A model generated the notes under the pieces. It saw only the letters and a list, made by a program, of their open reading frames with translations, was not told the origin of the DNA and did not search any database. A program made the position numbers and the translations under genes. Positions 1 through 64,000 of a stretch of DNA of 64,000 nt are shown one piece after another. Source of the stretch: Octopus sinensis (lineage: Eukaryota); NCBI RefSeq assembly GCF_006345805.1, contig NC_043001.1:126790001-126854000 (forward strand), written 5' to 3'. The first letter of the stretch is position 1. Every line of letters begins with the position of its first letter.

Positions 1-1550
1 GCACTAACTCATAAATCATATGCGGACCAAACCTACTTAGAACACATATCGGGATATAATGTTTTTCGCACAGAATCTATAAAAGACAAATAAGTAAAAT
101 TGCTGTTATAAATATGAATAATCATCAATTTGAAAACGGGTCTCTTGAAGTATAAGGATGACAATTAGATAATACATTACCTAATTACCGTAACATGTAA
201 CAGACACCGACTTACTACATTTTATCATAATAGGACAGGAAAGATTGCAATAATAGTAAAGCCATAATTTTTTTATAACCTCAGACAGAATTTATAAATT
301 AATCTTCTTTGTAGCCACAGGTTTCCTTGGATGTCACGCCGTTATTGGTTCAACATTTTTATTAATTTTTAATCCGAATTATAATAAATTACTCTTTCTC
401 TCATCATTTTTTGTTTCGAAATAATAGCTTGATGTTGACACAATGTAGATGTTGTTTGATTATTCCTATACACAGCAATGCCTTCAGCCGGCAGAACACT
501 ATTTTATAATAGTTTTGCTCGTTAAATTTCACCTGCATTTATTGGATTACATACTTAGTAAACAATAAAATTTAGTAAATCCATTAGCACATCGGTATTC
601 AATATCTATGAATTTATTCATCAATACTCACTAAGGACATGTGTCAAGTAATTTAGCTAAAAGCACAAAATAGTGATATGCAAATGTGAAGTGTATACCT
701 AATGTTACATACATATAGCTGTTCAATTGTTAGCTATATCACCTATTTGTGACCTACTATGACATACGAAGTTTTGCATTCTACTTTTGTGAATATACTT
801 AATTTTTTAAAAAAGAGTTGCACATACTTCTGGTTGTATATCTAAATGCACGAGCGCCAAAAAAGTATAAATAGAAATGAAATAAACGAACAAAAGCAAT
901 GCTCATTAAAAGAATACGTATAATTTGTTATTCAGTTGTTGCATCTTTTATTGTTACTATTTTTTAATTACAATCAATAAAACATATTTTAAATAAATAG
1001 AAGTAGAGAAGAAATTAGAAAAATAAATATTCCTACGTGAAGGATTTTCGAAACAAATTGAAGATAAAATAATACATGAGTATTAAAATAGTAATAATTT
1101 CTATCTGATACGTAAGAGCAGAAATTAAAAAAGGGAGGTGAAGTCGTGATATTCATGCCTTTTCCAAAGACACGACTATCATAGTTAAAGGAAAGAATTG
1201 CAACCAGGAATTAAAACCATGTTGCAAGTGTCGATGCACTTACGTCAATTTCCATAACATGGGGATTCACTCAATAACAAAAATATTAGGTATCATTAAA
1301 AAAAAAATGAAAATAAGAAGGAACAGTATGGAAAGAAATAGGAAGAGACGGAGAAGTTGTAGAAAGTAGACAATGAGATAGAAACACAATGCAAGGGTTT
1401 ATAACAAAAAATAATATTTGACTACGCCATAAAACTGCGTTGAAGGTCAGCGATGCATTTTGGCAGTGACCAGTTTATCGGTTTCCCATTTGGTTCATAG
1501 TACTGTTACCCTGATAATGTTTAAAGATCGTGTTTTTTATGTTTTATGTT

Positions 1551-1608
<58 letters not shown>

Positions 1609-1666
1609 TTAATTTAATTTTGTTTCTCCATTTATATCTTAATCTTTCGTTTGTTCGTCAAAATAG

Positions 1667-1745
1667 GAAAGAAGTTCTGGCCGGCAATCAATCAGATGAG
1701 GACTGGTTTAAGGATGTGTTTACTTTCATTGAAGAATCTTGCTGA
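1667..1745 (+). CDS. Candidate terminal coding exon of a convergent gene: KEVLAGNQSDEDWFKDVFTFIEESC*
   Basis: Pyrimidine tract plus AG at 1665-1666, non-repetitive protein-like frame ending in TGA, AATAAA at 2000-2005. No upstream exon found. Confidence 0.25.
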
Positions 1746-2018
1746 ATCTGAAATGCATAGAGATAAATAAGTTTTTGAATTATATTGTAAAAACCGTGGG
1801 GCAATATGTTGGAAGAGGTCATTAAACGACAAGCAAAGTACTTTTACATTTCCAATCGGAAGAGATACTAATCGTCAAAATTCTAGAATCGTCGAATTCG
1901 TCTTTTATCGTTAAGTGGTCGAAAAATAATTACCAATTAAATACAGAGTTCTATTTAAACGACTACACACTTCTTAAACGATTATTCTTATGTCTATATA
2001 ATAAATCATTAGGACAAT

Positions 2019-2216
2019 TATTGGTTTCAGCTTTTTGGCACAAGGTCAGTAATTTCAGGTGAGAGGTAAGTCTATTACATCGACACCAGGGCTCAAATGG
2101 TATTTATTTTATCACCCCCGAAAAGATGAAAGGCATAGTCAACCTCTGCAGAATTTGAACTGAGAATGTAAAAGACCAACGAAATGCGTGCTAACGATGC
2201 TGCAAGCTTACCGCCT
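2019..2216 (-). mobile_element. SINE family 1, diverged
   Basis: Similar to 24441-24669 (cgacacc..gaaagg..gaatttgaact). Confidence 0.75.
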
Positions 2217-2249
2217 TAATCATTATTTTAATTCTTGAAAAAATGGGAC

Positions 2250-2460
2250 AAGCCATTAGAATCATTAATGTGTGGCACAAAATGTTTAGCGGCATTTCCT
2301 CTGACTCTTTGCATTCTGAGTTCAAATTCTGTCGAGGTTGACTTTGCTTTTCATTTTCTTCGAAGTCGATTAAATAAGTACCAGTAGAGCACTGGGGTCG
2401 ATGTTAGTGACTTAGCCCATGCCCTCAAAATTTCAGTGCCTATGTTTATAGTAGAAAGAA
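2250..2460 (+). mobile_element. SINE family 1, diverged
   Basis: ctgagttcaaatt..gaggttgactttg..taagtaccag..ctggggtcgat. Confidence 0.75.
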
Positions 2461-2579
2461 TTATCATAATTATTAAAGACATTTAAAGCGAATTGATTGC
2501 TGATTGTGGAATTGTCAACGTTATATGGTTACATACAGGCTTTCATTGCCAGAATCCCGAGAAAATAGTAGTAATAATA

Positions 2580-3470
2580 TGTAGGATGTTCGGGCTAAAT
2601 TTGACGACATTTTTTGTCTCCTTTTTCTTTCATGAACAGCAGATGTATTGATGAATAGTCACTGACGTTGGAGAACACAAACATTAAAGTTGTAGTTGAG
2701 AAAAAAGCTGATATGGAGGATTGGAAGCCATCTGAATATCGAAAAAGAATTACTTGTATCATTATGATTCACGCAGGTTATCAAAACGCCGACATCATGA
2801 CTGCTGCATAATACTTTGTGAACGCTGACAAAGCTGAAAGATGTAACATGGACACCTGCAACGGAGACTACGTAACTGTGACCAGTAGGAGGGAATACGG
2901 CCAGGGTTCTGACAGCGTCCGTGTGGCAGAGTTCAACACTACATTTTTTGAAGAGAGCTTTAAGCTCAATTTAGACGGCTATGTGAATCTGTTAATGACT
3001 GTGGCCAAGCCCTGGCTGGAGAGGGTTGCTTCTGGAAGGCCATATGTGTGACAGAAAGACTCGGCTCCTTGTCATACCCCAGAAAATAAATGTCGGATTA
3101 TTTCTACGACTTCACCAGACTCACCTTCTGGCTTCCTAATTCCTTCGAATGTAGTACCATGAATTGTTATGTGTGGAGCGCGGTTGAGAAAGACACTAGA
3201 GCTCTGCCTGCAACATTAAGGCCGATTCGGTGGTCAAGATCGAGGAGGTGCTCTAAGATATCTCCAGAGACACAGTGAGGAACATATGCGCCAGATTCTG
3301 GAGTCGTCTTAAGGCCGTGGCGATAGCTGGACACAGCTACTTTGAGTAAACTGTTATCGCCTAGCCATAATCTAGTTGATATTTTGGATCTTTTTAAAAT
3401 ACTATTATTTTTATCGATGATGTTTATTTTCTTTGTATGTGAACTGTCAACTTTCCTCGAACTCCCTGTA
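2580..3470 (+). mobile_element. Tc1/mariner transposon, internally deleted and degenerate
   Basis: Frames encode RPYVxQKDSAPCH and WLPNSFECSTMNCYVWSAVEK (DDE-region motifs); ends ...ccctgTA. Confidence 0.75.
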
Positions 3471-4299
3471 CACTGGAAATCAAAGAAGTCAGTCATAAAC
3501 TTCCCTCGCATATTCCTCATTCCTCAATCCATTAAGTCCAAGTCTACATAGATTCTTCTTTGTATTTCATCTTCATGGAGTCGAATAGGTACTAGCAATG
3601 GAATACTGTCAATTCAAACAACTATATTTCTTCATTAAAGAGAAAGGCATTGAGCATATGGAGCGTTCATTATCAAAGACGTAATCGATAAAGATGTAGT
3701 GAAATGGCTACAACCTAGAATCGAAGCCAACTCGCTGTGTTCCTATCCTCTTTAGCAGAATAGCTTACTGTTTTTATACAGGGCAATGTGTGACGTATTT
3801 CTTTCTATCATCCTGCTCATTATCCTAAGTTCTGTAAACTTCCAGAAACGCTGCAGGCACTTTTCTAAGATGGACTATTTTGTGTAACCTCAAATCAATT
3901 GTTGTTGAGCAGACATATGATCAAAGACACTTCAACTATGACCCTCTTTTTTCTACGATTATCTAGGACTACATTATTTCATGTAGTCTCTCTTATATAA
4001 TACGATGGAGTGTGGTTCGAAGAAGATTTCGTTGATATCTGTAGTTGATAAAACCACTTCTTAGATGCTTCCTCTTCGTAATATACTAACAATAATACAC
4101 AATCCAGCAATAATACACAACGTAAGAGAAACAGTGAAAGTCTGCTTCCGTTGTTGTTAACCTTACTTTTAAACTTTTCTTAGATTACCAAAGCAGTGGT
4201 TTTATACTGTTTCCTTCCCTTAGTTCACGTAATTTACATCATCATCATCATCATCATCTTAATCAACATCTTAATCATTGTCGTCGCTATCATCATCAT

Positions 4300-4554
4300 C
4301 GTTACCGCTGTGTTTTAATGATTTAGAACCTGCATAGGATTTATTGCAACCTGCTTCGATTCTTCAACTTGCCATCGATCCTAAATTTTTATCTATCTTT
4401 ATCCAAATTCACTAATCTACAAATTATAATCTACTAATCTAACATACCAAGGAGCTATTCTATTTAGTCAATCAGCTGCATCAAGTCCGATGTATTGACT
4501 AAAACTCGAAGTTCTAACATGTATAGGTTTTGTGGTGTTTCTAAATCTAAGTGA
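4300..4554 (-). other. Candidate 3'UTR exon of the neuropeptide gene (left boundary unknown)
   Basis: Acceptor tttttatatttatatatttacag| at 4555-4556 would pair with the GTGAG donor at 4688-4689 (135-nt intron). Confidence 0.35.
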
Positions 4555-4701
4555 CTGTAAATATATAAATATAAAAACTGGACAGCTTTCATTTTAAAAC
4601 AATGAAATAAATACAGAAATTTCAGAGAGCGAGAGTGAGAGAAAGAGAGAGAGAGACAGACAGAGAAAGAAAGAAATCAAATGCCTCACCATTTCTTTAG
4701 A

Positions 4702-4807
4702 TTACTCAGTCTTTGCAAGTCTCTCTGCTGCAAATCGGATCAGTCTTTGAGCCAGAATTGAACGTTTGATGTCGTCGCTTGATATGTCACTACGTTTTTT
4801 CTTGCCA
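4702..4807 (-). CDS. Neuropeptide precursor, last coding exon: (S)GKKKR-SDISSDDIKRSILAQRLIRFAAERLAKTE*
   Basis: Acceptor attttag|t, phase 2; amidation/cleavage signal GKKKR, second KR site, TAA at 4702-4704. Exon continues to a GTGAG donor (exon 4690-4807). Confidence 0.85.
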
Positions 4808-4968
4808 CTAAAATCGTAAGCAAAACTAAGTGTAAAAAAACCAGTGTAGGGAAAAAATGTCTGGTTACTAAAATTTTATCAAATTAAGCGGAAAGATCTC
4901 GCCAGTAATTAATTTTCACTTTTCAAATCAAAAGCTGTTGGAAAGATGTGTGTTTGTGTGTGTGTGTG

Positions 4969-5003
<35 letters not shown>

Positions 5004-6863
5004 TGTGTGTACTTACCTAAAAAATATAACAGTGCAGCATCTCTTTTCTTAAATATGATTAATTGTTTAAGCTAAGATTACAAATTTATTACCAATTTAT
5101 AACTACGGAACTAAGATTATGTTTATAGCTTACAAACGAAATCGAAACCGTATCATGAATTAGGGACATTAAAAAGTGATTATTATCTATAAAAAAACAC
5201 ATTCGATATTGTTCAATTTTATAATCGTTATAGCTCACTGGATCGCCAACGAATGTTGTACTTTCCTGTTATTTGTGAAAGGTCTTTGCCTTAAGTTATA
5301 GAAGCCAACCTGTAAAAGGGATATTAAGTTGCCCCTTCCCTCAGGAGACTCGAGATAACATCTTGGACAAATGGTAGCAATCTATCTAGGCTACTCATCT
5401 AGGTTTATGCTGAATTCTAAAGCCAGGCAAAACTGTTGGACAAGTGTTATGTATTCCCTTCAACTGTGGATTGAGGATGGTGGCTGCTCTCAATATATTA
5501 TTGGTATTTTACTATCAAGACACTAGGTACGACATTAGACCAATTCTCCCTCAATTCTCCTGATGCAATAGAATATCATTGTACTGCGTAAAAATGGAGC
5601 ACTTATAGATTTACTTGTCCTTCGCATCATTCATAGTAAGCCTGCTTACATCAACATATCAAAGCAGTAGCAGCGATCGACGGATGCTCTATTTCTGTTT
5701 TTCAAAGGCTTTTATTAGGCCGATTTGATAACTGTTTAGTTTTAAACGAAATGTAAAAGTATGACATGAAATAGAACCTACATTGCCAGCGCAACTTGCC
5801 AATTTTCGACTATCTGTAGAATTTGCTATAATTTAAGTTCATTTTCATTTTTTGGATTAGGTATTAACTTACTCAGCCACAACTACCACCAATACCACCA
5901 CCTACACTACCACCACCACCATCGACGGCACAACCACCACCGCTACTACTACTACTACTACTACTACTACTATCCTGTGGCGATTGTACCGATACTGCCA
6001 AGAGCTTTTGTATAGAAAGAGATAAGGATATAGAAAATAATTCAATATTAATCACGAGATCGACCAAGTGCACAAAGTCATCATGTACGTGTATGTGTGT
6101 TTTATGCGCACATGTCTCTGTATGTGTTATATATAAGTGCGAACTTCAATTCAAAGACTGTTGTATGTATGTATGTTTGTAATTATGTATGTATGTATGC
6201 ATGTATGTATGTATTTACATATGTATGTATGAATGCATGTATGTATGAGCGCTTAACAAACCGTGAAACGGTCAGGTATGACACTTCTCTTTTGTTTTCT
6301 GTGCATCACAGTTAGAGAAAAATGTGTCTACATGTTAAATATTTCTCTTAAAGTCAGGTCTTCTAATATTTATATTTATTTCAGTGTTTCTGACTCACAC
6401 TGTTTTATGCATAATATATCTGTTAAAGACGACTCGTCAAAAGCACAATTATATAAACTAAGCAATCCACCACAGTTATAGCCTAATTTATACCTGCTTT
6501 ATATAGCAGCTGAATATTAGTGATTGAGAACGAGTATATATCTTAGAGGAGAGGTCAACAATCCGTGAAATGATTCATAAAAAAACTCCACTTAGATTTT
6601 CTGTTCATCGAAAGCATGGGACCGGTTACATGAAAGGAAGAACTTGAAATATAAAGAACTAGTTAGAAAATGGCAGGAATAGAGGCTTCTAACTGATGTG
6701 GGTTGCCATGGGTTAGCAGCTAGGTCTATTATGTCCTGCTTAGCTCATTTGACTTTTAGCTTTTTTTTTTTTGTCACTTACCCTCATCGTTTGCGTCGAA
6801 TTGTTTGTCGATGTAGAAAAGTTGGGAGGTAAGAGATTATATGTATATATATATCTATATATA

Positions 6864-7022
6864 GTAAAGTCAGTCGTTACATCAAGGCGGATGTTTAATG
6901 TTACTACTAGTTTAATCCCAGGTAATCTGCACTCGCACCAATAACCAGCTGGCAGGGAATCTGCCTGGGGTTAAGCTAGTAGTAACATTCAACAGCCACT
7001 TTGATATATCGACTGACTTTAC
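6864..7022. mobile_element. Foldback MITE
   Basis: TA-flanked; TIR gtaaagtcagtcg../..cgactgactttac; inner 28-bp inverted repeat 6897-6924 / 6962-6989. Confidence 0.7.
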
Positions 7023-7089
7023 TATTTAGTATAGTTACGACTCTATCTCAAGAAGAGATAGAGTTGTAACTAATTTGATTATATATATA

Positions 7090-7676
7090 TTTTATTATTA
7101 TTATTTTTTATCTAGTTTCAGCTCACGAGCTGTGGCCATGCTGGGGCACCGCCATTTGGTGTTGCTATATAATTTTACTTCACGAATGCTTTTTAGCAGG
7201 AAGAGATTCAGTTTTATTTTAAAGACATCTGCATCCACCCCATGCAGGTCTCTCAGGTTCTTCGGGAGGATATTGAAGAGCTGTGGGCCTCTGAAGCCCA
7301 GGCTATCACAGTATCTTGTCCTACATCTTGATGGCAAATTTGGAGTCCTTGGCACTATGCAGTGGCGCCCAGTTCTAGCATTTGTGTAACTCTCGATGCC
7401 AAAGTTTGGGACAAGTCCTTCTAGTATCTTCCAGATGTATATTATGGCATATCTTTCTCGCCTACGCTCTAAGGAATAGAGTCTTAATCTCTTGAGTCTT
7501 TCCCAGTAGCTTATATGCTGCACAGAGGCTATCTTCTTCGTGTAGCTTCGTAGCCTCAAGTTCTGTGATTAACTTGACACTGGATGGTGACCATAGCTGA
7601 GAGCAATAGTCAAAGTGGCTTAGGATAAGTGTCCTCCAGAGGACCATCATGGTTTTCTGGTCTCTTGTTCTAAAGG

Positions 7677-7678
<2 letters not shown>
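7090..7678 (-). mobile_element. CR1/L2-type LINE, 3' fragment
   Basis: LILSHFDYCSQLWSP, YWERLKRLRLYSLERRRER and GPQLFNILP motifs; frameshift; 3' tail ggcggtgccccagcatggcc. Confidence 0.85.
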
Positions 7679-7733
<55 letters not shown>

Positions 7734-7787
7734 TATCGAATTTGTGTTAATGTGTATAGAATAAGTATATCAGTTATATAAACAATT

Positions 7788-7948
7788 GCCATTTAAGAAC
7801 ACACAAAACCCGTTACTTTCACTTCAACATTTAAATACACAAAATGTTGTCAATGAACAGGTCGCGGTTTGGAAGCGATGAAAATATTTTGACACAAATT
7901 TAATTTAAATATTGAAGTGAAACTGACGGTTTTTTGTCCTTAAATGGC
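7788..7948. mobile_element. MITE-like inverted-repeat element
   Basis: About 50-bp imperfect arms gccatttaag..tttcacttcaacatttaaat / atttaaatattgaagtgaaa..cttaaatggc. Confidence 0.55.
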
Positions 7949-8399
7949 CGACAAGCATCTTCCACGCTGCAATTGTTTTTGCTTCAGCACACGATCTCAG
8001 ATCATGTAACTTGCAATGCAGGTACGTCTCCGTATTGTGTGTGTGTGTGTGTCCTCTGACGTATTTTGTAATATGCATTCGTGCTTCTGTGAGTGTATGT
8101 TTGCATGGGAATTGTTAGATTTGAGAACACGTTTGCGAATGTTTGTGTATTCTTGTGTTTGTATGTGACTGTAAGATTGTGTGTTTCTGTGCGTTCGACT
8201 GCGTTTTGAAATGCTTTTCGTAAATTTGGCATTCAACAATGGAGAGTACTAGATTTTTAAAACGTCAAGTGATATTTGATATTTTTGAATCGCTTGGTCA
8301 GCAAATAATACATATTTAGAGAATAATAATTAAAAAACAAGAAAGAAAGTTAAATGTTGAAAGTATGTCACATCAGCAAGAAAATCTGAACTATAAATT

Positions 8400-8550
8400 T
8401 AACAAGGATGACGATAATTATGACAATGATGACGATGATGATGATGAGAAGGAGTGGGAGGAGGAGGAAGAGGAAAGGAAGGAGGAAGAGGAAAGGAAGG
8501 AGGAAGAGGAAAGGAAGGAGGAAGAGGAAGAGAAGGAGGAGGATAGCGAT
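8400..8550. repeat. GAT / GAG-GAA triplet repeat with an 18-bp superunit
   Basis: aggaagaggaaaggaagg repeated. Confidence 0.85.
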
Positions 8551-9029
8551 GATGAAATCTAAGATGTGTGACAGGAATGCAGTAAGACGTAAATATATGT
8601 GAAAAGTCAGAAATATATACAGAAAATACATAATAACGAAATACAAAAAGAACACTTGATTATGCGAAATATATTGAAGTATATAGAAACATAAACATTT
8701 AATAATGAGGAATATTTAACATAAACTTTTAATAATGAGAAACATTTAAACATAGAGAAATATATATCAAACAATGAAACATATATTTAATTATATAGAA
8801 ATACATTTACATTTAACAATGAGAAATACATTTAAGCATATAGAAATATATGAAATATGAAAAATACATTTAAACATATAGAAATACATATATACACACA
8901 CATATATACGTTTAACAATGAAAATGCATTTAAGCATACAGAAATACATATAAAAGTGAGAAATACATTTCAACATACGGAAATACAATTTACATTTAAC
9001 ACTGAAAAATAATTTCTTAACATAGAAAT

Positions 9030-9530
<501 letters not shown>

Positions 9531-9539
9531 GTGTAACAT

Positions 9540-9960
9540 AGATATTTACAAAGTGAGTGAGATGTCTGTTTAGCATTAAAAGAAATCGGCTCAGGTTATT
9601 TGATGTCAGTTTTGGTCTGGACTCCTCGTAACTTTCTCTCTCACCATCATCACAACTATATTCATTAGAATATTCGGCCACAGACCCACCATTGTCTGCT
9701 ACAGATTAGGGATTCCAACAGAGCTGTTCGTTCATGTGAACGTCTTTCTCCAAGATATCATCTTCACAGGGTGACAGACATTAGTAATTTAAACCAATGA
9801 TGCCCTCATGAAGACTGTTGAGATGCCACTTCTGCTGATCTAGAGTTGTTTGAACTACGCGATCGATATTTGCAAATAGATGAGATGGACTTACGTTACC
9901 AGCAACGCCATGATATCTGTGCTGGCCATAGATATTGTGGCGTAGTTTGTAACATATGGA
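9540..9960 (-). mobile_element. Possible Tigger/pogo transposase C-terminal remnant
   Basis: Acidic stretch followed by [19 protein letters not shown], resembling Tigger C-termini; in-frame stop upstream. Confidence 0.3.
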
Positions 9961-10792
9961 GATATTACAAAAAAATTAAACGTCTCATTAACCATAATGA
10001 AAACATAAAGAAAAAGTAAACAATACAAACAACAACAATAATAATAAATGAGTTTTCAGTGTAGGAATATATTTATAAATATGCTTATGTATGTATTTTG
10101 TGCATATGTATGTGTATATTAATTAGTTTGGTCCAAAGAAAAGGCTGCTTTCGTAGATTTCTTAACCCCACTCTCCATAGACCCGAGGTCTATGCAGTTA
10201 ATTGAAAATTAATGTTTGCAAAAAAGAAAAAAATTGCTGGATGGGAGCCTAAAAGATACCGATCTTCTTGGAGAGCAGAACTGGATGCAATGGTTAGAGC
10301 GATATTATGAGAGCGAGGATTTTTCACTGCATGTGTGAAAGAAACTATTGAATTTGCAGTTTTGAAATGGTTGAATGAATCTGGTGCAAAGTCAAACAAT
10401 TCCGAAGAGAAGAAATGACTGAAGTAGTGTCGAAAAAAAAAATGAGAAAAGATAAGCACATATGTGGATCAGAAGTTGATCTATATATAAGATGGAGAGC
10501 GATTTCATGAGAATCAGTCATGGAGCGATTTTCTAGCAGCGCTCTAGATTGTCACTAAATGTGTAATACTAGACACGACATAGAAGTATTAATTTATAGT
10601 TTTTACTTGTGCTTTGCAATGATTAGTAGTTCTAACGGAGAGGGATCTGCATTGCATTCTGATATTAAGGATGAAAAATCAAACTTCTTGATTTAGTCTT
10701 TCCCATGCTGAGGATGTACAATGACCAAAGTAGATTCTGGAAGATGCAGAGGCGCAGCATTTGTAACAACCATTAACATTTTAGATGCAGGT

Positions 10793-11126
10793 TACTCTCT
10801 TTTACTCTTTTAGTTGTTTCAGCCATTTGACTGTGGCCATGCTGGAGCACCGCCTTTAGTCGAGCAAATCGACTCCAGGACTTATGCTTTGTAAGCCTAG
10901 TACTTATTCTATCGGTCTCTTTTGCCGAACCGCTAGGTTACGGGGACGTAAACACACCAGCATCAGTTGTCAAGCGATGTTGGAAGGACAAACACAGACA
11001 CACAAACGTATACACACACACACATATATATACATATATACGACGGGCTTATTTCAGTTTCCTTCTACCAAATCCACTCACAAGGGTTTGGTCGGCCCGA
11101 GGCTACAGTAGAAGACACTTGCCAGG
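10793..11126 (-). mobile_element. tRNA-derived SINE family 2, 5'-truncated
   Basis: (tactctt)n tail, ggccatgctggagcaccgcc, taagcctagtacttattctatcgg, internal CA microsatellite. Confidence 0.85.
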
Positions 11127-11156
11127 TTATTCATATTTTAGCGTTTTTGTTTTCTC

Positions 11157-11203
<47 letters not shown>

Positions 11204-11896
11204 TGTATGTGTGCGTGTGTGTGTGTACGTGGGCGTGCGTGTGAAGGCTCAATAATATTGTTCCTGTCATGTTACTAACTGATGAAATAATATATTTCTA
11301 CCTTTAAAAAAAATGCACCTTGGTGAAGTTTTGAAAGGATTTAGGAGAATTTTCACTGCTATAACCGACCCATTTTATTAATGGTCTCAAACGAACAAGT
11401 CGATAGTAAAGGGATTCGAATTCAGTATTTGCTGAAAATAAGCAGCATAAGGCACTTGATTATTGCTTTTGTGGTTGTATAAACTTCATCGACCCGTCGT
11501 ACACATTTGATGATACAAATGCAATGGGAATCAATGAGGCTTCATAGTGTTGGCAAAATATCTTACTGATTCCATGTTTGTAGCAAAAAACTTTCACCAA
11601 GGGAAAAGAAACAAAAAAAAAACAGATTAAACTGAACTAGGAAAGAAAGAAATATGGATTTCTTACATAGGTATAAGGTCACACATTTTCGGCGACAGAA
11701 AGATCGAATATATCCGAAACAATACTGGATCCGTATTCCTATTATCGACCCCACAAAGATAACCTCCTCATCGGCAAGATTCGAATTTCGATCGTAAACG
11801 TTTGTAACTACATGCCACAAGGCAGATCTAATATTCATTATATCTAAACATTGATTATAGAATGCAGATGAATTTTTAAACTCACTATCCATATTG

Positions 11897-11969
<73 letters not shown>

Positions 11970-12377
11970 CATACATACATATATACATACATACATATAC
12001 ATATATATATATATATGTATGTATATATATATAAATGAAATTTTCGTCAATAGGGTCAGCATTTGAATTAAATAAATGAATGCTGGTTGTGTAATGGAGC
12101 GATTAACACTTCATAGTCTTCCTTAGATGTGGTGAAGTTCTTTCTTCTCATAACACTGAAAAGCCATATGTAAAACTTCAATAAAAATCGAGATTTCGGT
12201 CACTGATTTCTCGAGAAAAATATTGTCTTTGTTTAATTTAACTTTTAACTCAAATCTAATGAAACTGAAAATGTTCTTCAACGTAAGTAATGTTTAGGAA
12301 ATAGCCATTACTTCAAAGCAATTCACAATTGAAGAAGTGTATAGACTTCACAGGATTCGTTTAATAGCACATATACA

Positions 12378-12780
12378 GACATAGCTGTGTTGTAAGAAGC
12401 TTGCTTACCAACCACATGGTTCCGGGTTCAGGCCAGTGCGTGGCACCTTGGGCAAGTGTCTTCTAATATAACCTCGGGCCACTCGAAGCCCTGTGAGTGG
12501 ATTTAGTAGAGGGAAACTGAAAGAAGCCTGTCGTGTGTATATATGTATGTGTGTGTATGTGCGTGTGTGCGACTTTGTGTCTGTGTTTCCCTACCCCATT
12601 CCATGACAACCGGTGTTTACGTCCCCGTTATCTAGCGGTTCGGCAAAACAGTCCGATAGAATAAGTACTAGGCTTAAAAAGCAAGCCCTGGGGTCGATTT
12701 ATCCGATTAAAATCCTGCAAGGTGGTACTCCAGTATGGCTGCAGTCAAATGACTGAAACTAATAAAAGAATAAAAGAATA
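12378..12780 (+). mobile_element. SINE family 2, near full length
   Basis: Head gctgtg..taagaagcttgctt..ggttccgggttca; tail (aataaaag)n. Confidence 0.85.
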
Positions 12781-13242
12781 GAAGAATATATATATACGTA
12801 TACGTATATATAAATACATATGAATGTATGTATGTATGTATATATATATATACCTAACGAAACGATTGGTCAAAACATTAATGACGTCACGCTACGCTAG
12901 ATTGACCACCTAACAGGCATTATAAAACCGAGCATTTCACAAAAAATCACTAGAACCACCCAGCGAACTTCCACCATGGGTCGTCACAATTGCTTAAGGT
13001 AAAAATGAATTCCTCGCTCTTTCGGAAACATCAATCTTCTGTATTGACCGCTTTCCACCACTTTGATCTGTTTTTTGTATTGAATACGTATCGCCACCGT
13101 GGGCCACTGCATCGAACACTTTGAACATATACTTCAAACTATATATCAACTATACATGAACTCTAAGATGTCTGACTCCGTTGTGTATTATAAATGAATT
13201 TCTTGTGTTTGACGGCATGAGCTGTCTCTTTTTATATATAAC

Positions 13243-13285
13243 TTTTTTTGATAAGGTTCATTTCAGGAACTGAAACATGTTATAA
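13243..13285 (+). ncRNA. Minimal hammerhead-like motif, U3-A8 variant
   Basis: TTGATAA-GGTTC-7nt-GAACT-GAA-ACATGT-T; palindromic stem III, weak stem I. Confidence 0.4.
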
Positions 13286-13343
13286 TGTATATATAAAAAT
13301 TAAAAATTGTATAATACAGCAGCATTTTCGAACTTCATTTTTT

Positions 13344-13380
<37 letters not shown>

Positions 13381-13386
13381 CATACA

Positions 13387-13422
<36 letters not shown>

Positions 13423-13561
13423 TATACATGCACATATATTATTAAGAGAAATATCTTCTATTAAGCAATTCAATAGTGAAAGACATTATCCATATATAGA
13501 AAAAATTAAATATACTATAATAAATATTTTTTTAATCAATAAATCAAAGAAACATTAAACT

Positions 13562-13675
13562 GACTACGCGCATTTCGTGACTATATCTTTAAATGGATAA
13601 TGATAAAATCGATACTATTAAAATAAATTCGATTTAAAATTAATTCGATTTAAAAATATAGCCACTTATCAGGTC
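13562..13675 (-). ncRNA. Type I hammerhead ribozyme fossil (G8A)
   Basis: GAC-CTGATAA-[18-bp stem II]-GAAA-T-GCGC-GTA-GTC, about 580 bp downstream of the Penelope ORF on the same strand. Confidence 0.65.
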
Positions 13676-14249
13676 TAAAATAAAATAAATGTATGTATCT
13701 TAACATATAATAATTAACAAATAAATATAGAAATATACGTATCGTAACAATAAATAATCGAATAGAATTTAACAATATTAATGAAGAATAAAATCATAAC
13801 ATCTTATTGAAGAATACCAGTTAACTGAAATTGTAAACTTTAAAATTAGAACCTAGTGTTTCTAAGAAATTTATCACGTGGAAACATGACATAAATAATA
13901 ACTATAGAATAAATTGATAGAAATATGTAACTTAGCTGTGAAAATAACAATATGTATTTTAGCTGTGAAAATAAGAAATAAACTAGATGTAACATACCAT
14001 TTATTGGAAAATTCTAAATTCTCAATAATTTAAAACTAAAATACGTAAAATACATAAAATATACTAAATTTCTATAACTTAATCTATATTCATCAATTTA
14101 TTTATTTATTTTATAAACACTTTGGTTTAGTCTTATTCTAATTGTGCAATGTACCCTACATAATCTACTGCTAATTTATACTCATTATACAACTACAATT
14201 TATAACTACAAAAATTAGAAACATAAATCAGTGTTTATATATACACAAA

Positions 14250-15100
14250 TTAGCTAAACTTATATAAATAATTTAACTTATGCCTACATGTAATTTTTCG
14301 CTCATCTTGCTAATTAAGGATTTTTTTATTATTAGATAGTAATATCTCCATAAATTCATTTGTACATAGTAAACAAAAATGTTTACCTATTCGATAAGAT
14401 TTAGATTTACAAACTATTTCCCAATTTAAATTATACTTAATTCCTTTAGATTTCAATCCCCATACATATTTGCTAAGGCCAGTAGAATTGATCAATGTTT
14501 TATTTTTAAATGAATGCATGTGTTGAGCTACCCTTAATTTAATTTTATTAGAAGTCTACCCCACGTAAATCGCATTTAAATTATAGCTATTCCTATTAAT
14601 ATTTTCATCAATCAAAGTCACTACACATTTATATACTACATCATCCAAATTACATTTATTTTAAAATTTACATTTTGTCATATCTCTACATGTACAATTA
14701 ATTATATTCTGGTCTTTATTATTATTAGAATAATTATTCAATTTGTTAATGTAAAACTTATTCAGCTTAAATTTATTAAAAGAACAAATAATGTCACCAA
14801 CATTATTAGTAGAAGAATAACCAACTCCAAAATTATTATTAGAAAAAAATGTTATATTTTTATTATCTATAATGAATACTTCAATTAGTTTTAATATCTC
14901 TTTAATAATGTTTCTTTTAACTTGAGCCCCATAAGGAATAATTATCCAAATTTTGTTCTTATTATTAACATTATTTCTAATTATTAAATTATTATATTTA
15001 TTATTATCATTAAACAATTAAATTTATTTATATCTTTTAGTCGATTATATTTGTTTTTTGGATTATCGTAATACCTATTATTAAAACCATAATTACCTAA
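14250..15100 (-). pseudogene. Penelope-like element ORF fossil (linker plus GIY-YIG endonuclease)
   Basis: KIWIIIPYG..GVGYSST..NCTCRDMTKC..DVVYKCVV..IYVG*TS..HMHSF..STGLSKYVWGLK..CLLC..TCRH; three in-frame stops and a frameshift near 15020. Confidence 0.85.
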
Positions 15101-15339
15101 ATAATATATATATATATATACGTGTTGAGGCTGTAAGTACGTATGCATGTTTGTATACATGCATGTGCGTTTGTAAGTATGAATTTATGCATGTATATAT
15201 ATATATATGTCTTTACATATGTATGCATCTAAGTATGTCTTATGAATTACGTATGCACGCGTGTATTAATTTATACATGTATATGTATGTACGTATATAT
15301 GTATGTATGTGTGTGTATGTATGTATCTATCTATGTATG

Positions 15340-16148
15340 CATTCATGTATGTACACATAGATTGAAGCACTGTGACGTTAGAGTTGGGTGCGTTAATTGT
15401 AAACATCTGCAAGGTGAAATAGTGGAAGAGTGACGAATGTAGCACATAAGGCACTCTTTAGAACGTGTGAATATAGCGTAATTTAGAGATAAGCTAAATC
15501 CGTTTTGACAAGATGTACATAGCATCACGGTATGATATAGAATACATAGCCATGCTATGCTGATAGGGTGTACGTTTACAGGGTGCTCTAAAAGAAAGGT
15601 AACAAAAAAAGGATAAATCCATGTGTCACATGTGAAGAAACATGCCTTTGTCTTGGTGAACAAATGTGAGGTAAACACGATGTAATCAAACTTTGACGCA
15701 GTGAAACAATAAAAGATATTGAAAAAAGGGGAAGAGCATGTAAAGAAATAGTACGGCTTGTCGTAGAATGAATAAGATTATTTAGAACAGAAATGAAATA
15801 TCAAATTTTCAAAATGCATAGAGTAAAGAATTAAAGAGAATTACATACCATGAAAGGAACATTTGGACATGACATAATATAAATTGACATGATAAAAAAA
15901 AAATATGAGACTTGACGAATGAAAAACATCACTAGACGACGTGGAATAAATAAGATACTTAAAGAAAAGTCACACGTGACGCACTGAATACAATCCGGAA
16001 AATAACAGAAAATCAAAATATATGGAACTAATTAACAGTCAGTTCATACTCCGAACAAAACAAGTTTACATCACACAAAGAAGATCCACGTTGTGGTATA
16101 GTGAACAGTTAGGTGTGACGCAGTGAAGCTGCATCATATATACAAATG

Positions 16149-16243
<95 letters not shown>

Positions 16244-17160
16244 GTGTGTGTGTGTATATATGTGTGTGTGTGTTTGTGTGTGTATACATGATGTTATGAT
16301 ACAATTTTTTGACGTAACATAGAAAAGGACTGTGAAATTTTTGGAAACGGCACACGGCGAAACGAAATTGTGACAGCGAGACAGTACTTAGAATAAACAT
16401 ATTAACATAACGTCGTAGAAATATATCTACATAGACAACATGAAGTAGGATATAGTATTCTATAGTGTAGAGAAAAACGAAAGGTATGATATGACGAAGG
16501 ATGAATAAGACAGTGTAACTTAGTAACATAAGTGAAATTGTGCAAAAGATCAATGTAATAGAGTGAGGATAAGACGCAACATAGATCAGTGTACATTGTA
16601 ACGTAGAATACAGACGGGGACATCAAACGTGACGTGAGAGAAAAGAATTGATCCAATATTAATGCAGCGGAAAATAGGTGATCATCATGGCGTGACGAAG
16701 GTGCAATGATGAACATGACGGAACGTGGAAGAAACAATGTACAGCACGGCGGGACGTAATAGAAATAATTTGATGTGCAATAGAACAGTGATCGGCAGTG
16801 TGACGAAGAAAGAACAAATTAACGTAACGCAGAGAATTACCATCGGCATAATGTAGCAAACAGCGTTTGATGAAAAATATACGTAATAACAATACAGTAT
16901 GACGTAAAATATACGAGATGAAGTGACGTAGAATCAGGAACAGCACGTTAATACGTATGAAAAATGATAGAACATAACGTACAAAAGAACAATCTTGGTG
17001 TGACGTAATGATCCACGGTGTATGACGAAGAATAAAACTGTACCAAACGTATAGTAAAAAACAACACACCCTAACGAAGTAAACAGTCACACCGTGACGT
17101 ATAACACACAGCACGGCACAGTGTGACAACAGACGAACACTGTGTGATTTCTTGACGGAC
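15340..17160. repeat. Highly degenerate minisatellite, period about 24 nt, TGACG-rich
   Basis: Recurrent (g)tgacg(t/a)a with A-rich spacers; spacings judged by eye are near 24 or its multiples; interrupted by (AT)n at about 16150-16290. Confidence 0.55.
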
Positions 17161-17695
17161 AGTACGACTATGAGTGTAGCGCTGATGACAGAGAAAATTT
17201 CGAATACCTACATTGCATCTACGTCTAGTTGGCCATGGCCAACCACTCTGCTCATGGCGAGAAGAGCTTTTAATTCGGCTATCCTCTGGTCGGAGGATGT
17301 CCGTTTAACGCTGAAGTAAAATCAGAAATTTCATTTAAGAATGACTCCAAAGAAATACACACTGACGAACCTCGCAGAAACAGACTCAGTCCCTCTCTCT
17401 CTCACACATACACACACACACACACAAACGCACACGCACACGCACACACATACACGCAATCACAGATACACACGCATGTGTATGTATATACATATATACA
17501 ATATATTTAATATTAAACCTATATAACAATACATATGTAATATGTGTTATTACATATTATATATATATATATGTATACACACGCACACACATATGCACAC
17601 ATTTACATCCATTCACGCTCATACACAGGAACACGCATACATACATACATACACACACAAACACACACAAACACACACACACACACATATATATA

Positions 17696-18305
17696 CAGGG
17701 TGCAGTGAATAAATTGTCGTCTAAATTACGAAAAAATGAAAGTAACACTGACATCTCATTTTAATAGATATATTTACCAAAATTACGTAGACTTTCTTGA
17801 CATACTAAAGAATAGATTATTTAACAAAGTCGCCATTGGCTTCAAATATGGCTTCCAAACAACTTCGGAATCTCCTGCAACTCTCCTGGACGATCACCTT
17901 TTTTAAGTTGGTGAATGCTGCCATGATCCTTCCCTTTAGTTCATCTTTGGTGTTACAAGGAGTTTTGTTGGACTCTCGGTCAAATTCACCCCACACGTAA
18001 TAATCAAGAGGGTTGTAGTCTGGGAAGTTATGTGGCCAGATGTTTAGGGTGATGTGGTCGCAGAAATTGTCCTGCTTATATGGCATGGTGTAGTATCATG
18101 TTGCCAGACATATGGTCTCCTAGATGTCACCCTCTTCACCCAGGGCAGCACTAGCTCCTCCAGCCACTTAATGTAGGCCTTCGTGTTGAGTCTGAGGCCG
18201 CGTGAGAAGATGAATGGAGGCATGAGATCGCCGTCACTAGCGATCACTCCAAACACCATGATGTTGACTAGATGTTTGATTTTTATCACTCTCAGTACAT
18301 GTCCT
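17696..18305 (-). mobile_element. Tc1/mariner transposase 3' part with terminal repeat
   Basis: IMVFGVIASDG..PPFIF, YVWQHDTTPCH and WPHNFPDYNPLDYYVWG motifs; TA-cagggtg terminus at 17694-17702. Confidence 0.85.
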
Positions 18306-18563
18306 CAGATTGACATCCAAACACTCTGAAATGTTCATATTGGAGCTTCTGGGGCAAATACCAAGCAGTACAGCATGTCGTTTCCAAATTTAAGGGAGAG
18401 TGAATTGCGTCATAGTGCTGTTTTTCCCACAGTCGGTGCCCAAAGGATCCTACTATACTGTGTAGTCGATATGTGAATGCTCGAAATTAAAACTATACAG
18501 TAGCGATAATTTACTCATCGTACCCTCTGTGTGTGTATATACACACACAATACACGCACGCAC

Positions 18564-18622
<59 letters not shown>

Positions 18623-19776
18623 CACAAATACTATCCCCTCACACAAACCAATATACCATATAAATTTATGCTGAAATAATTGAAAGTATGATATTAACAT
18701 GTTATAAACAATTGCAATAAATCAAATCATTATATTTTGACAGGCATATAATACAACAATACAGAAGAATGAATATTTTCAAAAACAATGGTTTTGGTGT
18801 CATCATTTTACCACAATTTTTATAATCGGATTTGGTTTTCATGTTAATGATTCTTCTTTCACCTAACAGAAGAAAATATATAGAAGTAGGGCAATAAAAC
18901 AATATAATATCTGGCTCATATTTAAGTACAGTATATTAGTGGTATCTCAGTGCGGATCTTATTGCGGTAGTTCGTTCATTCGTTTGTTTGTTCGACGCAA
19001 CATCTATATTCTGCTGTGTGATGTAGAAAACAATACAATGATAGGAATATGATTAGGTCACAGAAATTGAATATACGAGTTAATTAGATGAGATTTAAAC
19101 AAAGAGAAGAAACAGAAAGCATTTGGGAAATGTCATTTCGGAGTGGCTAGAAGCAGCAATATAGTAAACAGGAACCAGTTCGTATTATATACATCACTGT
19201 AAGCATGTAAAGCGCCCCCTGTCCACACAGACAAATAAACAAAAATGACCCAAACATACACTTCAAGTACATGCATGTAAATGGGTAAGCATATGTATAT
19301 GTATATACATACACACTCACACACACATACACACATCCACACACACATTCAATATATCGTTATAGTTGTGATTGTGTTAGCCCATACCATAACAGTGTCG
19401 GAAGTGCAGAGTGAGAATACAGAAGGACTCTAATGAGATTAACTCAACTTCAGGAGATTTAACAGCACAAAGCAAACGACTTAATAAGGTCTATTTTTTA
19501 ATGGATGATATTTTTCATGGTAAATCATCTACGCATAAGATAATGTAATTAAATATTTTATAAACAAACTTTGTTTTAACTTTCATTATACATAATACAT
19601 ACATGTATGTAAGTATATATGTATGTATGTATGTATGTTACATACGTATGTATGTAGACAGCCGACTATTGATGAAAGGTCTTTTCTCCGTGTTAACTTG
19701 TCCTGTTTTCCAATTTCTTTTCGATGTTTACGTATTTCATGTTATTTGCACCGTTGGTAACGTCTTGTACCCATAC

Positions 19777-19832
<56 letters not shown>

Positions 19833-20134
19833 GCATATACATATACATATACACATATACATATATATATATATATATATACTACCCTATTTAAGTAGAT
19901 TACAAGAGACAAGATCCTAAGATCCTGCGTGTACAAGGGAAGTATAATAAAAATAAATATAAGTGTGTAAATATGTTTTAATACCTACAGTAACTGCAAC
20001 ATTATCGATAATTACAGTAATAATACTCAGTTAATGATAAATCAGATGCAAAACTAAGCTATACAACTGTGTGTTTGTGTGTTTATGTGTGTCCGTGCCT
20101 CTGTGTCTGTGTATAAGTATGTGCATATGACAGT

Positions 20135-20231
20135 ATATATATATATATATATATATATAACAATAAGGGTTATTTGCAACAAGTTGCTTAACCACATACC
20201 GAAAATTTTAGACGAAAACTACGAATATAAT

Positions 20232-20282
<51 letters not shown>

Positions 20283-20390
20283 TATAGACACATATATATA
20301 TATATATATAAAACTATAGACACATATATATATATATTTATAGAACTATAGACACACACACATATATATAAGTATATATATATATGTTAT

Positions 20391-20474
<84 letters not shown>

Positions 20475-20476
20475 AT

Positions 20477-20574
<98 letters not shown>

Positions 20575-20700
20575 TATACATATATATATACATATATATA
20601 TGTATGTATATGTATGTGTTTGTGTGTATAGGTAGATAGATTAGCAATTACGAGCTGATAATATTTTAAAATCCACACACACACACACACACACACACAG
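20135..20700. repeat. Compound (AT)n block with higher-order units (aaactatagacacatat.. x3; gttatattgtata..tgaatatac x2)
   Basis: Seen directly. Confidence 0.9.
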
Positions 20701-21539
20701 ATACTCTGCCCACGCCTCTATTCATTGACCCCCGCTTTACGTTTTCTGTTATGTTGAAGAAACGTGACATAGGAAAGAGAATGTCGATATAAGTAGAAAA
20801 ATATATGAAAATAAGACACAAAGAACACGACAATATTGAGAATAACAAACGAGAAAAGAACTGAAACGGAAACGAAAAAAAAATAGAGAGACCCCAACAG
20901 CAACAGAACATTTAAACAGCAACAATAACAAGCAGAAAGAAGAACAAAGATAAAACGGATTGTAAGTAATAGCAAAATTGAAAATATAAGTGATTGAAAT
21001 AAGAGTAAAGAAAATGATATATTGATTACAACAAAAACGATAATGATAAATATAAATAGCAGCTGAACAATAGAAGGCAGTACAAACTTTAGATATAGCA
21101 ACATATAGCTACGTACATATATGCATATACACACTCAAGCATACATACAAATACACGCACACACACACATACACACATATATAAACACATACACACATAT
21201 CATTTGATGTACACTGTACTACAATAAGAGCTAATAGGAGTTTCAGGCTCTGAGCTCATGGTTTTGTTCTATTTGAAAAATATAACAAGCCACAGACTCA
21301 GAGCATAAAGGGTAGTTTGGAGACACAAGGTACGTTATAAAAACCTATCTAACTACGTGTCTTCATGGCAAGAAACTATAAATAGTTCTTATTTTAATAC
21401 AATGTATATTAAAAGATATTTATATTTATATTTCACACCGGATGGAGTATCTGTTTGTTGATTTTTAACAGAACAGTTAACTATATACATATTTATATAC
21501 ATATATATATATATATTTATATATTTAAATATGTATGTA

Positions 21540-21596
<57 letters not shown>

Positions 21597-21611
21597 CTCT
21601 ATTAAATTACT

Positions 21612-21878
21612 ATAAAACCACTATTAGGCAGATCAAACAGTGAAAAACATAAACCAATAAATAGAAATAAATAAATTAATTAATATAATATACAAAATAT
21701 ACAAAATACAAAATTCTAAATTTAAATTATTTAAATTTAAAGTTAAAATTTTTAAAAATATTTAAATTATTAATTTATACTTATAATTTTTATATATATA
21801 TATTTTATTATTTTATTTTATTATTATTTTTGGGGGTTTATGTTTTTCACTGTTTGATTTGCCTAATAGTGGTTTTAT
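21612..21878. repeat. Foldback with 44-bp arms and an extremely AT-rich spacer
   Basis: 21612-21655 versus reverse complement of 21835-21878: one mismatch in 44. Confidence 0.8.
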
Positions 21879-22475
21879 CTCTAATTTAATATAAATATAT
21901 ATATTTATACTGTAAAATTAGATTTAATCCTAAATCTAATTTTTCCCTGTAAGTTTGGATTTACTCCCTAATATTATTATTATTATGTATATACATATAT
22001 ATATAGATGCATCATGTATATTTGTATATATATACGTGTGTGTGTGTGTGTGTGTGTGTCACACACTAGGTCACACGAGGCTACACTAGACCACAAGTGT
22101 CCACAACCACCAAATATTTTCATTTCTCTGTCGCAGTACTCTTTTAGTCAAGTAATCCTTATACCGAGCACCACTTTTCCACGTGTTATGGAATGACAAT
22201 GAGGGACGCAACACATATCACAATGCCAGGTTTTACACCGGCAAGCATTTAAAAACTTTTATGGACACAAACACATAAACACATGATGTCATACACAGAC
22301 TAATACATAGAATCATTTTCAAATGGGTTTTTCAACCGAATATTATCTATAGCTTTATATGTACTTCGAGATTCCAAAAAGAGAGTTATTCTATGCTCTC
22401 TTGAATGTTCATAAAATTCTCATTACAACAACATATACATATACATACATACATATGTATATGTGTATACATATG

Positions 22476-22530
<55 letters not shown>

Positions 22531-22741
22531 CAGCAACACATTATAGATAGACAAGACTATCAAATGTTGTACACCGTTGATCACAGTGCGCTTTCTCGTT
22601 GTTTTAGCTCCCGAATGATGCCACCACAGTGCTTATGCGGGCAGACCTATATTACTCTTAAATGGAACCCTGGTTTGTAGCAGGGGCCCCCATTTTCAGT
22701 TGGGTGGATTGTAATACATACCTTCATACGTACCTACATAC

Positions 22742-22817
<76 letters not shown>

Positions 22818-23006
22818 CATAAATACATGCCTATATACATATGTACAAACACGCAAACAACATTTATCAATCAAAAAGTTGAGAAGGGACAGCAATGTTA
22901 CTGGAGGGTAGAACATAAAACTTTGCGTCTTTTCTTTTCCTGAAAATGGATTTTTCATGGCTTAGCAGGATTTTGGCTTTTACTGTTTTTTTGTATTTTA
23001 CTGTAC

Positions 23007-23126
23007 CTGGCGTGTACATCGACTACCCCACAGGCAACCTCGACACAACCCGGTGGTACAATGCCACCAAGTGCTAACCATGCTTGGTATTCAGCTGTTT
23101 TAATATCGCCTGTCTGGCGCTTCGAT
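23007..23126 (-). CDS. Neuropeptide precursor, peptide exon B: (R)SKR-QTGDIKTAEYQAWLALGGIVPPGCVEVACGVVDVHA(S)
   Basis: Acceptor ttttacctgtttacag|, donor AG|GTACAG; 120 nt, phase 2/2, lies inside track ORF 22955..23203. Same motif layout as exon A. Confidence 0.88.
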
Positions 23127-23173
23127 CTGTAAACAGGTAAAACAACACACAAATGGACATCAACAATAATGAC

Positions 23174-23287
23174 AGAACAATTTGACACGTCGATAAGAAA
23201 CAAACGTTATAAATACGAGAAGGAATGCGAAGAACAATTTGACACGTCGATAAGAAACAAACGTTATAAATACGAGAAGGAATGCGA
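23174..23287. repeat. Exact 57-bp tandem duplication
   Basis: 23174-23230 equals 23231-23287. Confidence 0.95.
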
Positions 23288-24063
23288 AGGAAAATTGCAC
23301 ATATCAACGTAAAAGGTAATGACAACAAAATAAAATCAATACTGCTTTTTGTAATAACATAACAATTATGATGTGACCAACTATGTGAAATGTGGGGAAC
23401 GGGTATCATTGGATAAAGATAACTATAGAAGAAGCAATGGAGTTTTACTGGAAATGGAGGTGGTTGGTAGGGTAACACGATATTCCTTTAACAAATGGTC
23501 AAAATATTTACTTAAATATTACTATATACATGTGTGTATGTGTGCGTAAAATGGCCATATATATATACTTATACATTAATATCTGTGTATATGCATATAC
23601 TATTTATATGCATTAAATGATCTATGGAAATTGAACTCCGAGTCTGCTATAATGTGTATAGCCGTGTTAACTACGACACAAGAGTGATAAATTATTTAGC
23701 TACCTAAATCAGAAGTTTAACCAAGCCATATTAGCAGCTTATGAAGTGTGAACCTCAGTCCACACAGTATGAAGGTAGAGTACTATATATAATATACATA
23801 TATAAGCGTGTGTGTGTTTCTGTGTGTGTGTGGGCAATATTTATGAATGAAATGGTACAAAAATTTGAACTGTAAAAATTGAATCTATCATTGCTACGTT
23901 ATTAATTATTGGTATAACACAAAACCCGAAAATAAATATTAACAATGTAATGCATTGACCATTTACTTAAGGATTTGAGGCGGGTAAGTCAGAAAGGGCT
24001 TTGGTTTAGGTCTTGACTAGGTAAAAGGATAGTGTTTGGGGGTTGAACTAGAGCTTACTATAC

Positions 24064-24177
24064 CTCTTTTCAATATCAACTAACCCACACGCTACCTGGG
24101 TGCAGGTAATGTTTCTGGACAATGCCATCAGTGCCCGATACTCAGCCGCTCGCATATCAGCTAGCTGTCGTTTAAAT
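24064..24177 (-). CDS. Neuropeptide precursor, peptide exon A: (R)FKR-QLADMRAAEYRALMALSRNITCTQVACGLVDIEK(S); PTH-like/PXXXamide-like
   Basis: Acceptor ctgcttacag|, donor AG|GTATAG; 114 nt, phase 2/2, open frame. KR cleavage site, N-terminal Gln, C-x4-C motif. Clear homology to exon B. Confidence 0.88.
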
Positions 24178-24440
24178 CTGTAAGCAGGGGTTGTAGAAAT
24201 GCATGCATTACATAAGGTGTTCTGTTACATATTCTCTTTATATCATACATAGCATGAACACTTTTCAAAAATATAATCCATATACCGAAATATATTTTTA
24301 TGTCAAAATTGAATCCATTACTTTTCATACAGTGTCTGACTTAACGAGAATTGTTTATAGTTGCTAAGCCTGGACCACTGCACAAATTAGCTTAACAGTC
24401 TGTGGGTCACGTAACATTTTCTACTTAGCTAATGGATACC

Positions 24441-24669
24441 TATTTTTTTATTACCCACAAGGGGCCAAACACAGAGGGAACAAACAAGGACAGACATAGG
24501 TATTAAGTCGATTACATCGACCCCAGTGTGTAACTGGTACTTAATTTATCGACCCCGAAAGGATGAAAGGCAAAGTCGACCTCGGCGGAATTTGAACTCA
24601 CAACGTAACGCAGACGAAATACCGCTAAGCATTTCGCCCGGCGTGCTAACGTTTCTGTCAGCTCGCCGC
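24441..24669 (-). mobile_element. SINE family 1 with 17-bp TSD
   Basis: TSD cttagctaatggatacc at 24424-24440 and 24670-24686. Confidence 0.9.
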
Positions 24670-27279
24670 CTTAGCTAATGGATACCATTTACTTCACTCA
24701 TCAACCCTGTTCTCGGTGCTAGTCACTTAAGCAGACGCTGACGAGGGCGAGACAGCTTGAAGCTCGTCTTTTTGTCTCCTTGTCCGTGTTTGTTGATCGT
24801 TTGGTTGTATACACTCAAGGCTTATTCCACAACTGATCCCAACATAATTTCAGCAAAGCACATGACTGGAACACTTAAAAGTATTTTTAAATGTTTTAAT
24901 TCTATAATTATCCTTCGTGATACAGACTTCTTTTAAAATATGTTCAAATTTATACAAATCATGAGTCTATAAACAGAGCAATTTGACTGAACATAATCTT
25001 TGTTTATTTTTTGTTTTGTCACATACCTAGTTAGTTTTTCATCTGTCGTTAAAATCCGTATTGATCCATACATACTAATGGTTTAAAAAAATTTTTCTCT
25101 TGATACCTGAAATTGTTTTCGTTATTTAATTTCCAATGATAAGCTCTAATTCTTTCATTACATCTATGTGTATGCATTCAAAGTATCTTGCAATCTATAA
25201 GTTTCGTCTCTGAGTTCTCTTAAGTTCAAATCCGATTGGGATCTACTTTGATTTTGTTCCTGATAAAATAAGTACATGTCAAACATTGCAGTAGATTAAA
25301 TCAACACTGATATCATAAACTGTATGGCTTTAAGTTACAGTTGTTGGTAATTTACCATTTACTGCCTCCCTTCTACTTAAGTTCACAACGCAGGCAAAGC
25401 CCCATATAAATTTATGTTCGATTATAAACTCGTATTTTAGGTAAACGATATACATTGTATATAAGGCTTAAACATTTATTTTATCTCTCGGCTTGTAAAC
25501 ATACATTCGCACATACATACATACACGCACATGTGTATATGTACATAAGTTTATATATCTGTATATATGTATGTATGTCTAGTAAGTTTGCTTTCTAATC
25601 ACACTTCTCCTGTGCCTCAGATGCATCCAAACCTTTCGAAATTCCATAGACAGAAACTGTGTAGAAGCCGTCGGATGAACTGTATTTTCTAAGGAGGAAA
25701 CTTAATCCAACGACCGAGGAATATCACTTGGTTGGCTTTTCACTTTGTTGCATGCATTCGGTCTGCATTCAGTAATGCCTAGCAAAAAAGACATGACCAC
25801 TGCTATTTCTCTTACATAGACGTAACAAAATGTGAGAGGCTAAAATGATACAATTATATGTATAATGTAAATAAGTGAATTATTACAGGGCTAATGATTT
25901 TAAAGGGCTAATGATTTGGTTCAGGGCCCGTATAAATAACGAGCTTCCCAGTGTCCCTAACAGCAGAATACCTTCAAAAATTCAGTTAAACAAGCAGTAG
26001 TAGGTCGATCTGTAAGGAAAATACCTCTGTTTCACTTACACTTACTCGACTTCGTGGGACGAGAAGGAGAAAGAGAAAGAGAAAGAGAGAGGAAGGGAGA
26101 GAGAGACGATGGGAAGACAGTGGGCTTCTCTCTACCGTACGTAATATTCGTAAATCTATGATTTACTTTGAGTTGCCTGGAACCTTTACTGAAAGCAAGC
26201 ACAAAATATTTAAATGATGATTCGGGGTCATACTTTTTAACACTGTTAAGCGAATTTGACCTGACCGAGTGCTCTGTCACACTTCAAATTCATGATCAAG
26301 AGCCTACTTGCCTGATTACAAAAAACAAGTGTAATCAAGTGTGTGTGTGCGCGCGCTTTGTAATTCCAATTCTACATATATACAATTATCAGTACTTTCT
26401 TCGTTTTTGAGAATTATTCTCCTTTAAGCTTTCTTGCAATTTCCGTTATGCATCATACAATAAAAGCAGTATGTGTTTTAATGCCAGCGCATAGATAATG
26501 CATTGAAACCGTAAAGTGTCGGCATTCTCAGCCAATTGTAACATATACTATAGCTGACTTATATGTCATCTTCCTATGTGATAAATCAAGTGAGTTATTA
26601 GATGTACGCAATTTCTGGCATTAATCAATAAACAGCTATTTCTATTCCTAAGCATCGAAACATTCTTCAAGAGTCTAAACATGGAGAACGTAAATTCCTC
26701 TTCAGGTTACATTTTTTATTTAATATATTTAAATACCCCACTTATCACTCTAACTATGTTTGGCTAATTAAAATCATAAAGATCTCAAAAAATTGCATCA
26801 CTGTGATTTTGTCTGGATTGTATGAACTAGGATAAGCTACAGATTTCATGCAGTGGCCTTTATGCTTTTAGTCATTCATAGCTGCATCGTATCTTAGTAA
26901 GTAAATTTGAGTTTCCTGTTGCTTTTGTAGTCTTTTATTGTTACTTAATTATGTTTGTCAGCTAATTAAGTAGCATTGAAAAAAATCAATACGCAAGTGA
27001 CAAAGAAAGTAAAATCTTCTTTCCAAACACACATATAGTATATGTACTCTTTTACTTGTTTTAGCCATGAGGTTGCGGTCCTGCTGGAGCATCGCATGCA
27101 TACATACATACGTACACGCACACACACACAAACATATATATATATATATACATTCATACATACATGCTTAGTTTATTGTCATTCACCTGTATTACAAGAT
27201 CGTAATGTTGCTTTCTGAACATCTAGCCGTAACTAAAAATCTGTGACATAATATACTTCTCCATTGAATTCCAAGATAC

Positions 27280-27720
27280 ATGGAAAGTATCTGGCAGAGA
27301 TTTTTCTCGTCCGAAAAGAATCAAAATATGTTCAGTTGGAGCGGATGCTTGAGTTTGTTCACAAGCTTCGTAGCGCGGTCTTTCCACTTGTCCTTGTTCG
27401 CTTGGAATAAAAATTGGCCGTTTCTCATCTTGTATGAGGAATACCGAATGTCTTTATGCACTGTGTCGTTTTGCTTGTTTTGCTTTGTTTTCTTTGCTCT
27501 CGTCTCTAATTCTCGAGAAGAAAACCCTATTTTTGCGAGTAGCGCCAAGTGGGAAACACTCAGTCTTATCGGTGAAGGTGCGACACTGAATATTGGTCAA
27601 TAACTGATGAAGAATTACGGATCTTCTGTTTGTCTCCCGTTCGTTTTTATATTCAGTATACGCTATGTCGTTTGTTTATTTACCTTACATTTTTTCCTTT
27701 CTTATATAGCGTCTTATAAA
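27280..27720 (-). mobile_element. Tc1/mariner transposase 5' fragment
   Basis: VHKDIRYSSYKMRNGQFL...NKLKHPLQLNIF*FFSDEK, including the first catalytic Asp motif. Confidence 0.7.
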
Positions 27721-28004
27721 GCAAGATTTATATATCCTAATTCTCGTTCGGGATGTTTAGCTTAACGGTAAAGCACTTGACACTTGACAGGGATGTGAAT
27801 TCGAGTCTCATGGCTGGACACCGACAGATTTGTCTGTATAATGTCGATAGTTTATCCTGTTCATTCTATATTAATAGGATTATCCTGCGTCTGAGAATAA
27901 AATTATTTCCTTATCTGTATCTTTCAAACATCTCAACGCTTCTAAAGCAAACTTTGTTGACATTCAACGTAAGTTGAATTTAATATATACATATTTTTTT
28001 ATTT

Positions 28005-28158
28005 TTTTCAGTCATTTGAAAGCGGCCATGCTGAAGCACCGCCTTTAATCGAACAAATCGACCCCAGGACTTATTCTTTGTAAGCCTAGTACTTAATCTA
28101 ACTGCCTGAACCCGGAACCATGTGGTTGGTAGACAAGCTACTTACCACACAGCCGCGC
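28005..28158 (-). mobile_element. SINE family 2, internally deleted
   Basis: Tail half is joined directly to the head half. Confidence 0.7.
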
Positions 28159-28319
28159 TGTATGAGTTTGTATTATATATATAGAGAGAGAGGGATATAG
28201 ATAGACAGACAGACAGACAGATAAATATATACATACATACATACATACATATACAACATACGTATATATATATACATATACATATATGTGTGTGTCTATG
28301 TATGTGTCTTTGTATTTAT

Positions 28320-28500
28320 ACTCTACCATCGCTTTACAGCCAGTGTTGGTTTGTTTACGCCCCTGTTAATTAATGGTTCAGCCTAAGAGACCGATAGAAT
28401 AAGTAGCAGACTTTTAAAAAGATAAGCACTTCGGTCGAGTGGTGCGGCTAAACCCTTCAAGGTGGTGCCCCAATATGGCCGCAGTTAAATGACTGAAAAA
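28320..28500 (+). mobile_element. SINE family 2, 3' half
   Basis: ccgatagaataagta..ggtggtgcccc..atggccgcag..aaatgactgaaa. Confidence 0.7.
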
Positions 28501-28965
28501 TTTAATATCAAGAATGTTCCAACTTACTATAAGAAAGATTTTAGTTACTTTGTTCCTGACTTCGTGTTAGCTAATTCACACTGGTTACCGAATACTGGGT
28601 CATTGTTTGCTTTCTCTCATATGTTTTAACGATGCGTTTCTTAATTCCTCAACTAATCTTATGTTCACTTTAATTTGGCTTTGTAAGGCAGGTAAAGAAA
28701 AAAAGTAATGTCGGAGCTTTCCCTGTCTAGATATAAAGGCTATATTGAGCATAAGGATTAGCTGAATAAATAAACACATATATTTGACTGGTACTTTATC
28801 AATCAGGTTGGATGAAAAGCAATGATGAACTCAGTAGGGTTTGAAATCAAAATGTAAAGTATTTTGTTCAAAGTTCAAACGATTCTTGGAATTCACTGCA
28901 AGTTTCATCTTATATTATAGATTTTATAATTTATTATTTTACATTAAAAATTGTATTAGTATTTA

Positions 28966-29532
28966 GAGAAATCCCTCGACTATCGCAGGTGTTACGTTCT
29001 AAAACCCCCGCGATAGGTGAAAATACTTGAAGTAGAAACAGTACACTACCGTATATTTTTACCTCCGCCTTCGCTAAGGCGGAGTTATTGTTTTCAGTCA
29101 TGTTTGTTTGTTTGTTTGCTTTGTTTGTCTGTGGACAAGATATCTCAAGAATCGCTGGGTGGATTCGGATGAAAATTTTAGGGATGATTGGCATTGTGAC
29201 TGGCACGAACTGATTAGATTTTGGGATCGATCCGGTACCGGACAAGGATTCTGGATTTTTTTCTGGTCTTTTACTTAATTTATGAGAGCGGTCGTGTTCA
29301 TTTTTAGTATTCTCGTTTGTGAGAGCAGTCGAGTTTATTTCACATATTCGCATTTTAAAAATCATCTTTGGCTAATCGTTGAGAGGACGCTGGTGTTGCC
29401 TTGGCGGAGGTTTGTGCTCTAGTATGTATATATATTTTTATTACGAATGCAAACAACACCACTGAGGAATCAACGTAAGATTGAATAATAAACCGCGATA
29501 GGTGAATCGCTATATGGTGAGGGATTACTGTA
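28966..29532. mobile_element. Tigger-like MITE with a nested Helentron-type (HINE/DINE-like) element at about 29060-29423
   Basis: Termini atccctcgactatcgc / gagggattactgTA; inner element acctccgcc...(gttt)n...gatccgg...ttggcggaggtttgtgctct. Confidence 0.65.
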
Positions 29533-29589
29533 TTTAAATTTCTTTGCTTACAAATATCTTATTTACGAATTATTATTTTGTTTTTATCA

Positions 29590-30877
29590 CAGGTTTGTTG
29601 AAGCGCCCCCTGAAGTCTTGCATGCATAGCGGGCTTGCTACCTACAGCGTACGGGACCATGCTATTCGTTCTTTCCAGGTATCTAATACTTTCCTGATTA
29701 TTCTGGCCGTGCCAAGCAGGCAAACCTTTTGTAACAGTTCCACTGGGCACTCTATTCCAATTTCCTTTATATTCCTCTTGATGCCTTCTGATACTGTTCC
29801 CAAGGATCCAACAATAATTTGCATTATCTGCACCTTCTTCCGTTTCCACAGCCGGGTTAAGAGGGTTGTATTTATCTAACTTTTCGCTTTCCTTCTGGAC
29901 TATTCGGGGAACAAAGGGGCATGCAACTTCAACTATATAGAATATGTGGTACATGTCGTCCACCACCACTAGGTCCGGTCTGTTCTGCTCTAGCCCCTGA
30001 TCTGTTTGGATTGGGAAATACCAAGGGATTTTGCTAGTCTCCAGTTCCACTACTCTGTACAGTTTGTGTCCATATCAAGTCTTGCCTCTCTCTAGCCCCC
30101 ACTTTTCACACTTTCGCTACCTGATTGTGTCGTCACCCCTTGTAGTGGTTTTGGAAAGTCTAGGGCATTCGATCGTGATATGGTCAATGGTTTCATCCAC
30201 TCTATTGCAGATGCAGCACAGCGGTTTGACCCTCCAGTTCGTGACCAGATCGTGGTTTTGAGCTACCGCTATAGTACTCTCGGTCTCTTTTTTTAGGGTT
30301 CCTTTCATCAGCGAATCCTACCTATTTTTTCCAGCAACTTCTCTAGTAGCTACATATAATTGATTGTGTAGTCCCCTGCGTAATTCTTCTTCATATCCTT
30401 TTTCCCCTTCATCCTTTGTTTTCCATTTTTACTCTGCTCTCAATAATCCCTCGTTCCAATCTATCACTAAAAAGGTTTCCTCACTTTGGGCTAGGCATCT
30501 CATTAAGCTCTCGAGTTCGATACGCACGCAGTCTTCCATACTCACCGGTCCCCTTCCTCCATTTGCTCTTTTCATGTATAGGCAATCAGTGTCTGCACGT
30601 GGATGATGGGCTCCATGCATCGTTAGGAGCTTTCTTGACTTTCAATCCATCTCCTTTAGCTCCTCTGTCCACTTCGGGATTCCAGCACCATAGCGAACTA
30701 CTATGACTGTTCGTGAGTTTATTGCCGAAATGCTTCTAGCATTCAGCTTTGAAGTCAATATTTTTCTCATTTGCCGCAAGTACTCTCCTTTTGTCTTTTC
30801 CTTTATGATGTGGTGTTTGATTCTATCTGCCTCAAGTATTGCCAGGTTGAATTGCCTTCATTATTTCACCTCGAGTT
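29590..30877 (-). mobile_element. R4/Dong-like non-LTR retrotransposon (RLE endonuclease), 5'-truncated, copy 1
   Basis: LYMKRANGGRG, CCIC..ETIDHITIECP zinc knuckle, RPDLVVVD..YIVEVACPF (PD..D/ExK type), LLQKVCLLGTARIIRKVL; disrupted frames. Confidence 0.8.
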
Positions 30878-30897
30878 TATTATTATTATTATTATTG

Positions 30898-30957
<60 letters not shown>
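30878..30957. repeat. (ATT)n microsatellite
   Basis: Seen directly; a second tract lies at 32969-33015. Confidence 0.95.
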
Positions 30958-30959
<2 letters not shown>

Positions 30960-32967
30960 TTTGTACAGATTCTAACGCTGGAAATGTACTACCGTGTCAG
31001 CTGTTCGCTACCAGTGTACTAAGGTAATTCCCCTTATTTTTCGAGCACCTTCCGGAGTTTTCGAGCGGTTCCAAGCAGTGCTGTTTTCTGCAAGTGTTCT
31101 AACCTTATTGTAGCCCTATCTGTTCCATGTATTTGATTTTTTTTACACACTGTTCCCAGGGCTCCGACAATTATTGGTACCACTACCACCTTTTTCATTA
31201 ATCACAATTTCTTTACCTCCCAAGCTAACCTATCATATCTATCGACTTTTCTTTCTTTGGCTAATCGTTGAGAGGACGCTGGTGTTGCCTTGGCCTAGGT
31301 TTGTGCTCTAGTATGTATATATATTTTTTATTACGAATGCAAAACAACACCACAGAGGAATCGACGTAAGCTTGAATAATAAACCGCGATAGGTGAATCG
31401 CGATATGGTGAGGGATTACTGTATTTAAATTATCGCATACCTTCTTGTCAGCTGGGTATGCTATATCTATGATCCAGCATAGTTTGGTTTCTTTCTCTAT
31501 TAAGACTATGTCTGACTTCCTATTCTCTGTCTTATGGTCACACTGAATCATAAAATCCCACGGGATCTTTGCATTATCATTTTCGATTATGCCTTCGGTG
31601 TTGTGGTCGTACCAATTATTTCTCTGTGAAGTCCATACTTGTTGCAAAGTTTGCAATGGACAAGCCTTGCTATATTGTCGTGGCGTCTCTTATATTCCTT
31701 CAGGGTTAGTGGCATACATTGGCTGGTAATATGCCATACGGTTTCACCGTTTTGTCTACAAATTCTGCATTTATCACTTTCTGATGTGTTGTTTACTCTG
31801 TATTTTATGTAGTTTATTCTTTGTGCTTGCTCTTGGACAGCACAGATTAGAGCCTCCGTTTTAAATCATTATATGTCATCCACAGCCATCATTTTTCTCT
31901 GTCTGTCTTATCTTTAACATCCCTATAAAATTGTCCATGCATTCTTTTCTTTACCAATCTATTTTCAGTTTCAATCGTTTTCAATTGATTGTACAATGCT
32001 TTATCTTTGCAATCTTTCATCCTACACAAGGCTGACCTTCTTACTTCTCATAATAGCGTTTCTGTGGCATTTTTTTACATACCATTCTATGTTGTTTTCT
32101 TCTGTTGTAATGCTGTGTTCGCATCCAATAAGTCCTCTTCCCCCTCTTTTTCTTGGTACATACAGTCTGCCTGTGTCACTTTTTGGGTAGAGTGTCCCAT
32201 ATCTAGTTAGCAACTTCCTTGTCTTTCTGTCTAAGCTGCTTAGTTCGTCTACTGTTCATGCGATCACCCATGCTCCATATCTAAGGAGTGAAACTGCCCA
32301 GGTGTTGACAGCTTCAATCTTATTCTGTCCATTAAATTTCAACTTAAGGATCAGTCTCAGTCTGCGCAAGTACTCCACTTGAAATTTTTCTGTCGTTTCT
32401 TTCTCCATCAATTCATCCATTTCCAAAATTCCCAAGTACTTATAGCCCGTCTCTTCTATCTGCTCCATAACCTCCCCCGACGGTATCGATAGCCCGTCCA
32501 TACATTTGATTTTGCCACTCTTCAAGACTAACACACCACACTTTCTCAGTCCGAACTCCATTTTGATATCAGCACTGAAAATATACATCGTATCGACGAG
32601 GGAATTGACTTGGTTTTCATCTTTACCATAAAGTTTGAGATCATCTATGAATAACAAATGGTTGCCTTTTTGTTGGCGGCTTTTGAATACATACCCAGCT
32701 TTTGCTTTCCTCAGCATCAGTGTTAGTGGTATCAAGCACAGTACAAAGATCAGTGAGAATGGGCAGCACCCCCTGGAAGATGCCCCTCCTGATTTCTACT
32801 GTCCCTAAACTTCTTCCGTATGCTCTTAAGGCCGTCCTCCAATTCGCCATACTTTTTCCAAGCAATCGCTCAAAATTCCATTATCCAAGAGATCATATCG
32901 TACGCCTTACGATAGTCGGTCCATGACATGGCTAAGTTACTTTTCCTCCTCTTGAAGTCTCTAAGTA

Positions 32968-32968
<1 letters not shown>
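30958..32968 (-). mobile_element. R4/Dong-like non-LTR retrotransposon, 5'-truncated, copy 2
   Basis: RT motifs RRGIFQG and HLLFIDDLKLYGK, INTWAV-like VNTWAVSLLRY, LYVPRKRGGRGL, WDFMIQCDH..RKSDIVL; flanked by (ATT)n on both sides. Confidence 0.85.
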
Positions 32969-33011
<43 letters not shown>

Positions 33012-33331
33012 GTATTGTTATTTTATATTAGTTTTGTCTATATTATATTTTACGAATCTTGGAAACAAGTGGCGCTTAGCGTTTAATAATTATTAACTGC
33101 TAAGCACCACTTGATTCCCCGAATCCGAGTTTTCTCTAAATATTGTGTGTAAGAGATGTGATTAATTTCAACAAGCTATCGCATTAATTAAAACAAAGTT
33201 AAATGTATCATGTGTCGGAATTTTAAAATGATCTACACGTTTCTGTATAACAACAACTTGCAATAATTTTTATGAAAGCAATTTCTTAGTTATGACGTTA
33301 TTAAAAATAATGCAATGTAAAAATTGCTTAC

Positions 33332-33420
33332 CTCAATTCTTCCTCTGGGATATATCGTGCATTTACAAGAGAAACTAGCACCATGCCAACAATGCTAAGT
33401 ATTAAAATGTGTCGTGTCAT
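33332..33420 (-). CDS. Neuropeptide precursor, first coding exon (signal peptide): MTRHILILSIVGMVLVSLVNA/RYIPEEEL(R)
   Basis: Acceptor ttgattttag|ATG and donor AG|GTAAG; 89 nt, ends in phase 2. Basic n-region, hydrophobic h-region and V-N-A cleavage motif. In frame with the downstream exons. Confidence 0.85.
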
Positions 33421-34882
33421 CTAAAATCAAATGAGAGAAGACATAAATGATGTGAAATGGATATGAAATTCCAGCACGCAAAGCGTCAATTATGCGATTA
33501 TTAACAAACATGAAAAACATTAAACCGTGCAAAAAGTAATTTCTTAATATTCACCGTTCTTCTTTCCAAGGATTCTATTCACGTTACCTGTATTTAACCC
33601 TGGAAGAAATTCCGGTAAATATTCGATATATTTCAGCCATCAAAATGAAACCAGCGGATACCTTATCACAATAATCAGTGTTGACATATAGCAAGTAGAA
33701 ATTACTTAATTCTCTTTACATTAGATTTGGCCTCAGAGAAATGCCTCTGTCAAATGGAAACATAATCTGAAATCACTTGCCTATTCTCAAGAACAATTCC
33801 CCAAACGAGTTACTTATTGCCTTTTCCTGTTGCCTGGATTAACATTTTTGTTTGGATATCAACAGAACATGGGCTCTTTGATTCGGCAAAAGTACTAAAG
33901 TCTACTGAGGTCAACAATGTAGAAGTCGTTATTGTTGTTTAGTCCCAGAAGATCCGTGATTGAACTGGCCTACGATCATTCCAGCAGCGATATAGAGTTG
34001 CTACATCTAGTAAAACTGTCGAGCACGTAGACGTTCCGTTTGTTGGCTCAAATTATACATGAGTCGGAGCAATGGAAGAATATTGTTGAACGATGCAAAA
34101 GCACTAAAATACTGACGGATTTATCTTTGATCTTACACATTCTAGATATTGTCATATGAAACTGGCAGGAGACAGGGTCATCTTAGGCAGAACAAATAAG
34201 TGTAACATTCGTTCGAATGATTATAACCACGTATCAACGTACGCTTGAAGTCACACGTGAAGTTTCCGTAAATATTTGTATGTGTGCGTGTACGGTGTGT
34301 ATGTGAGTGTATGTATGTATGCATGTATGTATGTATGTATGTATGTGCAGATCTGTATTATGTATGTATTCTCATGCATATAGTTCCATATCTAGACATG
34401 CTTATATATATTTAAATGATAAACTTCTGGAAAGTTTTACAGATTTTTACAGTTCCAGTGATGGATTAGATCTGTAGCCTTTGAATAAGCTTTCTCCTTC
34501 CAGGGGTGCACGTGTATGTGTGTATGTGTGATTATAGTAAAGCGTACCCGTTCCATTCTTTTTATATCTATCCTATTTACGGAATGAGAGTGAATACTCG
34601 AAACTTAAATAGTACATTTTCCCATTTCCTGAGCAGCAAGCTATACTAACTTTGCGTCAATTTTTATCTTGTCTCCATGTTGAATTTTTTATAACCTTCT
34701 GTGGGTAGACACACAAACACACACATATATATAATATATAACATATATATAGAGAGAGGGACAGAGAGAGAGAGAGAGAGAGAGAGAAATACATATAGAT
34801 ATATGCATGTATATATGATATATACGTAAATGTAACATTGGACATTATATATATATATATATACATACATACATACACACAG

Positions 34883-34921
<39 letters not shown>

Positions 34922-34944
34922 CTTACACACATCTATATATTCAG

Positions 34945-35088
<144 letters not shown>

Positions 35089-35584
35089 CGTCATAAATTT
35101 AAGCATTACATATATGTTTTGAAATTGCTGAAACTTTTATACATAAAACATATACTGGAGACATGTATGCTAGTAGACTAACACGGGTGAAATCAAATAT
35201 ACATAACGTATATCTATAATAAATAATGTTTGAAGATTCCATTTATTAATGTATAATCAATTATTTTTTCTTTCATTTCGTCTCTAGGTGTTCGAGTGTA
35301 CAACTTATATTAATAAGAGAAAGGTATTTATGTTGCATAATTATTCAATAATGAGTATAACCTTTTTGGAACGGCAAACTTCTAAGTCTATTGCATGTGT
35401 GTTTATATTTAGAATGAACTGAAATTGTGCAGGTTAGATTGATAGGAAAGCAGATTAATTGATCAATCCAGTTATCAGCATGTGTGTTTATATGAATAAT
35501 ATTTATATATACACACACATACATGCATATATATGCTGGCCATTGATAGAATATTTTTCGAAAAATTTTATCCTACATTAGATG

Positions 35585-35619
<35 letters not shown>

Positions 35620-35639
35620 AATGAATGTTTTTATATATA

Positions 35640-35960
35640 ATGAACGTGAAATACAGTAAGGGACGAACACGGAACACAGACAAATCATTCGAAGCCTTCA
35701 ATCTTCAGTCAGACACCGAATCATCATAGCAAATTTCGGCTGTTCAATTCTGATATTTGCTCCAACTCGGCCAGCCCCAAGAAAAAAAACTAAGCTGTAA
35801 GCATTAGATTTCTTGGTAGAAGACAGGAATGTGAACGCACAAGACGGATGTGAATACAAGAGACGAAAACGAAATTGAAAACAGTAATGAATAAACAAAA
35901 TATATATAACGGTGGTTGTCATACGACTTTAGACCAAATGAGACAAAAACAACAACAACA
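35640..35960. mobile_element. Diverged solo copy of the same LTR-like repeat
   Basis: Shares cattcgaa..tcttcagtca..aatttcggctg..cggccagccc..aaaactaagc..gtc.tacgact with 53860-54170. Confidence 0.65.
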
Positions 35961-36013
35961 TATATATATATATATAACATCTAATGTAGGATAAAATTGG
36001 CCAGCATATATAT

Positions 36014-36467
<454 letters not shown>

Positions 36468-37119
36468 TGTATATATATATATATATATATGGAGAGAGAG
36501 AGAGAGAGCAAATAAATGATGGATAGGTGCCAATTCATTACAGCTGTTTCCAACTAATTTTTAAAATGATTAATGGGTATATCATATCATCATTAAAAAA
36601 AGTCTTCTTCAGATGAATGCTCGAACCATAGGATTAGGAACATTTAAAACATTCAATATCCATGGCATGTGCATATTTTGTGATTCCGCGAACTCCGCTG
36701 GTCGCAGAATGAGTTTACCAAATGAAAACAAATTAAAAAGTGGTTTTATAGCAAAGGACAGCATGGCGTATTATGTGGGTAGGGTGTATTTAAGATTTAT
36801 AGCCTCTAAGGTGATTAGTCCACATGGTAGGCGGGATGGGTAAAACGGATATCCAAGCGTCTCCTTTCTACAATTAAGGAAGAGATAGTTCTGTTTATAT
36901 GATGATACAATTCAAATAGAGACATAGGTTAAAAGCAAAAGATAAAGTTCACATTTATTTTTATATTTATCTATTTAAAATCATTACATGCCAGCTTTAT
37001 TACTAAGTGTATGTCTGATGGAGACATAAAGCCCAGAATTCTACTATAGAGTGTAGGAATAAGGATGGTATTCATCGTGTTAATAGATAGGTAAGGAAGT
37101 ATACGGTCAATAGCGTACT

Positions 37120-37505
37120 GTCGTGGCACTCCGTCGGTTACGACGACGAGGGTTCCTGTTAATTCGATCAACAGAACAGCCGGCACGTGAAATTACCGTG
37201 CAAGTGGCTGAGCACTCCACAGACCCGTGTACCCTTAACGTAGTTCTCGGGGAATTTCAGCATTACACAGAGTGTGACAAGGCTGGCCGTTTGAAATACA
37301 TGTACAACAGGAACAGGAACAAAGAGCGAGAGAAAGTCGTGGTGAAAGAGTACAGCAGGGTACGCCACCACCCTCTGCCGGAGCCTCGTGGAACTTTAGG
37401 TGTTTTCACTCAATAAACACTCACAACATCCGGTCTGGGGTTCGAAACCACGATCCCACGACCGCGAGTCCGCTGCCCTAACCACTGGGTGATTGCGCCT
37501 CTACT
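37120..37505 (-). mobile_element. tRNA-derived SINE family 3 with 10-bp TSD
   Basis: TSD atagcgtact at 37110-37119 and 37506-37515. Confidence 0.9.
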
Positions 37506-37929
37506 ATAGCGTACTATATGAAAGCAAAGTGATAATAGTAAGAGAGAGATTATAACAGATAAAGATTAAAGTGGACAAATGTGTTAAAATAAAAGGAGAG
37601 GGTTCGTAATAAATGAATAATGAAAATTGAACAGGTAAAAAATCCATATATATCAGGTAAATATAATAATAAATATCGTCTAGTAATTACAAGGATAATT
37701 TTCAAAACTTAAAAAAATGGTTTAGAAAAAGTACAATGGAAGTAAGATAGATTATCTTTATAATTACTCTACGATATTTTTCACTCTTATTTTAAGCAAT
37801 GTAGGTGTTACTCTGCAGCGTCAGTCATAATTAGTGACAACTGAATATTTCCTCTTTGGTTTCATATTGTGTATAACTCACTTCGATATTTTACACACAC
37901 ACACACACTCACATTATATATATATATAA

Positions 37930-38065
37930 GAAGAGCCTCTTTAAATTTCCATCTACCAATCCACTCACCGAGACTAGCGTGGAAGACACTTGTCCAAGAT
38001 GCTACACAGGGGTACTGAACCGAAACCATGTGGTTGGGAAACAAATTTCTCACATCACACAGCTA
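37930..38065 (-). mobile_element. SINE family 2, head fragment
   Basis: tctaccaatccactcac..gaagacacttg..aaccatgtggttgg. Confidence 0.7.
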
Positions 38066-38432
38066 TGCCTGTCTAATCTGTCTTATGATTAGCATTTTTA
38101 GTTAAAAGTGATTAAACGTAAGGCCTGTATACGTGATAAAGATGTATGTCCTTGTTGAAGGTTACAATCAACTATTTTCTAACAGAATGATTCAAAGGAA
38201 TTAATCAATATGAGGTGATTACGGATAGATTTAGAAGGATTAGATCAAGGATGAGTACTAATTGGTGAAAAAATATATTTTCTTATACGAATATTTTATG
38301 AAATTCTTTTTTTAGTGTAAATATGTTTTAAGACGTAATTTGCAGACCTAATGTTTTAGTAAATATTGAAAAGGCCAAGTTTTGGTTGCTATTGTAAACG
38401 CTTATATTCGGAATCGCACGCACACACGCACA

Positions 38433-38499
<67 letters not shown>

Positions 38500-39309
38500 A
38501 CACACACACATTCACACCCAGGCATCTATATATACGCTAATTTGAAAGAGTGTTTTTAGGAAATTTTCTTGATACAATCGCAATATTTGATAACAAATTT
38601 CTTTAAATTAAAAAATATTTATTCTTAATACTCTCTGGCAGATTTGAACGAGAATGTCTATCTGCTCACTTTTGTTTTTCGTCACCGGAGAAGGCCTCTT
38701 TCCTTTAGCTTGTATGTATTCATTCATAACACACGGGATTCACCAATCGGTATAAAGGAACTTTAAGACATTGCAGTGTTTCGACCTCGTTGTACTTCTG
38801 CCGAATCTAGTCTACAGTCGAATCGATAAACAAACATGGCAAAGGGCACGGGTTCTTTTTCATAAAAATTAGTAAACAAACGTTTTATTTTTTAATGCAT
38901 GCAGATGTTTAACAAACGGATAATAAGCGAAGAGAATCCAGAATGTCTGACAACCAAAGAGATTCCAGAATCACGTATGCTATACACTTACATCGCCAAA
39001 GAGAGCAGAAGTTTTTTGCTATGGACTACATTTTCTCCCCATTTAATTTTCTGTCGTATATTTTTGAATTCCATTTTAAGTTTGCCTTCTTTTTTTTTAA
39101 TTTTTACTGAAGATTCATTTTTATCCAAACCTTTACCGCCAGCTTTATCAAATTCTAGTTTGTATTCTTATATACAGAGAAGTATATATTCTTTTATCAT
39201 TGTTCCTATATTACGTTACTCACTTCACTTTTGCCTGCTTCTAAATATTTTACTAATCTGACTGCTATTATTTCCTTGGAGTTCCCTATTTTTATCGTTT
39301 TACGTGTGG

Positions 39310-39460
39310 CAGAATCGCAGTATTTGTTCCAGTTTCGTTCAACTTTGCCTTTTATCCCTTCGGGTCGACAAAATCAAGTACCGGCCAACTACTGGGACTG
39401 ACAGTTTAAATTAATTCCCTACACTCAAAATTGCCGACCTTGTACCTAAATTACTAGTCA
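39310..39460 (+). mobile_element. SINE family 1 fragment
   Basis: ctttgccttt..cgggtcgac..aagtacc..ctcaaaattg. Confidence 0.55.
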
Positions 39461-39560
39461 CTGTTTCCCGTATTACTTGCTTTCGCTGACATCGGATATG
39501 GTTCGTATGTCCTCGGCACATTTTATTTTCAATTACTTTTACCTTCCTTATCATAGAAAA

Positions 39561-39656
39561 ATTTCCCTTTGGAAACTTACACATAAAGGACTATTTCCCT
39601 TTGGAAACTTACACATAAAGGACTATTTCCCTTTGGAAACTTACACATAAAGGACT
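39561..39656. repeat. Exact 32-bp unit x3
   Basis: atttccctttggaaacttacacataaaggact repeated three times. Confidence 0.95.
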
Positions 39657-40099
39657 CCGACAATTTAGAAACTTTTGCCTCATTACTTCCTATGTATAGG
39701 GAAACCTGTTTTTTTTCACACATCTATAGTTTTCATAGATTGTTGGTATATATATGTAGTTAGATGGTGTTTAAAACAACAACGATCGGAAATGCCTCGA
39801 AAACTAATAATGAACAAAACGCGATTTACAAAAGAAAAAGACTTTGTATTATGTAAATAATTAAAATGAAAAGGAAAATGAGCAGTAAAAATGCATCAAT
39901 ATGCACAACTCAGCGAATAGAGAAAGATAATTATTCTATAGAGTCTATTAATACTAAATCAGATTGTAGATTATTACTTTGGTAACAAAATATATAAATG
40001 ACAGTTTTCTCATATGCTCGACGAGAATATAAACGAAAGTGATTTTTGAATGTGATAACTTCAACTACTGTTGCCAGTCAGAGAGATAGATATATAAAT

Positions 40100-40156
<57 letters not shown>

Positions 40157-40269
40157 AAAAATCAACTACCATTAACTGGATATACGTAAAGACAACATTT
40201 TGTGAGAATTATGTTGAACTTTACCGACTGCTTATATATTTTTCTGCATTTTTAGGTAGGTAGGTAGGC

Positions 40270-40351
<82 letters not shown>

Positions 40352-40407
40352 ACAGACAGACAGACAGACAGACAAATAGATAGATAGATAGATAGATATA
40401 TATATAT

Positions 40408-40503
<96 letters not shown>

Positions 40504-40559
40504 GTTATACATTTTCACTCTGGTTTTAGCAAGCTCATTAGGCAGTGCGATTGTCACAG

Positions 40560-40870
40560 TGATTAACGTAATGATAAAAAGTAATGGAGAGAGAGCAAAT
40601 CTCCTTGGAATATTCCCCTGCGAATTTTCACATTTTTTTTAAAGGGATCATTGCCGTATGTTGATTCTACTTGCCATGATATCATTGATTTTCTAAAAAG
40701 AAACAGTTAATCTTCTCATTTATCCCGAGTATCGACAGGTACTCCAAGGGCCCACAGTGTGAAACATTACTGTAGGGTTTCTCGTAGTCTATCCAGACAA
40801 CAGCTTCTGATTTGTACCTCGTTTAATGTCATGCAATCGATATACAACAGATAAGTAGTTCCTCTCGACT
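40560..40870 (-). mobile_element. Degenerate RT fragment, R4-like
   Basis: Minus strand reads WIDYEKPYSNVSH and [12 protein letters not shown]. Confidence 0.6.
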
Positions 40871-40871
40871 A

Positions 40872-41123
40872 CTTATACTCTCTCTTTTACTCTTTTACTT
40901 GTTTCAGTCATTTGACTGCGGCCATGCTGGAGCACCACCTTTAGTCGAGCAAATCGACTCCGGGACTTATTCTTTGTAAGCCCAGTACTTATTCTATCGG
41001 TCCCTTTTGCCGAACCACTGAGTGATGGGGACGTAAACACACCAGCATCGGTTGTCAAGCAATGCTAGGGGGACAAACACAGATACACAAGCCACAACAA
41101 CACACACACCCACATCACATATA

Positions 41124-41165
<42 letters not shown>

Positions 41166-41338
41166 ATATATATACATCTATATACGACAGGCTTCTTTCA
41201 GTTTCCGTCTACCAAATCCACTCACAAGGCTTGGTCGGCCCGGGGCTATAGCAGAAGACACTTGCCCAAGATGCCACGCAGTGGGACTGAACCCGGTACC
41301 ATGTGGTTGGTTAGCAAGCTACTTACCACACAGCCACT
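40872..41338 (-). mobile_element. SINE family 2, full length
   Basis: Complete from tail (ttttactc)n to head cttaccacacagccac. Confidence 0.9.
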
Positions 41339-42164
41339 AGCCTGGAGTATTTATTAACAGAGAATAATTAATTGGGTTGTAATATTAATTCAACAGTACA
41401 AGCAAAATAAAACAATCTACAAACAGGAAACACTCTCTGTGCAGAAAATGTCCAGTAAAATAAACGAACTCTACAAGTCGGACACCCACAAGAAGAACAC
41501 AACTTGCATTACTCACGCAACATACAATACAAACACTAATACAGCAAAAGACTCAAGCCGAACTCAATGGTAGAACAAACTGATGCAATACAATATCGGG
41601 AGGAGTTTGGTCAAGCAAGGTCAATGTATTATGTAACAAGGTCGATGATCCATGGAAGATAGAAAGTGAAAGTATTGGATGAAATACACAGAAGATACAA
41701 ATAACATGTATGAGATGAATTGTATGAAAACGAGAGATGCTCACAAAAATAATGAATGCACATTTAAGTCTTGATTTAACATTGCCTTTAGGTTAACTGG
41801 AGGAAAGAAAGTTCTTGACAGCTATTGATTTAAACTCAAGAGAATGCTATCAGGCTAGATATAGATATGGATCTGTTTCATCTGTGATATTCGAAAGTGG
41901 TTATCCGCTGTGATAGGTGACAAGTTTAACCGTATAATTCTAGCATTATCATTAAGTTTGCAAAATGTCGTCCAATGTTTTAGTACAGCATCGTTTCAAA
42001 AAGTTATCGCAGTAGTGTGGGCGTTTTGAAGTTTAGCTATTCTAAAGCTATTTGATTAAAATGCACAAGCGTAGGGTTACGGTTGTAACTTTTTCTTTGC
42101 ATAAATAGAGACAATTTTAAATTTGTATACTGAAACAAAAACTAACATCTGTTGAGTATCTTTT

Positions 42165-42416
42165 ATTTTTTATCGTTCATTTGTTTCAGTCGTCTGACAG
42201 CGACCATGCTAGAGCAGCGCAGTGAAGGGTTTTAGTCGAACAAATCGACTTAATTTTTTTTTTAAGCCTAGTACTTAACCCACCAGTTTCTTTTGTCGAA
42301 CCGCTAAGTTACGAAGACTAAATAAAACTACACTGGTTGTCAAGCGGTGGTAGGGGACAAACACAAACACAAAGAAAAACGCGCGCATGCACACACACAC
42401 ACACACATACACACAC

Positions 42417-42467
<51 letters not shown>

Positions 42468-42657
42468 ATACATATGTATGTATATGACGGGTTTGTTGGT
42501 TTCGTTCAGTTTCTATCTACCAAATCCACTAACAAGGCTTTAGTCGGCCTGAGGTTAGAGTAGAAGGCACTTGCTCAAGGTACTGCACAGTGGAACTGAA
42601 CCCAGAACCATTTAGTTGGGAAGCAAGCTTCTTACCACACAGCCACGTCTGCGTCTA
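42165..42657 (-). mobile_element. SINE family 2, full length, diverged
   Basis: Same blocks as 40872-41338. Confidence 0.8.
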
Positions 42658-43314
42658 TATGTAAGAGGAAATATTATTCAATTGTTCATGCATTTACACA
42701 AGAATATTGCCATTAGAATCGAAATTAGTTCATTAACTAGACTCGTTTCAAGCATACTGTAAATTATTCGACTTTTATTACTTCCAACAATGAGTGCACT
42801 AACAAATCTATGTTAAAAGCAGTGTACACATCTGCTACGATATTACTAACTTCATGTAGAAAAATAATTATAAAGTGAGGCAATTTCGGTCAATTCTCAG
42901 CCGAAACGGATGGAATACAGTTGCTTATTTTCAAATTAATAACAGATCGTCTTCACTTACTGAATACGAAAGGTGTCCATGCCTAATACATTCAGCAGTA
43001 GATTGGAAAGAAAGACAAGAAGGCAGTGGCGTTTTAAAATAAAAATGTCTGCAAATAGATAATTTTTCCTTGCCATTTTAATGTTTTTAAAAGTGAAGAT
43101 TTAAAATGCTTAGATATATTTTTCTCTTTCTTTTTATCTGTCTGTTGTTTCTCTGACTCTCTGTCTATCTATTTAAATCTCTGTCTCTATCTATACCCAT
43201 AATTATATATATATATAAGCAATAATAAATCTCTGAACGAGATTTTATATGTATAGATTATATATATAGATAGAGAGAGAGAGAGAGAGAGTGAGAGAAA
43301 AGAGAGAAGAAGAG

Positions 43315-43366
<52 letters not shown>

Positions 43367-43599
43367 CACTCACACACATCGCGGGCACACACACACATAT
43401 ATATAAATTAATTAATATAAGCAGCCATGCGCATTTAGTAGCAGTTATAGTTTTCCTTTACGGTAACACATTGTGCATGGCTGTTTTTATTAATTTTTAT
43501 ATACGCATTAGCGATTCGCTAAATCGTTCATGAATTTTTATGGTGAATACATACACGCTGATAGAGAATTAAGCCCGGTATCAGCCGTGAGAGCGGTCC

Positions 43600-43642
43600 T
43601 TGCTGATGACGCTATGGAAATAGCCGAAACTGATCGGTCAAT
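43600..43642 (+). ncRNA. Hammerhead-like motif, degenerate
   Basis: CTGATGA-c-GCTA-6nt-TAGC-c-GAA-ACTGATCGGT-C; near-palindromic stem III; stem I register is off by one base. Confidence 0.45.
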
Positions 43643-44305
43643 ATAATGAATTCTTGATCGATGTTTTTGGCAATTACAATCCCTGTCAGCATAGGAATGT
43701 AGCCTGTTCTAACACCCATGATCGCATTTAGTGACAATTAATTATATATGTGTATGTGTGTGCGTGTGTGTGTATACACCTATATGTATATGCATATGTA
43801 TAAGTTAAGTTAAGTTAAGTTAAGTTGTATTCATACAGATACGTATTAAAATTGGCATAACGATAGATACAGTCCATCAGACATTTATCAAATAACACTT
43901 GATTGATATCAATAGTTGAAACAACTGCTCCAGTTAAAATAAAGTTATAAACTCTACAGATATATTGTATTGAGTACTAAATATGAAAATAAACAAATTT
44001 GATTGAAACAAATTACAACAGCAATAATATTATAAACACACACACACACACACCACACAGCCACATCACACACGCACACCCACTCAACACGCACACATAC
44101 ACACACATGAACACACATAAATATGCATATATGCTTACACATACAAACACACTCGCATGTACATGTATGTATGAGCATACATCTATAAAATAAATATATG
44201 TATACGAGGGTAGAATGAAAGGTTCATAAGGCTGGCTATGAATGAGTGATGCTAGAACAGTGAAGTCCGACATGTATTAACTTCAGACCTTCGTAGTAAT
44301 AACTG

Positions 44306-44690
44306 TGGAGGCGCAATGGCCCAGTGGTTAGGGCAGCGGACTCGCGGTCATTGGATCGCGGTTTCGATTCCCAGACCGGGCGTTGTGAGGTGTTTATTGA
44401 ACGAAAACACCTAAAGCTCCACGAGGCTCCGCAGGGGATGATAGTGATTCCTGCTGTACTCTTTTCACCACAACTTTCTCTCACTCTTACTTCTGTTTCT
44501 GTTGTACCTGTATTTCAAAGGGCCGGCCTTGTCACTCTCTGTGTCACGCTGAATATCCCCGAGAACTACGTTAAGGGTACACGTGTCTGTGGAGTGCTCA
44601 GCCACTTACACGTTAATTTCACGAGCAGGCTGTTCCGTTGATTCGGATCAACCGGAACCCTCGTCGTCGTAACCGACGGAGTGCAAAAAG
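44306..44690 (+). mobile_element. SINE family 3 with 11-bp TSD
   Basis: TSD agtaataactg at 44295-44305 and 44691-44701; tRNA-like head ggcgcaatggcccagtggttagggc..ggtttcgattccc. Confidence 0.9.
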
Positions 44691-45384
44691 AGTAATAACT
44701 GCATTTTCCTTACAGGTAAACCGAGATGTGACTGTTCGGAGAGGACTTCTAAAGTAACTAGTAGCGACTTCTCTTGAAAACAGAAAAAATTGGCATTGTG
44801 TTGTTATCCAGGACCGCAAGAAAAACCGTTTTACCGCCAACGACATTAAGCAGCTGAATTTCAAATGAGAAGGGAGAGTTTTCTTCAGCCTATGAAGGTT
44901 TCAGCCGGCCCACGTGTGTGCGTATATGTGTGTGTGTGTATGTGTACGTTTGTATGTATTTATGCATGTATGTATATTATATATGGATGTTTATATGTAT
45001 GTATAAGTATATAAGTTGATATCATGCTCTTCATGAACCCCTAATTGAGGAGAAATACATAAAGATGTTCATAATTAATTGAAGCAAAATACCAAAGATT
45101 TATCCAAGTTTCTGTTTGCGGTTCTCAAAAAAATAAAATAAATAAATAAATAAATGATTGAGAGTTGATTTCAAGGAAATATATTAACTTCAAAATTTTA
45201 ATTTGCATGGTTAAGGCTAAGTTTGATACTTGTTTAGAAGCAGATTAATTGCAAGGCTAATATATATGTGTACACACTCTCAACACGTACACACACACAC
45301 TCACACACACAAACACACACTCTCACACACACAAACACACACGCGCGCGCGCATACATACATATGTGTATATACATATATATAT

Positions 45385-45431
<47 letters not shown>

Positions 45432-45484
45432 ATATATAAATATACAACCACACACCCACACATGCATACATATGTGGTGTGTGT

Positions 45485-45538
<54 letters not shown>

Positions 45539-45751
45539 TATATATATATTCAGAGTTAAATGGGTTGTTTTAATTAAGTACGACGTCACTTAGTACGTAA
45601 GGACAGCTTATTGGAATTCATGCAATTTCCCATTCAAATTGGTTTTGTTAGGCCATATTATTACGCTCATCGTATACCCCCGCTTTGGTACACAAACACA
45701 CACAGGTACATATTAGAACATGCAGACACATGCACACGTACACACACACAT

Positions 45752-45784
<33 letters not shown>

Positions 45785-45955
45785 CATACACAAGCATATA
45801 TATATATATATTATGGGAACCGAATAATTGTCACATATTATATTACAGATAAATTCCTCTATTTACATAATATAGACGTCTATTCATTCTTTTATTGTCA
45901 TACCATTACTATTAGCATATATATATATATATATCAGACAGACAGACAGACAGAC

Positions 45956-46068
<113 letters not shown>

Positions 46069-47536
46069 TAAAAAATGTAATTTATATAAATATCAATTTA
46101 TATAAATTATATTTTTTAATCTACACAGATTCCGACATGTACTTTATTACCTTCGGGTTTAGCTGATAACGTAATTGATCAAGAGCATAAATGAAAGAAT
46201 TTTCTATTTATATGGTGGAAAAAATTCTAAACATTGTTGATAATATCTTTTCAAAAAGAAGAAAATATGCTTTCGATTTAGTTTCAATGCTGCTAGACTT
46301 TTTAATGTATACGACGACAAAAAAAAAGTAAAGTAATTGATGTTAGTTCTGTAAAGAAAATATTTTAACCTGATGCACATTCTTCTATCGCGTACTTTCT
46401 ACCTCTAAATTGTTTCACGTTGCTGCGTACCCCATTCCCATATATATGTATACATGCATCAGTGGACTATAGTCTTTACCAATCCCTCTTCCTTTTTAAT
46501 AGATTCCCTTTCATCTTGAATCTCTATTCCACATTATGACTTGTCCTCGACAGTTAAGCTTTGTAAACCGACAGAATGTACCGCTTATTTGTCTTATTCT
46601 ATAATTTTCCCTTTTTCCTTTTCCTTCTCTTCCTTTTCTACACACCACTTTCGACTCGTTTCACTAACATATTTCACGTTAGGCAGCTTACCCATTTACT
46701 CCGTTTAACATCGCCATTAGTAATTTTCACACTTTTCTTCCATTTTCTTTTAATGATGCCTGTGTTTCATCATAAATATAGAGCATACAGCTATTACACT
46801 TACATTTATCACCCAGCAGAGTTTCCAGCTCGAAAAAATTAACACATTATGATATATGATATATTGTTAATATTTTTGATTATTGCTGTGTATAAACTCT
46901 TGCCTCATTGTGCATATCTGTTTGTATATGTATTATAGTATCAACCAGTCACCGCATATTCGAAACAGTTGTAAAGATAGTTCCTCTGCTTGAATTATGA
47001 ATATAAATGAATTACCGCCTTCTATAATTTTTGTTCATTTTTTTCTCTGTTATTCTCCCCAACTACGCTTTTCTTATCGCTAACTTTTGTTCTACTGGAG
47101 TACTTTTCCTTGATTAGGGTTTTGGAATTAAAGCATCTGATTATTCCGAGCATTAAGTTGGAGGTTATCTATTCAACGCTCATAGAACCGTTTCCATACC
47201 CACTATATATCTATATATATGATGGAATCTACCATCGAAGATGGCGTACGAGCATTGAGATTTTGCCGATCGACCTGCACAAAGGATTTGTTTATAGCGA
47301 TCAAATGTATGTGTCGTACCCCCTCCAGCAAATCGACCTTGCCTGAACAGGTGCACGGTGTACCACATGTCGAAGGGATTGCAGAATAATGCTAGTTGAA
47401 GTCTTTTACTCAAGAACACAATGCACCACACGGTCTAGGAATTGAAACCGCTAGGCCATGCGTCTTCACTTTATATACTGATATATATATATATATATAT
47501 ACATACACACACACACATACACTAAATGTGAGTTTG

Positions 47537-47577
<41 letters not shown>

Positions 47578-47715
47578 AATATATATATATATGTCTACTG
47601 GAGTACTTTTCCTTGATTAGGGTTTTGGAATTAAAGCATCTGAATGTGACCGCCTGTGTACCGTTGGCGATTTTTTCCCCCTGTCTTCCCTTCTCTGGAT
47701 CTTTCCTTCTCCTAT

Positions 47716-47750
47716 GTTTCCGACGAAGAGCTCCACTCGAAACGTTAAAC
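47716..47750 (+). ncRNA. Minimal hammerhead-like motif (U4C) in a Penelope-like terminal repeat
   Basis: GTTT-CCGACGA-A-GAG-5nt-CTC-GAA-ACGT-T-AAAC; 4-bp stem I; a 50-bp direct repeat lies nearby (47091-47140 / 47594-47643). Confidence 0.5.
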
Positions 47751-48149
47751 CCTCCTTCTTCCCTTCTTTCCCGAGCGTCCAATAATACTATATTTGTTCC
47801 ACGTCCTCGCGTTGTTGTGCTTTCTTATTTGGATTAACTATATATATATATATACTTCTTTTATTGTTTTACTTCACTTATTTGACTGCGGCCATGTAAT
47901 ATATATATATATACATATGTGTATGTGTGTGTGTGTGTGTGTGTGTTTGTGTCTCTTTGTGTGTAAGTGTGAATTAATTTCTATGTAAATCAGGCGGGTT
48001 AAACTCTTAAGGCTGTTATTTGTATGCTATACTCCTGTACATTGCATATTATTTAGACGTGGACCCTATGGGCAGCTTAACAATCCTTCTATATTAAATA
48101 TATTGGTCAGTGAAACTGGTATTCTACACATTGCTACCGTTATCACCGT

Positions 48150-48189
<40 letters not shown>

Positions 48190-48777
48190 ATACCTGCCTA
48201 CTCACATACATACATACATACATACATACATACTTACATACATACATACTTACATACATACATACATACATACATAAATACTTATATACTCACATCCATC
48301 CATCTATCCATACATACATATCAGTAACATTCTTATCGGTAGAATGGTTGCATACTAATTACAAGAACCGAAGCGCAACGGTGACGGGAAGTGAACTACC
48401 GAAGTGTCGACTAGGAAGTGTCAGATTGTCAACGAATCAACTAGCGAACCGATCAACCAGTCAACCTACGAGCATGGAAAGCCAGCGAGGCAGACTTAAT
48501 TTTCAGTAATTATATTGCCATTAGTATTTTCAATAAGCGGCCAAACAATAATTTTTTATCAGACTAATAAAATATATTTTAAACATTGACTCAATTCAAC
48601 AATAGTATTTTTATATGACGTCGAGGGTTGGGTCGGGTGTTTGTATTTGAATTTAGTAGCTATTGGAGTAGATTGCGTTAGTACGACGTGGGACATAAAT
48701 TATGTATATTTACAAAAATAATAGCCAAAGGAGAAAAAACAACATAACAATTGAATAAATGACATAAACAGACACAC

Positions 48778-48809
<32 letters not shown>

Positions 48810-49094
48810 ATTATGAATAGCCACAAAAATAATATCTGAGCTAAAAAAATAATAATAACTAGAGAATAAACACACATTCATATAGAAATACATACACATA
48901 TATAAACATACGAACTAATACAAGGAATATGAAGATACGATCAAACATAACTATCTGTGTGATATGCCTTAAGCTCAACATTTCAACAACCGACTACACG
49001 TTTTTTACGTCATCACTTCTCTGCCTCTCGTTCCTATCTACTTCTTTATTACAGCCTCTACAATTTTTTACTCTCAATCCCCCTCTCTCTCAAT

Positions 49095-49096
<2 letters not shown>

Positions 49097-49156
<60 letters not shown>

Positions 49157-49169
49157 GTCTGCCTGTCTG

Positions 49170-49244
<75 letters not shown>

Positions 49245-49265
49245 GTCTGTCTGTCTGTCTGCCTG

Positions 49266-49360
<95 letters not shown>

Positions 49361-49373
49361 GTCTGCCTGTCTG

Positions 49374-49417
<44 letters not shown>

Positions 49418-49558
49418 AAATTCTCCCACTCTCACACGATATATATGTATGTGAGTGTGAGTGTGTATGTGTGCGTGTGTGCGTGTGCAGGTGTGCGTGT
49501 GTACACACATACAAATATGCATTAATACACATACATACATACACACAAATATAATATA

Positions 49559-49591
<33 letters not shown>

Positions 49592-49875
49592 TGTATGTAC
49601 GTACGTACGTATGTATGTATGTATGTATGTATGTATGTATGTACGTACGTACGTATGTATGTATGTATGTATGTATGTATGTATGTACGTACGTATGTAT
49701 GTATGTATGTATGCATGCATGTACGTACGTACGTATGTATGTATGTATGTATGCATGTATGTGTGTGTGTATGTATGTACGTACGTATGTATGTATGTAT
49801 GTATGTATGCATGTATGTATGTATGTATGTATGTATGTATGTATGTATGTATGTATGTATGTGCGTGTGTATGTA
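49097..49875. repeat. (TCTA/TCTG)n followed by (ATGT/ACGT)n tetranucleotide arrays
   Basis: Seen directly. Confidence 0.95.
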
Positions 49876-50334
49876 TTCATTCATTCCTTCCATTTATGGA
49901 GTATTTCTTAACGTCTTTTGTCATTTAAATTTCAAAAAGCATTCTGTCATTTCGTCTTTGTTTCAAAAAGATACCTCATGTTGATTTTTGGTCTTAGAAA
50001 TAAAAGAAATCATTAAAGACTACCATTAGATCAAACTTATTGTTATTCTTGCTGGTGTCGCTGCTGTTGTTGTTGATGTTGTTGTTGTTGCTGCTGTTTT
50101 TTGTATATGCATTTTTTTTTTTTTTGTTTGGTCGGTTTTACAGTTCAAGTTGCAATTTTCGATTTGTTGTGTATTCTTGATTGATTTTGCGTGTTTATTT
50201 TGTCTTTCTCTTTGATTCTTTATGATTTTTTTTTTCTTTCTGTGAATGAATTTTTCACTGTTAGCTTTAGCTTAATTGATTCTATTAACGAGATTTCTGT
50301 TAAACTTCATTGTGTGGTTTTTCTTTACAGTTAG

Positions 50335-50338
50335 TTCT

Positions 50339-50386
<48 letters not shown>

Positions 50387-50400
50387 CTTCTTTCTTTTCT

Positions 50401-50435
<35 letters not shown>

Positions 50436-50460
50436 TTCCTCTTCTTTCTTTTCTTCTTCT

Positions 50461-50495
<35 letters not shown>

Positions 50496-50539
50496 TTCCT
50501 CTTCTTTCTTTTCTTCTTCTATTTCTGCTGCTGCTGCTG

Positions 50540-50594
<55 letters not shown>

Positions 50595-50604
50595 CACCAC
50601 CACC

Positions 50605-50653
<49 letters not shown>

Positions 50654-50655
50654 AT
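50335..50655. repeat. Compound triplet array (CTT)n-(CTG)-(CTA)n-(CCA)n-(CTA)n
   Basis: Seen directly. Confidence 0.95.
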
Positions 50656-50979
50656 ACTAATACTTTTACTCTTTTTACTTTTTAATCATAATAAGTAGGA
50701 GTCATAATGAGTAGGAGGATGCACATGTTTACATTTTAGAGAGATCTATATAAGTAAGATATGTGTGTTTGTGCGCGCTCGCGCGCGCGCGTGTGTGTGT
50801 GTGTGTATTTTCTATCGAAGTTCACATGAGATGTGGGCTTTATTCCGTCTAATTATTACCTGTCATTTTATAAAATGAAAGACATTCTTGCTCTGTTAGC
50901 ACCTGTTAAATCTGATGCTAATGCGGACTAGCGAAATTTGAACTAGAATTGACATTGAACGAAAATCACAGAGGTGATA

Positions 50980-51650
50980 TTTAGATATTTATGTAGATCC
51001 TGACGCTGTTAAGTATCGTGTAGTTTTTCAGTGTATAATTGACATAGCTTTTATATTTCGTTTTCATCGTCCTAATATCTTCATGTCGTAGGTGGCGAGC
51101 TGGCAGACTCGTTAGCGCGCCGGTCGAAAAGCTTAGCAGTATTTCGTCTGCCGTTACGTTCTGAGTTCAAATTCCACCGAGGTCGACTTTACCTTTCATC
51201 CTTTCGGGGTCGAAAAATAAAGTACCAGTTACGCACTAGGGTCGATGTAATCGACTTAATCCGTTTGTCTGTCCTTGTTTGTCCCTTCTATGTTTTGCCC
51301 CTTGTGGGCAATAATGAAATATCTTCATGTCGTGCTTCATTTTGTGCTTTTTCAGTTATCACTATCCCCAAATAAAGCAATGTGGTTGGTGCAGCCCTCT
51401 TTATAAACAAAGTCGCTCTGAGCTGTATCTGTGTAAGGATAATTATCAGATGAACTGTTGGGGTTGGTAGAGATAACTTCAACTTCGTACACTAGCGCCT
51501 CAGCTTTACAAGACTCGTTGCGCAGGTATGCATCGGAGTCTTTGTACATACTTCGCGCTTCTGTCGGACTCATTGATTTGTGTATCATAATATTCTTTAT
51601 GTCGGTGTACAACGATAATTTTCTTCAAAACAGCGTTTGTTTAAAATATT
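50980..51650 (-). pseudogene. Second, more degraded Penelope-like GIY-YIG fossil, split by a SINE
   Basis: CKAEALVYEVEV...YTDTAQSDF..KEGCTNH parallels the VY..YIG.T..F..NH pattern; frameshifted. Confidence 0.4.
51090..51317 (+). mobile_element. tRNA-derived SINE family 1, full copy with 16-bp TSD
   Basis: TSD aatatcttcatgtcgt at 51074-51089 and 51318-51333; head ggtggcgagctggcag, box-B-like gagttcaaattcc. Confidence 0.9.
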
Positions 51651-52318
51651 TCTGTAACGGTGATGTGTGGAGAAATTTTTATGTTACTGCTTAGAAATAT
51701 TGACAATGTTAGTCAATGCGTTTCAGAATGATACTGTGGCGCATGTTCTTAGTTCGATGTGATAGTAGCAAGATATACAATACTATTTTGTTTCTGAAGT
51801 TGCTGCTCCTTATAGCTATGTATATTAACATCAGATCGTAAATATATGTTTCAGAAAGGATGCTTTACTTCGTGGCTACTAGCTAAGTGTGAAATATTTT
51901 ACGTAGAGTATTCATGAAAAGATGATTTTATACATTAAAAGTCTAGAGAATGATTGTATACATTAAAAAGTCTAGAGAGTGACAATGTGTAGCAGCATTG
52001 AAACTATATCGAAAGTATATTTTCTTCTTTCTTGAAAAGGAATTATCAGCAATGTTTAGAATTTTTTCCTCCTATATCGAAACATTTTGCCTCCTAAAGT
52101 GTTGTACGTAGCACTAAATGTAGAGTGACAATGGAGCGAATCATTAGCTATTAACGAATAGCTAAACTCTATATATTTCGAATAATTCAATCCTCTACTT
52201 TCTTATGCATTCAAGCACATAGGTGTCAATGAGGCTAGCCCTTATCCAGATTTGTAAGGCGCAGAAGGGTCTGAGAATGCATGGTCTCATCGGAGCCTTT
52301 AGCGGAACCCTTGCTTAC

Positions 52319-52432
52319 CACTGGTACACAATTTTCTGGTGCGACATGAAATGAAGTGCCCTACTAAAAGATACCACGAACCACCCGGTCCAGTATTGGA
52401 ACAGACCACATAACTGCCGTAATTCCAATTAT
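52319..52432 (-). other. Candidate internal exon (5'UTR exon of the neuropeptide gene, or exon of another gene)
   Basis: Acceptor ttatttctcag|, donor G|GTAAGC; 114 nt; one open frame (DNWNYGSYVVCSNTGPGGSWYLLVGHFISCRTRKLCTS) with no recognised homology. Confidence 0.3.
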
Positions 52433-52818
52433 CTGAGAAATAAACCAGACGCTTTGTCCTATACATAGATACATACACATACATAATTTACATAATAATT
52501 GATTTCGTGAGCATATACGCACTCTCACCTGAAACACAAATCACTCGTCTTTCATTTTGCGTTTAGCTTTCGCCATTACATATACAAATTGACAGACGCA
52601 AATCTGAACAAATATGTACCTCATACACACAAAAATACAAATACTGACATAAACAACTAAACAAACAGAAAATTATATACTGGCATGCACACAGAGAACT
52701 ATAATTTAATATAATATAATGTAATATTGTTATACACAGTTTTATGGACACGTACATAACCACATAGATATATATAATATATATTCACATTCGGAACTAA
52801 ACATTCACAAGCATATAG

Positions 52819-52850
<32 letters not shown>

Positions 52851-53153
52851 CACACAAACACACACGTACATATATTTATGTTTGTGATAAACATGTGCGC
52901 GCCCGCGTATATACCTATATCTATTCATATCGGGAATGTAACAGACTCACGCATACAGGGATAATTGCTTATATATATATATATATATATATGTATCTGC
53001 TTAAATGATTTACACTATGAAAATAATCACATCGTGCGTGGGCATACACGCACACACAAACGCATGATATAAAATACATATATACACTCATCTACATACG
53101 CATATCATACGTATATACATGTATATATTCATATCTATGTCTGTATCCATCTA

Positions 53154-53217
<64 letters not shown>

Positions 53218-53823
53218 AGCAATATAATGAGTCACTGAGTCCTAGATCGATGGTAGAAGAAAAGAGAGATGCTACATCAATATCACACAAAATAAGTATT
53301 ATATTAATGATAACTATCAATTATCAAGCCGACAATATCGTAATGAAAGGGAAAATAAAGCTGTTTTAGATTAGGGCTGCATTTTAATTTAAGAACAGCT
53401 AATAAATGTTTACTGTTGAACTATTATCGTGCGAGAACTGTATGTATATATTGCGTTAATGTAACATCTGATTGCACTTTATTGTCGCCATTTTGATATT
53501 TTCCTTATTCTCATTGGTGGATAAGTGGAACAGATGGAGTGCTTGCTGAAAGGTCTTTTCGTACTTAATTAACTACGCTTACGATCTAAGTTCGAACAAT
53601 CTCGATAAACTTTACCTTTCATTCTTCTGTAGCTCGTAAAATAAAATAAAATAAAGTCGATATCATCGTCTATAAACCTATTCCTCATAACGGAATTCGC
53701 ATATGTATATATATATATATATAATATTATATAATATATATATATATTTATATATTATAAATATATAAAATATAATACCTATATTCATATATATATATAT
53801 ATATATATAATATATATATATAA

Positions 53824-55041
53824 TATTAAGGTATGTAGAAAAATACAACATGGACAAGAACGTATAACTCTTAGAAGACGATACAATAAACACGGACAGG
53901 ACATTCGAACCCTCAGTCTTCAGTCAAGAACCGGATCATCGTAGTAATTTCGGCTGATTAATCTTGAGATTACTAGATCACGGCCAGCCCTCCAAGAAAA
54001 ACTAAGCAACGAGCATTAGAAAAACTAAGCTGGGAGCGTAGATTTCCTGGAAGGGCCGAATGCATACGGACACCAGGACAGCAAAAGGGACGAATATAAA
54101 AAAACAAAAAAATAATGGAATACAGAAGCATTAACGGTGAAAACAACAACAAGTGTCTTACGACTGATAACAAGCAAACAATTTTTTTTTTTTTTTTTTT
54201 TTTTTTTTCTGGCGCAAGGAAAGGAGCCTTATCGGCGATGCCTATAGCGGCGGACGAAAAACAACGATGTTAACACGACGCTGGTCAGAAGCTGAAAGGC
54301 AGATTCGGCCAGCAGTCACGTGACAGAGAAGAGAGAAAAGAAAGAAAGAGAAGCAACGGAAGAGAGAGAGAGAGGAGAGAGAGAGAGGAGGGACAAACGC
54401 GACAAAGAGCGAGAAGAGAGAGAAAGAAGGAATCAGAGAGGAGAAGGGATGGGTGTCGAAGAGCGACCTGTGAGTGCAGAGCGAGACAAAGAAATAGGAG
54501 GGTAGTGGAAGATTAGACCAAAGAATCAGAGGAAAGAGAAGAGAAAAAGAGGATGAGTAGAGAGAGAAGGGGACAGATCAAGTAAAAGTGAGAGGAGAGA
54601 GGAGACAAACAAAGAGTCGTACCAGTTATTAAGAATATGTGCTCACATTAATGTTAGAGGGTACGTGGCGCCTGGAATATATGTTAAGGTATGTAGAAAA
54701 ATACAACATGGACAAGAACGTATAACTCTTAGAAGACGATACAATAAACACGGACAGGACATTCGAACCCTCAGTCTTCAGTCAAGAACCGGATCATCGT
54801 AGTAATTTCGGCTGATTAATCTTGAGATTACTAGATCACGGCCAGCCCTCCAAGAAAAACTAAGCAACGAGCATTAGAAAAACTAAGCTGGGAGCGTAGA
54901 TTTCCTGGAAGAAGGATCGAATGCATACGGACACCAGGACAGCAAAAGGGACGAATATAAAAAAACAAAAAAATAATGGAATACAGAAGCATTAACGGTG
55001 AAAACAACAACAAGTGTCTTACGACTGATAACAAGCAAACA
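53824..55041. mobile_element. LTR-like non-autonomous element (TRIM-like): 357 and 360-bp direct repeats around a 500-bp non-coding core
   Basis: 53824-54180 is nearly identical to 54682-55041; termini TG(TA)TT...AACA; poly-T then tggcgc follows repeat 1; no TSD seen. Confidence 0.65.
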
Positions 55042-55047
55042 AATTTT

Positions 55048-55103
<56 letters not shown>

Positions 55104-55105
55104 TG

Positions 55106-55160
<55 letters not shown>

Positions 55161-55559
55161 ATTCATAATTGTTCCGTTGTTGGTGGGGTCTACATATTTA
55201 CATTTCACTGTACTATTTCTAGTGAAATATAAATATCTCTTAATATGCACAGGTTTTTAATTTGAGCTGTTATTAGTTTCATGTTTTGTATAAACGATGA
55301 TATAGGGCGACCTTGTATGACCAACCGTGTGTTCCCAAGCAAGCTTTCAGACTCAAATAGAAAACGGCTCAGCTTTTTGGAAACAAAATGAGAAAGGAAG
55401 TTGGTCTTTGAAAAAATCAAAAAAAACAAAAAAAAAAAACAGAAAGGATGCTGGCTATTGATTAAACACAAGGAAAGGCGAGAAGGAAGTAAAAGTTTAA
55501 AAAATGTTGAACGAGAAAGAAGAAAAACGAATATTGTGAGTTGCGTCCCTCCTGCCCGT

Positions 55560-55850
55560 TCGAATCAAAATTAATACTGTTGGTTAAATTACTACCTTGC
55601 CATCTTGCCTGGTTTTGGGCGTCCTCCTTTTTCAAACCAACCCTCCTAATTTCCTCCTCCACCTTTTCCTCGGTCTACCTCGTTTTCGCGCTCCATTTAC
55701 CTCAAATGCAGTCACCATCCTCTGACCATGCTCTTCATCCCTCCTCAATGCATACCCATACCGCCTCAATTCATTCACCCTTGCCAACCATTCCACCAAT
55801 TCCTCCAACACCGGCATTCCCATCAAATCATCAGTATCCCCCTCTTATCA
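55560..55850 (-). mobile_element. RTE-clade LINE 3' fragment
   Basis: LRRYGYALRR...GARKRGRPRKRW, the RTE C-terminal motif. Confidence 0.75.
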
Positions 55851-56588
55851 AACAGCTTTGGTTAAATTAGCTAGCCATAACGGGAAACCGAAAGCCAACT
55901 ATACACCACATACAGTCAAGTGGACTGGATCCACGCCAAATGTTAACTGACCAAAGAGATGTCGGCTTTGTTCAACCAAAAGACCTCATATCTTCTTTAG
56001 ATATAAGACCTCTACTGACCTACTAAGTTCTAAGTCTGAAATCAGTTATTAAATGTAAGCAGCTGGACAAATTTCTTTTATTAAACTGGAAAAGTCCCAA
56101 CCATGCAGTGTCATAAGTTTTGACCGCCAACCTTATATATACTTCTATGTATATGCATGCATGCATGTATTCATACTTACATACATACACGCACGCACGC
56201 ACGCACACACAGGCGCACGCACACACATATATATCGACGGAGTTGTCAGAACGTCGGATACATTGCTTTGTGATAAAAGTTTCAGAATTTAACATTGCCT
56301 CTCATTCTTTCAGGCTCATGTCTTGCATTGATTGTACTTTTTCTTTATGACTTTGTCTTTTTGAAAAAAAAATTGGTTATTTTCAGACCTGATGAGAGAT
56401 CGTCCCTAATAGGTTTTAAAATAGGGTCCCAAACTAACTGTAAGCTACGAAGACTCTCCTACGTCTCCACGAAGATTTGAAAATTCAGTATAAGAGGGAA
56501 GACTGTGAGCACAACTTTAAATCTATATTTGTTATGATCATCATAATGTAACATCCTCTAAACTCTTCAAGCCTATATACCAATAATT

Positions 56589-56971
56589 GGATGGAAGCAC
56601 TCCATCGGTTACGACGAGGGTTCCGGTTGATCCGATCAACGGAACAGCCTGCTCGTGAAATTAACGTGTAAGTGACTGAGCACTCCACAGACACGTGCAC
56701 CCTTAACGTAGTTCTCGGGGATATTCAGCGTGACACAGAGAGTGACAAGGCCGGCCCCATGAAATACAGGTACAACAGAAACAGGAAGTAAGAGTGAGAG
56801 AAAGTTGTGGTGGAAGAGTACAGCAGGGATCACCACCATCCCTGCCGGAGCCTCGTGGAGCTTTAGGTGTTTTCGCTCAATAAACACTCACAACGCCCGG
56901 TCTGGGAATCGAAACCGCGATCCCACGACCGCGAGTCCGCTGCCTTAACCACTGGGCCATTGCGCCTCCAC
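56589..56971 (-). mobile_element. SINE family 3 with 13-bp TSD
   Basis: TSD tataccaataatt at 56576-56588 and 56972-56984. Confidence 0.9.
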
Positions 56972-58309
56972 TATACCAATAATTAGCGAGCCAATGACTG
57001 AGCATTTCGTAGTCTTCCAACCTGCTAGAACTAACAGCTAAATTAATCTCAAGTCACTTATTCACGATCTGAAGAAGAGGAGTCACAGGTGGAATTCTTT
57101 TGATCTGAGATCTTTCCTGTTAAGTCTGAACTCGACTACCCAATGATATAAATTATAACAAAAATAGATAATTTTGTAAATATGTAAACATCCTTAATCC
57201 AGTGAACTGGGGCAATGAGAACACAGTTATCATTCCTTGAAGAGAAGCATGAATATTCATGTCCACCAAATACAAATAAGTGAATCCATGGTCGTATAAG
57301 AAATTAGTATTTGATTTGTCCTCGAGTGACGCTGTTTTAAAATTGTCAATTTATGGCCTTAAAATATTTGGATTTCATTCATTGTCTTATCATTCATGTT
57401 TCGCGTTCAACTCCCACTAATGCTAACTTCGAACTTCTTTCCTCCGGTGCCTCATAAAATATGTTCCTGCAATACATATGTACCTCTAAGTGGTCACAGC
57501 ACTTGTAAGAAATCGTAGTTGAACCTCGTTCAAATTACCTTATCGTACTAGAAAGTTAAACTTTGGATAGTGTGGCCCTACATGGGCTGTACTTTGGAAG
57601 AGAGATAGGGTGCTCAGAAATGGAATGTTTTAAGGCCGATATGAGATTAACAATAAAAATTTGTATAATATGCACTAGTTTTCTACTTGTTCTTGTTCTG
57701 TATCGACAAGTGAGCCCTGGTGTTGCTAGTTTATTATCTAACACGTCGTGAAACGACGCAGACATTCCTATTTGAGTCAGCTATCACCAAAAAGAGGGGA
57801 TGGTCACAAATGGAATACTTTTGATGACATGTTTGCTCGACAAGAGCCGACCTTGGGCTGAACAGCAACAACAACGAGAGCGATAACAAAAACATGTTGG
57901 AGACACTGCTTCGCAATTATCGGTAAAATTCGATGACGAAATACGATAGTGCAGGTTTAAAATCAAATGTTAAGAAACAAGAGAAGTGAAACGAAACAAA
58001 TTGGCTGAAAAATATAACCAAAACTGAAAAAGAATATAAGGATGAAGGGAATAGCAAGGAAAATATAAAGAATATTTAGAGGTTGGTGGCACCAAATTCC
58101 GATAATTTACACAAATATTAACGTCATTGATTTTGTTCAAAAATTGAATCAACATTTTGAAGATTTAGAAGACATGATATAACGTTTCAAATGATATTTT
58201 CTAATCGTTTCTCTTTCTATCCGCTCTTCTTTACTATGCCATTAGAGTAAACACTAACACACGCGCGCACACACGGAAACACACACATATATATACATAT
58301 ATACATATA

Positions 58310-58378
<69 letters not shown>

Positions 58379-58721
58379 TGTAAACGTAGTGAAAGTTTTT
58401 AGTCTTTATTGTAAGCTGAAATCTTCATGTAATTGCAAGTTTCACATTTATAAAATTCATCTGGAGAACGGAAGTATGAAATTCAGAGAAACATTTAGTG
58501 AAATTTGCAGTATAGAACTACACACACACAGACGTTGTAGAGTCTTCTAATTTGTGGCGTCTATCGTTTTTAATGCTATTTATTCTCAATATTTCCTATT
58601 TACATATTTCCCTCCTTTCTACAAGTTTCGTTTTTCTCATTTAAATATGTGTCTGTGTGTAACGTGCATGCGTGCATGCGTGCGTGCGTGTGTGTGAGTG
58701 TGTGTGAGTGTGTGTGAGTGA

Positions 58722-58758
<37 letters not shown>

Positions 58759-58829
58759 CGTATCGTCAGTAGTTCACATATCCGACAAAGAAGCACACTT
58801 ATGCGTGTGTTTGTGCGTATTCTTTTATT

Positions 58830-59056
58830 ACTATATTTGTTTCGGTCATTTGACTGCGACCATACTAGAGCACTGCCTTAGAGAGTGTTTTTAGTAGAAG
58901 AAATCGACCCCAGGACTTATTCTCAGGAAGCCTAGTGCTTATTTTATCGGTTTCTTTTGCCGAACTGCTAACCTATGGGTAGGTAAACACACCAGCATCG
59001 GTTGTCAAGTGATGGTGGAGGGAGGTGGGGACAAACACAGAAACATACGTACATAA

Positions 59057-59110
<54 letters not shown>

Positions 59111-59230
59111 AGTGGGCTTCTTTCACTTTCCTCTCACAAGGTTGTGATCGGCACGAGTCTAGAGTAGAAGAGACTTGTTCAAGGTGTCACTCACTAAGAC
59201 TGAACCCGGAATCATGTGGTTGGAAACCAG
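58830..59230 (-). mobile_element. SINE family 2, diverged
   Basis: Same blocks as 40872-41338; a further fragment lies at about 59460-59590. Confidence 0.75.
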
Positions 59231-59249
59231 GTTTCTTATCACACAGCCA

Positions 59250-59298
<49 letters not shown>

Positions 59299-59330
59299 TA
59301 TATAATACATACACACATAGATACATAGAC

Positions 59331-59374
<44 letters not shown>

Positions 59375-59919
59375 CTATTCATATACATATACATATTCCT
59401 GAACGGTCTTTGTCGAATAAATCGGCCCCACAACATATTTTTCCTAATATTTATTTTATCTAATACTCATTTTATCTTTCTCTTTTGCTGAATCGCTCAG
59501 TTACAGAGACGTAAACACACCAACACCGGTTTTCAACCAGTGAAGCAAAGATAGATAGATATATATATTCGACGAGTTTCTTTCAGTTTCTGTATTGTCT
59601 ATTCGATATATTTTGAAATTTTGTTCGACACGGTACATTTAACTTTGTTTGGCTCATATCTTTCCCAACGATACTTTGGCAAGGTATTTGCTTCGACTCT
59701 GAATTGAAATCGTATCGCAAACTTTACCGCGCGTACCTAGCTACATGGAGACAGTATTTACATGTATACGTGCAAATATACACATGGTACGCTTACATGT
59801 ATAAACACCAACATATTTCTCTATGTTTCACGGAAATAACAGTATTCGTACATGTAACTTGCACGAACGGACATTCTCCTATGCAATCTCTGTCTTCCCT
59901 TTTTACTCACTTTCCTACG

Positions 59920-60018
<99 letters not shown>

Positions 60019-60237
60019 AATACATACATATCGTATATCTAGCTGGCATTTTTGATCAATCTATTTACAATTTTTTCCTTATTTCTCAAAATTTTACCCT
60101 TTACTTCGCATTCGGTTACGCTATCATTAGTTATCTTTCCATCTACTTGTTTTTGTTTTTATTTTCTTCTTCCGCTCTTGTCGTGGCAATATTTAAGGTT
60201 TTCACTCTTTGGAATTCACATAAATACACAATCCCCC

Positions 60238-60319
<82 letters not shown>

Positions 60320-63017
60320 CCTGCTATCTTTGTCCATCCCAGTTTCCCATATAATGCATAATTTTCTGACTTCTTCCATTTTCCTCAATGCTCTCTCCTT
60401 CGCACTTTGTACTTTTCCCTACTCCTCCAGTCGTGTTCATTATCTCCCCCTCTGTCGCTTTCTATCTTTCTTCGTCAACTCCTCTGTATCACCATTCTAT
60501 CGTTTAATCATTCGTTCATTATCTTTCTCTCACTCTCCATTTATCTAATCTGATCCTTTTTTTTTGAGGAGGAAGTCATAAATTTAAGTAAAATAGTCTG
60601 TTTTCAAATGGAAACATGACATAAAATTGATTATCCAGAACTAACAAATAAACAAATAAACAGCGCTGTTTATGTATGTCTAAAATAAATCTCTAATGGT
60701 ATAATTCATTAAGTTTTATGTTTCTCTTTTTATTTCACATTGCAGTCGATAGAAGCTTAAACTCTTACGCGAACATTTCAGAGAAGAGTTTAACCCTCGC
60801 GTGTTCTAAAGGCGACTCGGTTTCAATTTCGAAGTTGGAATCGTTTAATTTCTCTTTCGCAACAAACACTCTCTATAACGCATAAATACATTTGATCTAA
60901 CTTTCTAGGACAATTGCACGGCCTGCTCTTTAGCTTTGGTTTCATGAGATTTATAGAGAGGCAAGATGTAATACTTGCATTCTTGCCAGGAAAATACGAC
61001 AGTTTGTGGCATGTATGGTCTCCGCGTGATCCGGCATTTATTCCTCTCAGCTAGATGAACTGATGCAGTGGAGAAATAGTGTCTGTCGTTTCCAAAAATG
61101 TAAAGACGATAATCCTCGCCAGGAATGAATGATTTAATCCACCATGGCTATTAGTCTCATATGCCAAAAGGATTCACATGCAGAGCCCCCTTACATCAAG
61201 GGAAAGAAAATAACTATAAATCTGAGATATGCAGCCATGTCAGGAGTTGCAAAGAAAGTCAACAATGATAAATTCAAAACGTTTAAATACCCTATTTCCG
61301 CCTTGTAAGCCTGATGAATTGTCGTTGATATTTTGTTGTGTTGTGTTTATCTACCCTTCTAATGTGGTAGTGTGTCTTGTCAAATCAGAGTGTTTTACTT
61401 ATTCTCCACACACCAGTGTAGTGTTGTCGGTTTAGACGCCGTTGGACCGACCATGAAACAAGCAGAAGTTTACATGGTTGCGACTAACACATAAATTTCG
61501 ATGTTATTTTATTCAGAATAAAACTCCAGAAACAGATTTTAACACATGATCTACAAAAGTAGTGAATAGGTTATCTTCACTCAGCTATCTGTTTCTATCT
61601 AAGTTTATTTAGGAAGTAGTTCATATGCCTCTCCAACGTTTGCTGTGTAATGATTTGACATCAGTACAGTAAATAGACGCAATATAATTATTTTACTGTG
61701 CACTTGTTGCTTTCAGTGGAGATTTAGAACAGATAGCTTCACGAAAAGTGAGCCAAAAGAATTATAGAAAATAGAACGCAGTATTTAGATTAATATATTT
61801 TCTATACACATAAAAACTAATTTCGTCTTAGTGTGAAAGACGTCTTTGTGTATTCTTTTACATCTAGGTAAGTGATGCAGTTGTCTACTGAGTATTGTAC
61901 AGTTCTGTATATTTAATTTAGTTATTCAATTGATGACATTTTGGTAGGTGTAACAAGTTAATAATTCCATTGACAATATCAACGGAAGTGAATAGTCTAT
62001 AATTATCTCCAATGTTTTCCGTTGAAAAAAATATGAAACATAAAATATTATTTATATTTTTTCCTCTAATTTTTTTTCCATTTTCTTTATGTTCCTAACT
62101 ATAAAAATGCTTTAGTTCACAGTAACAACGTTGTTCTATAGGTTAACATATATACAATTTACCAACTTTATTAAACAATAACTTCACGGTAGATTTAACG
62201 AGATTATATTGCCTCTGTAAATGTTAGATGAATGTGAAACATCCGAAATTATTTCCCGTACTTACAAATGAAAAAAAAATATATTAATCACTACCGGAAA
62301 TGTCTTTTCCTCCAAATATTTGATTTTTTAAAAGTCTTTTAATGCTTCAAGAGTTAAGGAACTTGACCACAGACACAGAACAGCGATAATGGTAGCATAC
62401 ACACCACCGGATCTTCCACTAGGGGTCTTTAGTCTTCTTGATTTTGGGTAGCTGTAATTCTCTGAGACATTGTTGCACAATATCTTTACATATGCCTCTG
62501 CCAACTACTGTGAATTGAAGTTAGTTAGAAAACCGGTATCTCTTGTATGTCATTCTTTTAATAGTTATAAACAATTATTATATACAATCTTTCTGTGAAA
62601 TCATTGAAAGAATGATTTATGACTTAAGAGAAGATCTTTAATTTTAATGACTTAAGAGAAATTCTTTAATTTTGCTTGTATTATATTCCGAAGAATTGTA
62701 AAGTACCGATAATTTCTTCAAAAGAGAATGCATCCATCAGAAATTGAAACAGCAGAGATATTTTTGTAAAGGTAAGTTCTGAACTTGCGTATTGATTTCA
62801 TTTACTGTCTAAGCCAATTAGTTTGTTTTATGCAGTAATGTAATGCTCTTTTGATGCTTAAATAAACTCATTTCACTTCTTACATTAAGTGAGTTTTAGT
62901 CTAAAACATTTTTAATATGGAAGGTCGGAACAGCAAACGACATAAAAATCAAGTTTGTGAACCAACGATTAGAGTTCATTGGTGAAGTTAAGATGAAGTG
63001 TATTATATATTATACAT

Positions 63018-63068
<51 letters not shown>

Positions 63069-63847
63069 AAGAAGATATGCTGTTGAAGATGACGACTTGT
63101 ACGCCGCTGATGTACAGAAGCAAGATATGGAAGGATAAACCGAATCTTAAAGTACACCAGAGTCGATAGAGTACAGATCAAAAACAACTCCAGCTCCCCA
63201 TGTCACGACGGTGAGATGTTACAACAAGCCACTATTCCAAATGGCAGAAAATATATAGAGTTTATATGTGTTTTGATGGAAAGTTTCCATGCAAGACACC
63301 GCCAAACGCTTTGTTAACTGCAATCTAATAGAATTGAGAAACAGGTTTCATAATGATATATATTTCAAAAATATTTTACACCTTCAGAAAAGTGAAGGGG
63401 GTGAAATAGAGTAAGAAAAATATAAGAATATGCATAATTACCAGTTGATAAACCACTATTTCCTTTACGCTAAATCACACGCCCCCATATTTGCAGGATT
63501 GGCAAAATGATAAGAATAAAATGTTCTATGGCATATCAATGATTATTGTTATTGTAACTTGATCGTAAACTATTAAACTTGATCGTAAACTACTCCATTG
63601 TATCACATCTCTTGCAATAATGTCCTGCATTCCCTCCCAAGATCTTTCTTGATAGAAAGCGTTATAGAAAACAATACCGTTTCTTATGCCAGAATATAAA
63701 ACATTTATTGCAAGTAAGAGATATCTATCATCTTAAATGACAATGATTAAAGACTAAGCTTCAACTAAAAATCCTAAAGCTTGATCGTGGCATTTTCCTT
63801 TTCTCTACGCCGTGTGTTACAACCCTTAGACCAATGTAGATATATGG

Positions 63848-64000
63848 AAGCACTCCGTCGGTTACGACGACGAGGGTTCCGGTTGATCCGAATCAACGGA
63901 ACAGCCTGCTCGTGAAATTAACGTGTAAGTGGCTGAGCACTCCACAGACACGTGTACCCTTAACGTAGTTCTCGGGGATATTCAGCGTGACACAGAGAGT
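63848..64000 (-). mobile_element. SINE family 3, 3' part, runs off the window
   Basis: Nearly identical to 56595-56745. Confidence 0.9.

What the first reader, a model, noticed from the sequence alone, without database searches (positions are those of the whole stretch)
23007..24177. Splice choice could act as an amidation switch; every exon combination stays in frame
Both exons are multiples of 3 and the 937-bp intron between them is too long for steric exclusion. A+B inclusion is therefore in frame (142 aa) and the junction creates ..VDIE-K-R-SKR, so peptide A would be cut to a shorter free acid while only B is amidated. A alone gives A-amide. Skipping both gives RYIPEEELS-amide. Peptide A also carries an N-I-T sequon just before the Cys loop that B lacks (PPG turn instead). 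This could be mutually exclusive splicing or a combinatorial code with up to four products.
Basis: partly seen in the sequence, partly recalled or inferred. Interest (0 to 1): 0.75.

Follow-up and report, generated by a model that had tools for sequence, protein, structure and literature searches.

The report
Octopus QSamide/PTH-like neuropeptide gene cassettes
The two exons are real alternative peptide cassettes of the octopus version of a known mollusc neuropeptide gene (QSamide/PXXXamide, the invertebrate parathyroid-hormone-like family), and which exons are spliced in decides which peptide gets its C-terminal amide, a rule already documented by mass spectrometry in the oyster gene of the same family.

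Summary
On the minus strand, exon A (24177-24064, 114 nt) and exon B (23126-23007, 120 nt) are phase-1 cassettes with AG/GT sites, 937 nt apart.

The window matches Octopus sinensis LOC115211866, whose only recorded protein is e1+A+C+last exon.

Profile searches and three papers place the gene in the lophotrochozoan QSamide/QSGamide plus PXXXamide (insect-PTH-like) proneuropeptide family. A and B are QSamide-type peptides with a Cys loop. C is PXXXamide/iPTH-type.

The shared last exon supplies the only Gly-Lys-Lys-Lys-Arg signal, so only the last included cassette is amidated. In the oyster gene of this family, published mass spectrometry shows one QS cassette as both ...RS-amide and as a shorter free acid, depending on the transcript.

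So the amidation switch is right in principle but already known in kind. Still untested in octopus: whether A and B are mutually exclusive or combinatorial. I found no conserved pairing elements. The N-I-T sequon is not conserved. Exon A is absent from Argonauta. A young paralogue carries a Val-to-Gly change that would uncouple amidation from inclusion of C.

The parts
33332..33420 (-). First coding exon: signal peptide MTRHILILSIVGMVLVSLVNA plus propeptide RYIPEEEL, ending in the split codon AG-. The ATG directly follows an AG acceptor, so a 5' UTR exon probably lies upstream; I did not locate it.
   Evidence: It is 100% identical in protein to O. bimaculoides and to the paralogue.
24064..24177 (-). 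Cassette A, 114 nt, phase 1-1. It encodes a QSamide-type peptide: (R)FKR-QLADMRAAEYRALMALSRNITCTQVACGLVDIEK(S/R).
   Evidence: It is present in the O. sinensis RefSeq proteins P0003 and P0004. It was not found in Argonauta.
23127..24063 (-). The 937-nt intron between A and B, GT-AG. The last 100 nt before B are 100/100 identical to O. bimaculoides.
23174..23287 (-). Perfect tandem duplication of a 57-nt unit, 48-161 nt upstream of the exon B acceptor. It is single-copy in O. bimaculoides and in both paralogue loci.
23007..23126 (-). Cassette B, 120 nt, phase 1-1. It encodes the conserved molluscan QSamide-type peptide: (R)SKR-QTGDIKTAEYQAWLALGGIVPPGCVEVACGVVDVHA(S/R).
   Evidence: There are 0/120 nucleotide differences from O. 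bimaculoides. pN/pS is 0.18 against Argonauta. Gastropod and chiton relatives appear.
17212..17310 (-). It encodes a PXXXamide/iPTH-type peptide: (S)VKR-TSSDQRIAELKALLAMSRVVGHGQLDVDA(I), which becomes ...DVDAI-amide when joined to the last exon.
   Evidence: It is part of XP_029636461.1.
4702..4807 (-). Last coding exon. Its first base completes the junction codon (Ser or Ile). It then supplies GKKKR (amidation donor plus cleavage site) and the C-terminal peptide SDISSDDIKRSILAQRLIRFAAERLAKTE followed by the stop codon.

Best explanation
The region is the middle of the Octopus sinensis QSamide/PXXXamide (invertebrate PTH-like) proneuropeptide gene, LOC115211866.

Gene layout:
- A signal-peptide exon comes first.
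- Three homologous in-frame peptide cassettes follow: A and B (QSamide-type, with a C-x4-C loop) and C (PXXXamide/iPTH-type).
- One shared last exon begins x-GGC-AAA-AAG-AAA-CGA, which reads Gly-Lys-Lys-Lys-Arg.

How it works:
- Each cassette starts with its own xKR cleavage site.
- Each cassette ends in a split codon (AG- for A and B, AT- for C).
- The cassette spliced to the last exon therefore ends ...S-G-KKKR or ...I-G-KKKR and is amidated.
- A cassette followed by another cassette ends in a basic cleavage site with no Gly, and is released as a shorter free acid.

Alternative inclusion of the cassettes thus selects both which peptides are made and which one carries the amide.

Shown here: the architecture, family membership, conservation of the cassettes, database isoforms (A+C, B+C, A, B, none) and one spliced B-only cDNA.

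Shown in a relative (oyster): the transcripts and both the amide and the free-acid peptide forms.

Inferred for octopus: regulated splicing within one animal, the actual peptide products, and signalling through a PTH-type class B receptor.
For: Architecture and junctions.

Identity of the window: an exact match of the A+C isoform to XP_029636461.1/XP_036358962.1.

Isoform models:
- O. bimaculoides B+C and a 64-aa model with no cassette.
- O. vulgaris B only.
- The O. sinensis paralogue A only.
- Argonauta B+C.
- A 1223-nt Logan contig carrying a spliced B-only ORF.
- Gastropod models that are B-only, B+C and C-only. These include Biomphalaria P0021 (named isoform X2, B-only) with the B+C protein P0019, and paired Bradybaena models.

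Family placement:
- The profile search found 76 representatives.
- One is named QSGamide [Urechis unicinctus].
- One representative (P0097, source not looked up) contains the published oyster QS3 peptide sequence.
- PMC8398477 lists the Aplysia, Lottia and Capitella relatives as QSamide/PXXXamide and describes differential splicing of the oyster gene.
- PMC8557429 equates the iPTH/PXXXamide and QSGamide precursors.
- PMC7224569 shows that PXXXamide is the ligand of the insect PTH receptor and that its amidation signal is strictly conserved.

Amide versus free acid from one cassette: the oyster MS table.

Constraint, O. sinensis against O. bimaculoides:
- A differs at 3/114 against 7.9% in its flanks.
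- B differs at 0/120.
- C differs at 2/99 against 10.7% in its flanks.
- The weak 5' splice sites of A and B are conserved.
Against: - I could not examine octopus RNA reads or peptidomics. The isoforms are database gene models of unknown evidence level plus a single cDNA contig from an unidentified cephalopod.
- Only one protein isoform was returned for this gene in each of O. sinensis and O. bimaculoides. The A/B difference could therefore be a difference between species or between annotations, rather than regulated splicing.
- The exact-sequence look-up found none of the other seven isoforms of this gene.
- C ends VDAI rather than PXXX.
- No receptor data exist for any lophotrochozoan.
Confidence: 0.75

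Rival explanations
1. A and B form a strict mutually exclusive exon pair, enforced by competing RNA structures or dedicated splicing factors. Every mRNA then carries exactly one QSamide-type cassette, with or without C.
For: - A and B are tandem homologous exons of the same phase with similar splice flanks: CTGYTTACAG|AT and AG|GTAYAGTAA.
- The NCBI-named models from O. sinensis, O. bimaculoides and Argonauta contain A or B, never both.
- Steric exclusion and nonsense-mediated decay cannot be the mechanism, because the intron is 937 nt and all combinations are in frame. Any exclusivity would have to be an active process.
Against: - No inverted repeat outside low-complexity sequence flanks A or B and is shared with O. 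bimaculoides.
- Between Octopus and Argonauta, nothing beyond about 25 nt around the exons is conserved.
- Relatives carry two QS-type cassettes in one model: Lottia P0048, P0041 and Bradybaena P0016.
- The oyster gene combines cassettes.
- The O. vulgaris paralogue model P0007 joins A+B+C, although its terminal exons look spurious.
Confidence: 0.2
2. The choice is fixed by species or gene copy rather than regulated. O. sinensis gene 1 uses A(+C) and O. bimaculoides uses B(+C), and the unused exon is on its way out.
For: Only one protein isoform was returned for each species, and they differ: A+C in O. sinensis and B+C in O. bimaculoides. Argonauta has no exon A at all.
Against: - The supposedly unused exons are intact and constrained in both species.
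- B has 0/120 differences between the two species, against about 7.6% in non-coding DNA.
- A has 3/114 differences against 7.9% in its flanks.
- The splice sites are identical in all four Octopus loci.
Confidence: 0.12
3. All three cassettes are constitutively included (A+B+C). The shorter database models are annotation artefacts, so there is no switch.
For: The O. vulgaris model P0007 joins A, B and C. A+B+C is in frame at 175 aa.
Against: - P0007 lacks the true first and last exons, which lie outside the model in L002. This is typical of an ab initio call.
- A spliced B-only cDNA exists.
- Gastropod short contigs of about 1 kb from JGI and Logan encode B-only precursors.
- Oyster transcripts and peptides prove alternative use in the family.
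Confidence: 0.05

Closest known systems
Crassostrea gigas Cragi-QSamide3/PXXXamide gene (Mar Drugs 2021;19:452, PMC8398477)
   Same: - Same family.
- A QSamide-type Cys-loop cassette and PXXXamide-type cassette(s) lie in one gene and are alternatively spliced.
- A shared 3' exon provides the Gly-basic signal.
- The N-terminal propeptide and junction are alike: RFLDQDEEARF-KR-QTADMR in oyster against RYIPEEELRF-KR-QLADMR in octopus.
- The QS cassette was found as ...VDIFRS-amide and as ...VDIF free acid.
   Different: - Octopus has two QSamide-type cassettes (A and B) plus one PXXX-type cassette. The oyster gene has one QS cassette and two PXXX-type cassettes.
- Octopus C has Val instead of the name-giving Pro.
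- No octopus transcript or peptide data were available here.
Insect PTH (iPTH, formerly PXXXamide) of Tribolium castaneum and the Sepia officinalis PXXXamide (PLoS Genet 2020, PMC7224569)
   Same: Cassette C has the same layout: dibasic site, conserved S-D near the N-terminus, about 30 residues, then a strictly conserved Gly plus basic amidation signal followed by a C-terminal extension. The precursors are regarded as orthologous to QSGamide precursors.
   Different: The Tribolium precursor described there carries a single mature peptide, and no splice isoforms are reported in that paper. Receptor pairing (PTH-type GPCR) is shown only in arthropods.
Annelid QSamide/QSGamide (Platynereis, Urechis, Capitella)
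   Same: They share the Q-x-[AG]-D...C-x4-C-G-L-[VI]-D...S-GKKKR peptide and the helical C-terminal peptide. Urechis QSGamide is hit at E = 1.6e-16.
   Different: The Urechis precursor (P0055) carries a single QS-type peptide. Capitella P0064 has QS plus PXXX-type peptides in one model.
Ion transport peptide versus ITP-like, and CHH versus CHH-L, in arthropods (from my own knowledge, not tested here)
   Same: It works in a similar way: alternative 3' exon choice yields a C-terminally amidated hormone or a longer non-amidated one from a single gene.
   Different: It is an unrelated peptide family. There the C-terminal sequence itself is swapped, whereas here an identical cassette changes its end according to its downstream neighbour.

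Membership tests
QSamide/QSGamide-PXXXamide (iPTH-like) proneuropeptide family | A secretory precursor: signal peptide, a short acidic propeptide, then a dibasic site before the peptide | tested here: met
   The sequence reads MTRHILILSIVGMVLVSLVNA|RYIPEEEL-R-[FS]KR-Q.... Its layout aligns with 14 relatives.
QSamide/QSGamide-PXXXamide (iPTH-like) proneuropeptide family | A QSamide-type peptide: N-terminal Gln, x-[AG]-D-x-[KR]-x-A-E-Y, a C-x4-C loop followed by G-[LV]-[VI]-D, and an end of S-G-KKKR | tested here: met
   Both A and B carry every element. The profile search links them to the named Urechis QSGamide and to a protein carrying the oyster QS3 peptide.
QSamide/QSGamide-PXXXamide (iPTH-like) proneuropeptide family | A PXXXamide/iPTH-type peptide: S-D-Q-R-[IM]-A-E near the N-terminus, ...G-H-G..., Pro at position -4, and Gly plus basic residues | tested here: met
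   Cassette C reads TSSDQRIAELKALLAMSRVVGHGQLDVDAI-GKKKR. The Pro at -4 is replaced by Val. PMC7224569 states that this Pro is only mildly conserved, whereas S-D and the amidation signal are conserved.
QSamide/QSGamide-PXXXamide (iPTH-like) proneuropeptide family | A conserved helical C-terminal peptide after GKKKR (...RYxLL[KR]xLIxRAAxE) | tested here: met
   SDISSDDIKRSILAQRLIRFAAERLAKTE aligns with gastropod relatives. The corresponding peptide of oyster QSamide1 was detected by MS.
QSamide/QSGamide-PXXXamide (iPTH-like) proneuropeptide family | Alternative splicing that yields QS-only, PXXX-only and QS+PXXX transcripts (described for the oyster gene) | tested here: inconclusive
   Database models show A+C, B+C, A, B and no cassette, and there is one B-only cDNA. 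I could not query octopus read-level data.
QSamide/QSGamide-PXXXamide (iPTH-like) proneuropeptide family | The ligand activates a PTH-type class B GPCR | not testable with these tools
   This is shown for Tribolium iPTH only and has not yet been tested in any lophotrochozoan.
CRF / DH44 / ELH family (UniProt calls the 64-aa O. bimaculoides model and the Capitella homologue 'Corticotropin-releasing factor domain-containing protein') | A match to the CRF domain profile (Pfam PF00473) and a C-terminally amidated peptide of about 40 residues | tested here: not met
   No CRF hit appeared, even at E <= 10, for 12 family members including P0008. The C-terminal peptide ends ...AKTE-stop with no Gly.
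Mutually exclusive exon cluster with docking/selector RNA pairing (Dscam/14-3-3 type) | Tandem homologous exons of equal phase | tested here: met
   A and B are 45-50% identical in protein, both are phase 1-1, and their splice flanks are similar.
Mutually exclusive exon cluster with docking/selector RNA pairing (Dscam/14-3-3 type) | Conserved complementary intronic elements that allow only one exon to be included | tested here: not met
   Only (TA)n-type and copy-specific 11-mers pair, and none is shared with O. bimaculoides. No intronic conservation extends to Argonauta. The power of this test is low, because the Octopus loci are 92-99% identical.

The most novel reading that the evidence does not exclude
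Octopods have built a three-cassette code on the ancestral QSamide/PXXXamide gene, with two QS-type cassettes and one iPTH-type cassette. Splicing then sets which peptides are released and which single one is amidated.

If amide and free-acid forms differ in potency or selectivity at PTH-type receptors, this would be a real signalling switch.

The young paralogue would be a natural experiment on that switch. Its exon C begins S-GKR instead of S-VKR, so the upstream peptide would be amidated whether or not C is included.
Probability: 0.25. Interest if true: 0.6.

Novelty: new member of a known kind. Interest (0 to 1): 0.4.

Why it matters
- **Annotation.** This assigns proteins labelled 'uncharacterized' in Octopus, Argonauta, Aplysia, Lymnaea, Biomphalaria and other molluscs to the QSamide/PXXXamide (invertebrate PTH-like) family.
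- **Conservation of the rule.** The precursor layout in which only the last included cassette meets the Gly donor recurs in chiton, gastropod, bivalve and cephalopod sequences. Splice-dependent use of it is documented only in the oyster.
- **An open question made testable.** The native ligand of lophotrochozoan PTH-type receptors is still unknown. The octopus gene offers three related peptides, each predicted in an amide form and a free-acid form, to test on those receptors.
- **A caution.** The general phenomenon is already documented in oyster, so this finding extends known biology and does not reveal a new mechanism.

Tried and rejected
- **Pfam scans.** Scans of the isoforms and 10 relatives gave no CRF hit and no other meaningful hit. 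I rejected the UniProt 'CRF domain' label.
- **Full-text searches.** Searches for peptide fragments and for LOC/XP identifiers returned nothing. A keyword search on octopus neuropeptides and mutually exclusive splicing was unhelpful.
- **Exact look-up of all eight isoforms.** Only A+C is in the protein collection, so I obtained no transcript evidence for the other forms of this gene.
- **O. vulgaris orthologue DNA.** It could not be fetched, because the gene model spans 102 kb.
- **Inverted-repeat searches for docking or selector elements.** They found only (TA)n tracts and copy-specific 11-mers.
- **Rfam.** No RNA family is present in the window.
- **Cassette phylogeny, to date exon A.** The tree is unresolved with 37 columns. 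The AU test does not reject a clade of A with cephalopod B (p = 0.47). Pairwise scores do not favour B as A's closest relative either.
- **dN/dS for exon A.** There are too few substitutions (3-5) for a meaningful ratio, so I compared exon against intron divergence instead.
- **A decaying A or B exon.** I considered and rejected this.
- **Steric or NMD enforcement of exclusivity.** I rejected this, because the intron is 937 nt and all combinations are in frame.

Full report
**1. The observation**

The gene lies on the minus strand.
- Exon A is 24177-24064 (114 nt) and exon B is 23126-23007 (120 nt).
- Both have AG acceptors and GT donors and are read in phase 1. The intron between them is 937 nt.
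- Upstream, at 33420-33332, is an exon encoding MTRHILILSIVGMVLVSLVNARYIPEEEL plus the split codon AG-.
- Downstream, at 4807-4702, is the last coding exon. It reads x-GKKKRSDISSDDIKRSILAQRLIRFAAERLAKTE-stop.

- A+B gives 142 aa with ...VDIE-K-R-SKR-QTGD.
- A alone gives ...VDIEKS-GKKKR, and B alone gives ...VDVHAS-GKKKR.
- Skipping both gives RYIPEEELS-GKKKR.
- NIT precedes the loop in A, and PPG precedes it in B.

**2.

Database relatives contain a third peptide, VKR-TSSDQRIAELKALLAMSRVVGHGQ.DVDAI. It is encoded in the window at 17310-17212. The exon is 99 nt, has the same phase, and runs from acceptor ...acttcag| to donor |gtaggt. There are therefore three symmetric cassettes and eight in-frame combinations.

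An exact-sequence look-up of all eight found only e1+A+C+last. It is identical to XP_029636461.1/XP_036358962.1, 'uncharacterized protein LOC115211866 [Octopus sinensis]'. The window is therefore O. sinensis. In its one recorded isoform, A is followed by C. A would then end ...VDIEKSV as a free acid after cleavage at KR, and C would be the amidated product.

**3. Family**

Pfam gives nothing. Word-based homology searches found unnamed homologues in these groups:
- Cephalopods: O. vulgaris, O. bimaculoides and Argonauta.
- Heterobranch gastropods: Lymnaea, Aplysia, Biomphalaria, Bradybaena, Arion, Candidula, Physella and Elysia.
- Caenogastropods: Pomacea, Babylonia and Nucella.
- Haliotis, and the chiton Liolophura.

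A profile built from 15 single-peptide precursors was run against 1.84 billion representative proteins. It found 76 members.

Looking up ten of them gave the following:
- Sources included Lottia, the scallop Mizuhopecten, Mytilus, unionid mussels and the annelid Capitella.
- One carries a name: 'QSGamide [Urechis unicinctus]'.
- Another member, P0097, contains the published oyster QS3 peptide.

The literature closes the identification.
- PMC8398477 describes the oyster QSamide and PXXXamide precursors. It lists the same Aplysia, Lottia and Capitella proteins as members. [quoted passage not shown]
- PMC8557429 states that lophotrochozoan iPTH/PXXXamide precursors are the previously published QSGamides, and that their likely receptors are the PTH-type GPCRs, which remain untested.
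- PMC7224569 shows that PXXXamide (iPTH) activates the Tribolium PTH receptor. It also shows that the Gly-basic amidation signal is strictly conserved, while the Pro at -4 is only mildly conserved.

So A and B are QSamide-type cassettes and C is the PXXXamide/iPTH-type cassette. UniProt names two relatives 'CRF domain-containing', but Pfam scans do not reproduce that label.

**4. The amidation switch**

The only amidation donor in the precursor is the Gly at the start of the last exon. A cassette joined to that exon ends S-G-KKKR (for A and B) or I-G-KKKR (for C).

A cassette joined to another cassette ends differently:
- R-SKR when followed by B.
- S-VKR when followed by C.
- R-VRR, R-IRR or R-LKR in gastropods and the chiton.

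None of these endings contains a Gly.

In the oyster this is not hypothetical. The MS table of PMC8398477 lists three relevant peptides:
- pQTADMRLSELHAIREILNRLPTGCSQYACGLVDIFRS-amide, assigned to QSamide3.
- pQTADMRLSELHAIREILNRLPTGCSQYACGLVDIF, with a free C-terminus, assigned to the QS3-like/PYKIamide transcript.
- SWSDQRM...DPYKI-amide.

**5. Are A and B both functional?**

The loci of O. bimaculoides (L001), Argonauta hians (L003) and a paralogue in O. vulgaris (L002) and O. sinensis (L005) were fetched and the exons mapped.

In all four Octopus loci, A, B and C keep their length, phase, open frame and identical splice-site flanks. The donors are sub-optimal when compared with CAGGTAAGT: A matches at 5 of 9 positions and B at 6 of 9.

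| O. sinensis against O. bimaculoides | Differences |
|---|---|
| Exon A | 3/114 (flanks 7.9%, Fisher p = 0.04) |
| Exon B | 0/120 |
| Exon C | 2/99 (flanks 10.7%, p = 0.003) |
| Non-coding, whole locus | 7.6% over 13.4 kb |

- The 100 nt upstream of B are 100/100 identical between the two species.
- Against Argonauta, B has pN/pS = 0.18.
- Neither exon is decaying. There are too few substitutions for a dN/dS estimate on A.
- The NIT sequon is KIT in O. bimaculoides and in the O. vulgaris paralogue, so glycosylation is not a conserved property.

**6. Mutually exclusive or combinatorial?**

The NCBI-named models from O. sinensis, O. bimaculoides and Argonauta contain A or B but never both:
- O. 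sinensis gene 1 is A+C.
- The O. sinensis paralogue is A only.
- O. bimaculoides and Argonauta are B+C.

The remaining evidence is mixed:
- A 64-aa O. bimaculoides model has no cassette at all (P0008).
- A 1223-nt Logan contig from another cephalopod is a spliced B-only cDNA.
- The only A+B(+C) model, O. vulgaris P0007, lacks the true first and last exons. I give it little weight.

Steric exclusion and nonsense-mediated decay cannot enforce exclusivity here.

I looked for pairing elements:
- The inverted repeats around A and B are (TA)n tracts or copy-specific 11-mers, and none is shared with O. bimaculoides.
- Between Octopus and Argonauta, only the exons plus about 25 nt on each side are conserved.

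This test has little power, because the Octopus loci are 92-99% identical and Argonauta has no exon A.

In relatives, cassettes are clearly combined. The oyster has QS3-like+PYKIamide and PYKI-like+PALIamide. Lottia, Bradybaena and another gastropod have two QS cassettes in one model. I therefore favour combinatorial cassette use and leave strict A/B exclusivity at about 0.2.

**7. Origin of exon A**

- A is not detectable in the Argonauta locus.
- A and B share their splice-flank sequences, which suggests a tandem exon duplication.
- However, A is no closer to cephalopod B (15/33 identities) than to a unionid QS cassette (19/33) or to gastropod cassettes.
- A also shares the RF-KR-Q.ADMR junction and the ACGLVDI end with oyster QS3.
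- The cassette tree is unresolved, and the AU test does not reject a clade of A with cephalopod B (p = 0.47).

The age of exon A remains open.

**8. The paralogue**

L005 (O. sinensis, an unplaced 48-kb contig, LOC118761766) and L002 (O. vulgaris) carry a complete second gene with exon 1, A, B, C and the last exon.

| Gene 1 against the paralogue (O. sinensis) | Differences |
|---|---|
| Non-coding DNA | 2.1% over 17 kb |
| Exon B | 6/120, all nonsynonymous |
| Exon C | 15/99, about 12 nonsynonymous (Fisher p about 1e-5 against flanks) |

- Four of the paralogue's exon-C residues match Argonauta, in the stretch KVAGHG.FDF, rather than gene 1.
- Possible explanations are an older duplication whose introns and 5' half have since been homogenised, or selection for divergence.
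- The paralogue's exon C begins C-GGT-AAA, which reads S-GKR, instead of C-GTT-AAA, which reads S-VKR. In that copy the upstream peptide would be amidated even when C is included.

**9. Verdict**

- The sequence observation is confirmed but incomplete.
The splice-dependent amidation logic is real and conserved, but it is an already documented property of the QSamide/PXXXamide gene family.
- The specific product list has to be revised for cassette C.
- The octopus-specific points are new details within a known kind: a second QS cassette, a possible A/B alternative, and a paralogue that would uncouple amidation from splicing.
- Read-level RNA data and peptidomics are the decisive missing evidence.

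Noticed in passing
L005 (O. sinensis VCDQ01001841.1) and L002 (O. vulgaris OX597818.1:125667544-125697974), compared with window 4702-33420: There is a complete second copy of the gene. Its non-coding DNA is only 2.1-3.5% diverged from the window gene. Exon C, however, differs at 15/99 positions, mostly nonsynonymous, and exon B at 6-7/120, all nonsynonymous. Several of the paralogue's exon-C residues match Argonauta rather than gene 1. This suggests gene conversion of the introns and the 5' half, or diversifying selection on the peptides.
   Followed up: partly
L002 18668-18766 and L005 22066-22164 (paralogue exon C), compared with window 17310-17212: The paralogue's exon C starts C-GGT-AAA (S-GKR), whereas the window's starts C-GTT-AAA (S-VKR). 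This single-base difference creates an amidation donor for the upstream cassette, so amidation in that copy would no longer depend on skipping C.
   Followed up: partly
window 23174-23287: A perfect tandem duplication of a 57-nt unit lies 48-161 nt upstream of the exon B acceptor. It is single-copy in O. bimaculoides and in both paralogue loci. Any effect on branch-point choice or on inclusion of exon B is unknown.
   Followed up: partly
window 33420-33436: The start codon directly follows an AG acceptor (...gattttag|ATG). The gene therefore probably has at least one upstream non-coding exon, which would fit the two XP accessions that share one protein. I did not locate it.
   Followed up: no
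window 29559-32735 and 7101-7559 (minus strand): Long ORF fragments lie inside the first and last introns. One has a weak Pfam reverse-transcriptase match (RVT_1, E = 0.0026, below the curated cutoff). They look like decayed retrotransposon remnants.
   Followed up: partly
window 12437-12534 and 11041-11123: Two inverted copies of a roughly 95-nt dispersed repeat are present. It has at least ten copies in the 42-kb Argonauta locus at 75-88% identity, which looks like a SINE-like element shared by octopods.
   Followed up: no
window 21622-21655 and 21845-21878: An inverted repeat of about 34 nt with nearly perfect arms, spaced about 190 nt apart, lies in the B-C intron. It is not present at the same place in the other loci and looks MITE-like.
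   Followed up: no
window 20235-20615, 22738-22847, 48929-50698: There are very long (TA)n microsatellites, one with 192 copies, and long arrays of short repeats near 49-50.7 kb. These arrays create spurious ORFs of 130-200 aa.
   Followed up: no
P0008 (O. bimaculoides, 64 aa) and P0064 (Capitella): UniProt names these family members 'Corticotropin-releasing factor domain-containing protein'. Pfam scans here give no CRF hit. The label probably rests on a weak signature match to the helical C-terminal peptide encoded by the last exon.
   Followed up: yes
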